A DNA stretch of 64,000 nucleotides from Octopus vulgaris (taxonomy: Eukaryota), in contig OX597818.1 in NCBI GenBank assembly GCA_951406725.2, positions 90,024,001-90,088,000 on the forward strand. Reading direction: 5' to 3'. The position numbers were made by a program, and so were the translations under genes. The notes beneath the pieces are model-generated. The model ran no database searches. It was not told the origin of the DNA and saw nothing but the letters and a program-made list of their open reading frames with translations. The stretch's first letter is position 1; each line of letters starts with the position of its first letter. Of the stretch, positions 1 to 64,000 are shown one piece after another.

Positions 1-93
1 ATAAGCATGCGCAAATGAAGACATACAATAAAAATACAAAATGGCTGACGGTTAGTAAGGAGAGACACAAATAAGTAAGAAGAAAACAAAGGA

Positions 94-133
94 CCACTGA
101 TGCGGTCACAGGAGTGTGACGAAAGAACTCTGG
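94..133 (+). ncRNA. Type I hammerhead-like motif (variant core CTGATGC)
   Basis: CCA-CTGATGC-G-GTCAC-aggagt-GTGAC-GAAA-GAAC-TC-TGG: stem I CCA/TGG, stem II GTCAC/GTGAC, CUC site; identical copy at 6179-6218. Confidence 0.6.
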
Positions 134-247
134 CTGAAATAAGACTAAGATTAATGTAAAAAATAAATAACACTGAAGCAAAGTAACACCAAATATATAG
201 TGCGTGTGTTTTTATTGGCTAAACTGGCAAAATGACCATTCCTAAAT

Positions 248-291
<44 letters not shown>

Positions 292-485
292 CAGGAAGGT
301 TTACGAAAATAAACAAAAGACGAAGGCAGGTGGAGTACAAACAAGCAAATGTATTAGTATGGCGCTCAGGAATAGAAATAGAACAAGTCTTTTACGTTTC
401 GAGCCTACGCTCTTCGACAGAAAGATACACAGGAAAAAAACAAGGAGAGAAAAAAATGCGTGTAGGAGCTAACGATCTATCATAT
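292..485 (-). mobile_element. Short non-coding PLE-like/retrozyme-like element with HHR variant at 388-425
   Basis: Minus strand TCTTT-CTGTCGA-A-GAGC-gtag-GCTC-GAAAC-GTA-AAAGA; next to (TA)n; related copy at 42228-42490. Confidence 0.6.
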
Positions 486-490
486 GTATA

Positions 491-1061
491 TAATATACTG
501 CCACGCTTTTTGATGGAATCCTTTTCTGTAGAGAAAGGGACTTCATCCTATATTGTTAGTAGTAAACTCACTGCTTGTTACAAGGGGACCGGTAACCATT
601 ACAATATGTAGCGGCGAAAGGTCAACACGTTGTTCTGAAACTGACCAAGGAATTTGTATTTTTAGATATAAATGATGTACTTAAATGTAGTTATGTTTTT
701 AGCTTCTGCTTTTCAGAGTAGGTGAGTAAAATATAAATAAGTGAGTATTTTATTTATATTCCCTCGTAAGCTCTACTGAAGAAGAATGTATCCTTTATAG
801 GATTAATTCCGAAATTGATTCAATATAGAGATAACGAAATTTAAATTTTCTAAAGGTTAGTTGCCCGCTTTCAGTTCAAATTTCCTGTAACAAGTGGATT
901 ATAAGTGGATAAATCAGTGTATTGGCTTTAGAATAACTCTCTTTAGCCCTTAATTATAAGATATTTATACTTCAACCGTAAAGGTTTTTTTAATATACTG
1001 CCACGCTTTTTGATGGAATCCTTTTCTGTAGAGAAAGGGACTTCATCCTATATTGTTAGTA

Positions 1062-1064
<3 letters not shown>
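491..1064 (+). mobile_element. Retrozyme-like element: 500-nt unit with 74-nt terminal direct repeat
   Basis: 491-564 repeated exactly at 991-1064; internal HHR; followed by (TA)n; no meaningful ORF. Confidence 0.75.
771..830 (+). ncRNA. Type I hammerhead ribozyme
   Basis: CTCTA-CTGAAGA-(stem II GAAT..ATCCT-ttat-AGGAT..ATTC)-GAAA-TTGA-t-TCAA-TA-TAGAG; stem I CTCTA/TAGAG. Confidence 0.8.
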
Positions 1065-1141
<77 letters not shown>

Positions 1142-1709
1142 CTAATAGCGACAAAAGCAGTACTGAATAGAAAAAGTAATCTTTAATCTCCAGTTTAATG
1201 AGGAGGATGTGCTAAAACACAGAATACTGCGTTATTTATGGTGAGAGGATCTCTCATAAGGGCTCGTGGTTTGTAAAATTACATCTTTGACAGACGATCG
1301 TTTGCTGCCATATCACGTGATTTCACTTTACTATGGGTTCCTCTGTGACATACGTTATGGTTAATATTGCCTCTGCCGCAACTAGTTATTTTTTAATAAG
1401 CCTGCTGGCTATTTGTGACACTAATACCTGGACAGTTGCTAATATTCTATTTATCGCTGACGGGAGATTATGCTGTTATGTCATTCATGGACATGAGTGA
1501 AACAAGTGAAAGGTATATGCATACATACATACATACATACATACATACATACATACATACATACTATATATATATAGTGAGATGGACCTATGGACCTCTA
1601 AGGTCCTTACACATCAGATAAAAGATTCCTAGATTGTTTTATACCAGAATGTGATTGAACAGGTGTACCTAAAAGTAGAATATGGTCCATATATATATAT
1701 ATAATATAT

Positions 1710-1914
1710 AGTTAATCCAAACAAGAAAACACAAAAAAACCCAAAAAAGAAACAAAAAAACACAGCAACGCGAGGACGTGGAACAATTAAAGTATTATTG
1801 GACGCTCAGGAAAGAAGGGAAGAAGGAGGGTTTAACGTTTCGAGCAGAGCTCTTCGTCGGAAACATAGGAGAAGGAAAGATCCCGAGAAGGGAAGACAGC
1901 GGTACTCACGAGGT

Positions 1915-1918
<4 letters not shown>
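1710..1918 (-). mobile_element. Short HHR-variant element (core CCGACGA, motif 1830-1864)
   Basis: Minus strand GTTT-CCGACGA-A-GAGC-tct-GCTC-GAAAC-GTT-AAAC; (TA)n flanks; second copy at 20506-20717 on plus strand. Confidence 0.6.
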
Positions 1919-1978
<60 letters not shown>

Positions 1979-2009
1979 AACATATTATATATACATATAT
2001 ATGTACATA

Positions 2010-2045
<36 letters not shown>

Positions 2046-2046
<1 letters not shown>

Positions 2047-2358
2047 TTTATTCTTTTATTGGTTTGTGTTACTTTTGGGATTGCCATCATACTGGAGCAT
2101 CACTTTAAAGGTTTTAGTCGAACAAATCGACCTCGGGACTTATTCTTTTCAAAGCCTAGTACTTATTCAATGAATATATTTTTGCTGAACCGCTAAGTTA
2201 CGGGGACGTAACAACATCAACGTCCGTTGTCAAGCGGTGATAGGCGAGGAACAAACACAGGCACAAAGACACACAGACATAGATACATACATACATACAT
2301 ACATACATACATACATGCATACACACACACACATACATATATATATACACACACACAC

Positions 2359-2411
<53 letters not shown>

Positions 2412-2529
2412 CACACACACACACACACACATATGCATACATATACATATATATGGATGAAAACAGTTTGATTCAAATTCTTTGGTACATTTGAGTTTCT
2501 AGCGTGATGTTAGTCGTCAGCCATGTTAA

Positions 2530-2588
<59 letters not shown>

Positions 2589-2684
2589 CATACATACATA
2601 CATACACATACGAAGGGTTTCTTTCAGTTTCCGCCTTTTAAATCCACTCAGAAGGCTTTGGTCGTCCCGTGGCTATAATAGAAG
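2046..2684 (-). mobile_element. SINE family A copy with expanded internal microsatellite
   Basis: Both halves match the family A copies (8216-8670 etc.) in reverse complement. Confidence 0.75.
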
Positions 2685-2747
2685 TAAGAAAGTTTATGTT
2701 CTCATTCATACCGCCTGTATGTTCTGAAAATGTAACTTCATATTCAA

Positions 2748-2830
2748 GGCTCTGATGAAGCTATTGGATGTTATCCTGGTACTCAGCTAAGAGTCAAGCA
2801 CATCTTATATTGCAGAAACAGCTGTAAGCT
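2748..2830 (+). ncRNA. Type I hammerhead ribozyme
   Basis: GCT-CTGATGA-(long imperfect stem II with GATG/CATC)-GAAAC-AGCT-GTA-AGC; palindromic stem III ACAGCTGT. Confidence 0.7.
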
Positions 2831-3084
2831 AATGAAGTTCATTACATAACATTTGTTTTTTTCCGGTGTCATCTGCTTTTCCTATTTATATATGTATTCA
2901 GTGATTGGACAAAATGACGGCAACACCACTTTTTAAAACTGTTTTCTTTTGGTTATATGACAAATTCAAAGCTATTCTAGTCTGTATATATATGTCCATT
3001 TGCGTAATGTATGACTTGTATTTCGTAGTATAGCCCTTTGTTTTTCCCTTTTCAGTAGATATTTATATTTAATAAATTAGATAT

Positions 3085-3340
3085 CTGATTTCTGAGGTGA
3101 TAAATTGTAGGACCGCAAGTGATTGAAGCTTCAGTTACAAAAACTGTTGAATTATTTGAAATTTCGGAAAATACAGTCTCCAAAATCTTTTTAGTATTTC
3201 CAGCCAAGGTAAAACCGGCTTCACTAAGTATAATTCAGGACGGAAGGCAAAGCTCAGGAAGAGAGACCAAAAAATAATGAAACGCATTGTTTCCAAAATT
3301 AAAAAATTCAAACTATAGCAACGAAAGTGACAGCATGAGA
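3085..3340 (+). pseudogene. Tc1-like transposase N-terminal remnant
   Basis: Translates across frameshifts to IVG..EASVTKTVELFEISENTVSKI..GKT..NSGRKAKL..RDQKIMKRIVSK, a typical Tc1 HTH/GRPR-like region. Confidence 0.65.
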
Positions 3341-3546
3341 TCCTTAAAATTCGATACTGTTAGATGGCTGTAAATGCTAAACCCTACCCCGAACACTAAC
3401 CCTAACCCCACAAACATTGGTTGGCGGTAAATATGGTATCTAGAGTATCAGAAGTGATTAATGGCTCAGTCAAAGAATGTCATCTCTGATTAAGCATCAT
3501 TTATCCTTTTCCCCTGCTAAATTCCGCTGCTAAATTTTTTGCTAAT

Positions 3547-3690
3547 ATTTACATCATTTACATTTGACGGATATTTGTCCTCATCTTGTTTGTTGTTAAT
3601 ACAACGTTTCGGCTGGCATACCCTCCAACATTCTTCAAGTGTCTTGGGGAAATTTCGAACCTGGGTTCTCATTCCTAAGGTATTTTTCGA

Positions 3691-3772
<82 letters not shown>

Positions 3773-3881
3773 GTTGTTTTTGTTAGCAACCACTACGCCA
3801 TATGCCCGTGGGCATATGGTATAATAGTTAAGAGCGCGGGCTACTAACCCCAAGATACCGAGTTCGATTCCAAGCAGTGAT

Positions 3882-3921
<40 letters not shown>

Positions 3922-3953
3922 GTAATAATAATGATAATAATAATAACAATAAC

Positions 3954-3996
<43 letters not shown>

Positions 3997-4140
3997 TCGA
4001 AAAATACCTTAGGAATGAGAACCCAGGTTCGAAATTTCCCCAAGACACCTGAAGAAGGCTGGAGGGTATATCAGCCAAAACATTGTGTTGACAACAAACA
4101 AGATGAGGACAAATATCCGTCGAATGTAAACGATGTAAAT
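3547..4140. mobile_element. Fold-back element: tRNA-like head + (AAT)n + HHR-bearing tail, two copies head-to-head
   Basis: Arms 3547-3695 and 3990-4140 are reverse complements; centre TGCCC-GT-GGGCA; A/B-box-like head 3810-3880; decayed HHRs at 3599-3642 (-) and 4045-4088 (+). Confidence 0.8.
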
Positions 4141-4586
4141 TATTTACTTTCTGTTGATGATATGAATATGTTTAAATATCTAACTTGCTGTTTATGCTTG
4201 AAGTCTATGGGGTCATCTGATGAGAACGATTTTCTTTGTAATGATGCAATAGTTTCATTGATTAGTTAAAAGAGTCACTGGGAACGGCCTTAATAAACGG
4301 ACACTTATACATCTTTGTTACTTATTTATATTTTACTCACCTACCCTGGAATCTGCACTTCGGAAGTAATTGGAAAGTATCTTTATATAAAGTACATATC
4401 TGAACAAATAAGTGCGGATTTATCCACTAAGTTGGAGCGTGCCATCTGCATTCACTGGTTGAATATCAGGTGGAAAAAATTCTATGTAGAGTTTGATACT
4501 CACCTAATATTGTGTGAGTGGGCAAATAAGTTCGTCCGAACAAGGTGCCTCGATTTAAGTACCTAATTCAACTGAATCTAGATTAC

Positions 4587-4640
<54 letters not shown>

Positions 4641-4644
<4 letters not shown>

Positions 4645-4945
4645 CTTGATCACCTTGACCGACCAGTCCGTTAGGCGTCCATTTGACACCGCTGGTCACA
4701 GCACGCTGTCCACTCCTCTCTGAATCGCGCCTTTCTCATCCACGTGATCCCAATCGTCCTCCTGAAATCGTAACTCCACCTTCGTGGAGGTCTTCCGGGT
4801 GGTCTTTTCCGCTCGCGCGGGTACCACTCGACAACTGGGTGCGTTCACCGATTATGGTTGAGCCGGGCGACGTGTCCAGCCCATCTATACTTGCTGCGTG
4901 TATACTCTGTGGTGACATCTCTCACGCCGGACTTCTTTCTGATGA
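4641..4945 (-). mobile_element. RTE-clade LINE 3' fragment
   Basis: Minus strand encodes IRKKSGVRDV..KYRWAGHVARL..VEWYPRERKRPPGRPPRRWS..TWMRKAR.REEW; tail ends in GGTCAAGGTGATCAAGGTGA inside (TA)n. Confidence 0.85.
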
Positions 4946-4981
4946 TCTCTATATATATCTTTCATCATCAGATCATCAGAA

Positions 4982-5055
<74 letters not shown>

Positions 5056-5239
5056 ATATGCATGTATGTATATCGAAATTGCAATGATAATCTGGGACTC
5101 GACTCAGGAAAGAAAACTCCGAATGACCCGTCCTTGTTTTCTTTGTATCGTCTATCTGGATGTTTTGCGTTCTTGTCCCATTTTGTATTATATATATACA
5201 CACATAATATATAAGAAACTAGTTAAAAATAATGGTCAT

Positions 5240-5450
5240 TACATATTATTCCTTTATTGGATCACATTTGGCTTACAGCTGTTTCCAGTTGTCATTATAG
5301 GTACATTACTGATAGGTTTACTCAATCAGTCCTTCAATTTTCCTCACCTGATCAATAGACCAAGTGAGTAACCCTATCAGTAACATACCTACAATGCCTA
5401 CAGGAAACAGTTGTAAGCCAAATTTGCTTCAAGAAAGGAATTATATGTAA
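5240..5450. repeat. Imperfect inverted repeat with HHR 3' half in each arm
   Basis: Arms about 5240-5323 and 5365-5450, each with GAAACAG(C/T)TGTAAGCC. Confidence 0.65.
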
Positions 5451-5707
5451 CTAGCTTACCACGTACCGTCAATAATGACGGCTAATTGTAATATTTTATA
5501 TATAAATAAAGAACATACAAACATTCACATATTTCCCTTGTATATGCACACACATACACACATATGCTTACACAGAGTTGAAACGCTGATTTTTTCACCC
5601 CTTCCTTTCTCTCATTACTATTACTTTTCTAACTCACTCTCAGTCAGGGCTATTACTCTCACTACTTCACCTTCACTGAATTACTATTTTCTCTCCTCCT
5701 CCGGACA

Positions 5708-5751
<44 letters not shown>

Positions 5752-5754
<3 letters not shown>

Positions 5755-6345
5755 CTGAATGGTCATATTGCCAGTTTAGCCAATAAAAACACACGCACTA
5801 TATATTTGGTGTTATTTTGCTTCAGTGATATTTTTTTTTTTCGATTAGATTTTTTTTTTCGATTAGATTTATTATTATTATTACTAATATTGTTCTTATA
5901 CATACATACAAGCATATGTAATGATAATAATGGGTGGATGTAAACACATGAACAAAATTAGAACAAAAGCAACAACAACAAAAACAAAATACAAATTACA
6001 TGAATGTATATAAACAGAAGATACAAATATTACAGGCATCCCCCCCCCACACACACACTAAATAAACATAGACGCACATAGAGATATAAGCATGCGCAAA
6101 TGAAGACATACAATAGAAATACAAAATGGCTGACGGTTAGTAAGGAGAGACACAAATAAGTGAGAAGAAAACAAAGGACCACTGATGCGGTCACAGGAGT
6201 GTGACGAAAGAACTCTGGCCGAAATAAGATTAAGATTAATGTAAAAAAAAAAGAAAGAAATATCACTGAAGCAAAATAACACAAAATATATAGTGCGTGT
6301 GTTTTTATTGGCTAAACTGGCAATATGACCATTCCGAAATATAAC
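5752..6345 (+). mobile_element. PLE-like non-coding element with inverted 3' segment at its 5' end; HHR variant 6179-6218
   Basis: 5752-5830 is the reverse complement of 6261-6340; 6086-6345 matches 1-255. Confidence 0.75.
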
Positions 6346-6403
6346 AATATCTGTTTCAACACACGACTTCACATAAAAAATCTTGCACAACAAATATTTA
6401 AAC

Positions 6404-6465
<62 letters not shown>

Positions 6466-6777
6466 AATATATAAAAACACTACGGTCAATATTGTATTAG
6501 GAAATGACCGTTATTTTAAACTTGTTTCTTAAATATCACTCTGTGTAAAGTTTGTCTGGAGTTTATCCACATATTTTCAATATAGAATTGTGATGAACCA
6601 TAACCTTGGACTCTACAAACAGATTCTTTGGACTTCTTCACTAATCTACACGATATTGTTAGCCTGGGGTGGCAACACAGAGCTTATGAAACATTTTTCC
6701 CGGATTGATAATCCTTCACTATTTGCTCTCTATTCCCCCCTCTCTCCCCCTCTCTTTCTATATATATATACACACAC

Positions 6778-6881
6778 AGTGGTAGTGGTGTTGGTTGTAG
6801 TAGTTATAGTGGTAGTAACAATAGCAGTGGCAAGGGTGGTAGTAAGGTAGTAATAATAGTAGTGGTGGTGGTAATCGTAGC

Positions 6882-6915
<34 letters not shown>

Positions 6916-6965
6916 AAAGAATTGTGGCAGTTGTAACAGTAGTGTTTGTAGTAGTTGGGTGGTGA

Positions 6966-6997
<32 letters not shown>

Positions 6998-7059
6998 ATA
7001 GTAGAAGTAGTAGTAGTAATGATAGTGAATATGGTAGTGGTAGCAGCAACAGCAACCAC

Positions 7060-7125
<66 letters not shown>

Positions 7126-7240
7126 GGTGGTGGTGGTGGTGGTGGTGGTGGTGGTGATGGTGGTGGTGATGGTGGTGGTGGTGGTTGTGGTAGTGGTAGT
7201 AGTAGTAGTAGTAGTAGTAGTAGCAGCAGCAGCAGCAGTG
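6778..7240. repeat. (GTA)n/(GGT)n compound microsatellite
   Basis: Direct inspection. Confidence 0.95.
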
Positions 7241-7625
7241 GCCTTTGTTGTTCTCCGTAGCCTTTGATCCTCAGAACAGCTGTACTCTTATGAAACAGTA
7301 ATGTCTCTTCCGTCGTTATTGTTCAGTCTCAGGTTAGCCATTAATGGTAAAAGCATTCCAGCCATGTGTCTTAGGTCTATTTAGTCAATCTCATATTACA
7401 TTATCCATTGTAATTCGAGATTACATTGTCCAATATGTCCTTCCTTCATTCAGACAATAGGATATGATTACTGAATTAATTTTCCTATTGTTTCTAGCAG
7501 ATCGAGTGACCATGTCTAGGTTTCCTCGTTATTGTTAGATTATGTCTTCTTTTCAGAAGTCTCTACACAGTCGTTGCACTTTTTAGAAACAGTAGCCAAT
7601 TCTCCCTCAAATCACACCCGGATAT

Positions 7626-8056
7626 GTTTTCTACTCTAGGCACAATGCCCGAAATTTTGGGGGAGGGCGCCAGTCGATTAGATCGACCCAGTACGCAATT
7701 GGTACTAAATTTATCGACCCCTGAAAAGATGAAAGACAAAGTCGTCCTCGGCAGAATTTGAACTCAGAACGTAAAGACAGACGAAATACCGCTAAGCACT
7801 TCGCCTGCGCGTGCTAACGTTTCTTATTTCTTTATTGCCCACAAGGGGCTAAACATAAAGGGGACAAACGAGGACAGACAAAGGGATTAAGTCGATTTTA
7901 TCGACCCCAGTGCGTAACTGGTACTTATTTAATCGACCCCGAAAGGATGAAAGGCAAAGTCGATCCCGGCGGAATTTGGACTCAGAACGTAAAGACAGAC
8001 GAAATGCAACTCAGCATTTTGTCCGGCGTGCTAACGTTTCTGCCAGCTCGCCGCCT
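7626..8056 (-). mobile_element. Two tandem SINE family B copies (tRNA-like head, Nin/Deu-like central domain)
   Basis: Reverse complement of GGCGAGCTGGCAGAAACGTTAGC..GAGTTCAAATTCC..GACTTTGCCTTTCATCCTTTCGGGGTCGAT; two alternative tails. Confidence 0.85.
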
Positions 8057-8215
8057 TGACATTCGGTTACCTTAAAGAAGGGAGACGTTGCCGGGAGCTC
8101 CGGGAAGAGTTCTCTCATTTTCGTAAAGGACCGCGTCCGTGGAATCGGCTCGTCCGGAGACACGGTTATGGTGCCTCTAGAGCGTCGCGTCTCGGGCGTT
8201 AGTGAATAAAAAAAA

Positions 8216-8380
8216 GGCATAGGAGTGGCTGTGCGGTAAGTGGCTTGCTTGCCAACCACATGGTTCCGGGTTCAGTCCCACTGCGTGACAACGTTAGCAA
8301 ATGTCTTCTACTATAGCCTCAGGCCGACCAAAGCCTTGTGAGTGGATTTGGTAGACGGAAACTGAAAGAAGCCCGTCGTA

Positions 8381-8464
<84 letters not shown>

Positions 8465-8670
8465 TGTCTGTCTCCCCAACATCGCTTGACAACCGATGCT
8501 GGTGTGTTTACGTCCCTGTAACTTAGCGGTTCGGCAAAAAGAGACCGATAGAATAAGTACTAGGCTTACAAAGATTAAGTCCTGGGGGGTCGATTTGCTC
8601 GACTAAAGGCGGGGCTCCAGCATGGCTGCAGTCAAATGGCTGAAACGTGTAAAAGAGAGAGTAAAGAGTA
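8216..8670 (+). mobile_element. SINE family A (tRNA-derived, CORE-like domain, CR1-like tail)
   Basis: A box TGGCTGTGCGG, B box GGTTCAGTCCC, internal (TA)(TG) tract, tail CCAGCATGGCTGCAGTCAAATGGCTGAAAC; more than 15 copies in window. Confidence 0.9.
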
Positions 8671-9001
8671 TTTTACGGACTAACATCATGTTTATTTTAC
8701 CAAGGGTTACGTTATGGTGCGGCTTATCCCCAAAATAATTAAGTGAACCATTCCTTTTTCTGACGGTACTGCAGCAAGTTTTAATTACTTGAACTTACTG
8801 CTGAAAACTGTCATACCAAGCAGTCGAGAGGACCCCAAATTTGTGGGGTTTTATCTTCAGTGTGATGGAGTACCCTCACATTACCTTAGTAATTGTAAGG
8901 GCTTATCTTGATGAGATTTTGCCGAACGGATGAATTGGACGAAAGCTTTTAGTTGAATACCCTTCGCTTTCACCGAACTTAACATCACTATACTTTTTGT
9001 A

Positions 9002-9386
9002 TCTCTCTCTATATAAACGGCAGTTTGTCTGTGCGTGTTTCTGTGTGTCTGTTTGCTTGTACCCTCACCCTGACCACGGCTTTCAACTGATTCTGATGAA
9101 ACTTGACACACACATAGCCCAATGTCATAATTCAAAACTAACGCAGCGAAAATTTTGAAAAGTTCCCCCAGTTCTGAAAAAATCGATAAATTCGACATGG
9201 GGTCGAGAATCAGAAACACGAACCACAAACTGTCTAGGGGTCGCAACTCCACCTTTTTTAAATCTCAAAAAAAAATTTACCATCATTTTTTTTCCATTTT
9301 TTTGCTATTTTTTGGCTATAACTCTCTAAAAATGCTTTATAGTTATTTCCCTTACAAACCTGAGCAACGCCGGGCGATACTGCTAG
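9002..9386 (+). mobile_element. Non-autonomous Helitron-like element
   Basis: 5' TC after A, 3' hairpin CCTGAGC-aac-GCCGGG followed by CTAG then T; GTCT/GTGT microsatellite near the 5' end. Confidence 0.75.
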
Positions 9387-9608
9387 TATGATATAAAACT
9401 ACTTACAGTCAATGACCTGAAGGCGAGAATGCACACAATTGCCAAATAAAATATTTCGTCATGTTTGTTGTTTTGTTTCACATTATCAGCAGTTTCATGA
9501 AAACAAACAAACAAACTCAAATAAACAAATAAATTGAATTCTTTTTGCAGGGTCAATTAAATTTTGAAAATGTAATATATAAACAGTAACATCGTGTATA
9601 TGCATTTG

Positions 9609-9777
9609 CATAGGAGTGGCTGTGTGGTAACTAGCTTGCTTACGAACCACATGGTTCCGGGTTCAGTCCCCCTGCGTGGCACCATGGGCAACTGTCTTCT
9701 ACTATAGCCTCAGGCCGACCAAAGCCTTGTGAGTGGATTTGGTAGACGGAAACTGAAAGAAGCCCGTCGTATATATG

Positions 9778-9814
<37 letters not shown>

Positions 9815-10032
9815 ATGTTTGTGTGTTTGTGTCTGTCTCCCCAACATCGCTTGACAACCGATGCTGGTTTGTTTACGTCCCTGTAACTTAGCGGTTCGGC
9901 AAAAAGAGACCGATAGAATAAGTACTAGGCTTACAAAGATTAAGTCCTGGGGGGGTCGATTTGCTCGACTAAAGGCGAGGCTCCAGCATGGCCACAGTGA
10001 AATGACTGAAACAAGTAAAAGAGTAAAAGAGT
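9609..10032 (+). mobile_element. SINE family A
   Basis: Full-length match to 8216-8670. Confidence 0.9.
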
Positions 10033-10096
10033 ATATGTTTATGCACGTATACATATACATACATACAAACATGCACGTATATATATATATATATAT

Positions 10097-10404
10097 ATCA
10101 CGTGATCACGTGACCGACCAGACCATCAGATGTTGTTATACATCGCTGGTCACAATGCGTTCGCATTGTTTTAGCCTTCGAATGACGCCACCCCGCTGGC
10201 TAAGCGAGCAGGCCAACAGAGGAAAGAGTGGGAGAAAGAGTGGTGAAAGAGTATAGCAGGGATCACCACCATCCCCTGCCGGAGCCTCATGGAGCTTTTA
10301 GGTGTTTTCGCTCAATAAACACTCACAACGCCCGGTCTGGGAATCGAAACCGCGATCCTGCGACCGCGAGTCCGCTGCCCTAACCACTAGGCCATTGCGC
10401 CTCC
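10097..10404 (-). mobile_element. SINE family C (tRNA-Arg-like head, RTE-derived tail)
   Basis: Head TGGCCTAGTGGTTAGGGCAGCGGACTCGCGG..GGTTTCGATTCC; tail similar to the RTE end at 4641-4715. Confidence 0.85.
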
Positions 10405-10621
10405 ACACACACACATACGCACACACACACATTGCTGCTGGTTTAGCCTGTTTCACTTGGGTCAGTTGTGCTGCAGTGAAGCTGCTTATGCTTTTCCTCA
10501 ATGGATCAGCTCACATAATTACTAGATCTATTCAACTAATTTTCTCCTCACCACACAGAACCTTTCATTAACCGATAATTCAGATGATTCATCTATGTTT
10601 TTTCTTTTCCTTTTTGCTATA

Positions 10622-10679
<58 letters not shown>

Positions 10680-10977
10680 AATATTTTTTTATTTGTTCTA
10701 CTTTCTCGCGCTCCGACTTTGATGGAGCATATTTTAGTTTTGTTTTCTGACGTAATGTGTCCCACCAGACAGATTACGTCAGTCTATTTATGGAATACAG
10801 ACACAAACGCACACACATACACATTCATATACATATATATACATGTACATACATGCACGCATACATGCACGCATGCATACACCCAAACACACACATACAC
10901 ACACACATACACACACACACACGCCACATATGTATTCTTGCATACACATACATATATCATCTTTATTTGCATAGTCC

Positions 10978-11010
<33 letters not shown>

Positions 11011-11203
11011 TGTATGTATGTATGTATGTATGTATGTATGCATGTGTGTGTGCGTGTGTAAATATGGGCATATAACTTTTGCTGTGTTTATATACATTTG
11101 AATAGACATACATATATACATGTATACATATATGTGTAAGCATTGGTCTTTTATACCACCTCACTCTTCGTTCGTATATCGTATGTATGTATGTACACAT
11201 GTG

Positions 11204-11292
<89 letters not shown>

Positions 11293-11293
11293 G

Positions 11294-11341
<48 letters not shown>

Positions 11342-11651
11342 CATACATACATACATACATACATACATACATACATACATACATACATACATACATACAT
11401 ACATACATGCATGCATGCATGCATGCATATAGAAGCGGGAAGTGTGCATGTGAAATAGCTGATAACTTCCTTAAGCTTCCTAATTAGCAGCGGAGGTTGT
11501 TCACCGATAGCAATGCTGGCGAAGAAGAATGTAGGAAAATTCAGATGGCTATGGACGTAATAATACAAAGCTAGAACAGCATGGGTTTATATATCTCGAT
11601 GGAAACTGACGATGCAAACTTTGCTTAGCTCCTTTTGGCACTTAAAAGTAT

Positions 11652-12058
11652 ACTCTCTTTACTCTTTTACTTGTTTCAGTCATTTCACTGCGGCCATGCT
11701 GGAGCACCGCCTTTAGTCGAGCAAATCGACCCCCGGGACTTATTCTTTCGTAAGCCCAGTACTTATTCTATCGGTCTCTTTTGCCGAACCACTAAGTTAC
11801 GGGGACGTAAACACACCAGCATCGGTTGTCAAGCAATGCTAGGGGTACAAACACACACACACATACACAAACACATATATATATATACATATATCCGACA
11901 GGCTTCTTTCAGTTTCTGTCTACCAAATCCACTCACAAGGCATTGGTCGGCCCGGGGCTATAGCAGAAGACACTTGCCCAAGATGCCACGCAGTGGGACT
12001 GAACCCGGAACCATGTGGTTGGTTAGCAAGCTACTTACCACACAGCCACTCCTGTATA
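11652..12058 (-). mobile_element. SINE family A
   Basis: Full-length reverse-complement match. Confidence 0.9.
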
Positions 12059-12494
12059 GGTAAAATATTAAAAAGAAAACTGAACGTATAGCAATTAAAA
12101 GCATGACACAGGGGGAAATATAACTGAGAAACTATAAGGAACAAATTCTTAATCTTCTTTTTCTGTGTCATTGTCCTTTTTTAAAGACCTTCAACGTCAC
12201 CATGTATTGTAAGTCATTGACTTTCTCTATTTCTAAGAGGCCAAAACAAATAAATCACTGCAAATAATACATGTATTGAATTAAGCTCATTACTACATTT
12301 TAAACACATGTAATACCAGTAACTCTGTAGAATAACAAACTATGAAAGCCCTGATATTTAAAAAACAAGTTAAGTATGTCGTCTGATGATTGTCTAACAC
12401 ATGCTGCATATGAAACTGTGTTGTATAATAACGGATTATATATATATATCATTTGACATGCACACAGATACACTTACATATATAGAAGCACACA

Positions 12495-12569
<75 letters not shown>

Positions 12570-12950
12570 TCACTCTCTCTCATGCATATATCATCAAAAG
12601 TTTATTCAACTTTTGAAAACTATTGAACATTACTTGGTATTAATTCCTCTGTTGCTGAAAATTATTTTTTTCATATTTCTGCATGTGAATGTGTTTGTGT
12701 GTGTGATTGTGCGCGCGTGTGTTTATATGCTAATGTATAAAAAAAGGTGTGTGCGTGTACGTATCCTTGCATATATGTGTATGCGTGTGTCTGTGTGTAT
12801 ATGCTTGTATGTGTGTGTGTGAGAGAGAGAGAGAGTGTGTGCTTGTGTGAGTATTATGCTAAAAGATTATTGTGTAATCCTTCAATTTAATATCAAATTC
12901 TTTTGTATATAACTTGACACAGAGCAAAACTTTGTGTACGTGTGTGTGTG

Positions 12951-12990
<40 letters not shown>

Positions 12991-13011
12991 CATACATGCA
13001 TGCATACATAT

Positions 13012-13098
<87 letters not shown>

Positions 13099-13218
13099 CG
13101 CGCGCATAAATAGATGGGTGTATTTTCCCCTTGTTAACAATCAATATTAATAGTGTTCAGTTAATCACTATACATATCCATCATTTTAAAATGTTTTATT
13201 AACGAGTTTCATTTCTTC

Positions 13219-13304
13219 ACTTCCCTGAAGAGATTACATTGTTTTACACCAATTTATTCCTTTGGAATAATATCAGTGATATCTTCGAAACATGTGTCGG
13301 AAGT
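13219..13304 (+). ncRNA. Type I hammerhead ribozyme
   Basis: ACTTCC-CTGAAGA-(imperfect long stem II)-GAAAC-ATGT-GTC-GGAAGT; perfect 6-bp stem I and canonical GUC site. Confidence 0.7.
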
Positions 13305-13496
13305 AAAAGTATTTGAATTACACCTGCGTTAAACTCCATTTATTTATTTATATGTGTGTATGTATGTATATCAGTTGCACAAAGTTGCAACATGGTCTGG
13401 TTTTCACGTTTTTTTATTTTTGTACTTAAAAAGCAATTTACAATGTTGAAATGTATTAAACATTAAAAAAAATATTTTGTAATGTTCATAAAGTTC

Positions 13497-13534
13497 AATT
13501 AGCGCTTTCATACGTTCGTAGTAATCATCAGATT
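13497..13534 (-). ncRNA. Type I hammerhead ribozyme (inverted pLTR copy)
   Basis: AAT-CTGATGA-TTAC-tacgaac-GTAT-GAAA-GCGC-TA-ATT. Confidence 0.7.
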
Positions 13535-13620
13535 TCAAAATGTATTGACTGACAGTTGAGTCGAGTGACTGACAACTGTAGTAAAATGACCGACTTCTTC
13601 CTTTTTATACCTTTTAGAAC

Positions 13621-13809
13621 ACTAAAGTTCGCCAAATTCCACTGAGCGAATATATAGAAACATGTAGACAGAAAAAGTTTCTAATTTTTCCTTCCAACAA
13701 ACTACATGACACAAGTCATGATGGAAGAAAGATAAAAGAAAAATGTTTCATTAAAATGTTCAAACCTGTTCTGAACGGAAATAACAACAATAATATAACA
13801 ACCAGTTAA
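13621..13809 (+). pseudogene. Penelope-like GIY-YIG endonuclease C-terminal fragment
   Basis: TKVRQIPLSEYIETCRQKKFLIFPSNKLHDTSHDGRKIKEKCFIKMFKPVLN..*; the R..KE..FI...KP.LN motif ends PLE ORFs. Confidence 0.7.
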
Positions 13810-13983
13810 TGATGTAAATTTTAAAACATCTTTAACTTATGAATATAAATAAATTACAAAAGACTCTCACCGATTGAAATAAAAACGATCGAAGCCACCC
13901 AAGTTTTCTCACTCATAAAACCATTACATGTAAACTGCAAGCTAATTGGTTAAAATAAAGGCGGAATCTAGGTCAATAATATC

Positions 13984-14213
13984 TATTTCTTTACTACCCA
14001 CAAGGGGCTAAACACAGACAGGACAAACAAGGACAGACAAACGGATTAAGTCGATTATATCGACCCCAGTGCGTAACTGGTACTTATTTAATCGACCCCG
14101 AAGGATGAAAGGCAAAGTCGACCACGGCGGAATTTGGACTCAGAACGTAAAGACAGACGAAATACCGCAAAGCATTTCGCCCGGCGTGCTAACGTTTCTG
14201 CCAGCTCGCCGCC
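13984..14213 (-). mobile_element. SINE family B with 17-bp TSD
   Basis: Flanked by TCTA(G/T)GTCAATAATATC on both sides. Confidence 0.9.
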
Positions 14214-14396
14214 TCTATGTCAATAATATCGGTGCGTCCGGCAAGCCGTGACGTTTAAGCTGCATGCTGATTCGTCAAAACCGTATTCGAAAAATTCAGC
14301 TTGTCGGAGCCTTCTGAAAGGTATAAAACGAAAGAAGTCAGTCATTTTACTACAGTTGTCAAGCACTCAACACAACTGTCAGTCAATACATTTTGA

Positions 14397-14434
14397 AATC
14401 TGATGATTACGACGAACGTATGAAAGCGCTAATT
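14397..14434 (+). ncRNA. Type I hammerhead ribozyme (pLTR)
   Basis: AAT-CTGATGA-T-TACG-acgaa-CGTA-T-GAAA-GCGC-TA-ATT; palindromic stem III AGCGCT. Confidence 0.78.
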
Positions 14435-14530
14435 GAACTTTATAAACATTACAAAATATCTTTTTAATGTTTAACACACTTCAAAATTGTAAACATTTTA
14501 AAAATACAATAATTAAAAACGTATATATAT

Positions 14531-14940
14531 ATAGGCGCAGCGTGGCTGTGTGGTAAGAAGTTTACTTCACGATCACATGGTTCCGGATTCAGTTCCATTG
14601 CGTGGCACCTTAGGTAAGTGTTTCTACTATAGCCTCGGGCCGACCAAAGCGTTGTGAGTAGATTTAGTTGACGGAAACTGAACGAAGCCTGTCGTATATA
14701 CACACACACACACATGCATATATATATGTATATATTTGTGTGTGCGTCTGTACTTGTCGCCCACTGTCACTTGACAACCGGCGTTGGTGTGTTTACGTCC
14801 ACATAACTTAACAGTTCGGTAAAATAGACCGATAGAATAAGTACCAGGCTTACAAAGAATAAGTCCTGGAGTTGACTTGTTCGATTAAGGCGGTGCTCCA
14901 AATGACTGAAACACGTAAAAGAATAAAGCAATAAAAGAAT
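14531..14940 (+). mobile_element. SINE family A (diverged)
   Basis: Match to family A. Confidence 0.85.
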
Positions 14941-14961
14941 ACACACATATACACACTCACG

Positions 14962-14994
<33 letters not shown>

Positions 14995-15792
14995 GCACAC
15001 TTGTGTGTATGTATGTGTATGTGTGTTGTGTGTGTGTATAGTTAGCTTGTAGCAGTAACAGTACAGGCGACATAGTTGCTAATTTTTGTTACATAGGAGA
15101 CCTAATTATCACTGGAGGTCAATCAGTGTTCGATATCTTCAAGTAGGTAATCTGTCTGGTGAATCAGATTATGTCAGAAAATAAAACAAAAAGGAAAAAA
15201 AAACAACAAAAAACAAAACCAAACGAAACAAATATCCCATTGACGCAAGTAAGGAAGGACACACTGGATTATATTGGGCAATAAGCATTATACTGGAAAG
15301 AAGAAACATCTGAAAAGCTAATATTAGAATGTGTATGCACAACGGTTCATTGTACAGAAAGAGCTTCTCAGATAGTGCTTCTATGATCGACGTAATGGAA
15401 GTAGAGAGGCGTAAGGGAAGCAGAGCGTCGTAATGGAAATAGAGCAAAGGTTTTTTTTTTTTAAATCATCTTCTGATGTGTAAACAAAAGCAAACTATCT
15501 GGATATTGGACGAAGTACTCCTCGATATACAAAAATGAAGAATGCTCAAAGCTGTCAAGGTTGGAACGCCTCTGATCATTGACCAGCTCAATTAGGGATG
15601 TTCTGTGACCAAACAATAACAAGGAGAGAATATATGCATAAATGACTTGGTAATTGTTTTTATGATTTATTGGAAAAATCTATCAAAAGGTATAAAGAAC
15701 GAATAGAATCGTTATTGCTTGGATTGTTGCTGTTTTGCGTGCACACCATATATTGTAGCAGTTTTTTTGTTTGTATTTAGAAGAAATGAATT

Positions 15793-15838
15793 TTCTGACT
15801 GATGAGAGAATTCATGTCAAAACACCGGTGTCTTAGAA
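15793..15838 (+). ncRNA. Decayed hammerhead motif (G12A)
   Basis: TTCTGA-CTGATGA-GA..TC-AAAAC-ACCGGT-GTC-TTAGAA; 6-bp stem I, palindrome ACACCGGTGT. Confidence 0.6.
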
Positions 15839-16279
15839 TCCTCTGTGTCAATGAGTCGAGTGTGTTAAACACTACCGTCATAAAAGAGTAAGGATTTTCG
15901 CCTTCCACGTACACTGCAGAGACCTGGATATTTTGCGTCCGAACCATCCTAAACGTGTTAAAAACGTATAGGTAAATATTCATTCCTGGTCTTGCTGCAC
16001 ACAGTACAAACAACGATTTTATATCGGTTGGCAGACATAAGCACCGATCAGAAAACATTTTGTTCGTTGAATGTGTAAACAAAAATCCAGATGCTTGGCT
16101 TGACTCCAAAGTCCGGGATACTCCTGGCTGATGAAATACAGCATGCCGGAACATCGCTGTCCCAGTAATCTCTGCAGCAAGACTCAATTGTGTTGAATAC
16201 CCTGTTGTCATAAAAAAAGAGAAACAAGCTGATGCTCTAACAGCACTGACAATTGACTGTCCATGTATATGTGTGTGGG

Positions 16280-16311
<32 letters not shown>

Positions 16312-16419
16312 TGTATGTATGTATGTATGTATGTATGTATGTATGTGTGTGTGTATATATAGAGGTGTGGTGCTGGAGTGTGGGTGATTTCATCAAAATC
16401 AATACATGACTGGTAATTA

Positions 16420-17280
16420 TTCTTTTCTAATCTAGGCACAAGGTTCGAAATATTTGGGGAGGGGCCAGTCGATTAGATCGACCCTAGTATGCAACTGGTA
16501 CTTAACCCTAACCCTAATTTACCGAGCCCGAAAGGATGAAAGGCAAAGTCGACCTCAGCGGAATTTGAACTCCGAAAGTAAAGACAGATGAAACACCACT
16601 AAGCATTTCGCCCGACGTGCTAACGTCTCTTATTTCTTTACCGCCCACAAGGGGCTACACACAGGGGGTGGACAAACAAGGACAGACAAACGGATTAAAT
16701 CGATTATATCGACCCCAGTGCGATTTAATCGAACCCGATAGGATGAAAGGCAAAGTCGACCTCGGCGGAATTTGAACTCAGAACGTAACGGCAGACGAAA
16801 TACCTATTTCTTTACTACTCACAAGGAGCTAAACACAGAGAGGACAAACAAGGACAGACAAACGAATAAGTCGATTATATCGACTCCAGTGCATAACTGG
16901 TACTTATTTAATCGACCCCGAAAGGATGAAAGGCAAAGTCGACCTCGGCGGAATTTGAACTCGAGACGTAGAGGCAGACGAAATACCGCTAAGCATTTCG
17001 CCCGGCGTGCTAACGTTTCTGCCAGCTCGTCGGCTTTGATTGGTAATTATTACACTGATTAGGCGGCGACGTGGCAGAATCGTTAGCTCGAGGGGCAAAA
17101 TGCTTTGCGGCATTTCGTCCGTCTTTAGGTTCTGAGTTCACATTCCACCAAAGTCAACTTTTGACTTTCATTCTTTCGGGGTCGACAAAATAAGTACCAT
17201 TTGAGCACTGGGGTTAGTCAACGTAACCGACTTCCTCCTTCAAAAATTTCGTGCCTGTTGCCTCTAGTAGAAAAGAATTA
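16420..17280. mobile_element. Cluster of SINE family B: three tandem minus copies and one plus copy
   Basis: Repeated GGATGAAAGGCAAAGTCGACCTC..GAATTTGAACTC; plus copy 17061-17280. Confidence 0.85.
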
Positions 17281-18074
17281 TTATATCGATTCCGTACGGA
17301 TGAAAATCAAAATAGACCTTGACGAAATTTGAACGTTGAGCATAAAAAGACAATACTTAATAGAACAAGACAATTTACCAGAAGCTTAATGCTAAAAACA
17401 TATTGCTACCGCCATAAAAAAAACAAAAAACAAAAAAAAAAAACAAAAACAATAGACACAATCAAAAGAAACAGAAAAGCAACAAATTTTTTCACAACCT
17501 GTTCCGAGTACAACATGTCTTTAAGCGACGTGATTAAAGTAGTTAGGACTTGTATTTATTGTTCAAACCAGCTATTATATACTACCAGCTGTTTAGTATG
17601 TAAATACGTAGATGTTAATTACATTTAAGAAATACTGATGTACACAATAAGACAAAAAGAAAAGAAAGATATCATTCAAAAGATTTTAGCTTGAAATCAG
17701 GAGAATAGAGTTCATATTGGTACCTGAATGTAGGGCGCATTAATTAGTGTAGAACCGATGTATGTACCTGTAGAACGACCGTACGAAAAGGAGAGGTGAG
17801 GAATGAATGACTCCTTTAAACACCGCACGGTCGCCTTACAATAAAAGCCAAAATATGGATAAATGAATTCAAGTGCCAGAAAGGAATAAGGAGAACACGA
17901 CACAGCCGTAGAATGTTTAGAGAAAGATTTATTTATATGTTAGCAAAGTGTATGTTTGTGAGAGTGACATAACTACATAAGAACAATAATAGTAGACAGG
18001 CCGTCATGCATACAATAATGTATATGTGTGCTAGCAGAGTGTGTCTGTGTGTTCGTGAGTACGACATAAGTACG

Positions 18075-18143
<69 letters not shown>

Positions 18144-19156
18144 GACAGGCTGTTATGCATAATATAATGCGTATGTGTGTACAAACAAGGGTGTATGCGT
18201 GTGAGATAAAATACAGAGCAATAGAAAGAGTCTATAACAGGACGCTAGAAGTTCAGACACAAGATGAAGGTAAATACCAGTACGTAGTAAGGTTACACAA
18301 TAGTTAGTTCTGTACAAAAAGTTGAGGCTACAAATTGCAGAGCCGGTTGAACACATGTCGTGTAGCGGTTGTGGCTTCCATGCTGTGCCGGGTTACTTGG
18401 TACAGAAGGTTCTCGCAGGTTGAGCTAGCTGTTAATCATAGTGAAGTACTCACAAACAACGTGAAGTTAAACCTAAGCGTGTTGCTGTGTACGTATTGAT
18501 GTTGGTGGCGTCGATTAGCTGAAGGCGACGTTAAAGTGAAGGCGACGTTAAGATGAAGGCGACGGTGGTGGAGGTCTTGAATACTGCTGGTGTTGGTGTT
18601 GTCGCTGGAACTGGCTGAGTTGCTGGAACTGGCTGAGTTACTGGAACTGGCTGTGTGTCGTTGGATGCTCTGTGGTCAGAGGTTAGTTCTTACATGGACT
18701 AGAGCCAAAGACGAGATATGGTTTATTGTGACTAACTTTATAAAGATTAGTAGGCTCCAGAAAAGAATTTAGAAGACTGTTTCACGGGACCTTATCAGAA
18801 GACTGCGATTGGTTGGGTCGTACATTGGCGCGAAATAAAGCAAGAGACAAACTGCACCAAAACCAACCAATCAGAGTAGTGGACACAACAGGGCCCAAGC
18901 GGACGAAGGTTAACTGTTATCTGCTACGTCCGTATTTGTGTTAATTATGTCAGAGAGAGAGAGAGAGGATTTTATTAAGGGTCCACTACATACCCCTCCC
19001 CACCCACAGCCTGTAACCCATTCATGTCGCCCTAATTGTTTTGAGAGGTGTGGTGATTAGTATCCAAAATACGTCGTCTGTTGGAAATAACACTTCGAAC
19101 TAATGTTGAGACAATGTAAGCACATACATACATACATACATACATACATACATACA

Positions 19157-19187
<31 letters not shown>

Positions 19188-19189
<2 letters not shown>

Positions 19190-19271
19190 GTGTCTTCTAC
19201 TATAGCCTCGGCGATCATAGCCTTGTGAGTGAATTTGGTAGACGAGTAGACGGAAACTGAAAGAAGCCCTC

Positions 19272-19317
<46 letters not shown>

Positions 19318-19533
19318 GTGTGTGTATATATTTGTATGCCTGTGTTTGTCCCCCAACATCGCTTGACAACCGATGCTGGTGTGTTTACGCCCCCGTACCT
19401 TAGCGGTTCGGCAAAAAAGACCGATAGAATAAGTACTAGGCTTACAACGAATACGTCCTGGGGTTGATTTGCTCGACTAAAGGCGGTGCTTCAGCATGGC
19501 CACAGTCACATGACTGAAACAAGTAAAAGAGTA
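19188..19533 (+). mobile_element. SINE family A, 5'-truncated
   Basis: Match to family A. Confidence 0.85.
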
Positions 19534-20229
19534 ACACACAAGCCCCTTTATTCTCTCTTCTCACATATCCTGCGCATAATGTAACAGCGAATGTCGCAAT
19601 AAGTGAAGTTGGTATGGAGCTTTCTCAAAGATATGTATAGCATTCGCTAGTGGTAGCAAAACTCTTGTTTAAAAGTTGATTCTTTGGGACGAATCATATG
19701 TGATTGTTTAAAAAAAACTAGAACCTCAATGCTAAAACGTATTTGACACAATGGACAATATTCGAAATATCATAATGGATGGGTAAATAAGCATCCTTAA
19801 AGTGAAACAACGCAAAGGAAAGGTAATCAAAGGTACTAACAAATAGAAGAGAACATCACCTTTAAAGTAACTCAGAATAGGTAAAGGTAAGCTTGCCAAA
19901 GTTTAATGCAGCTTAAATATGGAGATTAAGATTGTTTGGTACTGGGTATTCACCGCGTACAGTGTTCCTAGTCAATTTAATCACAGTCAAAAATATTATC
20001 TAATGCCAACATACGACGATATAGATTAAAAAGGTATGGAAGACCCTACATACAAAAAAAACTATGTACATACAACGAATTTGGAAAATAATTAAAATTA
20101 ACAAACATTTATTTACATGAAAGAAAATGAATAGAGACATAACACGTGTTTTGCTAAAAATACATTTTTAAAAATAAATTTTTAAATTAACATAAACATT
20201 TATTTACATGAATACAAAATGATAGCTTT

Positions 20230-20505
20230 CAAATCCTGTTTCCTGACTGGGTCACCGCGCAGGTGGACAATCGAAGTAAATAAATGGACAAAATCCTTGC
20301 ACGTTTATAAAAGAATTAAAAAAGTATGGAGGACCCTACATACGAAAAGCTATGTCCATTTACATCCATTTACACGGGAGTTCAGGTTATAACCATCCTT
20401 GGCACATAACTAATGTATGCGTAAAGTTTGGAGAAAATCGGTTGAGAATTGTGGAAATGTATGCAATAGTCATTATACACACACACAGTGCGATTTTAAT
20501 GTGCT
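20230..20505 (+). mobile_element. Helitron/DINE-like non-autonomous repeat (inverted partial copy at 22832-22956)
   Basis: AAAGTTTGGAGAAAATCGGTTGAG motif then CA tract; 20260-20385 recurs inverted at 22832-22956. Confidence 0.5.
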
Positions 20506-20715
20506 ATATGTGACCTCGTGTGTACCGTTGGCGATTTTTTTCCCTCTGTCTTCCCTTCTCTGGATCTTTCCTTCTCCTATATTTCCGACGAAGAGCTCCG
20601 CTCGAAACGTTAAACCCTCCTTCTTTCCTTCTTTCCTGAGCGTCCAATAATACTATATTTGTTCCACGTCCTCGCGCTGTTGTGTTTTTTTGTGCTTTCT
20701 TGTTTGGATTAACTT

Positions 20716-20717
<2 letters not shown>
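20506..20717 (+). mobile_element. Short HHR-variant element (motif 20582-20614)
   Basis: TTT-CCGACGA-A-GAGC-tcc-GCTC-GAAAC-GTT-AAA; same family as 1710-1918. Confidence 0.65.
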
Positions 20718-20746
<29 letters not shown>

Positions 20747-20788
20747 TCGATTCGTTTCGTTTCGTTTCTTCTTCTTCTTCTCTAAGCT

Positions 20789-21145
<357 letters not shown>

Positions 21146-21150
<5 letters not shown>

Positions 21151-21470
21151 CGCAGGAGTGCTGTGTGGTAAGGTGTTTACCAACCACATGGTTCTGTGTT
21201 CAGACCTACTGCGTGGCACCTTGGGCAAGTGTCTTCTACTATAGCCTCGGCCGACCAAAGCCTTGTGAGTAGATTTGTCTCCCTAGCATTGCTTGACAAC
21301 CGATGCTGGTGTGTTTATGTCCCCGTTACTTAGCGGTTCGGCAAAAAGAGACCGATAGAATAAGTACTAGGCTTACAAAAAGAATAAGTCCCGGGGTCGA
21401 GTTGCTCGATTAAAGGCGGTGCTACATGGCCGCAGTCAAATGACTGAAACAAGTAAAAGAGTAAAAGAGT
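21146..21470 (+). mobile_element. SINE family A with internal deletion
   Basis: Match to family A lacking the microsatellite part. Confidence 0.85.
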
Positions 21471-21562
21471 ATATATATATATATATATATATATTCATAC
21501 ATATATGATCACACGCACACACACGCACGTGCGCACGCACACTCACATGCACGCATGTATAT

Positions 21563-22820
21563 ACAGTCTTGGCCAAAATTATGGACCAGCTATGAAAAAT
21601 AGAGAATACGATTGAGACACATTTACTTAATAATTAAAAACAGTATGATAAACATTCCAGAGTCCATTCCATCCATAATTAATATTTGATGTGCCCTCCT
21701 TTTGCTTTTATAACCGCTTTTATGCGTTTTTGCATACTTGAGACTAAGTTGGCGCAAGTGGCTGGGTCAATTTTCTGCCACTCTTCATGAATTTTGTCTT
21801 CTAATTAGCATGTTAAAGAACATTTGTGCACCCTCACTCTTGTGCTTAAGTGTCACCTCAATTGTTCAATGAGATTGAGGCCTGGAGACTGAAGGGACCA
21901 TTTCACCACCTTCATCTCTTTCTCCTCAAACTAACCCATTGAGACTCTGAATATGTGTTGCATGGAGCATTGTATAGGATGTTATCATTGAACATTTTAG
22001 TTGAGGAAGGTTGATAAACATGATCTAACACGCTGGTGTGCTGGAATTCCTTCTGCCTCTTCCAAATTTGACTGTTGGGACCACACATCCAGGATGATAA
22101 GCCCCCCCCTTAAATCTACAGCGAATATAAACAGCTCCAAGGGTTCCAAATATTTGAGGAGAAAAAACAATTACTGATCATTTTTGCTATCCAATAAAAA
22201 ATACGTTCAAGTGTCAGAATTTCAATTATGTCCAGTAAAGCGGTGGAAATGAATGTGGAGAACCTAACTTAAAGTTACTTTCATCAGACCAAACAAATTT
22301 AGTCCAAACATCAACAGTTTAATCTTCATACTCTTTTGCTCAAGAAAATCGCGTCTTCATATTCACCTCAGTCAACAACGGCTTGTTTCTAGCTTTACAT
22401 TCTTTGAGCCCAGCTTCTAATAACCTTCTTCTCACTGTTCGAGTTGATATGTCCTTGTTTGTTAGCACCCGAAACTCAGCAGCTACGTTAAAAGAGACCT
22501 TTTCCAAATCCAACAGAGGTGTCCTCTTTAACAACCTCGTGGTTGTACATTTTTGTAACCTCACCCTCTACGGTTTTTGAAAGAATTGGCCTCATTTTAC
22601 TTTTTGATGGAGTATTTCAATTTTCTTGCAATTCCAGCCTGGGAGAATCCTTCACTTGATAATCAAATGATTTGAGCCCTTTCAGCTTCAGGAATCTCTT
22701 TCTTCGGAGACATTTTCAACAAATATTAACCACTGATAAGTTATCAATAAGATATTCACTAAATGAATAGGAAAACTGTTTGTGTGACACAATGAGTGGT
22801 AGAAAATTCACCCAGCCACT
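21563..22820 (-). mobile_element. Degenerate Tc1-like DNA transposon (transposase pseudogene about 22713-21679)
   Basis: TA-CAGT terminus at 21563; fragments MSPKKEIPEAERAQI, ISTRTVRRRLLEAGL..ARNKPLLT, VWSDESNF, QSPGLNLIE, SMQKRIKAVIKAKGGHIKY*. Confidence 0.85.
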
Positions 22821-23506
22821 TAGTCTCGCTTAGAACTCCCGTGTAAATGAACGTAAATGGACATAGCTTTTTGTATGTAGAGTCTTCCATACTTTTTGAA
22901 TTCTTTTATAAACGTACAAGGATTTTTTCCAATTATTTACTTCGATTGTCCACCTGGAAAAGAAAGATGGTCACGTGAGGAAAAGAAGGATGGACGATGG
23001 TCACGTGTGAGCAACGAGAGAGAGAGAGAGAGAGAAAAGAGAAAGCGTGGTGGGAGGAGAGAATATATATATATATATATATATATGTATAACTACACGG
23101 GAAAGTTTTTGAATTTGGATAAGTTTGTACAAAGTGGAGACAAGAGGAATCTGACGTTTAGAAGCTGTGCTTTCGCCGAGATAGCTAGCTCGTTAGTTGG
23201 TTAATTAGTTATTTTGTTAGCTAGTTAGATAGCTAGCTAGCTAGCTAGCTAGATAGATAGGGAAATAACTAAATAGAGGGGCAGATAGGTAGACTCATCG
23301 ACAGAAAGGGCAAGAGAGAGATAAGGTGCGAGAAAGCGAGAGAGAAAGAGAGTGAGAGAGAGGGGGGAGAGAAAGAGAGAGAAAGAGAGTGGGGAGATAG
23401 AAATAAAGAGGATTGGAGGACAGAGGGAGCTATTTCCAAACGAATTTTATTTTCTTTCATTGGAAAAGTCAGTTTGAAATGTCAGATTCGGCTTCTCACA
23501 GCAATC

Positions 23507-23543
<37 letters not shown>

Positions 23544-23865
23544 TCAGGGAAATGCACTCTGTCAGTAGGATGGGTATAATAATCGAAGTGTGCAGTATTG
23601 TATATCCATTACGGCCAATCATACCAATCCTTTTGGCAAGATCGATAGTAATGGATATATTATACTGTACATTTCGACTCTATAAGTTATTTACACCTGG
23701 ATACAACTCACTCAACAAGAGCTCCCTACTCGTATGGACCATGATACCACAAAACTTGACTTGAAAAGGATTTAGCTAATCCTATCAGGTAGTGCTATTA
23801 AGTTAAACACTGCCAGGACCAATCATTGGTCGAAACATATCTATGTATATCTAAGTATATATATA

Positions 23866-24198
23866 CCTTAGGCAAGTGTCTTCTAATATAGCTTCGGGCC
23901 GACCAAAGCCTTGCGAGTGGATTTGGTAGACGGAAACTGGAAGAAGCCCGTCGTATATATGTATATATATATATTTATATGTATGTGTGCGTATATGTTT
24001 GTGTGTCTGTGTTTGTCCTCCGAACATCGCTTGACAACCGATGCTGGTGTGCTTACGTCCTCGTAACTTAGCGGTTCGGCAAAAGAGACGGATAGAATAA
24101 GTACTAGGCTGACAAAGTATAAGTCCTGGGGTCGATTTGCTCGACTAAAGGCGGTGCTCCAGCATGGCCACAGTTAAATGACTGAAACAAGTAAAAGT
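23866..24198 (+). mobile_element. SINE family A, 5'-truncated
   Basis: Match to family A. Confidence 0.85.
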
Positions 24199-24365
24199 AT
24201 ATATATATATATTTGTGTGTGTGTGTGAGTATACATATATATATATGTATATGTATATACATGTATATACATGTGCATATTAATGTGTATATATTTTTAT
24301 GCATATACACATGTATCCCATACACATACACACACAAACAAGCACACATACACACGCACGCACAC

Positions 24366-24454
<89 letters not shown>

Positions 24455-24781
24455 GAAAACAAGCTGATTAGAAATACTGACAACTTAATTCAGTATATAC
24501 CGTTCAATATGTAAAATGCCGCAAGTTTTACACACGATCAAACCACCAACTCATTAGACTTAATTATTTATGAATAATTAATGACTAGATCTGCCTCGTC
24601 CATTAAAATACTTTCACCGCTGCCAGGATGTAGAAGTTACGGTGTTTATCAAGGCCTTCCATAGAAACATTGATAAATTATTTATTTCAGATGCAGTAAT
24701 CGATGTCGGTCAGCAACATCGAATTAATAATGACCTTGTGATGTACGGTCAGTAATGTATTGCACACACACACACACACAC

Positions 24782-24845
<64 letters not shown>

Positions 24846-24956
24846 CCAGCTCTATGTTTGTCTCTATGTACATGTACTTATGTACATAAATCCACTTATG
24901 TACATATGCATACTGTCATACACCCGCACGGACACACATACGCATACACACGCATT

Positions 24957-24988
<32 letters not shown>

Positions 24989-25095
24989 TGTATGTATGTA
25001 TGTATGTATGTATGTATGTATGTGTGTGTGAGTGCGTATGTATGTTTACACATGCGCGCGCACGCACGCACTCGCACGTACACACACACACACAC

Positions 25096-25510
25096 ACGCA
25101 TGGCTGTGTGGTAAGAAGTTTGCTTCCCAACCACATGATCCCAGGTTCAGCCCCACTGCATGGCACCTTCAGCAAGTGTCTTCTACTATAGCCTCGGGCC
25201 GACCAAAGCCTTGTGAGTGGATTTGGTAGACGGAAACTGAAAGAAGACCGTCGTGTATATGGATGTATCTATGTGTGTGTGTGTGTGTGTGTGTCTTTGT
25301 GTCTGTGTTTGTCCCAATCCTTTCACCGCTTGACCGGTAATGGTGTGTTTTCGTCCCCGTAATTTAGCGGTTCGGCAAAAAGAGACGGATAGAGTAAATA
25401 CTAAGCTTTAAAATGAAATAAGTACTGGGGTCAATTCATTCGACTAGAAACCCTTCAAAGAGGTGCTGCAGCATGGCCACAATCAAATGACTGAAACAAG
25501 GAAAAGGGTA
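25096..25510 (+). mobile_element. SINE family A (diverged)
   Basis: Match to family A. Confidence 0.85.
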
Positions 25511-25765
25511 ACAGAATATATAGAGATATGAGTTCAAATTCCGACGAGGTCGAATTTGCCTTTCATCCTTTCGATAAATTAAGTGCACGTTGCGTACTAA
25601 GGTCGCGTACTAAGGCCCCCTTCCCACAAAATCTCAGGCCTTGTGCCTAGAGTTGAAAAGAATATATAGAGATATACATGCATATACATACATACAAATG
25701 TATACACACACGCACATATATACGTATGTGTGTTTACACACATACACCACACACACAGACACACA

Positions 25766-25876
<111 letters not shown>

Positions 25877-25934
25877 GTGTATGTTTCTATATGCATATCT
25901 CTCTCTCTCTTTCTCCGTCTGTCTATCTATCTAC

Positions 25935-26083
<149 letters not shown>

Positions 26084-26540
26084 TATACACATACATATAT
26101 ATATACACATACATATATATATACACACACATACGTGTACATAAGAGTATGTGTTTGTGCATGCACGTAAGGCTCTCAAAATATATATAAATTCTTGTGT
26201 TGAAATCCCTTAAAAGATCGATAAAAGAAGCACCAAATCCAAATAGCGGGATGCATTTAATTGCAAATATTCATTCCAAACACGTGTGACCTTATTCTTA
26301 TGTTAGAGATCGATATTACAGGTGAGAGGCCGGGAGCAATGGTGGTGGAGGGGATGGTGGCGGTGGGGATGTATGAGATAGTATAAACCTGATATAGTCT
26401 ATGGTGACACTGAATTTAAATTTAATATAATATTTAGAACAGGTGTGTGGTTAGAGAAACAACAGAGACAACAATAGCACCCCCGTCCCCGAGCTCACAA
26501 CAACAACAACAACAACAGCAGCAGCAGCAACGCCACCACC

Positions 26541-26572
<32 letters not shown>

Positions 26573-27129
26573 CACCACCACCACCACTAACAAGAACAAC
26601 AACAACAACAACAACAACAACAAGAGTAACAATGGAAAGTTTCTACCTGGTTGTTTGACTTTCTAGAAAGAGCAGCCAAATCCCCTTCGAAATGCAGCCT
26701 ATAATCTCAGGACAATGTGGTCCTGAGTTTCCTATAGATAGGAAAAAAGACAAGATGGTCACAAGTGGAATGGTTTTGAACATAGATTTTACTCGATCAG
26801 AGCTGGCCTAGGGTTAAACAACAATGCTGCAGCAATGGTGTGTGTTATTGCCGCTCCACCCGGTAGAGCAGCCAAATGTCTTTAAACCGCAATGTGACGT
26901 TGTGGAAAAAAATAAGGCACATTAAATAATGTAGTCCAAGATACACTAGATCTGAATAAATTGTGAGGTATAGTGCATGGAGGCTGGAAAAGTTTTGATT
27001 ATAGGTCTACTGGATGAACGCGAACCCAGGGCTAAACATGAGCAAAGCTAACTAAATCTGAGTCAATGAAGGGTCATTTATGCTGACGGTCAAATTGAGA
27101 TTTAACTATTATTCGTATGGGTGACAAAA

Positions 27130-27460
27130 CGGCGAGCTGGCAGAATCGTTAGCACGCCGGACAAAATGCTTAGCAGCAATTCGTCTTTCCTTACATTTTA
27201 CATTCTGGGTTCAAATCCACCCGTGTCAACTTTGACTTTCATCCTTTCAGGTTCGATAAAATAAGTACCAGTTGAGCACCGGGATCGATGTAATCAACTA
27301 GCCTCCTCCCCAAATTTCGGGCCAAATTTCCTATCGGTAGCGAATCAATAGAACCGTTAGAATGCCTTCCGGTATTTGTTCCGATGCTCTGCACTCTGTG
27401 TTCAAATCCAGCCGAAATCAACTTTATATTTTAACCTTTCAGAGTCGATAAAAAGATACG
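27130..27460 (+). mobile_element. SINE family B, diverged tandem copies
   Basis: GGCGAGCTGGCAGAATCGTTAGCACGCC head and central domain. Confidence 0.75.
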
Positions 27461-27983
27461 AATCCAGAGCAGTAGGTTAGTGGAACTATTAGGAGGGCGG
27501 GTAAGATGCTCTTCAATATCTATTCCGGCTCTTTGTGTTCTAAACGAAATGTCTGAGACGACTCTGGCGCTAACCTGTATCGGCCCAAATTAGCAGCTTT
27601 TCTCTTGGATAAACAACGGTGTAGGGTAGAGGGGAGACTTACACAGGTAATTGCAGGTCTTCCTTTAAAAATATTGCCAAAACTTGACATATGGAGTAAG
27701 TGAAGATGTATTGTTGACCTAGAACAGCTACCATTTCTCATAGGTCCAACCACCAGATAGAGGCTGTTCTGTTGAACCAGCAAAACTTATTTACCCATGG
27801 TAACTAGGTGAATCTTAACCACCTATTCTTAGTCAGTGGATTAAACAACTAGATGAACACTACATACTCACGGTAGCTCAGTTAACTCAGTTAATGGACT
27901 GTCGTTTTGATCCATATAATCTCTTGTTGATGATACCTATGATGAAAGGCGTTCCGGCCTTGAACAACCTCTTTACATTACTA

Positions 27984-28295
27984 GTGAAGGCGCGAGACTC
28001 AGTGGTTAGAGCGTCAGGCTCACAATCATGAGGTTGTGAGTTCGATTCCCGGACCAGGCTCTGTGTTGTGCTCTTGAGCAAGACACTTTATTTCACGTTG
28101 CTTCAGTTCACTCATCCGTAGACATGAGTTGTGATGTCATTGGTACCAAGCTGTATTGTCCTTTGCCTTTCCCTAGGATAACATTGGTGGCGTGGGGGAG
28201 AGGTGGCTGGTATGAATCGACGACTTCTGGTCTTCCATAAACAAATTTCCCCGAAATTGTAGTCCGGAAGGGAACTTTCAAGGTGCAATCTCATT
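27984..28295 (+). mobile_element. SINE family D (tRNA-derived, CORE-like)
   Basis: CTCAGTGGTTAGAGCG..GAGTTCGATTCCC, then CTTGAGCAAGACACTTTATTTC; copies at 37120-37470 (-) and 43265-43525. Confidence 0.85.
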
Positions 28296-29259
28296 TTACT
28301 CTCACAATATTATGACGGTGGAGTATGATATGAGGGAGAGTCGGTTGCTATGTCTAACACTTCGAGTAATGAAATAGCGGCTTATTCGTTTGGCGAGATG
28401 GGCTGTATTCTCATTTAGACGAGATTGATTGTATTTGCCTAAGTAATTAGCTATCATGTGTATAGCTACTTTACTGGTCGTACCATCATAGCATCATGGC
28501 TGTAACAAGAAAAATAGAAAAAAAGAACATGACTTTTATTAATGGTGTTCTTATATTTCACAAGTTCCTGTTAAATAGGGTATCTCATTATTTCTTAGCC
28601 ATAATTCCGCAGAGATCAACTTTGCCTTTCATCTGCGGGAAAAACAAATTGGTGGAATAAGTACCAGACTTAAGTAGGTACTGAAATCGATTTTTCAGAC
28701 TAAACGCTTCAAGGTGGTGCCTACCAACCACATGGTTCTGGGTTCAGTCTCACCGCGGAACACCTTGGGCAAGTGTATTTTACTATAGCCTCAGGCCGAC
28801 TGAAACAAATAAAAGTATAGGAAGAATACACACACACGCACACACACACACCCACACCCACACTCACACATATGTATGCATGTGTGTGTGTGTGTGTGTA
28901 TGTTTGTGAGTGAGTATGTACTCTGTGTGTGAAAATTTTAAAATCAAATTTGCAATCGGCTACATTCAGAACAATACCGAGGAGTTTCCCTCCCTACATC
29001 ACAGAGTTATACCGTAGTTGTTTCCCTTGAATTGTAATGTTCAGTATACAAGTTATAAATTTCGAAGATATCCAACGAAGGGCTCTGTCTACCAGATGGG
29101 CATTAAAATGTGAAATCATCGATGATTTGGCTATGTCCGCTGCTGTCGGGAGATCGCCTCCCTTGTCGGTCATTACAATAGTGCTTACGGTGGTTATTAA
29201 GTTGTTTTAACTAGCAATATTAGTACTGATTACTGCCCTTTGTCACTTTAGTGACGTTA

Positions 29260-29346
<87 letters not shown>

Positions 29347-29354
<8 letters not shown>

Positions 29355-30108
29355 TCAATATAGGGTGGCAAAAAAAAATTTTGTAGAATTCTTTGCCACC
29401 AGCGGCCTAGTAGGAAAAAATTAAAATAGTCATAGACCATTTTTAAGTTCAACATCAACAATAAAGGAACGGCCATAATAGGCCATTCACCCACTAGAAA
29501 TAACAGCCAAAGCTTCAACCGCAAATAAAAGTTAATTCAGTAAACCAGGAGAAAATTTAAAAAATTTAAAAAACAGTGGGTGAATGGCCTATTATGGCCG
29601 TTCCTTTATTGTTGATGTTGAACTTAAAAATGGTCTATGACTATTTTAATTTTTTCCTACTAGGCCGCTGGTGGCAAAAGAATTCTACAAAATTTTTTTG
29701 CCACCCTATATTGATTAATTATGAATTTTCTGGTTAATTCCGTAATGGAATCGACGGCTTATATTTATTTGCTGCCGATAAATTTGGCGCGAGTGCGACG
29801 ATTTGAAAATTTTAGGTCAGATATAAACTTGGCAACGTCGGAAATGCCTCGTGAAAATATCTGTTCCGTCTTGGGCTATTTCTTACTGAAGAATCTGAGG
29901 GCCTGTGGAAGATTGGCTTGATTTAATTTAATCAGGTTAGTTTACCATTAATCAGCAGATGAAACGGTATATCGTATAAGAAATTACAGGGTAAATGTTT
30001 TTAAAATTTTCTCCTGGTTTACTGAATTAACTTTTATTTGCGGTTGAAGCTTTGGCTGTTATTTCTAGTGGGTGAATGGCCTATTATGGCCGTTCCTTTA
30101 TTGTTGAT
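29347..30108 (+). mobile_element. Retrozyme/PLE-like element: 492-nt terminally redundant unit plus inverted 5' segment
   Basis: 29575-29616 repeated at 30067-30108; 29347-29567 is an inverted copy spanning the unit junction; (TA)n on both sides. Confidence 0.85.
29878..29984 (+). ncRNA. Type I hammerhead ribozyme
   Basis: ATTTCTTA-CTGAAGA-ATCTG..CAGAT-GAAAC-GGTATATC-GTA-TAAGAAAT; 8-bp stem I, 5-bp stem II. Confidence 0.88.
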
Positions 30109-30256
30109 ATATATATATATATATAAATCGCTATAGAGTCCGCTCGAACGGACAGCCATGTTAAAGTGGCTACGAATATTATTTAGAAAGATTTTACAAC
30201 TAGCATTTTTGCTTATACATACATAAATACATACATACATACATATATGCATAAAT

Positions 30257-30318
<62 letters not shown>

Positions 30319-30865
30319 GTATATATGTATATATGTATACATGTATGTATGTATTTGTGTGCGTGCGTGCGTGCGTGCGTGTGTGTGTGTGTGTGTGTTT
30401 CCCCACTGCAACCGCTTGACAACTAGTGTTGGTGTGTTTATGTCTCCGTAACATAACGGTTCGGCGAAAGAGATATATAGAATAAGTATCAGGCTTAACA
30501 GTAAGTTCTGGGGTCAATTCATTCGACTAAAATTCTTCAATGCTGTGCCCCATCATGGCCGCAGTCTAAAGACCAAGGCATATAAAAGATAAAAGGTAAG
30601 TGTGTCTCCCGCCCCACCACGACTTTGTTTCATTACAACTTTCAGGAAATGGATATCTTTTAATAGAATTATCTACAGATATAAGGACCAACTCAAGACA
30701 ACATTGGAAGCTACTGGAATTGAGCCTAAATTGACGTTGAAGGTACAAGGGAAATAACTCTTGCAAAACCTCTGTTGTCAAGGGAGAAGACCAGATTCAT
30801 CTCGGCGTTACAGAATTTCAAGGGAGGTAACTATAACGCACAAATCACTAAAATTGCAGCGATAT

Positions 30866-31115
30866 ACTCTCTCTTTTACTGGTTTCAGTCATTTGACTGT
30901 GGCCATGCTGGAGCACCGCCTTTAGTCGAGCAAATCGACCCCAGGACATATTCTTTGTAAGCCCAGTACTTATTCTATCGGTCTCTTTTGCCGAACTGCC
31001 AAGTGATGGGGATGTAAACACACCAGCATCGATTGTTAAGCAATGTTTGGGGGGACAAACGCAGACGAACATACACACACACACACTCACACACACACAC
31101 ACACTCACACACACA

Positions 31116-31173
<58 letters not shown>

Positions 31174-31281
31174 TATACATATAAGACGGGCTTCTTTCAG
31201 TTTCCGTCTACCAAATCCACTCACAAGGCTTTCGTCGGCCCGAGGCTATAGTAGAAGACACTTACCCAAAGTGTCACGCAG
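30866..31281 (-). mobile_element. SINE family A, 5'-truncated
   Basis: Reverse-complement match. Confidence 0.85.
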
Positions 31282-31339
31282 TATCATATTTTCTTATAAG
31301 AAATACTTTTTAAGACCATGTTGGTCATGTCATTTTAAG

Positions 31340-31392
<53 letters not shown>

Positions 31393-31518
31393 AACTGCTG
31401 CTGCTGCTGCTGCTGTCTGCAGCCGCTGAATATTTAAAATGTAGGTGTAATAAGGACGGTAGATTAGCAGAACCATTTGACAAAACTATGCTGCTGTATT
31501 TATTGATGGAATAAGTAG

Positions 31519-31768
31519 TTTACAGAATCATTTGCGGGATATAACTTTCGCCAGCGAGGAGGAGATCGAAACTGACATTTCAGAGTTCTTCGCTTTGAAA
31601 CCAAAAGAGTTTTACATTGATGGGATTAAAAAGCTTGTAAGTAGATGGAAGGAAGTCATAGATAATCAGGGAAAGTACATTGATGATTAAATTTCAATTA
31701 AATATAGCATTTGAGCTCTTGTTTCTTTTATTCAAAATTCGAACAGAACTTATGGGATGACCTGATAT
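31519..31768 (+). mobile_element. Mariner transposon 3' end
   Basis: LQNHLRDITFASEEEIETDISEFFALKPKEFYIDGIKKLVSRWKEVIDNQGKYIDD* then TIR-like AACTTATGGGATGACCTGA-TA. Confidence 0.85.
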
Positions 31769-31926
31769 ATATGTATATATATATATATTAAATTTAAATG
31801 TTGAAGTGAATCTAACGGTTTTTGTGCGTTTTTAAATGGCTTATAAACACCTTCCACACTGAATTTGTTTTTGTTTCGGCACACGACCTGAGATCAAGTC
31901 ACTTGCTATGCAAGTACATTTCTGTA

Positions 31927-32001
<75 letters not shown>

Positions 32002-32232
32002 AATTAGTAAATAAATGGCACAACTAAGTACCGATATTTACTGGAAATAGCGAACGTAAAAATACGACGCTAATGTATTAGCAAAAATGCGTGTGTGCAA
32101 CAAAATAGAGAAAAAAATACGACGCGTATGTATTAGCAAAAATGCGTGTGTGCAACAAAATAGAGAAAAAAAAAACCGTCTTACCTCCAGGGAGAACATC
32201 TGAAAGATGAAACACCCGGAAAATGGATAATG

Positions 32233-32302
32233 TGGTACCTGCAGGTTTCAGGTTTTGCAAGATATGTCTCTCACCCATATTTTGCTTTACCTTCTTCAGC
32301 CA
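32233..32302 (-). ncRNA. Type I hammerhead ribozyme
   Basis: TGG-CTGAAGA-AGGT..GCAAAATATG..CATATCTTGC..ACCT-GAAAC-CTGCAG-GTA-CCA; palindrome ACCTGCAGGT. Confidence 0.88.
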
Positions 32303-32666
32303 AACATATACCAAGACGAAATCTACGATGTTACCACATTAATACTAACACACTCGACTGAAATACGGAACGCTAACAGTACGAGAAACGGTGAAGAAGT
32401 TTCAAAATATCAGTAATGCAATACAAAGTATTGCCTTCCAGTAAAAAGTAGCCCGTGAGGGAAAAATACACAAATTAGTAAATAAATGGCACAACTAAGT
32501 ACCGATATTTACTGGAAATAGCGAACGTAAAAATACGACGCTAATGTGTAGCTTCACCGCGTATGTATTAGCAAAAATGCGTGTGTGCAACAAAATAGAG
32601 AAAAAAGAACCGTCTTACCTCCAGGGAGAACATCTGAAAGATAAAACACCCGGAAAATTGATAATG

Positions 32667-32736
32667 TGGTACCTGCAGGTTTCAGGTTTTGCAAGATATG
32701 TCTCTCACCCATATTTTGCTTTACCTTCTTCAGCCA
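32667..32736 (-). ncRNA. Type I hammerhead ribozyme (second copy)
   Basis: Identical to 32233-32302, 434 nt apart. Confidence 0.88.
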
Positions 32737-33086
32737 AACATATACCAAAACGAAATCTACGATGTTACCACATTAATACTAACACACTCGACTGAAATAC
32801 GGAACGCTAACAGTACGAGAAACGGTGAAGAAGTTTCAAAATATCAGTAATGCAATACAAAGTATTGCCTTCCAGTAAAAAGTAGCCCGTGAGGGAAAAA
32901 TACACAAATTAGTAAATAAATGGCACAACTAAGTACCGATATTTACTGGAAATAGCGAACGTAAAAATACGACGCTAATGTGTAGCTTCACCGCGTATGT
33001 ATTAGCAAAAATGCGTGTGTGCAACAAAATAGAGGAAAAAAACCGTCTTACCTCCAGGGAGAACATCTGAAAGATGAAACACCCGG

Positions 33087-33137
<51 letters not shown>

Positions 33138-33186
33138 TATGATGTTATATATCCCCGAAAGGCTAAAATCATGTATTTGAAAATTA

Positions 33187-33237
<51 letters not shown>

Positions 33238-33288
33238 TACACTCACTCACTCTCTCTCTCTGTGTCTGTTTGTCTGTCTGCCTGTCTA

Positions 33289-33346
<58 letters not shown>

Positions 33347-33382
33347 ATGCATAGAGAGCATGATAGATAGACGGTATCCACT

Positions 33383-33617
33383 AAGGCGGCGAGCTGGCAG
33401 AGACGTTAGCACGCCAGGCGAAATGCGTAGCCGTATCTCGTCTGCCGTTACGTTCTGAGTTCCAATTCCGCCAAGGTCGACTTTGCCTTTCATCCTTTCG
33501 GGGTCGATAAATTAAGTACCAGTTACGCACTGGTGTCGATATAATCGACTTAATCCGTTTGTCTGTCCTTGTTTGTCCTCTCTGTGTTTAGCCCCTTGTG
33601 GGTAGTAAAGAAATAGG
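33383..33617 (+). mobile_element. SINE family B with TSD GGTATCCACT
   Basis: TSD at 33373-33382 and 33616-33625. Confidence 0.9.
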
Positions 33618-33894
33618 TATCCACTCATGGTAGATAGTTTGAATCTTACCTTCCGTAGTAGCTAGTTTGTCTATCCGTGTCAGAAAGTTAGTCTGTAACC
33701 CTTTTACTGCGAAAATCAGATATATCCACTCAAAATTTCCTTATTCTTAAATACAAAAAGCAGTTTTATCACACCAGTCTGTCTTTTGTTAAAGAATGTC
33801 AAGTTTGAAATTGTAATATTTTGTTGAGATGTTTCAAGCTTATTTAGACAACTTGAGTTGCTGAAAATGCCAAGTCTATTTTTTGGTATATATA

Positions 33895-34110
33895 GCCGTG
33901 GATGTGTGGTAAGAAGCATGCTTCTCAACAACATGGTTCTGGGTTTAGTCCCACTGCGTAGCACCTGGGCAAGTGTCTTCTGTTATAGTCTCGGGTCGGC
34001 CAAAGCCTTGTGAGTAGATTTGGTAGCCGAAACTGAAAGAAGACCGCCGTGTTTGTATATTTGCATTTTATATTTTTATAATTGTACTTTATAATCTCTG
34101 ACGAGGCCTT

Positions 34111-34180
<70 letters not shown>

Positions 34181-34449
34181 TAACTCATTTTTAACTGCAT
34201 ATTACCTCAATACATCTGACTAATATAGGCACAGTGAGATATCTTTATCTACAAGGCTGAAACAGCTGTAAGATCCATTTTATATGTATTATTTTTATGG
34301 TATTATCTTACTTACTGATGTATATTGTTTTATTATGTTTTTTCTCTGTTGGATTTGGATGTTCCTATTTAAGTAGTTAATAAATAATATGAATTGGTAT
34401 TATCTGTAAGTCGATGATTGAAAGGAATCTGTTCCGCCAGTTTCTTATT

Positions 34450-34503
<54 letters not shown>

Positions 34504-34710
34504 TACATACATGGATATGTTTGTGTTGTCATCGCTTGACAACTGATGTTGGTGTGTTTATGTCCCCGTAACTTAACGCTTCGGCAAAAGAAACCTGTAG
34601 AATAAGTACTAGGCTTACAAAGAATAAGTCCTGGGTTCGATTTGTTCGACTGATGGTGGTGCTCCACCATGACCACAGTCAAAATGACTGAAACAAATAA
34701 AAGAGTAAAG

Positions 34711-34713
<3 letters not shown>
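33895..34713 (+). mobile_element. SINE family A split by an HHR-bearing insertion
   Basis: 5' half 33895-34050, 3' half 34518-34713. Confidence 0.75.
34094..34274 (+). ncRNA. Type I hammerhead ribozyme with (AT)n inside loop 2
   Basis: ATCT-CTGACGA-GGCCTTG..CAAGGCT-GAAAC-AGCT-GTA-AGAT. Confidence 0.75.
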
Positions 34714-34782
<69 letters not shown>

Positions 34783-35589
34783 GTATATAAATATATGTAT
34801 ACATGTATGTGTGTGTATGTATGTATCTGTTTATCTATGTATATCGATATGTGTCTGTGTATGTGTGTATCTGTGTTTGTCTTTTCCACCGCTTGACAAC
34901 CGGTGTTAGCGTGTTTACGTTCCCGTTACTTAGCAATGCAGCAAAGAGACCGATAGAATAAATACCAAGCTTAAAAAATAGCCATGGGGCCGCAGTAAAA
35001 TGACTGAAAGAAGTAAAAGATATAAGATATAAGATAATTACAATAGTGTTGTTATTGGTGTTTGGATCAAACCTGAATCGCGTAAATCTATAATTAAAGG
35101 CGTTCCAGCCGTGACTATGCCATCTTTTTATCAGTCTCTGGGACTACATAGTTTAATGTAACATTTTCTTTATTAAGTCAGTAAGGTATAAATTAAAGGG
35201 ATATATAGTTGTTATTTCTAGTATTTTGATCTACCACAAAATGAGAGTCTCTTTATCAGTGGCAGCTATTTGGACATAGCGCATTACTGGTCCAGAATTT
35301 GATCCAGTGACTTTTGGTTGGCGGTGCCCTGCACTGTTTCTTGAACTCTTCATTAAAGACGAAGAGCAGAGAAAAGTTACTCGTATGTAACGCAGCCTCG
35401 TGAGAAAAAAAAAAACGAAGTACGTTTTCTTAAGTCCGGAAAAGAACAATAAGAATCAGTTGTGATCGATGTATAGAAATAGCTCCCCTATCAATCGGTG
35501 CACGGTTTACTGTATGTATAAACTGACATGTACCACAACGATTGCCATTGTTCTTAGATATTGTGAGGTTTTATCGGTGTTGTTTAGAT

Positions 35590-36256
35590 CAGTGCTTCTC
35601 AAAGTGGTGGTCCGCGAGCTATCAGCTGCCGGTACGCGGAGACTTTCCAGAAAAGAAAGGAACATTATAAAATGCTGATGTAATATTGTATTATATACTC
35701 TTTTACTCTTTTACTTGTTTCAGTCATTTGACTGCGGCCATGCTGGAGCACCGCCTTTTGTCGAGAAAATAGACTCAGTGACTTATTATTTGTAAGCCCA
35801 GTACTTATTCTATCGGGATCTTTTGTCGAACTGATAAGTTACGGGGACATAAACACACCACCATCGGTTGTCAAGCAATGCTAGGGCGACAAACACAGAC
35901 ACACAAACATACACACACACACATACGTATATACATATATACGACGGGCTTCTTTCAGTTTCCGTCTACCAAATCCACTCCCAAGACTTTGGTCGGCCCG
36001 AAGCTATAGTAGAAGACACTTGCCCAAGGTGCCACGCAGTGGGACTGAACCCAGAACCATGTGGTTGGTAAGCAAGCTACTTACCACACAGCCACTCCTA
36101 CAAAATAAATATAAGATGAAAAAAATTTTCAAATTTTATTATATTCATTATATATGTTGTTTCCGGTATAAATTGATATTACTAAAAATATTACCGGTTC
36201 CAGGCACATTGGAAAAAACTACCTAAACGCGACATCAGATAGTTTGAGAAGCATTG
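35590..36256. mobile_element. hAT (Charlie-like) MITE containing a SINE A copy (35696-36100, minus)
   Basis: TIRs CAGTGCTTCTCAAA / TTTGAGAAGCATTG; 8-bp TSD GTTTAGA(T/C). Confidence 0.85.
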
Positions 36257-36644
36257 GTTTAGACAATACAACCGAGAGGAATCAATTAACAGAAATTTTG
36301 TCTTTGTCAACACCTGTTTCAAGTTCGTAGGTCCTCGCTTATTTTTTTTTAGCAAGCCTGATCCCACTATGCGGGATCTAGGGCAACTGTTATTTTTGAT
36401 AGCTTCGCATCAATCCGTATCTTGTGAGTGAAATCGAGTAAGCGGAAACAGTGTAGAAGTCCATCGGGAGGACTGTATCTGCAATGAAGGTATATGGTGT
36501 TGCGCTGATTCTGTTTATGAACTACCTGTAAAGTATTACGTGTGTAGAATCTCGGCTACGTAGACGTTATTTCAGGAGGAGGTAATTCGGATGATTGAAC
36601 AAATGAATCGTCATTGTCGAACAACAGTGATTCACCAACACGTA

Positions 36645-37120
36645 CATAAATGCATGCATGCATACATAATACATACATACATGTATACATACATACATAC
36701 ATACATACATACATACATACATACATACATACACGCATACATTCATACATGCATGTATGCATGCATATATACATACATTCGTACATAAATACACAAATAC
36801 ATGCATACATACAGACATGCATACAAACATACATACAAACATACATGCATGCACACATAAATACATACATGCATACACACATACATTCATACATACAGAT
36901 ATACATACATGCATACATACGTGCATACATGCATACATTCATACATACATACATACATACATGCATACATACATGCATGCATACATGCATACATACAAAC
37001 ATACATACGTACATACAAGCTTACATACGTAAATACATACATACATACATACATACATACATGCATACATACATACATACATACATACATACATACATAC
37101 ATACATACATACATACATAC
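36645..37120. repeat. Degenerate (CATA)n microsatellite
   Basis: Direct inspection. Confidence 0.95.
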
Positions 37121-37470
37121 GGGTAAAGGGTAAAGAGTAAAGACTCCTTCGGTTACGAATGGCCATGGGATTGTACCTTGAAAGTTACCTTCCGAGGCAC
37201 AAGTCCGGGCAAGGTTGTTTATGGAAGACCAGCAGTCACCCATGCATACCGGCCTCCCCTCTCTATGCCACTGATGTTATCCAAGGGAAAGGCAGAGGCT
37301 GATACGGTTTGGCACCAGTGACGTCGCAACTCATTTCTACACCTGAGAGAACTGGAACAACGTGAAATAAAGTGTCTTGCTCAAGAACACAACGCGCAGC
37401 CCGGTCTTGGAATCGAACTCACAACCTCATGATTGTGAGCTCGACGCTCTCACGACTGAACCATGTGCAT
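37120..37470 (-). mobile_element. SINE family D
   Basis: Reverse-complement match to 27984-28295 with (TTTACCC)n-like tail. Confidence 0.85.
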
Positions 37471-37659
37471 TTAAATACATACATACATACATACATACAT
37501 ACATACATACATACATACATACGTACAGACAGACAGACAGACAAACATGAATGTCTGTGCTGACGTCACAGTGACAAAAGGTTTTATCTTAACTACCCAA
37601 ATGATTTGTATTGCCATACGAATCACCAGAATTACCACCGACACTTCATCTTACCACCT

Positions 37660-37775
37660 CCAACATCCCACCATCACCACCACTACGACAACCACCACCA
37701 CCATCACGAACAATAACAAGAGCAACACTACACCTCGTTTTGCCACCACCATTGCTGCTGCTGCTGCTGCTGCTG

Positions 37776-37817
<42 letters not shown>

Positions 37818-37975
37818 TCAAATGTACCACTACCACCACCACCTCGTTTTACAATCACGACAAACACGGCGACGACGACCACTACCCCAACCACCCTATC
37901 ACCACCACCACCACCACAACAACAACAACAACAAAAACAACAACAGCAACTACTACTACTACTACCACCACCACC

Positions 37976-38061
<86 letters not shown>

Positions 38062-38900
38062 AATAAATTGGCACCAGACATTAGTAGAGCCACTCTCCCC
38101 TCCAGCCCCTCTCATTACTATCCTCTTCAGCTATTTCAACCTACAACAATCAACTACCTGTACTACCACCAACTCACCTGACCACTACAACTATCTCCTT
38201 ACTTTTTCCACCACTAGTAACACTACCACCGACACATGTTGTTCTCTCTCTGCCGAATCTCTACCACGACAGCGACTTCTACGAGTACTACAGTCGCCAC
38301 TACATCTCACACTTCAGGACAAACATTCCTATCATCACCATTATCATTACAACTACCACTACTACCGCGACTACCACCGCCATCACCACCAATACCACTA
38401 CCATGACCACCAATGCCGCCACCAATACCACTATTACTACAACCACCGCCACCTAACAAGCATCACCATTACCATCGTCATCGCCACCACCACAAACATC
38501 ACCACCACCGCCACCACTACCACCACCACCACACCACCACCACCACCACCACTACCACCACCACCACCACTACCACCACTACCACGACTACCACATCATC
38601 ATCATCATCATCGTCATCATCATCAGTAGCAGCAGCAGCAGTAGTAGCAGCAGCAAAGCCCCCAAACCACCACCACAACCACATCCAAATACCATTGCCA
38701 CCATCAAAACCATTGCTAACGCTACCACTATCATCATCACCATCACTATTACCCTTCTTCCCCACCATCACCACCACCACCATCACCACCATCACTAAAA
38801 CCACCACCATCACCACCACCACCACCACCCAAATACCATCACCGCCACCACCATCACCACCACCACCAGCATCACCACCACGATCACCTCCTCACCGAAC
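37660..38900. repeat. (CAC/TAC/CAT)n low-complexity tract
   Basis: Direct inspection. Confidence 0.9.
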
Positions 38901-40474
38901 CTTCCCCCACTGAACTCTCCCCCACCTATGTCTTTAGCCACAGGTCATTTAGCGAAACAATCGTTTCACTCACGCGCTCCTAAAAGTATTTATGCACTTC
39001 GTCCCACCCGCCCCGCCCCACCCTACCACCGACCCCGTTGTTTTCAGACACCTTCCTTCACCTTCACTTTTCCCATGACCCCTCTCAATAAGGGGGACGG
39101 CAAAAAAGGGGCGATAAGAAAGAGCAAACCAGAATGTAATGGAAAATGGGGGGAAAAGAGGTGTGGGGTAGGTTAGACCGGAGGGGGTTTTGTTATCAGT
39201 CAGAAGCCTACGGCGATGTGGGCTGTATGATGTCTCGCTTTCACATACATACATACATACATACATACATACATACATACATACATACATACATACATAC
39301 ATACATACATACATGCATGCATACATACATACATACATGCATACACACATACATACATACATACATACATACATACATACATACATACATACATACATAC
39401 ATACATACATACGTACATACATACATGCATACATGCATACATATATACTTACACATATACAGACAGACAGACAGACATAGACATACACACACAAACACAT
39501 ATACATATACATACATACATATCCATATCCACACTTACACTGACACACGCATATATGTATGTTGGTGCGCGTATGTGTGTATATATATGTATGTATACAC
39601 ACAAGCATGCGTACATCCATCCGTCCGTCCGACCGTCTGTACGTACGTAAAAGCATACGCACATGCATATGTAGGAATATATATGTATATGTATGCATGT
39701 ATATATGTGTGTGTGTATATATATATATATATATAAATACGTATATATACAAGTATACATACACACACACACACATATATATATATACACACATACACAC
39801 AAATATATATGCATACACATGCATACGTACGTACATACATACATACGGAAAGACAAACTGACAAGACGCACACACACACACACACACACACTCACGTACA
39901 CATATGTACACTAAATTCCTAAAATACTAATACAGCGCCGGTTACGAATAAATAGATATATACTGACACATCCATACGTGTAATTAAATGAAAATTTAAT
40001 TATAAAGAATGATAGCTGCATATTTATGTAATAAACGTGACCATTAAGAAAAAGTATTAATGGTTGGAAGAGGAGATAACTTTCGAAGTTCCTTCATTGT
40101 TAACCGTCGTCAGCAGATGCGTCGTCTTTGGTTTCGCTGGCACAGTAGCCAGTTGTTCGCTATAGAGAAATGCAGTAAAGGGTAAGTAATTGGAGCTGGA
40201 AAATGAAATTAATTAATAAGTTAATTATGGAAAGAGATTTGAAAACATATTTAATGATATAAAGTGGGTTTGTTTTTCACTTTTAGAATATATATTCACG
40301 GTGTGTCAGATACTACAATGTCTAAAACTATATATACTCTGTTGGCAAAGGTTAAGAAAGTAGAAACGTGACGGGCTGTTTTCTGCAAAGCTTGGCGGAA
40401 AAATGAAGTCAGCTGATACCGAATATTATTTCTAGTCAAGATTTAATCCTTCTATGGAAGGTATAACTGTCTGA

Positions 40475-40705
40475 CGGCGAGCTGGCAGAAACGTTAGCAC
40501 GCCGGGCGAAATACTTAGCAGTATTTCGTCTGCCGCTACGTTCTGAGTTCAAATTCCGCCGAGATCGACTTTGCCTTTCATCCTTTCGGGGTCGATTAAA
40601 TAAGTACCAGTTATGCACTGGGGTCGATATAATCGACTTAATCCGTTTGTCTGTCCTTGTTTGTCCTCTCTGTGTTTAGCCACTTGTGTGTTGTAAAGAA
40701 ATAGG
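40475..40705 (+). mobile_element. SINE family B with 16-bp TSD
   Basis: AGGTATAACTGTCTGA at 40459-40474 and 40703-40718. Confidence 0.92.
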
Positions 40706-40919
40706 TATAACTGTCTGAAAACAATAGTATTCTTTTATTCTTTTACATGTTTCAGTCATCTGACTGCGGTCATGCTGGATCACCGCCTTAAAGGGGTGTT
40801 CTTCGTCGAACAAATCGACCCCAGGACTTATTCTTTGTAAGCCTTGTGCTTATTCTCTTTTGCCGAATCGCTAAGGTACGGAGATGTACACACACCAACA
40901 TCGGTTGTGAAACAATGGT

Positions 40920-41008
<89 letters not shown>

Positions 41009-41046
41009 ACACACGCACACACACACACATACACACACACACACAC

Positions 41047-41440
41047 ATAAGGAAAATAAGCCAAGGTAGAAAATGCTAAAATAATTTTATCACGAAGAAC
41101 ATTTTAGTACTGGTTTCAGTCTTTGCGACTTTTACAACTTAGAGTAAAGCACGAAAAACAATTAAATTGTGGAAAAATTAAATGAAATGTTTTTAAAAAT
41201 ATATTTCCATAGTTTTCAAATGCAAGGGACATTTTCTTTTTTTCTGTCTGTCTCAAAAAAGGAAAATGTCCCTTGCGTTTGAAAACTATGGAAATATTAA
41301 AAAAAATCATGTAATTTTTCCACAATTGCTTTTCATGCTTTACTCTTCAGTTGAAAAAGTCGCAATGACTGAAACCGGTACTAAAATGTTTTTCATGATA
41401 AAATTATTTTAGTATTTTCTACCTTGGCTTATTTTCCTTA
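41047..41440. mobile_element. Fold-back element with an HHR in each arm
   Basis: About 190-bp arms around a roughly 10-nt spacer near 41245; motifs 41106-41139 (-) and 41349-41382 (+). Confidence 0.85.
41349..41382 (+). ncRNA. Hammerhead ribozyme, U3-A8 core variant
   Basis: AG-TTGAAAA-AGTC-gcaat-GACT-GAAAC-CG-GTA-CT. Confidence 0.68.
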
Positions 41441-41471
41441 TACATATCAACTCGTGCGTTCCTTTTCAACC

Positions 41472-41558
<87 letters not shown>

Positions 41559-41802
41559 CAATTTAAAAATCGGATAAAATCTTCATAAGAATTTATCAAA
41601 TAGTCAGCGTGAAAAACCTCATAAGAGAAAAAATCCACCGATTTTTTCACTTAGATATATTTATTTATATTATATAGAGGGCATTATTACACATAAATGC
41701 CACACGCTAGGAGGGACTCTTAAAGTCAAAACTACTAAAATAAATAAACATATCGTACCGAATGCAACTCTCGAAGCAAGTCATTTAAAAACCGAATTCA
41801 GC

Positions 41803-41862
41803 TGCAGATCACTGTGATTTCGTAATCAGTGCAGTGGTGTGCATTCTTTACTCATCAGTGCA
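41803..41862 (-). ncRNA. Type I hammerhead ribozyme
   Basis: TGCA-CTGATGA-GTAA..TGCA-caccac-TGCA..TTAC-GAAA-TCAC-a-GTGA-TC-TGCA; fully canonical core, AUC site. Confidence 0.85.
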
Positions 41863-42116
41863 AGCATAATTCAAGTTTTATAATGAATGAACAAAATCAA
41901 CATACCAGACGAACAACCATCGTTGGACTTATTCTTCGTAAGCATAGTATCTATCGGTCTCTTTTGCCGAACCGATAAGTTACGGGGACGTAAATACAAC
42001 ATCGTTTGTCAAGCGATGGTGAGGGGACGGACAACCATAGACACACAAATACATATACTTTTATAAACTCACGCACACACACACACATATGTGTATATGT
42101 ATACATATATGTGTGC

Positions 42117-42213
<97 letters not shown>

Positions 42214-42227
42214 CGCGCACGTGTAGT

Positions 42228-42490
42228 TAAAATTTGCGTAAGAACAAAAGACGAAGACAGGTGTGTGAACAACAAGCAGGTGTATTAGTTTGACGCTCGG
42301 AAAAGTGAGACAGTCTTTTACGTTTCGAACATATGCTCTTCAACAGACAAGAATAAGAGAAAATAAGAAAAGAGAGATTATAAGAACTTGTGAATTTAGC
42401 GGTCAAGCTTGGCGATTGGTTGGAAAAGAAAAGGTTTGACAATAGAGGTAGAAAGAAGGGGAGATAATAAAAGTATTGGTTATCCCCCAA
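42228..42490 (-). mobile_element. Short HHR-variant element (decayed motif 42314-42350)
   Basis: Similar to 292-485; CTGTTGA-A-GAGC-atat-GTTC-GAAAC-GTA. Confidence 0.55.
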
Positions 42491-42621
42491 AGAAGGTGCA
42501 TGTGCATATGTGTGTGTAGGAGAATGTGTGTGTGTGTGGATAGGAATTAGTGTCTTTGACGTGTGTGGATGTGTGCGTGTGTAAGTGTGCGCGTCTATAA
42601 CGTGTGCGTGTGTGTATGTGT

Positions 42622-42682
<61 letters not shown>

Positions 42683-42769
42683 CGGCGATTACTGCTTTGG
42701 CAATCAGAACAAGGAGCTGGGTGACAGAACGCTGAAGTAAACGAAATCAAATATTGATTTCAAATTTAA

Positions 42770-43150
42770 GGAAGTTTAGGGAAGGGAATGAATCGATTAT
42801 ATCGACCCCAGTGCTGAACTGGTCTTTATTTTATCGATCCTGAAAGGATGAAGAACAAAGTCGACCGCGGCGGAGTTTGAAATCAGAACAGGAAGACGAA
42901 CGAAATGCCGCTAAGCATTTCGTCCGGTGTGCTAATGATTCTGCCAGCTCAGCGCCTTCCGAAGTATTTAGTTACAGCAACATGTATGCTTGTGCATTCG
43001 TCATTATTATAATAGGTTGCACCGTCGAGGTCGACTTCGCCTTTCATCCTTTCAGGGTCGATAAATTAAGTACCAGTTGTATACTGGAGTCAATCTAATC
43101 GCCTGGCCCCCTCCCACCAAATTTCAGGCCTTATGCCTATAGTAGAAAGT
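42770..43150. mobile_element. Two diverged SINE family B copies in opposite orientation
   Basis: 42770-42958 (-) and 43020-43150 (+). Confidence 0.75.
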
Positions 43151-43169
43151 AGGCTGCTGGATGAATTAG

Positions 43170-43640
43170 GAGGTTGTGCTGAAAAGTACCTGGCTCTGAG
43201 TAAAAGAAAACGTAGGAGGTTCAGTTAATTATGATTTTATTCAAAATATTCCCCTCTCAGATTCGGAGACACGTGGCTTAGTGGTTAGGGTATTGAACTC
43301 ATGATCGTAAGATTGTGTTTTCGATTCTTGGACCGAGCGATGCGGTGTGTTCTTGAGCAGAATACTTCATTTCACGTTGCTGCAGTCCACTCAGCTGGCA
43401 AAACTGAATAATCCTTCGAAGGACCGGCGTCCCGTCCACGGTGGGGAGTTTATACGCAATGGAGACCGAGAAACCGGCCCTTGAGAATGCATGACCAGCG
43501 AAGGTATCTTTATCTTACCTTTAGCTCTCACATTCACACGCTCATTACAGTGGTCATTCAGTTTTTCTAAGCCTTGCAAAAAGAACTGGGAAGGTTGGGC
43601 CTCCAGCCAGGCCTTTCGCAACATCGTTAAAGCCAAGAGC
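43170..43640 (-). mobile_element. Mariner 3' end interrupted by SINE D (43265-43525)
   Basis: AWLEAQPSQFFLQGLEKLNDHCNERVN|LRGEYFE* and a TIR-like end near 43170. Confidence 0.75.
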
Positions 43641-43674
43641 TATTCAGTAAGCCCTCGTATGGTTGAACAGCGAA

Positions 43675-44065
43675 TGCAATGACCCAGTGGTTAGGGCAGC
43701 GGACTCGCGGTTTCGATTCCCAGACTGGGCGTTGTGTGTGCTTATTGTGCGAAAACACCTAAAGCTCCACGAGGCTCCAGCAGTGGGTGGTGGAGACCCC
43801 TGTTGTACTCTTTCACTCCAACTTTCTCTCACTCTTTCTTCCTGTTTCTTGTTCCCGACTTCCTACGCAACCGCTGAGCCTGGATGCGCATTCATCCATC
43901 CGTCGATGCTCACGGTGTTGGGGGTTGACCTGCTTTCTCTTCTGCGGGTCTTACGAATAGCAAAGGACCACGTTTCGGACTTCTCCCATCTTGCGAGCTC
44001 TGGGACGAAGACCGTTCGCTCAACAGCAACAGCGAATGCAAGTTTACGTCTAAGCAAAAAGTACA
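43675..44065 (+). mobile_element. SINE family C head with a different 3' body
   Basis: 43680-43840 matches the 10404-10215 region; downstream sequence differs. Confidence 0.7.
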
Positions 44066-44217
44066 ACTATAATTATGCATAACATATGAGTGTATTTTAT
44101 AAGGAGAGAAAAAACTTCTTTCTCTCACGTGTACTTTTGATATCATTGCGATTCTAATTATTTAAAGTGCAACATATACGCCTTTAGAGAAACAAATGTA
44201 TGTATTTGTGAATATAT

Positions 44218-44322
<105 letters not shown>

Positions 44323-44351
44323 TAGATAGATAGATAGATAGATATAGATAG

Positions 44352-44721
44352 AGGGCAGAAGAAAAATTCTAATGCCAGATACGCCGAAAGAAAAAAATGT
44401 CGATAACCATTAAATTTATGCGTCTCGAAACAAACCGATAGAAATCTCTAAAAAATTCGTTATTACCGTATTGGTCCAATTTCGGGGTTAATTCATAAGA
44501 AAATTTCCCCTCTTCAGCGGCAAATACGCGAGATATAAATGAAATACTTACTCATACCCAGAGGAGAAAATTTCTTGTGAATTAACCCCGAAATTGGACC
44601 AATACGGTAATAACGAATTTTTTAGAGATTTCTATCGGTTTGTTTCGAGACGCATAAATTTAATGGTTATCGACAATTTTTTGTTTCGGCGTATCTGGCA
44701 TTAGAATTTTTCTTCTGCCCT
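44352..44721. mobile_element. Fold-back element with near-perfect 160-bp arms and an HHR
   Basis: 44352-44513 versus 44560-44721 are reverse complements. Confidence 0.88.
44466..44520 (-). ncRNA. Type I hammerhead ribozyme
   Basis: CCG-CTGAAGA-GGGG..CCCC-GAAA-TTGG-a-CCAA-TA-CGG. Confidence 0.88.
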
Positions 44722-44817
44722 TATCTTGTAAATATGTACAAATTTTACCTTTAAAGGCATTTTTTGATATGCTGGCCATTGATAAAATTTTTTTCCCGAA
44801 AAAAATTTTATCCTGTA

Positions 44818-44881
<64 letters not shown>

Positions 44882-45016
44882 ATGTATGTATGTATGTGTG
44901 TATGTATGTATGTATGTATGTGTGTATGTATGTATGTATGTGTGTATGTGAGTGTGTGTGTATAGTTATGTGTATGCATATATGTAAGTACATATTTATA
45001 TATATATATATATATA

Positions 45017-45078
<62 letters not shown>

Positions 45079-45668
45079 CTTCCGACGCCGTTAGACGTAC
45101 GTGAATCAGCTCCGTGAATTTGACACCAATTTCATTGGAAATCTATTAATAGGTTTGAATATTTTTTAATATTTCTGTAGCCAAACCGACCGGCTTCTTG
45201 CGGAGCTCGTCGGTTGGGCGAAATTTTGCCCCATTCGGGGTGAAATTGCGTTTGAAAATTTTGAACATTTGACATTTTTCAACATTTTGAATATTACAAC
45301 AAGAAAAAACATGGCTATGAAGCGAACAGTTGGCTGTTCCTTCCTTCAAAATACACTCCCTCCGCAAACACGCACAACTCGTACAAAACACCCACTTCAC
45401 GCCTTAAAAGGCAACAAAGATTCTCCTTCCGAACCGCAGAGCACGCGCTCGGTTCAAAAGGAAAATGCAAGTCATGACGTCGCGTTCGACGTAATTCTTG
45501 ATTTTCCCCTCTGCCTTCACCCAATGCTTTGGTAAGGAAGGAGGAGGGAGAAAAAACAAATACAAAAATCATCACAAACATTGACACGGAGATAAAAGAA
45601 AAACTTCCAACAATTTTGCTTCTGCTGCGAAGCAAATTTCGGAGGAAGTTAAGATAACTCTAGAAGAT

Positions 45669-46332
45669 GTGAAAAGAGCGAAGGAATTGTTAAGGAAGGA
45701 TGGCAATGGTATCTTCCTCAATACTCCACAAGAGGTGATTGAAAGCACCAACAAGCAAACAATAATTTACAAAGTTTTCGACAGAAAACTAAAAAGAATA
45801 ACAAATGCCACACCCCAACAGTTGGAGATAGCTCTAAAGCCCATTTGGGCCCAAAAGAGCTACGTAACCAAGGGGAAGCGTTTTGGAACCGTGGAGGTTC
45901 GCTTCCCAACAGAGGAGCTGGCAAGGGCGAACGCCATTTCGCCCTTGCAAACTGAGAATTTGTTACTAATTCCAACCCACCTCGGGCGAAGAGTTACAAA
46001 AATAAAAATCGACCTCGTCCCCCCTGAATTAAATATGTCATGGCTGGTGGCAGCTGTCCTCTATGATATAGAGGACACTACCACCATTCTAGATGTCAGG
46101 AGAGTGAGGGCGAAAAACTGGTTGGGGATGGGAGTGCTGCTTCTTGCGCAAATTCAGCAAGAGAATATAAGTAAAGTCCCTGATTTCGTAAGTTTGCCGG
46201 ACGGCACTAGGCTAAACGTTGCTGTGGAGGGGCGAAAGCCAAAATGCTTTCTCTGCAGCAGCGAAAGCCACTTAAAGAGGGACTGTCCCATTCACAAAAA
46301 GAGGATGGAGGCTTTCAGCAAGAGGCAGCAGC

Positions 46333-46369
<37 letters not shown>

Positions 46370-47177
46370 CAAGCAACAACAACAGAAACAACAAAAACAG
46401 CAAGAAACACCAAAGGCTGCCACACCACCAACACCATCACCAACACCAGCACCAAGACGAGCAACACCACCTCCAACAACAACAACCACCACCAAACCAA
46501 CACCGACAACCACCACCAAACCAACACCGACACCAGTACCTCGAAGGTCGACAGCAGCGACATCAACAGTAACAGGAGCAGCGGCACCACCGATACCGGT
46601 GGAACCAGAAACTTTTCGTCCTGCTACTGAAGCAGACCCCTCAACCATTCCTTTGCCGGATGAAGAGATCTCGGATTGTGCGAGCTCTGATTCCAACAAA
46701 GGAGAATGGAGTATAGTGCCTCCAAAGAAGAAAAGGAGGAAGAAACAAAAAGATTTACAGGGGAAGCACGAACAAATAGTGCTTCCCAACATCAACAACA
46801 ACAACAACAACAACACACACTCACAACAACAAACAACAACAACACTTTCGACACCACTACTGCCACTGCCACACACACAAACACACACAGACACAATTAC
46901 ATCAATAAACACAAAGAACCAAAAACTAGTGGAGTACTTAAAAAACAAAACTAGTACAAATATAACCGATTTCATCATACCAACACAAAACACACCACCA
47001 GCACACATTCTCACAATAAAAATAAATGCAAAATCATATGATGAAATCAAACAAATATTCCCTAACGATGTGGGATCGCTAGGGAAAAGTTTCTCGAAGA
47101 AACTTTATAAAAACATTGTGGAAGCACCCGTGCAAAAGCACAAGGGAGCCACCCCCACCACCAACAACAGTAAGTAG
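45669..47177 (+). CDS. Tx1-like ORF1 gag-like nucleic-acid-binding protein (true start probably upstream, frameshifted)
   Basis: Zinc knuckle CFLCSSESHLKRDC, RRM-like N-terminal part, Q/T/P-rich linker, WSIVPPKKKRRKK motif. Confidence 0.85.
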
Positions 47178-47214
47178 AGCCTTTTTTTCTCCTTTTTTCC
47201 CCCTACTTTGAGAC

Positions 47215-50200
47215 ATGGCAAATCTTAGAATCGGTTGCTTGAATGTGAGAGGCCTCGGGTCACCTTGGAAACAGGGTCACCTGTTAAACGACCTGAGGTT
47301 TCATGATGTGGATGTAGCAGCCATCAGTGAAACCAGGCTCTCCGACCCGCAGGAACTCGCAGCCCTTTTCGGCGGATACGAGATATTTCTATCTCCGTGT
47401 CGGCCGGGAGCGGGCGGTGGTGGTACTGCGGTGTTGTTTCGGAAGGGCCTGGACCTGAAAATAAGGACAGTCTTCTTGGATCCGGAAGGTAAGTTGGTGG
47501 TCCTCGACGTCGACGGTAGTGACGGCGGTGCTTTCAGACTGCTGGCTGCCTACGCTCCGACAGGAGCAGGGCAGTCGGATTATTTCAAACGTCTGGAAGT
47601 TTTCCTGGGAACGTCACGCACTCTAGTACTAGTTGGGGATTGGAACGCTGTCTTAGACGAACGTTTCGATCGGGTGGGCAGGGGAGCGTCTGTTAGGAGA
47701 GGGGGAGGGTGCAAGAGCCTCGCCAACCTACTCGGCCGCTTTCAGCTGTCCGACAGGTTTCGACTAGACAACCCGAATGTGCCAATGTGGACTTGGACAA
47801 ACCGCATCGGGTCGTCTAGATCGTACTTAGATAGAGTGTTTTGTAGGCCAGCGGATAAGGACAGCGTAGGGTGTCCACAATTCCACCTAGTCGAATATAC
47901 GGACCACAAATTAGTGATCTGTACGGTCGACTTAGATAGGCTACATAGACAGGGACCCGGCTACTGGAAGCTGAACGCGTCGTTAACGGCGTGCAAAGCT
48001 TACAGAGACCGGATTAGTTTACTAGTTAAGCGGGCGCTCACGGGGGCAATCATCAACAACAACTGGTGGTTTGCCCTCAAGAGAGCAATTAGAGTAGAGT
48101 CGATTAGGTATAGTAAGACTCTAGCTATTGAACGTAGGAAGAGAGAGCGGGATTTAGTTAAGAAACTAGACGAGGCTCTTGACACTGGCATCGCGACCGA
48201 CGTGTTGGCGGCAAGGTTGGCCCTCGACCAACACTTCGACGCCAAACACGAAGGCTGCGTTGTCAGAGCTAAGGCACGTTCGCTAAACGGGGAGGGGACT
48301 AGAGCCGCTCGATGGGCCCGCGTGGCGGAGGCGAAGCGAGGCAACAAAGCAACCATTCGGTCTTTGGTGGACCAGAACGGGCGCGAGGTTACCCAACCGA
48401 AGCAGATGTGTACGGTGCTTCAGCGGCACTTTGCTCAACTGTTTGGGACGAGCGGTGGAACGGACACCAACGGTACAGACTTCGGTGTGTACCTGGACGG
48501 ACTGCCGCAACTCTCGGACAGCGAGGCGGAGTGCTGCGAAGGACCGATATCTGCCTGGGAAGTACAGGAAGCGATGAAGAGTTGCACGAGAGGTAGATCG
48601 CCGGGTTTGGATGGTCTGCCCTACGAGCTTTACTTTTCGATGCCAGACTTGTTTGCGGACCTGTTGGCAAACGTCTACTGCAACTGGCAGCAAAACGGGA
48701 GAATTCCTGCTTTTGTCTGTCGAGGGGTGGTGGCTTTGCTAAAGAAGGACCCAAACAAGGGGGACGTTATAGGGAATTTCCGGCCCATCACTCTGCTCAA
48801 TGCAGAGTTGAAGATTTTGGCCAAGGTGCTAGCCAAGAGATTGGCGCTTGTCGTGGACAAGCTGGTCGGCGGGACGCAGACATGCGCCGTGCCGACCAGG
48901 TCGATACACGACAACCTCCATCTCATGCGCTACATCATAGAGAGGGTGGGTAACGACGCTGGCGCGGGTGGGGCTTTGATCAACTTGGATCAGAGTAAAG
49001 CCTTCGATAGGGTCGACCATCAGTACCTGGCAGCTGTCCTCAAGGCAGCCGGCTTCGGTCCAGTCTTCCGCGGGTGGATCGCTGCTTTATACAGCAACAT
49101 CTGCTCGGTGATACGGGTGAACGGTCACCTTTCGGAACCGTTCGACATCTCGCGTTCGGTCCGCCAAGGATGCCCTCTCTCCTCCCTCTTGTACATTTTG
49201 ACTCTCGAGCCATTACTGCGCAAGTTGGAGGCTTTGAGGGGCATCCCGCGCGATCTAGGAGGCGGAAACAGCGTGTCTGCTTATGCCGACGACGTCACCG
49301 TGGTGGTGTCGAGCCACAGGCACATTAGCCTGATTGGCGAGACGCTAAACCAGTACGAAGCGGTGACAGGGGCAAAGATTAACGCGGAAAAGTCTGTGGG
49401 CTTGCAACTGGGCACCTGGAGAGGCAAGCCCATGCCGTCCAACAGCGTCGTAGGGCGCTGGACAGACGGACCCGTTAAACTGCTCGGGGTCTGGTTCGGT
49501 CCGGACCTCCAGGTGGATAAGAACTGGGAAGAGGTGACGAGCAGAGTGGCACGTCTCACCCAGAAATGGGCCGAGAGGAAGCTGTCCCTGAAAGGTCGAG
49601 CGGAGGTGGCGAATGCGTACATCGCATCCGTCATCTATTACCGCTTGACCGTCGTCCCTTGTCCCAACCGCTGGTTGGCCAAGCTGGTACGTCTGCTCTT
49701 CGACTTTTTGTGGAAGGGTCAGGTGCCACTGGTCAGGCGATCCATCTGCTGTCAACGACCGCTGAACGGAGGCCTTGGAATGCCGTGGTTGCTGTTGCGC
49801 AGACATGCGCTCAGGCTGCGGCATCTCAAGCGCTTCCTAGACGGTGAACAGGTGTGGTCGTCTTTTGTCAGACGCGATTTTCCGCAGCTCGTCTCTTTGA
49901 CGGAGCTGCAGACCTGGATCAAACGTAGACCGAGAAAGGGCGCTTGGCACCTCGAGTGCCGTCAAGCCCTCTCCGCCCTCCACCAGGCGGGCAATGCGGT
50001 CGGTTACAGCTCCACTCTAGCGTTCTATAGAGGGTTAGTGGAGGAAAAATGCGACGACGTTCTCGGGGAAACTCTAGGCGTTGAAGACGACGAACTGAGC
50101 AGTCTGTTCGGGAGGACTTTCGGGCCGGGGCCGATGGATAATTTCCAGAGGTCTCTCGCTTGGCAGTGCTACCGAGGGGCTCTGCCTGTTCGAGATAAAC

Positions 50201-50650
50201 TCTACCGGCACGGAAGTGCCGTCAGCCGGGCCTGCCCGAGGTGTTGCCAGGACGATGAAACCGTTCTGCACGCACTCGTCCAGTGCCCGAGTATTGCTGA
50301 AATATGGGTTTATGTCGAACAGCTACTGTCACGTGTAGGACGGATCCGACTATCGGCCGAATCCATAGTGAAGATTGCCCCGCCGACCTCCTTTAACAAG
50401 GAGGGCGAGGCCGTTTTTCTTGTGCCTTGTGGCTGTGGCGAAAGAAGTTGTGTGGTGGACTCGTTTGAAAGGGCTAAAGTCAGACACTTTCCTCTTTGGT
50501 CAAGGCCTCATCAACTTTTTCAAGTTTCACTTGAAAAGGAAGATGAGGTTAGAGAGGAAAGTGCTGTCCGATAGCAAGTTTTATGAAAGGTGGGTGAATT
50601 GTGCGAGACTGGCCTGTATAAATGGACCAGTTCTCAGGTTTCGCCTGTGA
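47215..50650 (+). CDS. Tx1-like ORF2: AP endonuclease + reverse transcriptase + zinc finger; +1 frameshift near 50420
   Basis: LNVRGL, SET, GDWN, YLDRVF, TDH (APE); SPGLDG, FRPITLLN, LDQSKAFDRV, VRQGCPLS, YADD (RT); CPRC..ETVLHALVQC; natural C-terminus continues in the 50375-50650 frame. Confidence 0.93.
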
Positions 50651-50933
50651 TTTCAAAGAAAAAGGTAATGTAAAAGGAGAAGAAAGGGGACTTTCTACAC
50701 CCCCTTTTTTTGACCAGGCTCCCGTTGGCTTTTGTAGGGTTTTTTCCACCAGGAACCTTTCGAGACGTCTCCCCCTTTTGGGAGTTTTTTTTCATTGTTT
50801 TAATAATCATTGTTTTAAAGTTTTTTACACGGATTTTTTAACAAACGGACAAAACCCTTTGTAACCTTTCGTCCTGTCTTGTCCCTTTATGTAATCATGC
50901 GTGTCAGCCCTTGTGGCCAATAAAAAAGAATTG

Positions 50934-50973
<40 letters not shown>

Positions 50974-50994
50974 ATAATAATAATAATAATGATG

Positions 50995-51085
<91 letters not shown>

Positions 51086-51429
51086 TAATAATAATAATAA
51101 TAATGATTATAAATAATAATAATAATAATAATGGTAATAATAATAATCACAACCACAACAACAGCAATAAAACACGTGTGTGTTAATGTGTGAGTGAGTT
51201 TGTGTGTATGTGTGTGCATGCATATTTGTGTGTATGCGTGTGTGTTTGTGTGTGCAAAATAGTCCATTATATTTCACGTTTAGACATATCTTTTTTGTCT
51301 GGGTGTGTGGGTGTTAATATTTACGTATACAAACATAATTATATGATTTAATATAGTTAGGGGCTAATTTCGAACCAGTTTATTAATTTATCAGTTGTAC
51401 ACCGTTGAAGACACACATATACATGTATG

Positions 51430-51482
<53 letters not shown>

Positions 51483-51606
51483 AACACACACTTAAACATA
51501 TGAATTTGCATACACACACATGCCACACGCACATATATTTATATACATATATATATACATACACACATATATATATGTATGTATATATATATATATACAT
51601 ACATGC

Positions 51607-51671
<65 letters not shown>

Positions 51672-51678
51672 TATATTT

Positions 51679-51742
<64 letters not shown>

Positions 51743-52382
51743 GCACAAACACATACATACGTATACATATGTGTTGTGAATGAGTGTATGTGTGCACACC
51801 CCTGCGTGCCGGTATGTGAGCGTGTGTACAAATTTAGTTAATAACACCTCCTACAGCAGACATGCAGTTATTAATTCATACTTCTCAAATGATATGTTTC
51901 CAGACATAAAGGTAATGTTACTATTACCGTCACCACCACCCTACCACCACCACCCTACCATCACCCTACCACCACCACCACACAAATATAAAGCCCTACA
52001 ATAAGAATCATCGGCATCGTTTATAATAACCTCGTATCAACAAATTCTCCGCTGCCCTCACTCCGCCATCTTACAACATCTCGAATTTTCATTCCTCGTC
52101 CTCCCTCACATCGTCTACTCCCGCTATCGTCGCTCTTAATACTCTTACCGTCACTGCAATCATCCCTGTTTTCATAAACACTACACGTCTGCACCTCGCC
52201 CTTTCATAACAATAAAACAATGTCAGAAATGTGATGTTAAACAAAGAAAGGACACCTCTATACAAACACAGATACCTTTACATACATACAAACATAGTAC
52301 ACAGGTACACATATGTACACACATACATATATAAATATATATGTACATACATATATACATATACATACATATATACATGTAT

Positions 52383-52440
<58 letters not shown>

Positions 52441-52645
52441 TTGTGTAGGTATACGAGCATGTCTGTATGAATACACATACATGTAATAAACAGACACACG
52501 AACACACATATAATGAAGAAGTTGGCACAAAGAGTCAACAAAAAATACACAAAAAAACTTACGGGCAAAGACAAAAAGACTGGAAAAACACAAAACATGC
52601 TTAAACCATCATCGGGTGCCAACCAGTTATCAAAATATCATTACC

Positions 52646-52677
<32 letters not shown>

Positions 52678-52681
<4 letters not shown>

Positions 52682-52935
52682 TTTATTTAAAGCAGCAGAA
52701 AATTCAACAAAACCTGATACTCTGAGTTTCCGGGAAACTCAGAGTAACAGGTTTTGTTACTCTGTTACTCTACCACTGGTATTTGAGTACTCTTTTTTCC
52801 ACCTTGCTTCACATTTATGTGTTTACTCCGGTATATATATATATATACTTTATTTTAAGCAGCAGAAAATTCAACAAAATCTGTTACTCTGAGTTTCTCG
52901 TTGCCGTTCATCAGACAGTTTTTGCTAGAATGGAA

Positions 52936-52938
<3 letters not shown>
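52678..52938 (-). mobile_element. Two short HHR-family copies; the first is truncated with a fold-back (52705-52758)
   Basis: TACTTTATTT(A/T)AAGCAGCAGAAAATTCAACAAAA repeated; hairpin ..ACTCTGAGTTTCC-G-GGAAACTCAGAGT.. Confidence 0.7.
52881..52918 (-). ncRNA. Minimal type I hammerhead ribozyme
   Basis: CTGT-CTGATGA-A-CG-GCAA-CG-A-GAAA-CTC-a-GAG-TA-ACAG. Confidence 0.75.
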
Positions 52939-52975
<37 letters not shown>

Positions 52976-52982
<7 letters not shown>

Positions 52983-54734
52983 GTTTATGTTTATGTTTTC
53001 CAGTTTCAGCTCTTGAGCTGTGGCCATGTTGGGGCACCGCCATTTGGTGTTGCTACATGAATTTACCTCACGAATGCTTTTTAGCAACTGCCATTTAGTG
53101 CATGAGAGAGTTTGATGCAGCTGCCCTCATCTGCACCTCCTGCCGTGAAGTTGGTTCATCTTAGACACCCGACAGGAAGAGATCCAGTCCTACTTTAAAG
53201 ACATCCGCATCCACCCCATGCAGGTCCCTCAGGTTCTTCGGGAGGATATTGAAGAGGTGTGGGCCTCGGAAGCCCAGGCTATCACAGTATCTTGTCCTAC
53301 ATCTTGATGGCAAATTTGGAGTCCTTGGCACCACGCAGTGGCGCCCAGTTCTGGCATTTATGTAACTCTCGATGCCAAAGTTTGGGACAAGTCCTTCCAG
53401 GATCTTCCAGATGTATATTATGGCATATCTTTCTTGCCTACGCTCCAAGGAATAGAGTTTTAATCTCTTGAGTCTTTCCCAGTATCTTATATGCTGCACA
53501 GAGGCTATCTTCTTCGTGTAGCTTCGTTGGATCGCCTCAAGTTCTGTGATCAACTTGACACTGGATGGTGACCATTGCTGAGAGCAATAGTCAAAGTGGC
53601 TTAGGACAAGTGTCTTCTAGAGGACCATCATGGTTTCTTGTTCCCTTGTTCTAAAGGTTCTAAGAATCCATCCGGCTAGCCGCCTACATTTCATTGCCAG
53701 TTTAGCAACATGTACATGAAAGGTTGCGTCATCGCTCATGTAAATACCCAGGTCACGCACTGATTGTGCTTCTGGGATTGCGATCCCTCCGGGTCCAGTG
53801 TATTCATTGGGTATTGCATTCAGTTTTGCATGCTGATAGCATAAAGCTTGAAACTTTTCAGCATTGAACTGCATGCTATTCTTTTCAGCCCACTTGTATA
53901 TTTTGTCCAGCTCACATTGCAGGTGCTTAGTGTCTTCAGGGTTCTGTATTGCCTGTGAAACTTTTGTATCATCTGCATAACTTGTGATCGTGGCTCTCTG
54001 CGTGGCTGAGGGCATGTCTGAGAGGGCCATTATGAACAGTAGTGGTCCCAAAACAGTGCCTTGCAGGACACCGCTCACTATTTGCGTGTTAATGGAAGTG
54101 GCCCCATTGGCTACTACCACCTGACTTCTATCCTTCAGAAAGTCATGAAGCCATTCTCCCAATTTTCCAACTATGCCAAGATCACGCAGTTTGTGACATA
54201 TCATTCCATGATCGACTTTATCAAAGGCCTTTGCAAAGTCGAGATATATCACTTCCACATTTGAGTGGTTGAGTAGTCGTTTCAGCACCCAATCATAGTG
54301 TTGTAGGAGCTGAGTTAAGCAGCTTCATCCTGGTCGGAAACCATGTTGGGTGTCAGGCAGCAAGTCATTTTCTTCAAGGAAGGTGATTAGTTTCCTTCTG
54401 ACTATTCGTTCCATGACCTTGCTGATGTGTGAGGTCAGAGAGATAGGTCTGTAGTTCTTGGCCTCCGCTCTGCTACCTCCTTTATGAATAGGGCATATTT
54501 TACCTTCCTTCAGTTTTCTTGGAAGTTTGCCAGTTGCAAGGAAGCTCTGAAAGAGAAACTGCAGTGGTCTTGCTAGTACTTTCTTACATACTTTTAGAAG
54601 GATTGCCGGGAATCCATCGGGGCCAGTAGCTGAGTTTGTTTTCATCTCATCTATAGCCTTTATTACATCGTCTTCCTTTATATTGATGTAATCAATCATC
54701 GCCGCCTTTGACCCCATATCTGCAGTGGTGAAGA
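52976..54734 (-). mobile_element. 5'-truncated CR1-like LINE (RT pseudogene with in-frame stops)
   Basis: SATGPDG, NYRPISLTS, QHGFRPG, YLDFAKAFDKVDH, QGTVLGPLLF, YADD, RDLGI, LYSLERR; (ATAAAC)n tail. Confidence 0.9.
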
Positions 54735-54805
54735 TATATATATGTTTGATTTGAAAACCTCACTAGAATGGGAGAAAGCGCTAATGATCTAAGTGATATG
54801 ATATA

Positions 54806-55215
54806 TGCAGGAGTGGATGTGTGGTAAGTAGCTTGCTGACCAACCACATGGTTCCGGGTTCAGTCCCACTGCGTGGCATCTTGGGCAAGTGTCTTCTACT
54901 ATAGCCTCGGGCCGACCAATGCCTTGTGAGTGGATTTGGTAGACGGAAACTGAAAGAAGCCTGTCGTATATATGTATATATATATATGTGTGTGTGTTTG
55001 TGTGTCTGTGTTTGTCCCTCTAACATTGCTTGACAACCGATACTGGTGTGTTTACGTCCCCGTCACTTAGCGGTTCAGCAAAAAGAGACTGATAGAATAA
55101 GTACTGGACTTACAAAGAATAAGTCCCGGGGTTGATTTGCTCGACTAAAGGCGGTGCTCCAGCATGGCCGCAGTCAAATGACTGAAACAAGTAAAAGAGT
55201 AAAAAGAGTAAGAGT
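54806..55215 (+). mobile_element. SINE family A
   Basis: Full-length copy. Confidence 0.9.
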
Positions 55216-55282
55216 ATATAAAATGTAATATATAAATAAATATCTGTAAATATAAACCATCCAATCTTCTGATTACCTCATT

Positions 55283-55359
<77 letters not shown>

Positions 55360-55408
55360 AAACAAGTCAAAAATAGAAAATGCTAAGATGATTTTATAGT
55401 GAATCTTT

Positions 55409-55446
55409 CAGTACCGGTTTCGGTCATTTTGAGACCTTTTCAACTG
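55409..55446 (-). ncRNA. Hammerhead ribozyme, U3-A8 core variant
   Basis: CAG-TTGAAAA-GGTC-tcaaaat-GACC-GAAAC-CG-GTA-CTG; same family as 41349 with a compensatory stem II change. Confidence 0.78.
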
Positions 55447-55519
55447 TAACGATTAAATAATTAAATTTTGAAAAATTTAGAAAAATATATACATCTATAT
55501 ATATACATCTATCTATCTG

Positions 55520-55640
<121 letters not shown>

Positions 55641-55759
55641 AGTTTATAGAAGGGAATCAGATATTTTCTGTATAGAATACACTTAGTATTGCTCAAGTGG
55701 TTTAAACTTGAGCGGGTAGAGAACTAGATGTAAGGATAAGCGAGTTAGGTAAATCTAAG

Positions 55760-56543
55760 CACGAGGTATGATCAATAGGTATCCGGATTCTTACCATAGT
55801 AACGAAGCTAAAGCACGTATAGTGGAGCCATTTGGCACAGATTGACCTTGAACGCTGTTGTGCATGCGCACTAAGTTTTAGCGTTCTAGATCGCTTCCGA
55901 TGTTTACAGTAGTGTATGGAAGGAAGGTGTATAGCGTGACCATGACAGAGAAAGTTGAGCAGAGATTCTACATCAAATTTTGCCAAAAGCTTGGCGATAC
56001 CAGCTCAGAAACGAACGCAAAGTTTTCAAAAAGTTTTTATCGTTCTCGACACAATCAAGATCTTGTGCAGCTGAAACCCGAGTTTCTTCTTGGTTAGATG
56101 AAAGCAGTTTTGGCACAAACTTAGCAGACACGTGTCTCGTACCCAAATGTTCAATGATAATGGACTGAACTGAACCGTACCTAATCTGCACATCTTCTGA
56201 TAACTCATGGCTGGTGATTCAACGATTTCTCCTCACAGCTGCACGCACATCTGCGATGTTTTTTCAGTTCAGCTGGTTGCGGTTCTCCCAGAACGTTCGT
56301 TACTGTCGAAGCCTTTTCAGCTCATACACTCCTCTCCATACTCTTTCAGCAACTTTGCGTAGGCCTCTGAGCAGATATCACCAAGCTTTTGGCAAAATTT
56401 GATGCAGAATAATGGTAAGTGTGACGAACACACACCACACGCGTTAAAACTTTGTGCACATGCGCAGCGGCGTTCAAGGTCAATACTTGCCAAGCAGCTT
56501 TTACAATGACAATAGTCCGGGTACTTAATGATCAGACCTTGTA
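55760..56543. mobile_element. Mariner derivative made of two facing 5' ends
   Basis: TIR-like ends CGAGGTATGATCAATAGGTATCCGGA / TCCGGGTACTTAATGATCAGACCTTG; MTEKVEQRFYIKFCQKLG on plus and FCIKFCQKLG, VSAKFVPKLL on minus. Confidence 0.8.
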
Positions 56544-56651
56544 AATTAAATACATGAAATATAAAAAAAATGTATATATCTTTACATAGAAAAAAGTCCA
56601 CAGAATAGAAGTGATATCAGAATTAAAGGTGTTGAAGAAAAGTATTACAAA

Positions 56652-56742
56652 TCCAACAACTGTTTTCGGGGGCTCGGTGGTCCAAAATGATGTTTGTAGA
56701 TTGATTCCATCGTCGGATGAGACGAGCCTCGATCTTCAGAGA
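56652..56742 (-). ncRNA. Degenerate hammerhead motif
   Basis: TCT-CTGAAGA-TC-GAGGCTCG..CGAGCCCC-C-GAAAA-CAGTTG-TT-GGA. Confidence 0.5.
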
Positions 56743-56797
56743 AGAGATCATACATATGCAGTATTGACAGAAAGAAGCTGAAAGAAATACACCCCCA

Positions 56798-56881
<84 letters not shown>

Positions 56882-57187
56882 TACATACACACCAACATTA
56901 ATGTTTGTTTATACCTGTCGATTAGTAACAGAACTATTTTACATTAAATTCATCAATATTTTTGTAGAGTACATATTTGTTATGCTTTTCCAAGAAGGAT
57001 GGTTATTGTGACTTCGAAGTTACGGCTTGCTAGCAATCAACGTCCGAAGAAGGCTTGTAAGCCGTAACTTCGATGTCCCTGTTACACTCTTCTTGCAAAA
57101 GCATGCTACACACAGACACACACACACACACACACAACACACACAGACACATACAAAAAACGCACGTACACATAGAGATAAACCTGC

Positions 57188-57282
<95 letters not shown>

Positions 57283-57283
57283 A

Positions 57284-57362
<79 letters not shown>

Positions 57363-57392
57363 ATCTATCTATCATCTATCTATCTATCTATT
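57188..57392. repeat. (TCTA)n microsatellite
   Basis: Direct inspection. Confidence 0.95.
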
Positions 57393-57468
57393 TATGAATA
57401 TGTATATTTGTATGTGTATACATACATACGCGTATATATCTATATCTATATCTATATGTGTGTGTGAG

Positions 57469-57529
57469 CAGCCCGCGCTCCTAACCACAACGCCAATGCC
57501 CAGTGTTCGATTCCAGGCAGTGACGTGGA

Positions 57530-57613
<84 letters not shown>

Positions 57614-57632
57614 CAACAACAACAACAACAAC

Positions 57633-57664
<32 letters not shown>

Positions 57665-57699
57665 CATCGAAAAATACCTTAGGAATGAGAACCCAGGTT
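57469..57699 (+). mobile_element. Second copy of the tRNA-head + trinucleotide + tail family (cf. 3547-4140), 5' part inverted
   Basis: GTTCGATTCCAGGCAGTGA, (TAC)/(AAT)n, ACATCGAAAAATACCTTAGGAATGAGAACCCAGGTT. Confidence 0.75.
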
Positions 57700-57704
57700 G
57701 ATTA

Positions 57705-58008
57705 ATATGTGTCGGGCGCAGTTGAGCGAGAGACCAACAAAACTCCTTGTAACACCAAAGATGATCTGAAGGCAAGGGGTTTGGCAGCATTCACCAACTT
57801 AAACAAGGAGACCATCCAGTAGAGTTGCAGGAGATTCTGAAGACGTCTGGCGGCCTTGAAGCCAATGGTGATTTTATTGAATAGATTTACGCTTTAGTAT
57901 CTCAAGATATTTTTATGTAATTTTGGTAAATATATCTGTTAAAATGCGATGTCAGTGTTATTTTCATTTTTGCGTAATTTAGACGGCAATTCATTCACCG
58001 CACCCTGC

Positions 58009-58010
<2 letters not shown>
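57705..58010 (+). mobile_element. Tc1-like transposon 3' remnant
   Basis: GAVERETNKTPCNTKDDLKAR..AAFTNLNKETIQ..EANGDFIE*; ends CACCCTG. Confidence 0.7.
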
Positions 58011-58041
<31 letters not shown>

Positions 58042-58091
58042 TGTATGTATGTATGTATGTATGTATGTATGTATGTATGTATGTATGTATG

Positions 58092-58142
<51 letters not shown>

Positions 58143-58174
58143 TTATATGTATGTATGTGTGTGTAATTATTATC

Positions 58175-58730
58175 ATTATTTCTAAATCTCTCTAAAGGAG
58201 ACTACGGTTGCAGTACTGGGAATAAATAGTTATCGCCAAGCTAACATGGCAGTCCAGAAAAATAGGCCAATGCTGCCGTTGATTAGCAAGAGGCCATCGC
58301 CTCCAGCTAGTAATGTGACACTCAAACATGTGTCCATTATAACCTTCGAACAGGGGAGGACATCAGCTTCCCCATGCTGGTTCAAACAACCACATGCTAG
58401 TTTCGGGGTAGTTGCCCCTTATCAATGTGGAGTAGCCGAACCCAGCAGGTGTCGCTGTTCACTGTCTGTTCGAAGGTTTATATATATTCAGTGGTGCACG
58501 TCCACTGGTTTTCAAAAATAGAAATATTATTTCTAAATCTCTCTAAAGGAGACTGCGACAGCAGTACTCGGTATTAATAGTTATCGCCAAGCTAACATGG
58601 CAGTCCAGAAAAATAGGACGAGTGATGCCGTTGATTAGGTCCAGGAAGCTATCGCCTCCAGCTTCCTATGTGACACACAAACCTGTGTCCATTACAACCT
58701 TCAAACAGGGGAGGTTATCGGTTTCCCCAT
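58175..58730 (-). mobile_element. Retrozyme-like tandem, 351-nt unit, about 1.6 copies
   Basis: Unit starts at 58175 and 58526; HHR motif at 58390-58430. Confidence 0.75.
58390..58430 (-). ncRNA. Hammerhead motif, U3-A8 variant, cleavage triplet mutated (GCA)
   Basis: CCACA-TTGATAA-GGGG-caacta-CCCC-GAAAC-TA-GCA-TGTGG. Confidence 0.7.
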
Positions 58731-59426
58731 TATTGAAACCGCTTCTTAGTATGTGGAACATTGAAGAAATTCTGATACCTGAAGTTTGAAAGCTCGAATC
58801 GGCGGCCCTGAAATTTGGTAGTAGAGTATTTAAATTGTTAGGTGTATTTAGGACTACCTTGTTTTACGTCTTCCTTTTTTTTCAACAACACAAGCAGGAT
58901 ATGGTTTGAGGAAAATTTGACTGCTATGCTTGGCAAGTTAAACGACTACATATTCTAATACTAACCACCACGAAAAGGTGGACATAATGCCACTGTCACC
59001 GAGTGACAGTTACAGTTAGAGAGAACCCTGGGCATTGTGTTCTTGCTTTGGTTAATCAAGGATTGATTTTAAGGAAGTTTGGTTGCTATATCTGAAAAGT
59101 TAAGTGACTACCATATATTCTAATACTGACAACCATAATGTAGGTGAACAAGAGGGATGCGGTCATAGCCTGGTAGTTACAATTGATTTGGATTTATTAA
59201 TGGTGGTGTATAACTGAGTTCAATGATTAGAGTTTATGAGGTTAATGAAACTTAAACGGTATTTTTAGTATAGCATTGTAGGGGTGAATTATCCGTCGGT
59301 CTCGACGATGAATCTTCGGTGTTCGAGCAACTCAATTGCTTATTGTGAAATTAATGTATTGGAGAAGAAGAAGAAGAAGAAGAAGAAGAAGAAGAAGAAG
59401 AAGAAGAAGAAGAAGACGAAGAAGTA

Positions 59427-59514
<88 letters not shown>

Positions 59515-59678
59515 AATACTGTAAGCTCGTGTGCTGTTTATCTTGATATAAGATCACCATGTCGCGCACATCTGGCTGTGACGCATGTGCCTTGTGTACC
59601 CTATCAGACAGGTAGTCATGATAAGTATATTGGGCTTCGTATATTTGTACCACAGTGTTACTTTGAATAATAATAATG

Positions 59679-59811
<133 letters not shown>

Positions 59812-59955
59812 TAGTAATAATAATAATAATGATAATAATATTTTAAGAAATGATTGACGTAGCTCTTCACAAAGATAAACAGTCAAGACGAAGAGCGCGA
59901 TTCGATTGTAAGATATTTTATTAGTTGAACCATATTTCAACAGTACGTCTGTCTT

Positions 59956-60687
<732 letters not shown>

Positions 60688-60689
60688 TT

Positions 60690-61727
60690 AAGATACCCAA
60701 ACTGAACAACCCGAGGGAAGTACGGCAACTATTGTTGCAAAGAAGGTGAAAATGATGGCAATGAAAAAAGCGCACGAGCAATTGGCTGATAGGTGGGAGG
60801 AGAAACCTCTGCACGGCAAATATGTGACCCGCAGCAAACAAGCTGATGTTGACCAGAAGCAAACCCATCAGTGGCTGCGGAGCTCAGGGCTAAAAGCAGA
60901 GAGCGAAGGTTTCATCCTGGCTGCTCAAGACCAAAGCCTATCAACCCGGAACTACCAGGCCAATGTGATGAAAAATGGAGCAGACCCAAAATGCCGATTC
61001 TGCAACGACATGATTGAAACAGTGGACCACCTAATCTCTGGATGTAAAGTCTTAGCACCAGTGGAGTATAAATTAAGACATGACAGAGTTGGCCAATATC
61101 TCCACTGGCTAATAAGTCGGCATTACAATATCAAAACTGCCGACAAGTGGTATAATCACCACCCTGAGGCTGTAACTGAAGGAGAAAATGTAACGATTCT
61201 GTGGGACTTTCCAGTACATACAGACCGAACCATCAAGGCCAATAAACCAGATATTGTTGTGAAAGACCAAAACAATAAAGTTTGCTTATTGATCGACATG
61301 AGCATCCCCTGTGATCATAATATCTCAGCGAAAGAGTTTGACAAGCTCAGAAAATATAAAGACCTACTCATTGAAATTGAGAAAATGTGGCATCTCAAGG
61401 CGGTTACAATACCAGTGATCGTAGGAGCACTAGGAATGATCAAGAAGGGAACCGAAAATTATATGAGAATGATCCCTGGCTTACCATCCCTGCAAGAAGT
61501 GCAAAAGATTGTCTTAACTGGTACATCACACGTATTGAGAAGAGCATTGTCGATGTGAGAACTGTTGCTGCTCATGCATTTTAATTTAACTTAAAAAAAA
61601 AAAAAAAAAAATTAACGAACTACTGAGTTTGGTTTAATGGCCTACCAATATACACTATGAGTTTCTTTGCCCTAGGAGTCGGGAAGACACTCGGCAAGAA
61701 ATGGAAGAAAATTTGAAAGAAGAAAAA

Positions 61728-61728
<1 letters not shown>
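60690..61728 (+). mobile_element. 5'-truncated R4/Dong-clade non-LTR retrotransposon in (TAA)n
   Basis: RLE-type C-terminus and 3' UTR, (TAA)n on both sides. Confidence 0.9.
60692..61558 (+). CDS. R4/Dong ORF C-terminus: CCHC knuckle + restriction-like endonuclease (truncated)
   Basis: LHGKY, AAQDQ, CRFC..ETVDHLISGC, RHD, KPDIV..IDMSIP, K..KY, VGALG. Confidence 0.9.
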   Translation, partial: DTQTEQPEGSTATIVAKKVKMMAMKKAHEQLADRWEEKPLHGKYVTRSKQADVDQKQTHQWLRSSGLKAESEGFILAAQDQSLSTRNYQANVMKNGADPKCRFCNDMIETVDHLISGCKVLAPVEYKLRHDRVGQYLHWLISRHYNIKTADKWYNHHPEAVTEGENVTILWDFPVHTDRTIKANKPDIVVKDQNNKVCLLIDMSIPCDHNISAKEFDKLRKYKDLLIEIEKMWHLKAVTIPVIVGALGMIKKGTENYMRMIPGLPSLQEVQKIVLTGTSHVLRRALSM

Positions 61729-61783
<55 letters not shown>

Positions 61784-62169
61784 CTTTCTTCATTCGCCGT
61801 AATGGCTGAATGCGAAAAACTGTAATAATGACAACCCAAAAGAGAACCTACACAACACAAACACCAACCAAACAACCAGCCCTTACATCTCCACACTTCA
61901 ATGAGGGATCTTCTTCATAGTTATTCAGCCAGCAAGAAATAGCAGACTATTTCACACAAATTGTGTCCTACAGTCTTCTAAAGCAGATAGGCTTCACAAA
62001 AGGGTGACATTAGACAGAAAAAATAAAATGAATAGTCACGGTTAGAACGCTTTTGACTTTTATTAATTCTATTAATTTGATTTTTATTAAATCAGGGCGT
62101 ACCTGGAGCTAAATAGCAACAGCAAAAGAAACGACTACCTTTCTCCAATACAGGGATTTCACTCCATTC

Positions 62170-62335
62170 CTGTAGCAGGCCCGAACCTTACAGACTTAGC
62201 CTCAGCTCTCACAGGCCCTGTCCCAACTCTCACAGATCCAATCCCAGTTCTTACAGATCCTGTCTCAACCCCTTCCCATAATGTACCCCAACCCCGTAGA
62301 CCCTATCCCCAACTCTTCCAGACCTTGCCACAACA
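62170..62335. repeat. Degenerate 21-bp minisatellite
   Basis: Units such as CTCTCACAGGCCCTGTCCCAA / CTCTCACAGATCCAATCCCAG / TTCTTACAGATCCTGTCTCAA. Confidence 0.6.
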
Positions 62336-62694
62336 AGTTTAATCACCCGCAAATTCATAGACCGTCTTTCTTATTGTATTGTCAGTTGTGAACTGGCAGA
62401 ATTGCTAACTTCTGATTTTCGTTCTGGCTTCCTGACTCCCAGTCACGCTGAGGTCAACTTTGTTTTCATCTTTTGAAACATTTTAAATAAGGTATAAACA
62501 TTGGGTTGATTCTTCTCCTCTCCTCTCTTTTTCTCTCACCCCTTTCTTTCTCTCATCCCTTTCTCTTTCTCTCCCTCTCTCTCTCTCTCTCTTTCTCTCT
62601 CTCTATTATGCAAGTAATTCAAACGATAGACTTTTCGTTTTGTGTCACACTGATCCGGTTCGAGATTTGCATTAAGAGTATATTTGCCTCTGAA

Positions 62695-62905
62695 TATGCT
62701 GACAGAATCGTTAGCACACCAGGCAAAATGTATAGCGGTGTTTCGTCCATCGCTACGTTCTAAGTTCAAATTCTGCCGAGGTCAACTTTGCTTTTCATCC
62801 TTTCGGGGTCGATAAATTAAGTACCAGTTATTTACTGAGGCCAATGTGGTCGACTATCCCCCCCCGCCCAAATAATTCCAGCCCTTGTGCTTTAGTAGAA
62901 AGGAT
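62695..62905 (+). mobile_element. SINE family B (alternative tail)
   Basis: Head and central domain match. Confidence 0.8.
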
Positions 62906-63028
62906 TATTATTATTATTAGTGTGGTGTTGGTGGTAGCGATGGTGGCTGTGTAGTAGCATTAGTACTGGTGACAGTGGTGTGTTTTGTGTTGTGGTGGTG
63001 GTTATAATGATGAAGATATTGGGTGGTG

Positions 63029-63061
<33 letters not shown>

Positions 63062-63469
63062 ATCTTAATGGTGGTAGTGCTGGTAGTAACATCTTAATTA
63101 GGCACGTACGTTGAAGTGTCAGAAAGGCAAAGACATAAAGCAACAGCAATGATAGTAACAACTACGAACAACAGTAACAACAACTACCAACAACGACAAC
63201 AACAACAACAACAACAACAATTACTAACAATGACAATAATAGTTATGATAACAAAGAGGTTTGTTTTTGTTGTTATTGATGTTGATGGGTGGTGGTGGTG
63301 GTGATGGTGGTGTGGCGGTGATGATTTCTTTTGAATAATAAGAATAACGCAAGTAATTATGGTTCACCTATCCACATCTAACCGCAGTCTTCTCTTCCTT
63401 CTTTTCTTCTTCCTTTCATTCCCTTTTGTCTCCCTTTCAGACGTCTCTCCGTCGTCCATGTACTTTATA

Positions 63470-64000
63470 CTGCCGCTATCATCACCACCTCCACTGCCAC
63501 CAATCAACATCACCACCATCACCATTACTACTACCATCATCACCACTATCACCTTTACCATCACCACCAATACCAACACCATTAAAATCGTCACAAACGC
63601 ACCATCACCACAACCACTGTCATCACCACCACCACCACCACCACTACTACCACCACTACCACCACTACTACCATCATCACCACTATCACCACTACCATCA
63701 CCACCACCATCATCACCATCACCAACAACAATATACCATCACCGCTCCACTATCACCCACCACCGCCGCCGCCGCCGCCACCACCACCACCACCACCACC
63801 ACCACACTATTAAAATCTTCACAAACGCACCATCACCACAACCACCGTCACCACCATCATGAAAACGCCATCAACTCACCATCACTACCGCGGCCACCGT
63901 GACCATCACGACGACGACGACCGCCACCACCACCACCATCACCACGACCACCACTACCACCACCACCGCTGCCACTACCAACACCATTGCTACTACTACG
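63470..64000. repeat. (CAC/CAT)n low-complexity tract with an internal duplication
   Basis: ATTAAAATC.TCACAAACGCACCATCACCACAACCAC occurs twice. Confidence 0.85.

What the first reader, a model, noticed from the sequence alone, without database searches (positions are those of the whole stretch)
491..1064. 500-nt HHR unit with an exact 74-nt terminal direct repeat
Seen: 491-564 equals 991-1064, an HHR at 771-830, and long-range complementarity (CTTGTTACA 574-582 with TGTAACAAG 886-894). It has the same architecture and size class as the 492-nt element but no evident sequence similarity, implying an independent family. Inference: about 1.15 rounds of reverse transcription of a structured circular RNA.
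Basis: partly seen in the sequence, partly recalled or inferred. Interest (0 to 1): 0.72.

Follow-up and report, generated by a model that had tools for sequence, protein, structure and literature searches.

The report
Penelope-pasted hammerhead retrozyme, two-site priming
This is one of a few hundred scattered copies of a small protein-less jumping repeat that carries a predicted self-cutting RNA; the 74-base end repeat marks where copying of this copy likely stopped, and the family's back-to-back copies nearly always end at two different fixed points, which likely records how a Penelope-type enzyme pastes it in.

Summary
Confirmed: exact 74-nt repeat, type I hammerhead (771-830), and a long-range helix that covaries. 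It is no assembly artefact: the ribozyme motif occurs exactly 286 times in this 2.8-Gb animal genome.

The 74 nt is not a designed terminal repeat. In 88 sampled insertions, 3' ends fall at two fixed sites about 95 nt apart (A and B) and run into (TA)n, while 5' ends are scattered. 47 have a 5'-inverted arm; in 41 of 41 with both arms at these sites, one arm ends at A and the other at B. This is the Penelope-like (PLE) footprint: partial tandems, inverted arms, one-sided tail.

The family unit is usually about 487 nt; 500 is peculiar to this copy. Best reading: a metazoan non-LTR retrozyme, likely copied by a PLE enzyme from an internally primed, probably circular RNA. This copy has one ribozyme and is likely a dead end. 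Circle, cleavage and partner are untested.

It is not an isolated family: a collinear sister (59% identity) lies at 44.3-44.8 kb. This scan has already noted the same kind and two-site pattern in other families of this genome.

The parts
491..1064 (+). Whole insertion: 1.15 units of the retrozyme family, uninverted, ending at site B
491..564 (+). 5' partial repeat: the last 74 nt copied before 5' truncation (identical to 991-1064)
   Evidence: 5' ends of other copies are scattered
571..897 (+). Long-range 12-bp helix 571-582 with 886-897 that closes the ribozyme-bearing domain
   Evidence: 4 of 12 pairs with changes on both sides
714..740 (+). Copy-specific 27-nt segment replacing 13 nt of the family sequence; makes this unit 500 rather than about 487 nt
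   Evidence: alignment; found in 1 of 88 insertions
741..746 (+). GTGAGT, a 5'-splice-site-like motif kept as GTRAGT in subfamilies and in the sister family; function untested
771..830 (+). Type I hammerhead ribozyme motif; predicted cut after A825; A-C mismatch (783/810) at the base of stem II
960..969 (+). Site A: first fixed family 3' end (inferred reverse-transcription start); passed through in this copy
1012..1047 (+). Hairpin just before site B (also at 512-547), followed by CCTATAT; candidate recognition element
1053..1064 (+). Site B: second fixed family 3' end, used by this copy (inferred start of reverse transcription)
1065..1140 (.). (TA)n target tract abutting the 3' end
   Evidence: TA-rich 3' flank in 83 of 88 insertions

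Best explanation
This is one dispersed, 5'-truncated copy of a non-coding hammerhead repeat family (a metazoan non-LTR retrozyme) that a Penelope-like reverse transcriptase-endonuclease likely pasted into a TA microsatellite, probably copying a unit-length RNA circle for 1.15 turns. Shown: copy number, TA-rich 3' flanks, two fixed 3' ends, scattered 5' ends, partial tandems, inverted arms pairing A with B, conserved ribozyme core, covarying helices. Inferred: copies holding two ribozymes are transcribed, cut twice and ligated to a ~487-nt circle; a PLE protein binds it near the A-B segment, cuts (TA)n on both strands and primes internally, one DNA end at A and the other at B, using TA microhomology; synthesis runs through the ribozyme site, sometimes past one turn, and stops at random; one surviving arm gives a copy like this one, two give a head-to-head insertion. 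This copy has a single ribozyme, so it would not release a monomer.
For: 286 exact ribozyme-motif hits and 176 site-B-motif hits genome-wide, backwards controls 0. Of 88 distinct insertions, 41 uninverted all end at A (27) or B (14); 47 are inverted, 41 of them A+B, 0 A+A or B+B, 6 with an arm ending elsewhere (binomial against 0.5, p 9e-13). 12 further insertions gave 8 inverted: 7 A+B, 1 borderline, 0 same-site. 95 of 129 segments cross the predicted cut site, 13 cross it twice or more, and only 2 begin within 330-341, so cut linear monomers were not the usual template. Direct repeats inside one insertion agree at subfamily sites 319 to 11 (about 120 disagreements expected if independent); L026 has three otherwise unseen variants in both repeats. 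Core positions nearly invariant; position 7 is the most variable core position. Helices: 98.3% paired, 7 pairs with two-sided changes, 0 of 500 shuffles as high. PLE hallmarks in print match (PMC8557442, PMC3846280, PMC11167929). Intact coding PLEs here (RT + GIY-YIG, 781 aa) show partial tandems, TA flanks and two 3' ends.
Against: No circle, cleavage or transcript shown. The ribozyme has A-C or C-C instead of a pair at the base of stem II (64 A, 8 C, 1 G at 783), and the lowest-energy fold of 771-830 is not the active one (-11.9 against -9.3 kcal/mol). In the anole PLE, uncut RNA was the main template in vitro and ribozyme mutants inserted normally (PMC11167929). No coding PLE with homology to the unit was found in 46 loci from a GIY-YIG search that scored 150 of 6136 candidates. 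The 2.65-mer L177 has two near-identical 3' units and a 5' part differing at 4 of 307 sites, three of them the common allele, which fits later DNA duplication or a template change better than one circle read three times. Covariation counts lean on a few related subfamilies and on a structure taken from one member; slid controls also show 3-7 two-sided pairs.
Confidence: 0.72

Rival explanations
1. Same PLE mobilisation, but the template is an uncut linear read-through transcript of partial-tandem copies; length is regained by template jumps or DNA-level unit duplication, and the ribozyme is weak or acts later.
For: Ribozyme not needed for insertion in vitro in the anole PLE; non-canonical stem II base; 8 of 9 frog retrozyme dimers showed no cleavage in vitro (10.64898/2026.07.22.740005); L177 fits a later duplication; 39 segments of 540 nt or more exist as possible parents.
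Against: Linear copying with fixed 3' ends and 5' truncation can only shorten copies, yet the unit persisted across subfamilies at 76-97% identity and a 59% sister; the ribozyme's 3' half is the least variable region (0.7% against 2-4% elsewhere in 41 copies; 30 loci of the wider sample were picked on part of it, these 41 mostly not).
Confidence: 0.2
2. The unit is the terminal repeat (pLTR) of a coding Penelope element not yet located, and these are its 5'-truncated remains.
For: PLE pLTRs carry type I ribozymes and an intron (PMC4209133); GTRAGT motif upstream of the ribozyme; frog retrozymes resemble pLTRs.
Against: Copies longer than one unit continue into the previous unit, never into an ORF, in 88 insertions; the one copy abutting a coding PLE has it on the 3' side and looks like a later nested insertion.
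Confidence: 0.06
3. Local duplication or assembly overlap of 74 nt.
For: The repeat is exact.
Against: Hundreds of copies; many show the same partial-tandem build with other overlap lengths; the 3' end is the family's site B.
Confidence: 0.01

Closest known systems
Metazoan non-LTR retrozymes (PMC7229834; 10.64898/2026.07.22.740005)
   Same: Non-coding AT-rich unit with a type I hammerhead, head-to-tail repeats, self-paired predicted circle, many dispersed copies, PLEs in the same genome; axolotl HHR_Amex2 also has a mismatch at the base of stem II.
   Different: Unit about 487 nt (170-400 nt in PMC7229834, within the 51-972 nt of the 2026 preprint); mostly under two units rather than arrays; strict TA targeting, two fixed 3' ends and inverted arms are not described in the parts I read; expression as a circle untested here.
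EN+ Penelope-like elements (Penelope/Poseidon, Neptune, Naiad; PMC8557442, PMC3846280, PMC11167929)
   Same: 5' truncation, partial tandems, inverted 5' copy, tail on one end only, two internal start sites, AT-rich or (TA)n targets, ribozyme upstream of the start sites.
   Different: No ORF; the two ends are about 95 nt apart rather than 30-40; in the anole enzyme both strands used the same start sites in vitro, whereas here the two arms differ in 41 of 41.
Non-autonomous Chlamys PLEs such as MRC1 (PMC8557442, passage)
   Same: Non-coding PLE derivative forming pLTR-like partial and head-to-tail copies.
   Different: Those share 3' sequence with a coding partner and the clade lacks canonical ribozymes; no partner homology found here.

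Membership tests
Metazoan non-LTR retrozyme | Type I hammerhead motif in each unit | tested here: met
   stem II base is a mismatch; Rfam models do not score it
Metazoan non-LTR retrozyme | Non-coding unit of a few hundred nt, low GC, no LTR | tested here: met
   no stop-free frame of 130 aa in 491-1064; monomers 466-521 nt; the repeat length varies by copy
Metazoan non-LTR retrozyme | Head-to-tail copies with at least two ribozymes somewhere in the genome | tested here: met
   13 of 129 segments span two or more cut sites; longest 2.65 units; the window copy itself has one
Metazoan non-LTR retrozyme | Highly self-paired predicted circle | tested here: met
   65% paired, z -4.9; covariation
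Metazoan non-LTR retrozyme | Self-cleavage of the RNA | not testable with these tools
   needs in vitro transcription
Metazoan non-LTR retrozyme | Expressed as a circular RNA | tested here: inconclusive
   only contigs of runs guessed to be RNA were available
Penelope-like element, non-autonomous | Partial tandems, inverted 5' arm, one-sided tail, microsatellite target | tested here: met
Penelope-like element, non-autonomous | Sequence shared with a coding PLE partner | tested here: inconclusive
   none in 46 PLE loci, a small part of 6136 candidates
Penelope-like element, autonomous | RT plus GIY-YIG ORF | tested here: not met
Plant-type LTR retrozyme | Type III ribozyme inside true LTRs | tested here: not met
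   type I topology; ribozyme lies outside the 74-nt repeat

The most novel reading that the evidence does not exclude
A Penelope enzyme dimer grips one ribozyme-made RNA circle at the 95-nt A-B segment and assigns a different start site to each strand of the cut DNA, so every two-armed insertion is asymmetric by rule; the hairpin-CCTAT signal before site B, seen in three ribozyme families here and in the tail of some copies of a coding PLE, is the recognition element. This would explain the Penelope one-sided tail, inverted repeats and partial tandems in one mechanism and give a minimal cargo for PLE-based insertion.
Probability: 0.3. Interest if true: 0.7.

Novelty: new member of a known kind. 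Interest (0 to 1): 0.36.

Why it matters
How retrozymes get back into the genome, and why Penelope insertions carry inverted repeats with a tail on one side, are open points in the papers read. This family gives countable genomic evidence: fixed internal start sites away from the ribozyme cut, read-through of the cut site, and a strict one-A-one-B rule. These predictions can be tested with the existing in vitro PLE assay. The single copy in the window is ordinary.

Tried and rejected
Partner search: a young coding PLE family (781-aa RT + GIY-YIG) shares the target and build but gave no significant match to the unit. L208 (G000:C13, 62.91 Mb) joins a family copy at site A to such a PLE with only TAT between; rejected as proof of partnership because the PLE part has 0.34% private changes against about 3% between the retrozyme's own repeats, which fits a later nested insertion. 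Two loose-end motifs from run contigs had 0 hits in the genome. No PLE protein match lay beside 21 sister-family loci. Ribozyme-cut linear template: rejected. One or two RNA molecules per inverted insertion: unresolved; arms agree at subfamily sites 347 to 18, five insertions share rare variants between arms, but in L005 and L022 a variant in both direct repeats is missing from the inverted arm. Long master arrays: none among the 40 scored candidates of two multimer queries or the first 100 of 286 motif places; not excluded for the rest. Expression: no RNA holder listed on record; contigs laid show family variants and head-to-tail joints but cannot show a transcript or circle; no empty-site contig was seen. 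Target-site duplications could not be read inside (TA)n. The pile of 5' ends at unit 251 is an alignment artefact of this copy's odd segment. RNAalifold's consensus did not recover the active ribozyme fold or the full 12-bp helix.

Full report
Observation. The window is repeat-rich animal DNA at G000:C5:90024001-90088000 in a 2.8-Gb assembly; earlier notes of the scan call the animal a cephalopod, which I did not test. 491-564 equals 991-1064 exactly. My own scanner finds a type I hammerhead at 771-830 with the cut predicted after A825, one of 3 hits in 64 kb; Rfam scores none. The 9-nt complementarity is real and sits in a 12-bp helix. The sequence folds better than shuffles as a line (z -5.4) and as a circle (z -4.9; the other strand is much weaker, -91 against -121 kcal/mol). 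The element ends in a (TA)n tract and begins just after a very high-copy repeat that stops at 483.

It is a family. A DNA search gave 106 matches from 40 scored of 1306 candidates. Exact 24-nt motifs occur 286 times (ribozyme) and 176 times (3' end) with backwards controls at 0. I pooled loci from five searches and one fetch into 88 distinct insertions after dropping duplicates. The sample is mixed: some loci were chosen for length or likeness, 60 were the first motif hits along chromosomes 1-3. Among 40 full monomers most are 485-491 nt and only the window's is 500, because 714-740 replaces 13 nt of the family sequence. Subfamilies lie at 76-97% identity to the window unit.

Ends. The 3' ends sit at two places: site A (unit 470-481, window about 960-969) and site B (unit 60-76, window 1053-1064). 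All 41 uninverted insertions end at A (27) or B (14). The 3' flank is TA-rich in 83 of 88; the 5' flank in only 13 of 41 uninverted ones. The 5' ends are spread over the unit, and main segments run from 222 to 937 nt in the first 50 copies. So the 74-nt repeat is where this copy's synthesis stopped, 74 nt into a second unit, after starting at B.

The A/B rule. 47 of 88 insertions have an inverted 5' arm. In 41 both arms end at a fixed site, and all 41 pair A with B; 6 have an arm ending elsewhere. A later query with a divergent copy brought 12 new insertions among 25 loci; 8 were inverted, 7 A+B and one borderline at unit 59, none same-site. The sister family at 44.3-44.8 kb and the 492-nt element show two different ends by eye; I did not count them.

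Template. 95 of 129 segments cross the predicted cut site, 13 twice or more, and 2 start within 330-341 (about 3 expected if uniform), so the template was a circle or an uncut multimer. Direct repeats within an insertion differ by 2.0% and agree at subfamily sites 319 to 11 (120 disagreements expected); the two arms agree 347 to 18 (132 expected). L026 carries three variants seen nowhere else in both repeats. Many of the 13 'private shared' variants come from one under-sampled subfamily copy (L177) and are weak evidence. L177 itself fits a later duplication or template change. Pure linear copying would shorten the family each round, so something must restore length; a circle is the simplest means, not the only one.

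Ribozyme and structure. Core positions are nearly invariant in 72-82 insertions that cover them, with position 7 the most variable and a CCGA variant in 6. The base of stem II is A-C or C-C, not a pair. On 41 copies a 97-pair structure is 98.3% paired, with 7 pairs and 21 cells changed on both sides, above all 500 shuffles; slid controls reach 3-7 pairs and 3-8 cells. Related rows inflate these counts. One divergent copy swaps a stem I pair (L195), and the sister family changes stems I and II while keeping them paired.

Relatives. The head-to-head element at 44345-44820 belongs to a sister family with a 465-nt unit, collinear over the whole unit (297 of 501 columns, z 14), with the same order of GTRAGT, ribozyme, site A, hairpin, ATCCTATAT and site B. 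The 492-nt element has no local match, a weak global one (z 3.4) and a hairpin followed by CCCTATATT at one end. A coding PLE family (781 aa, RT and GIY-YIG; Neptune-like by its linker cysteines, a label from PMC8557442 and my recall) shows partial tandems, TA flanks and two 3' ends, with ATCCTAT after a small hairpin in the tail of one subfamily but ATCTTAT in another. This is a lead only. No partner was established.

Comparison with print. PMC7229834 (parts 2-4 of 6 read) defines metazoan non-LTR retrozymes, shows circles in coral, mussel and axolotl, and proposes PLE mobilisation. The preprint 10.64898/2026.07.22.740005 (parts 1-3 of 5) links them to pLTRs in frogs; 8 of its 9 dimers did not cleave. 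PMC11167929 (parts 1-2 of 4) shows a PLE cutting both strands of AT-rich DNA, starting at two internal sites that define the tail, with no strand difference and no need for ribozyme cleavage. PMC8557442, PMC3846280, PMC4209133 and PMC6431247 were seen as passages: partial tandems, inverted copies, a tail often on one end only, and a proposed circular template. A strict A/B count was not found in five full-text searches or in these passages, but it extends the known one-sided tail. No supplements were read; those listing retrozymes by species could already hold this family.

Earlier notes of this scan. None overlaps this sequence, but several describe other ribozyme families of this genome with Penelope-type, two-site insertions. 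I saw them after the A/B count. They are not independent support.

Verdict. Real, and a new family of a known kind: a non-LTR retrozyme with a Penelope insertion footprint. PLE mobilisation about 0.9; circular template about 0.65-0.7; this copy a one-ribozyme dead end. Interest 0.36; the strict two-site rule is the part worth a bench test.

Noticed in passing
window 44345-44820: Head-to-head insertion of a sister hammerhead family (465-nt unit, 59% identical and collinear with this family, canonical G-C stem II base); 50 matches from 40 scored of 2060 candidates.
   Followed up: partly
window 29349-30108: The 492-nt element has a type I hammerhead with a long stem II insert near 29879-29985 and two arms ending at different sites, one after a hairpin plus CCCTATATT.
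   Followed up: partly
L208 (G000:C13:62910800-62920600): A family copy (B arm plus 1.65-unit A arm) directly abuts a 5'-truncated coding PLE with an intact 781-aa frame; likely a nested later insertion, a template switch not excluded.
   Followed up: yes
L061-L076: Young two-ORF PLE family (479-aa upstream frame with no Pfam match, 781-aa RT + GIY-YIG), many intact copies, pLTR pairs 99-100% identical; its pLTR holds a hammerhead-like stretch with TTGATAA in place of CTGANGA.
   Followed up: partly
L177 (G000:C3:155178817-155180094): 2.65-unit copy of a divergent subfamily with a CCGATGA core; the two 3' units are nearly identical while the 5' part differs at 4 of 307 sites.
   Followed up: partly
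window 45585-50574 (+): A 530-aa frame followed by an open 1120-aa frame that looks like an endonuclease-reverse transcriptase LINE (judged by eye).
   Followed up: no
window 31999-33100: Tandem repeats with periods of about 434-490 nt.
   Followed up: no
window 41858 (-): A third hammerhead-like motif (CTGATGA core) found by my scanner.
   Followed up: no
window 290-483: Very high-copy short repeat directly upstream of the element; in other copies it continues with GGCG at 484.
   Followed up: no
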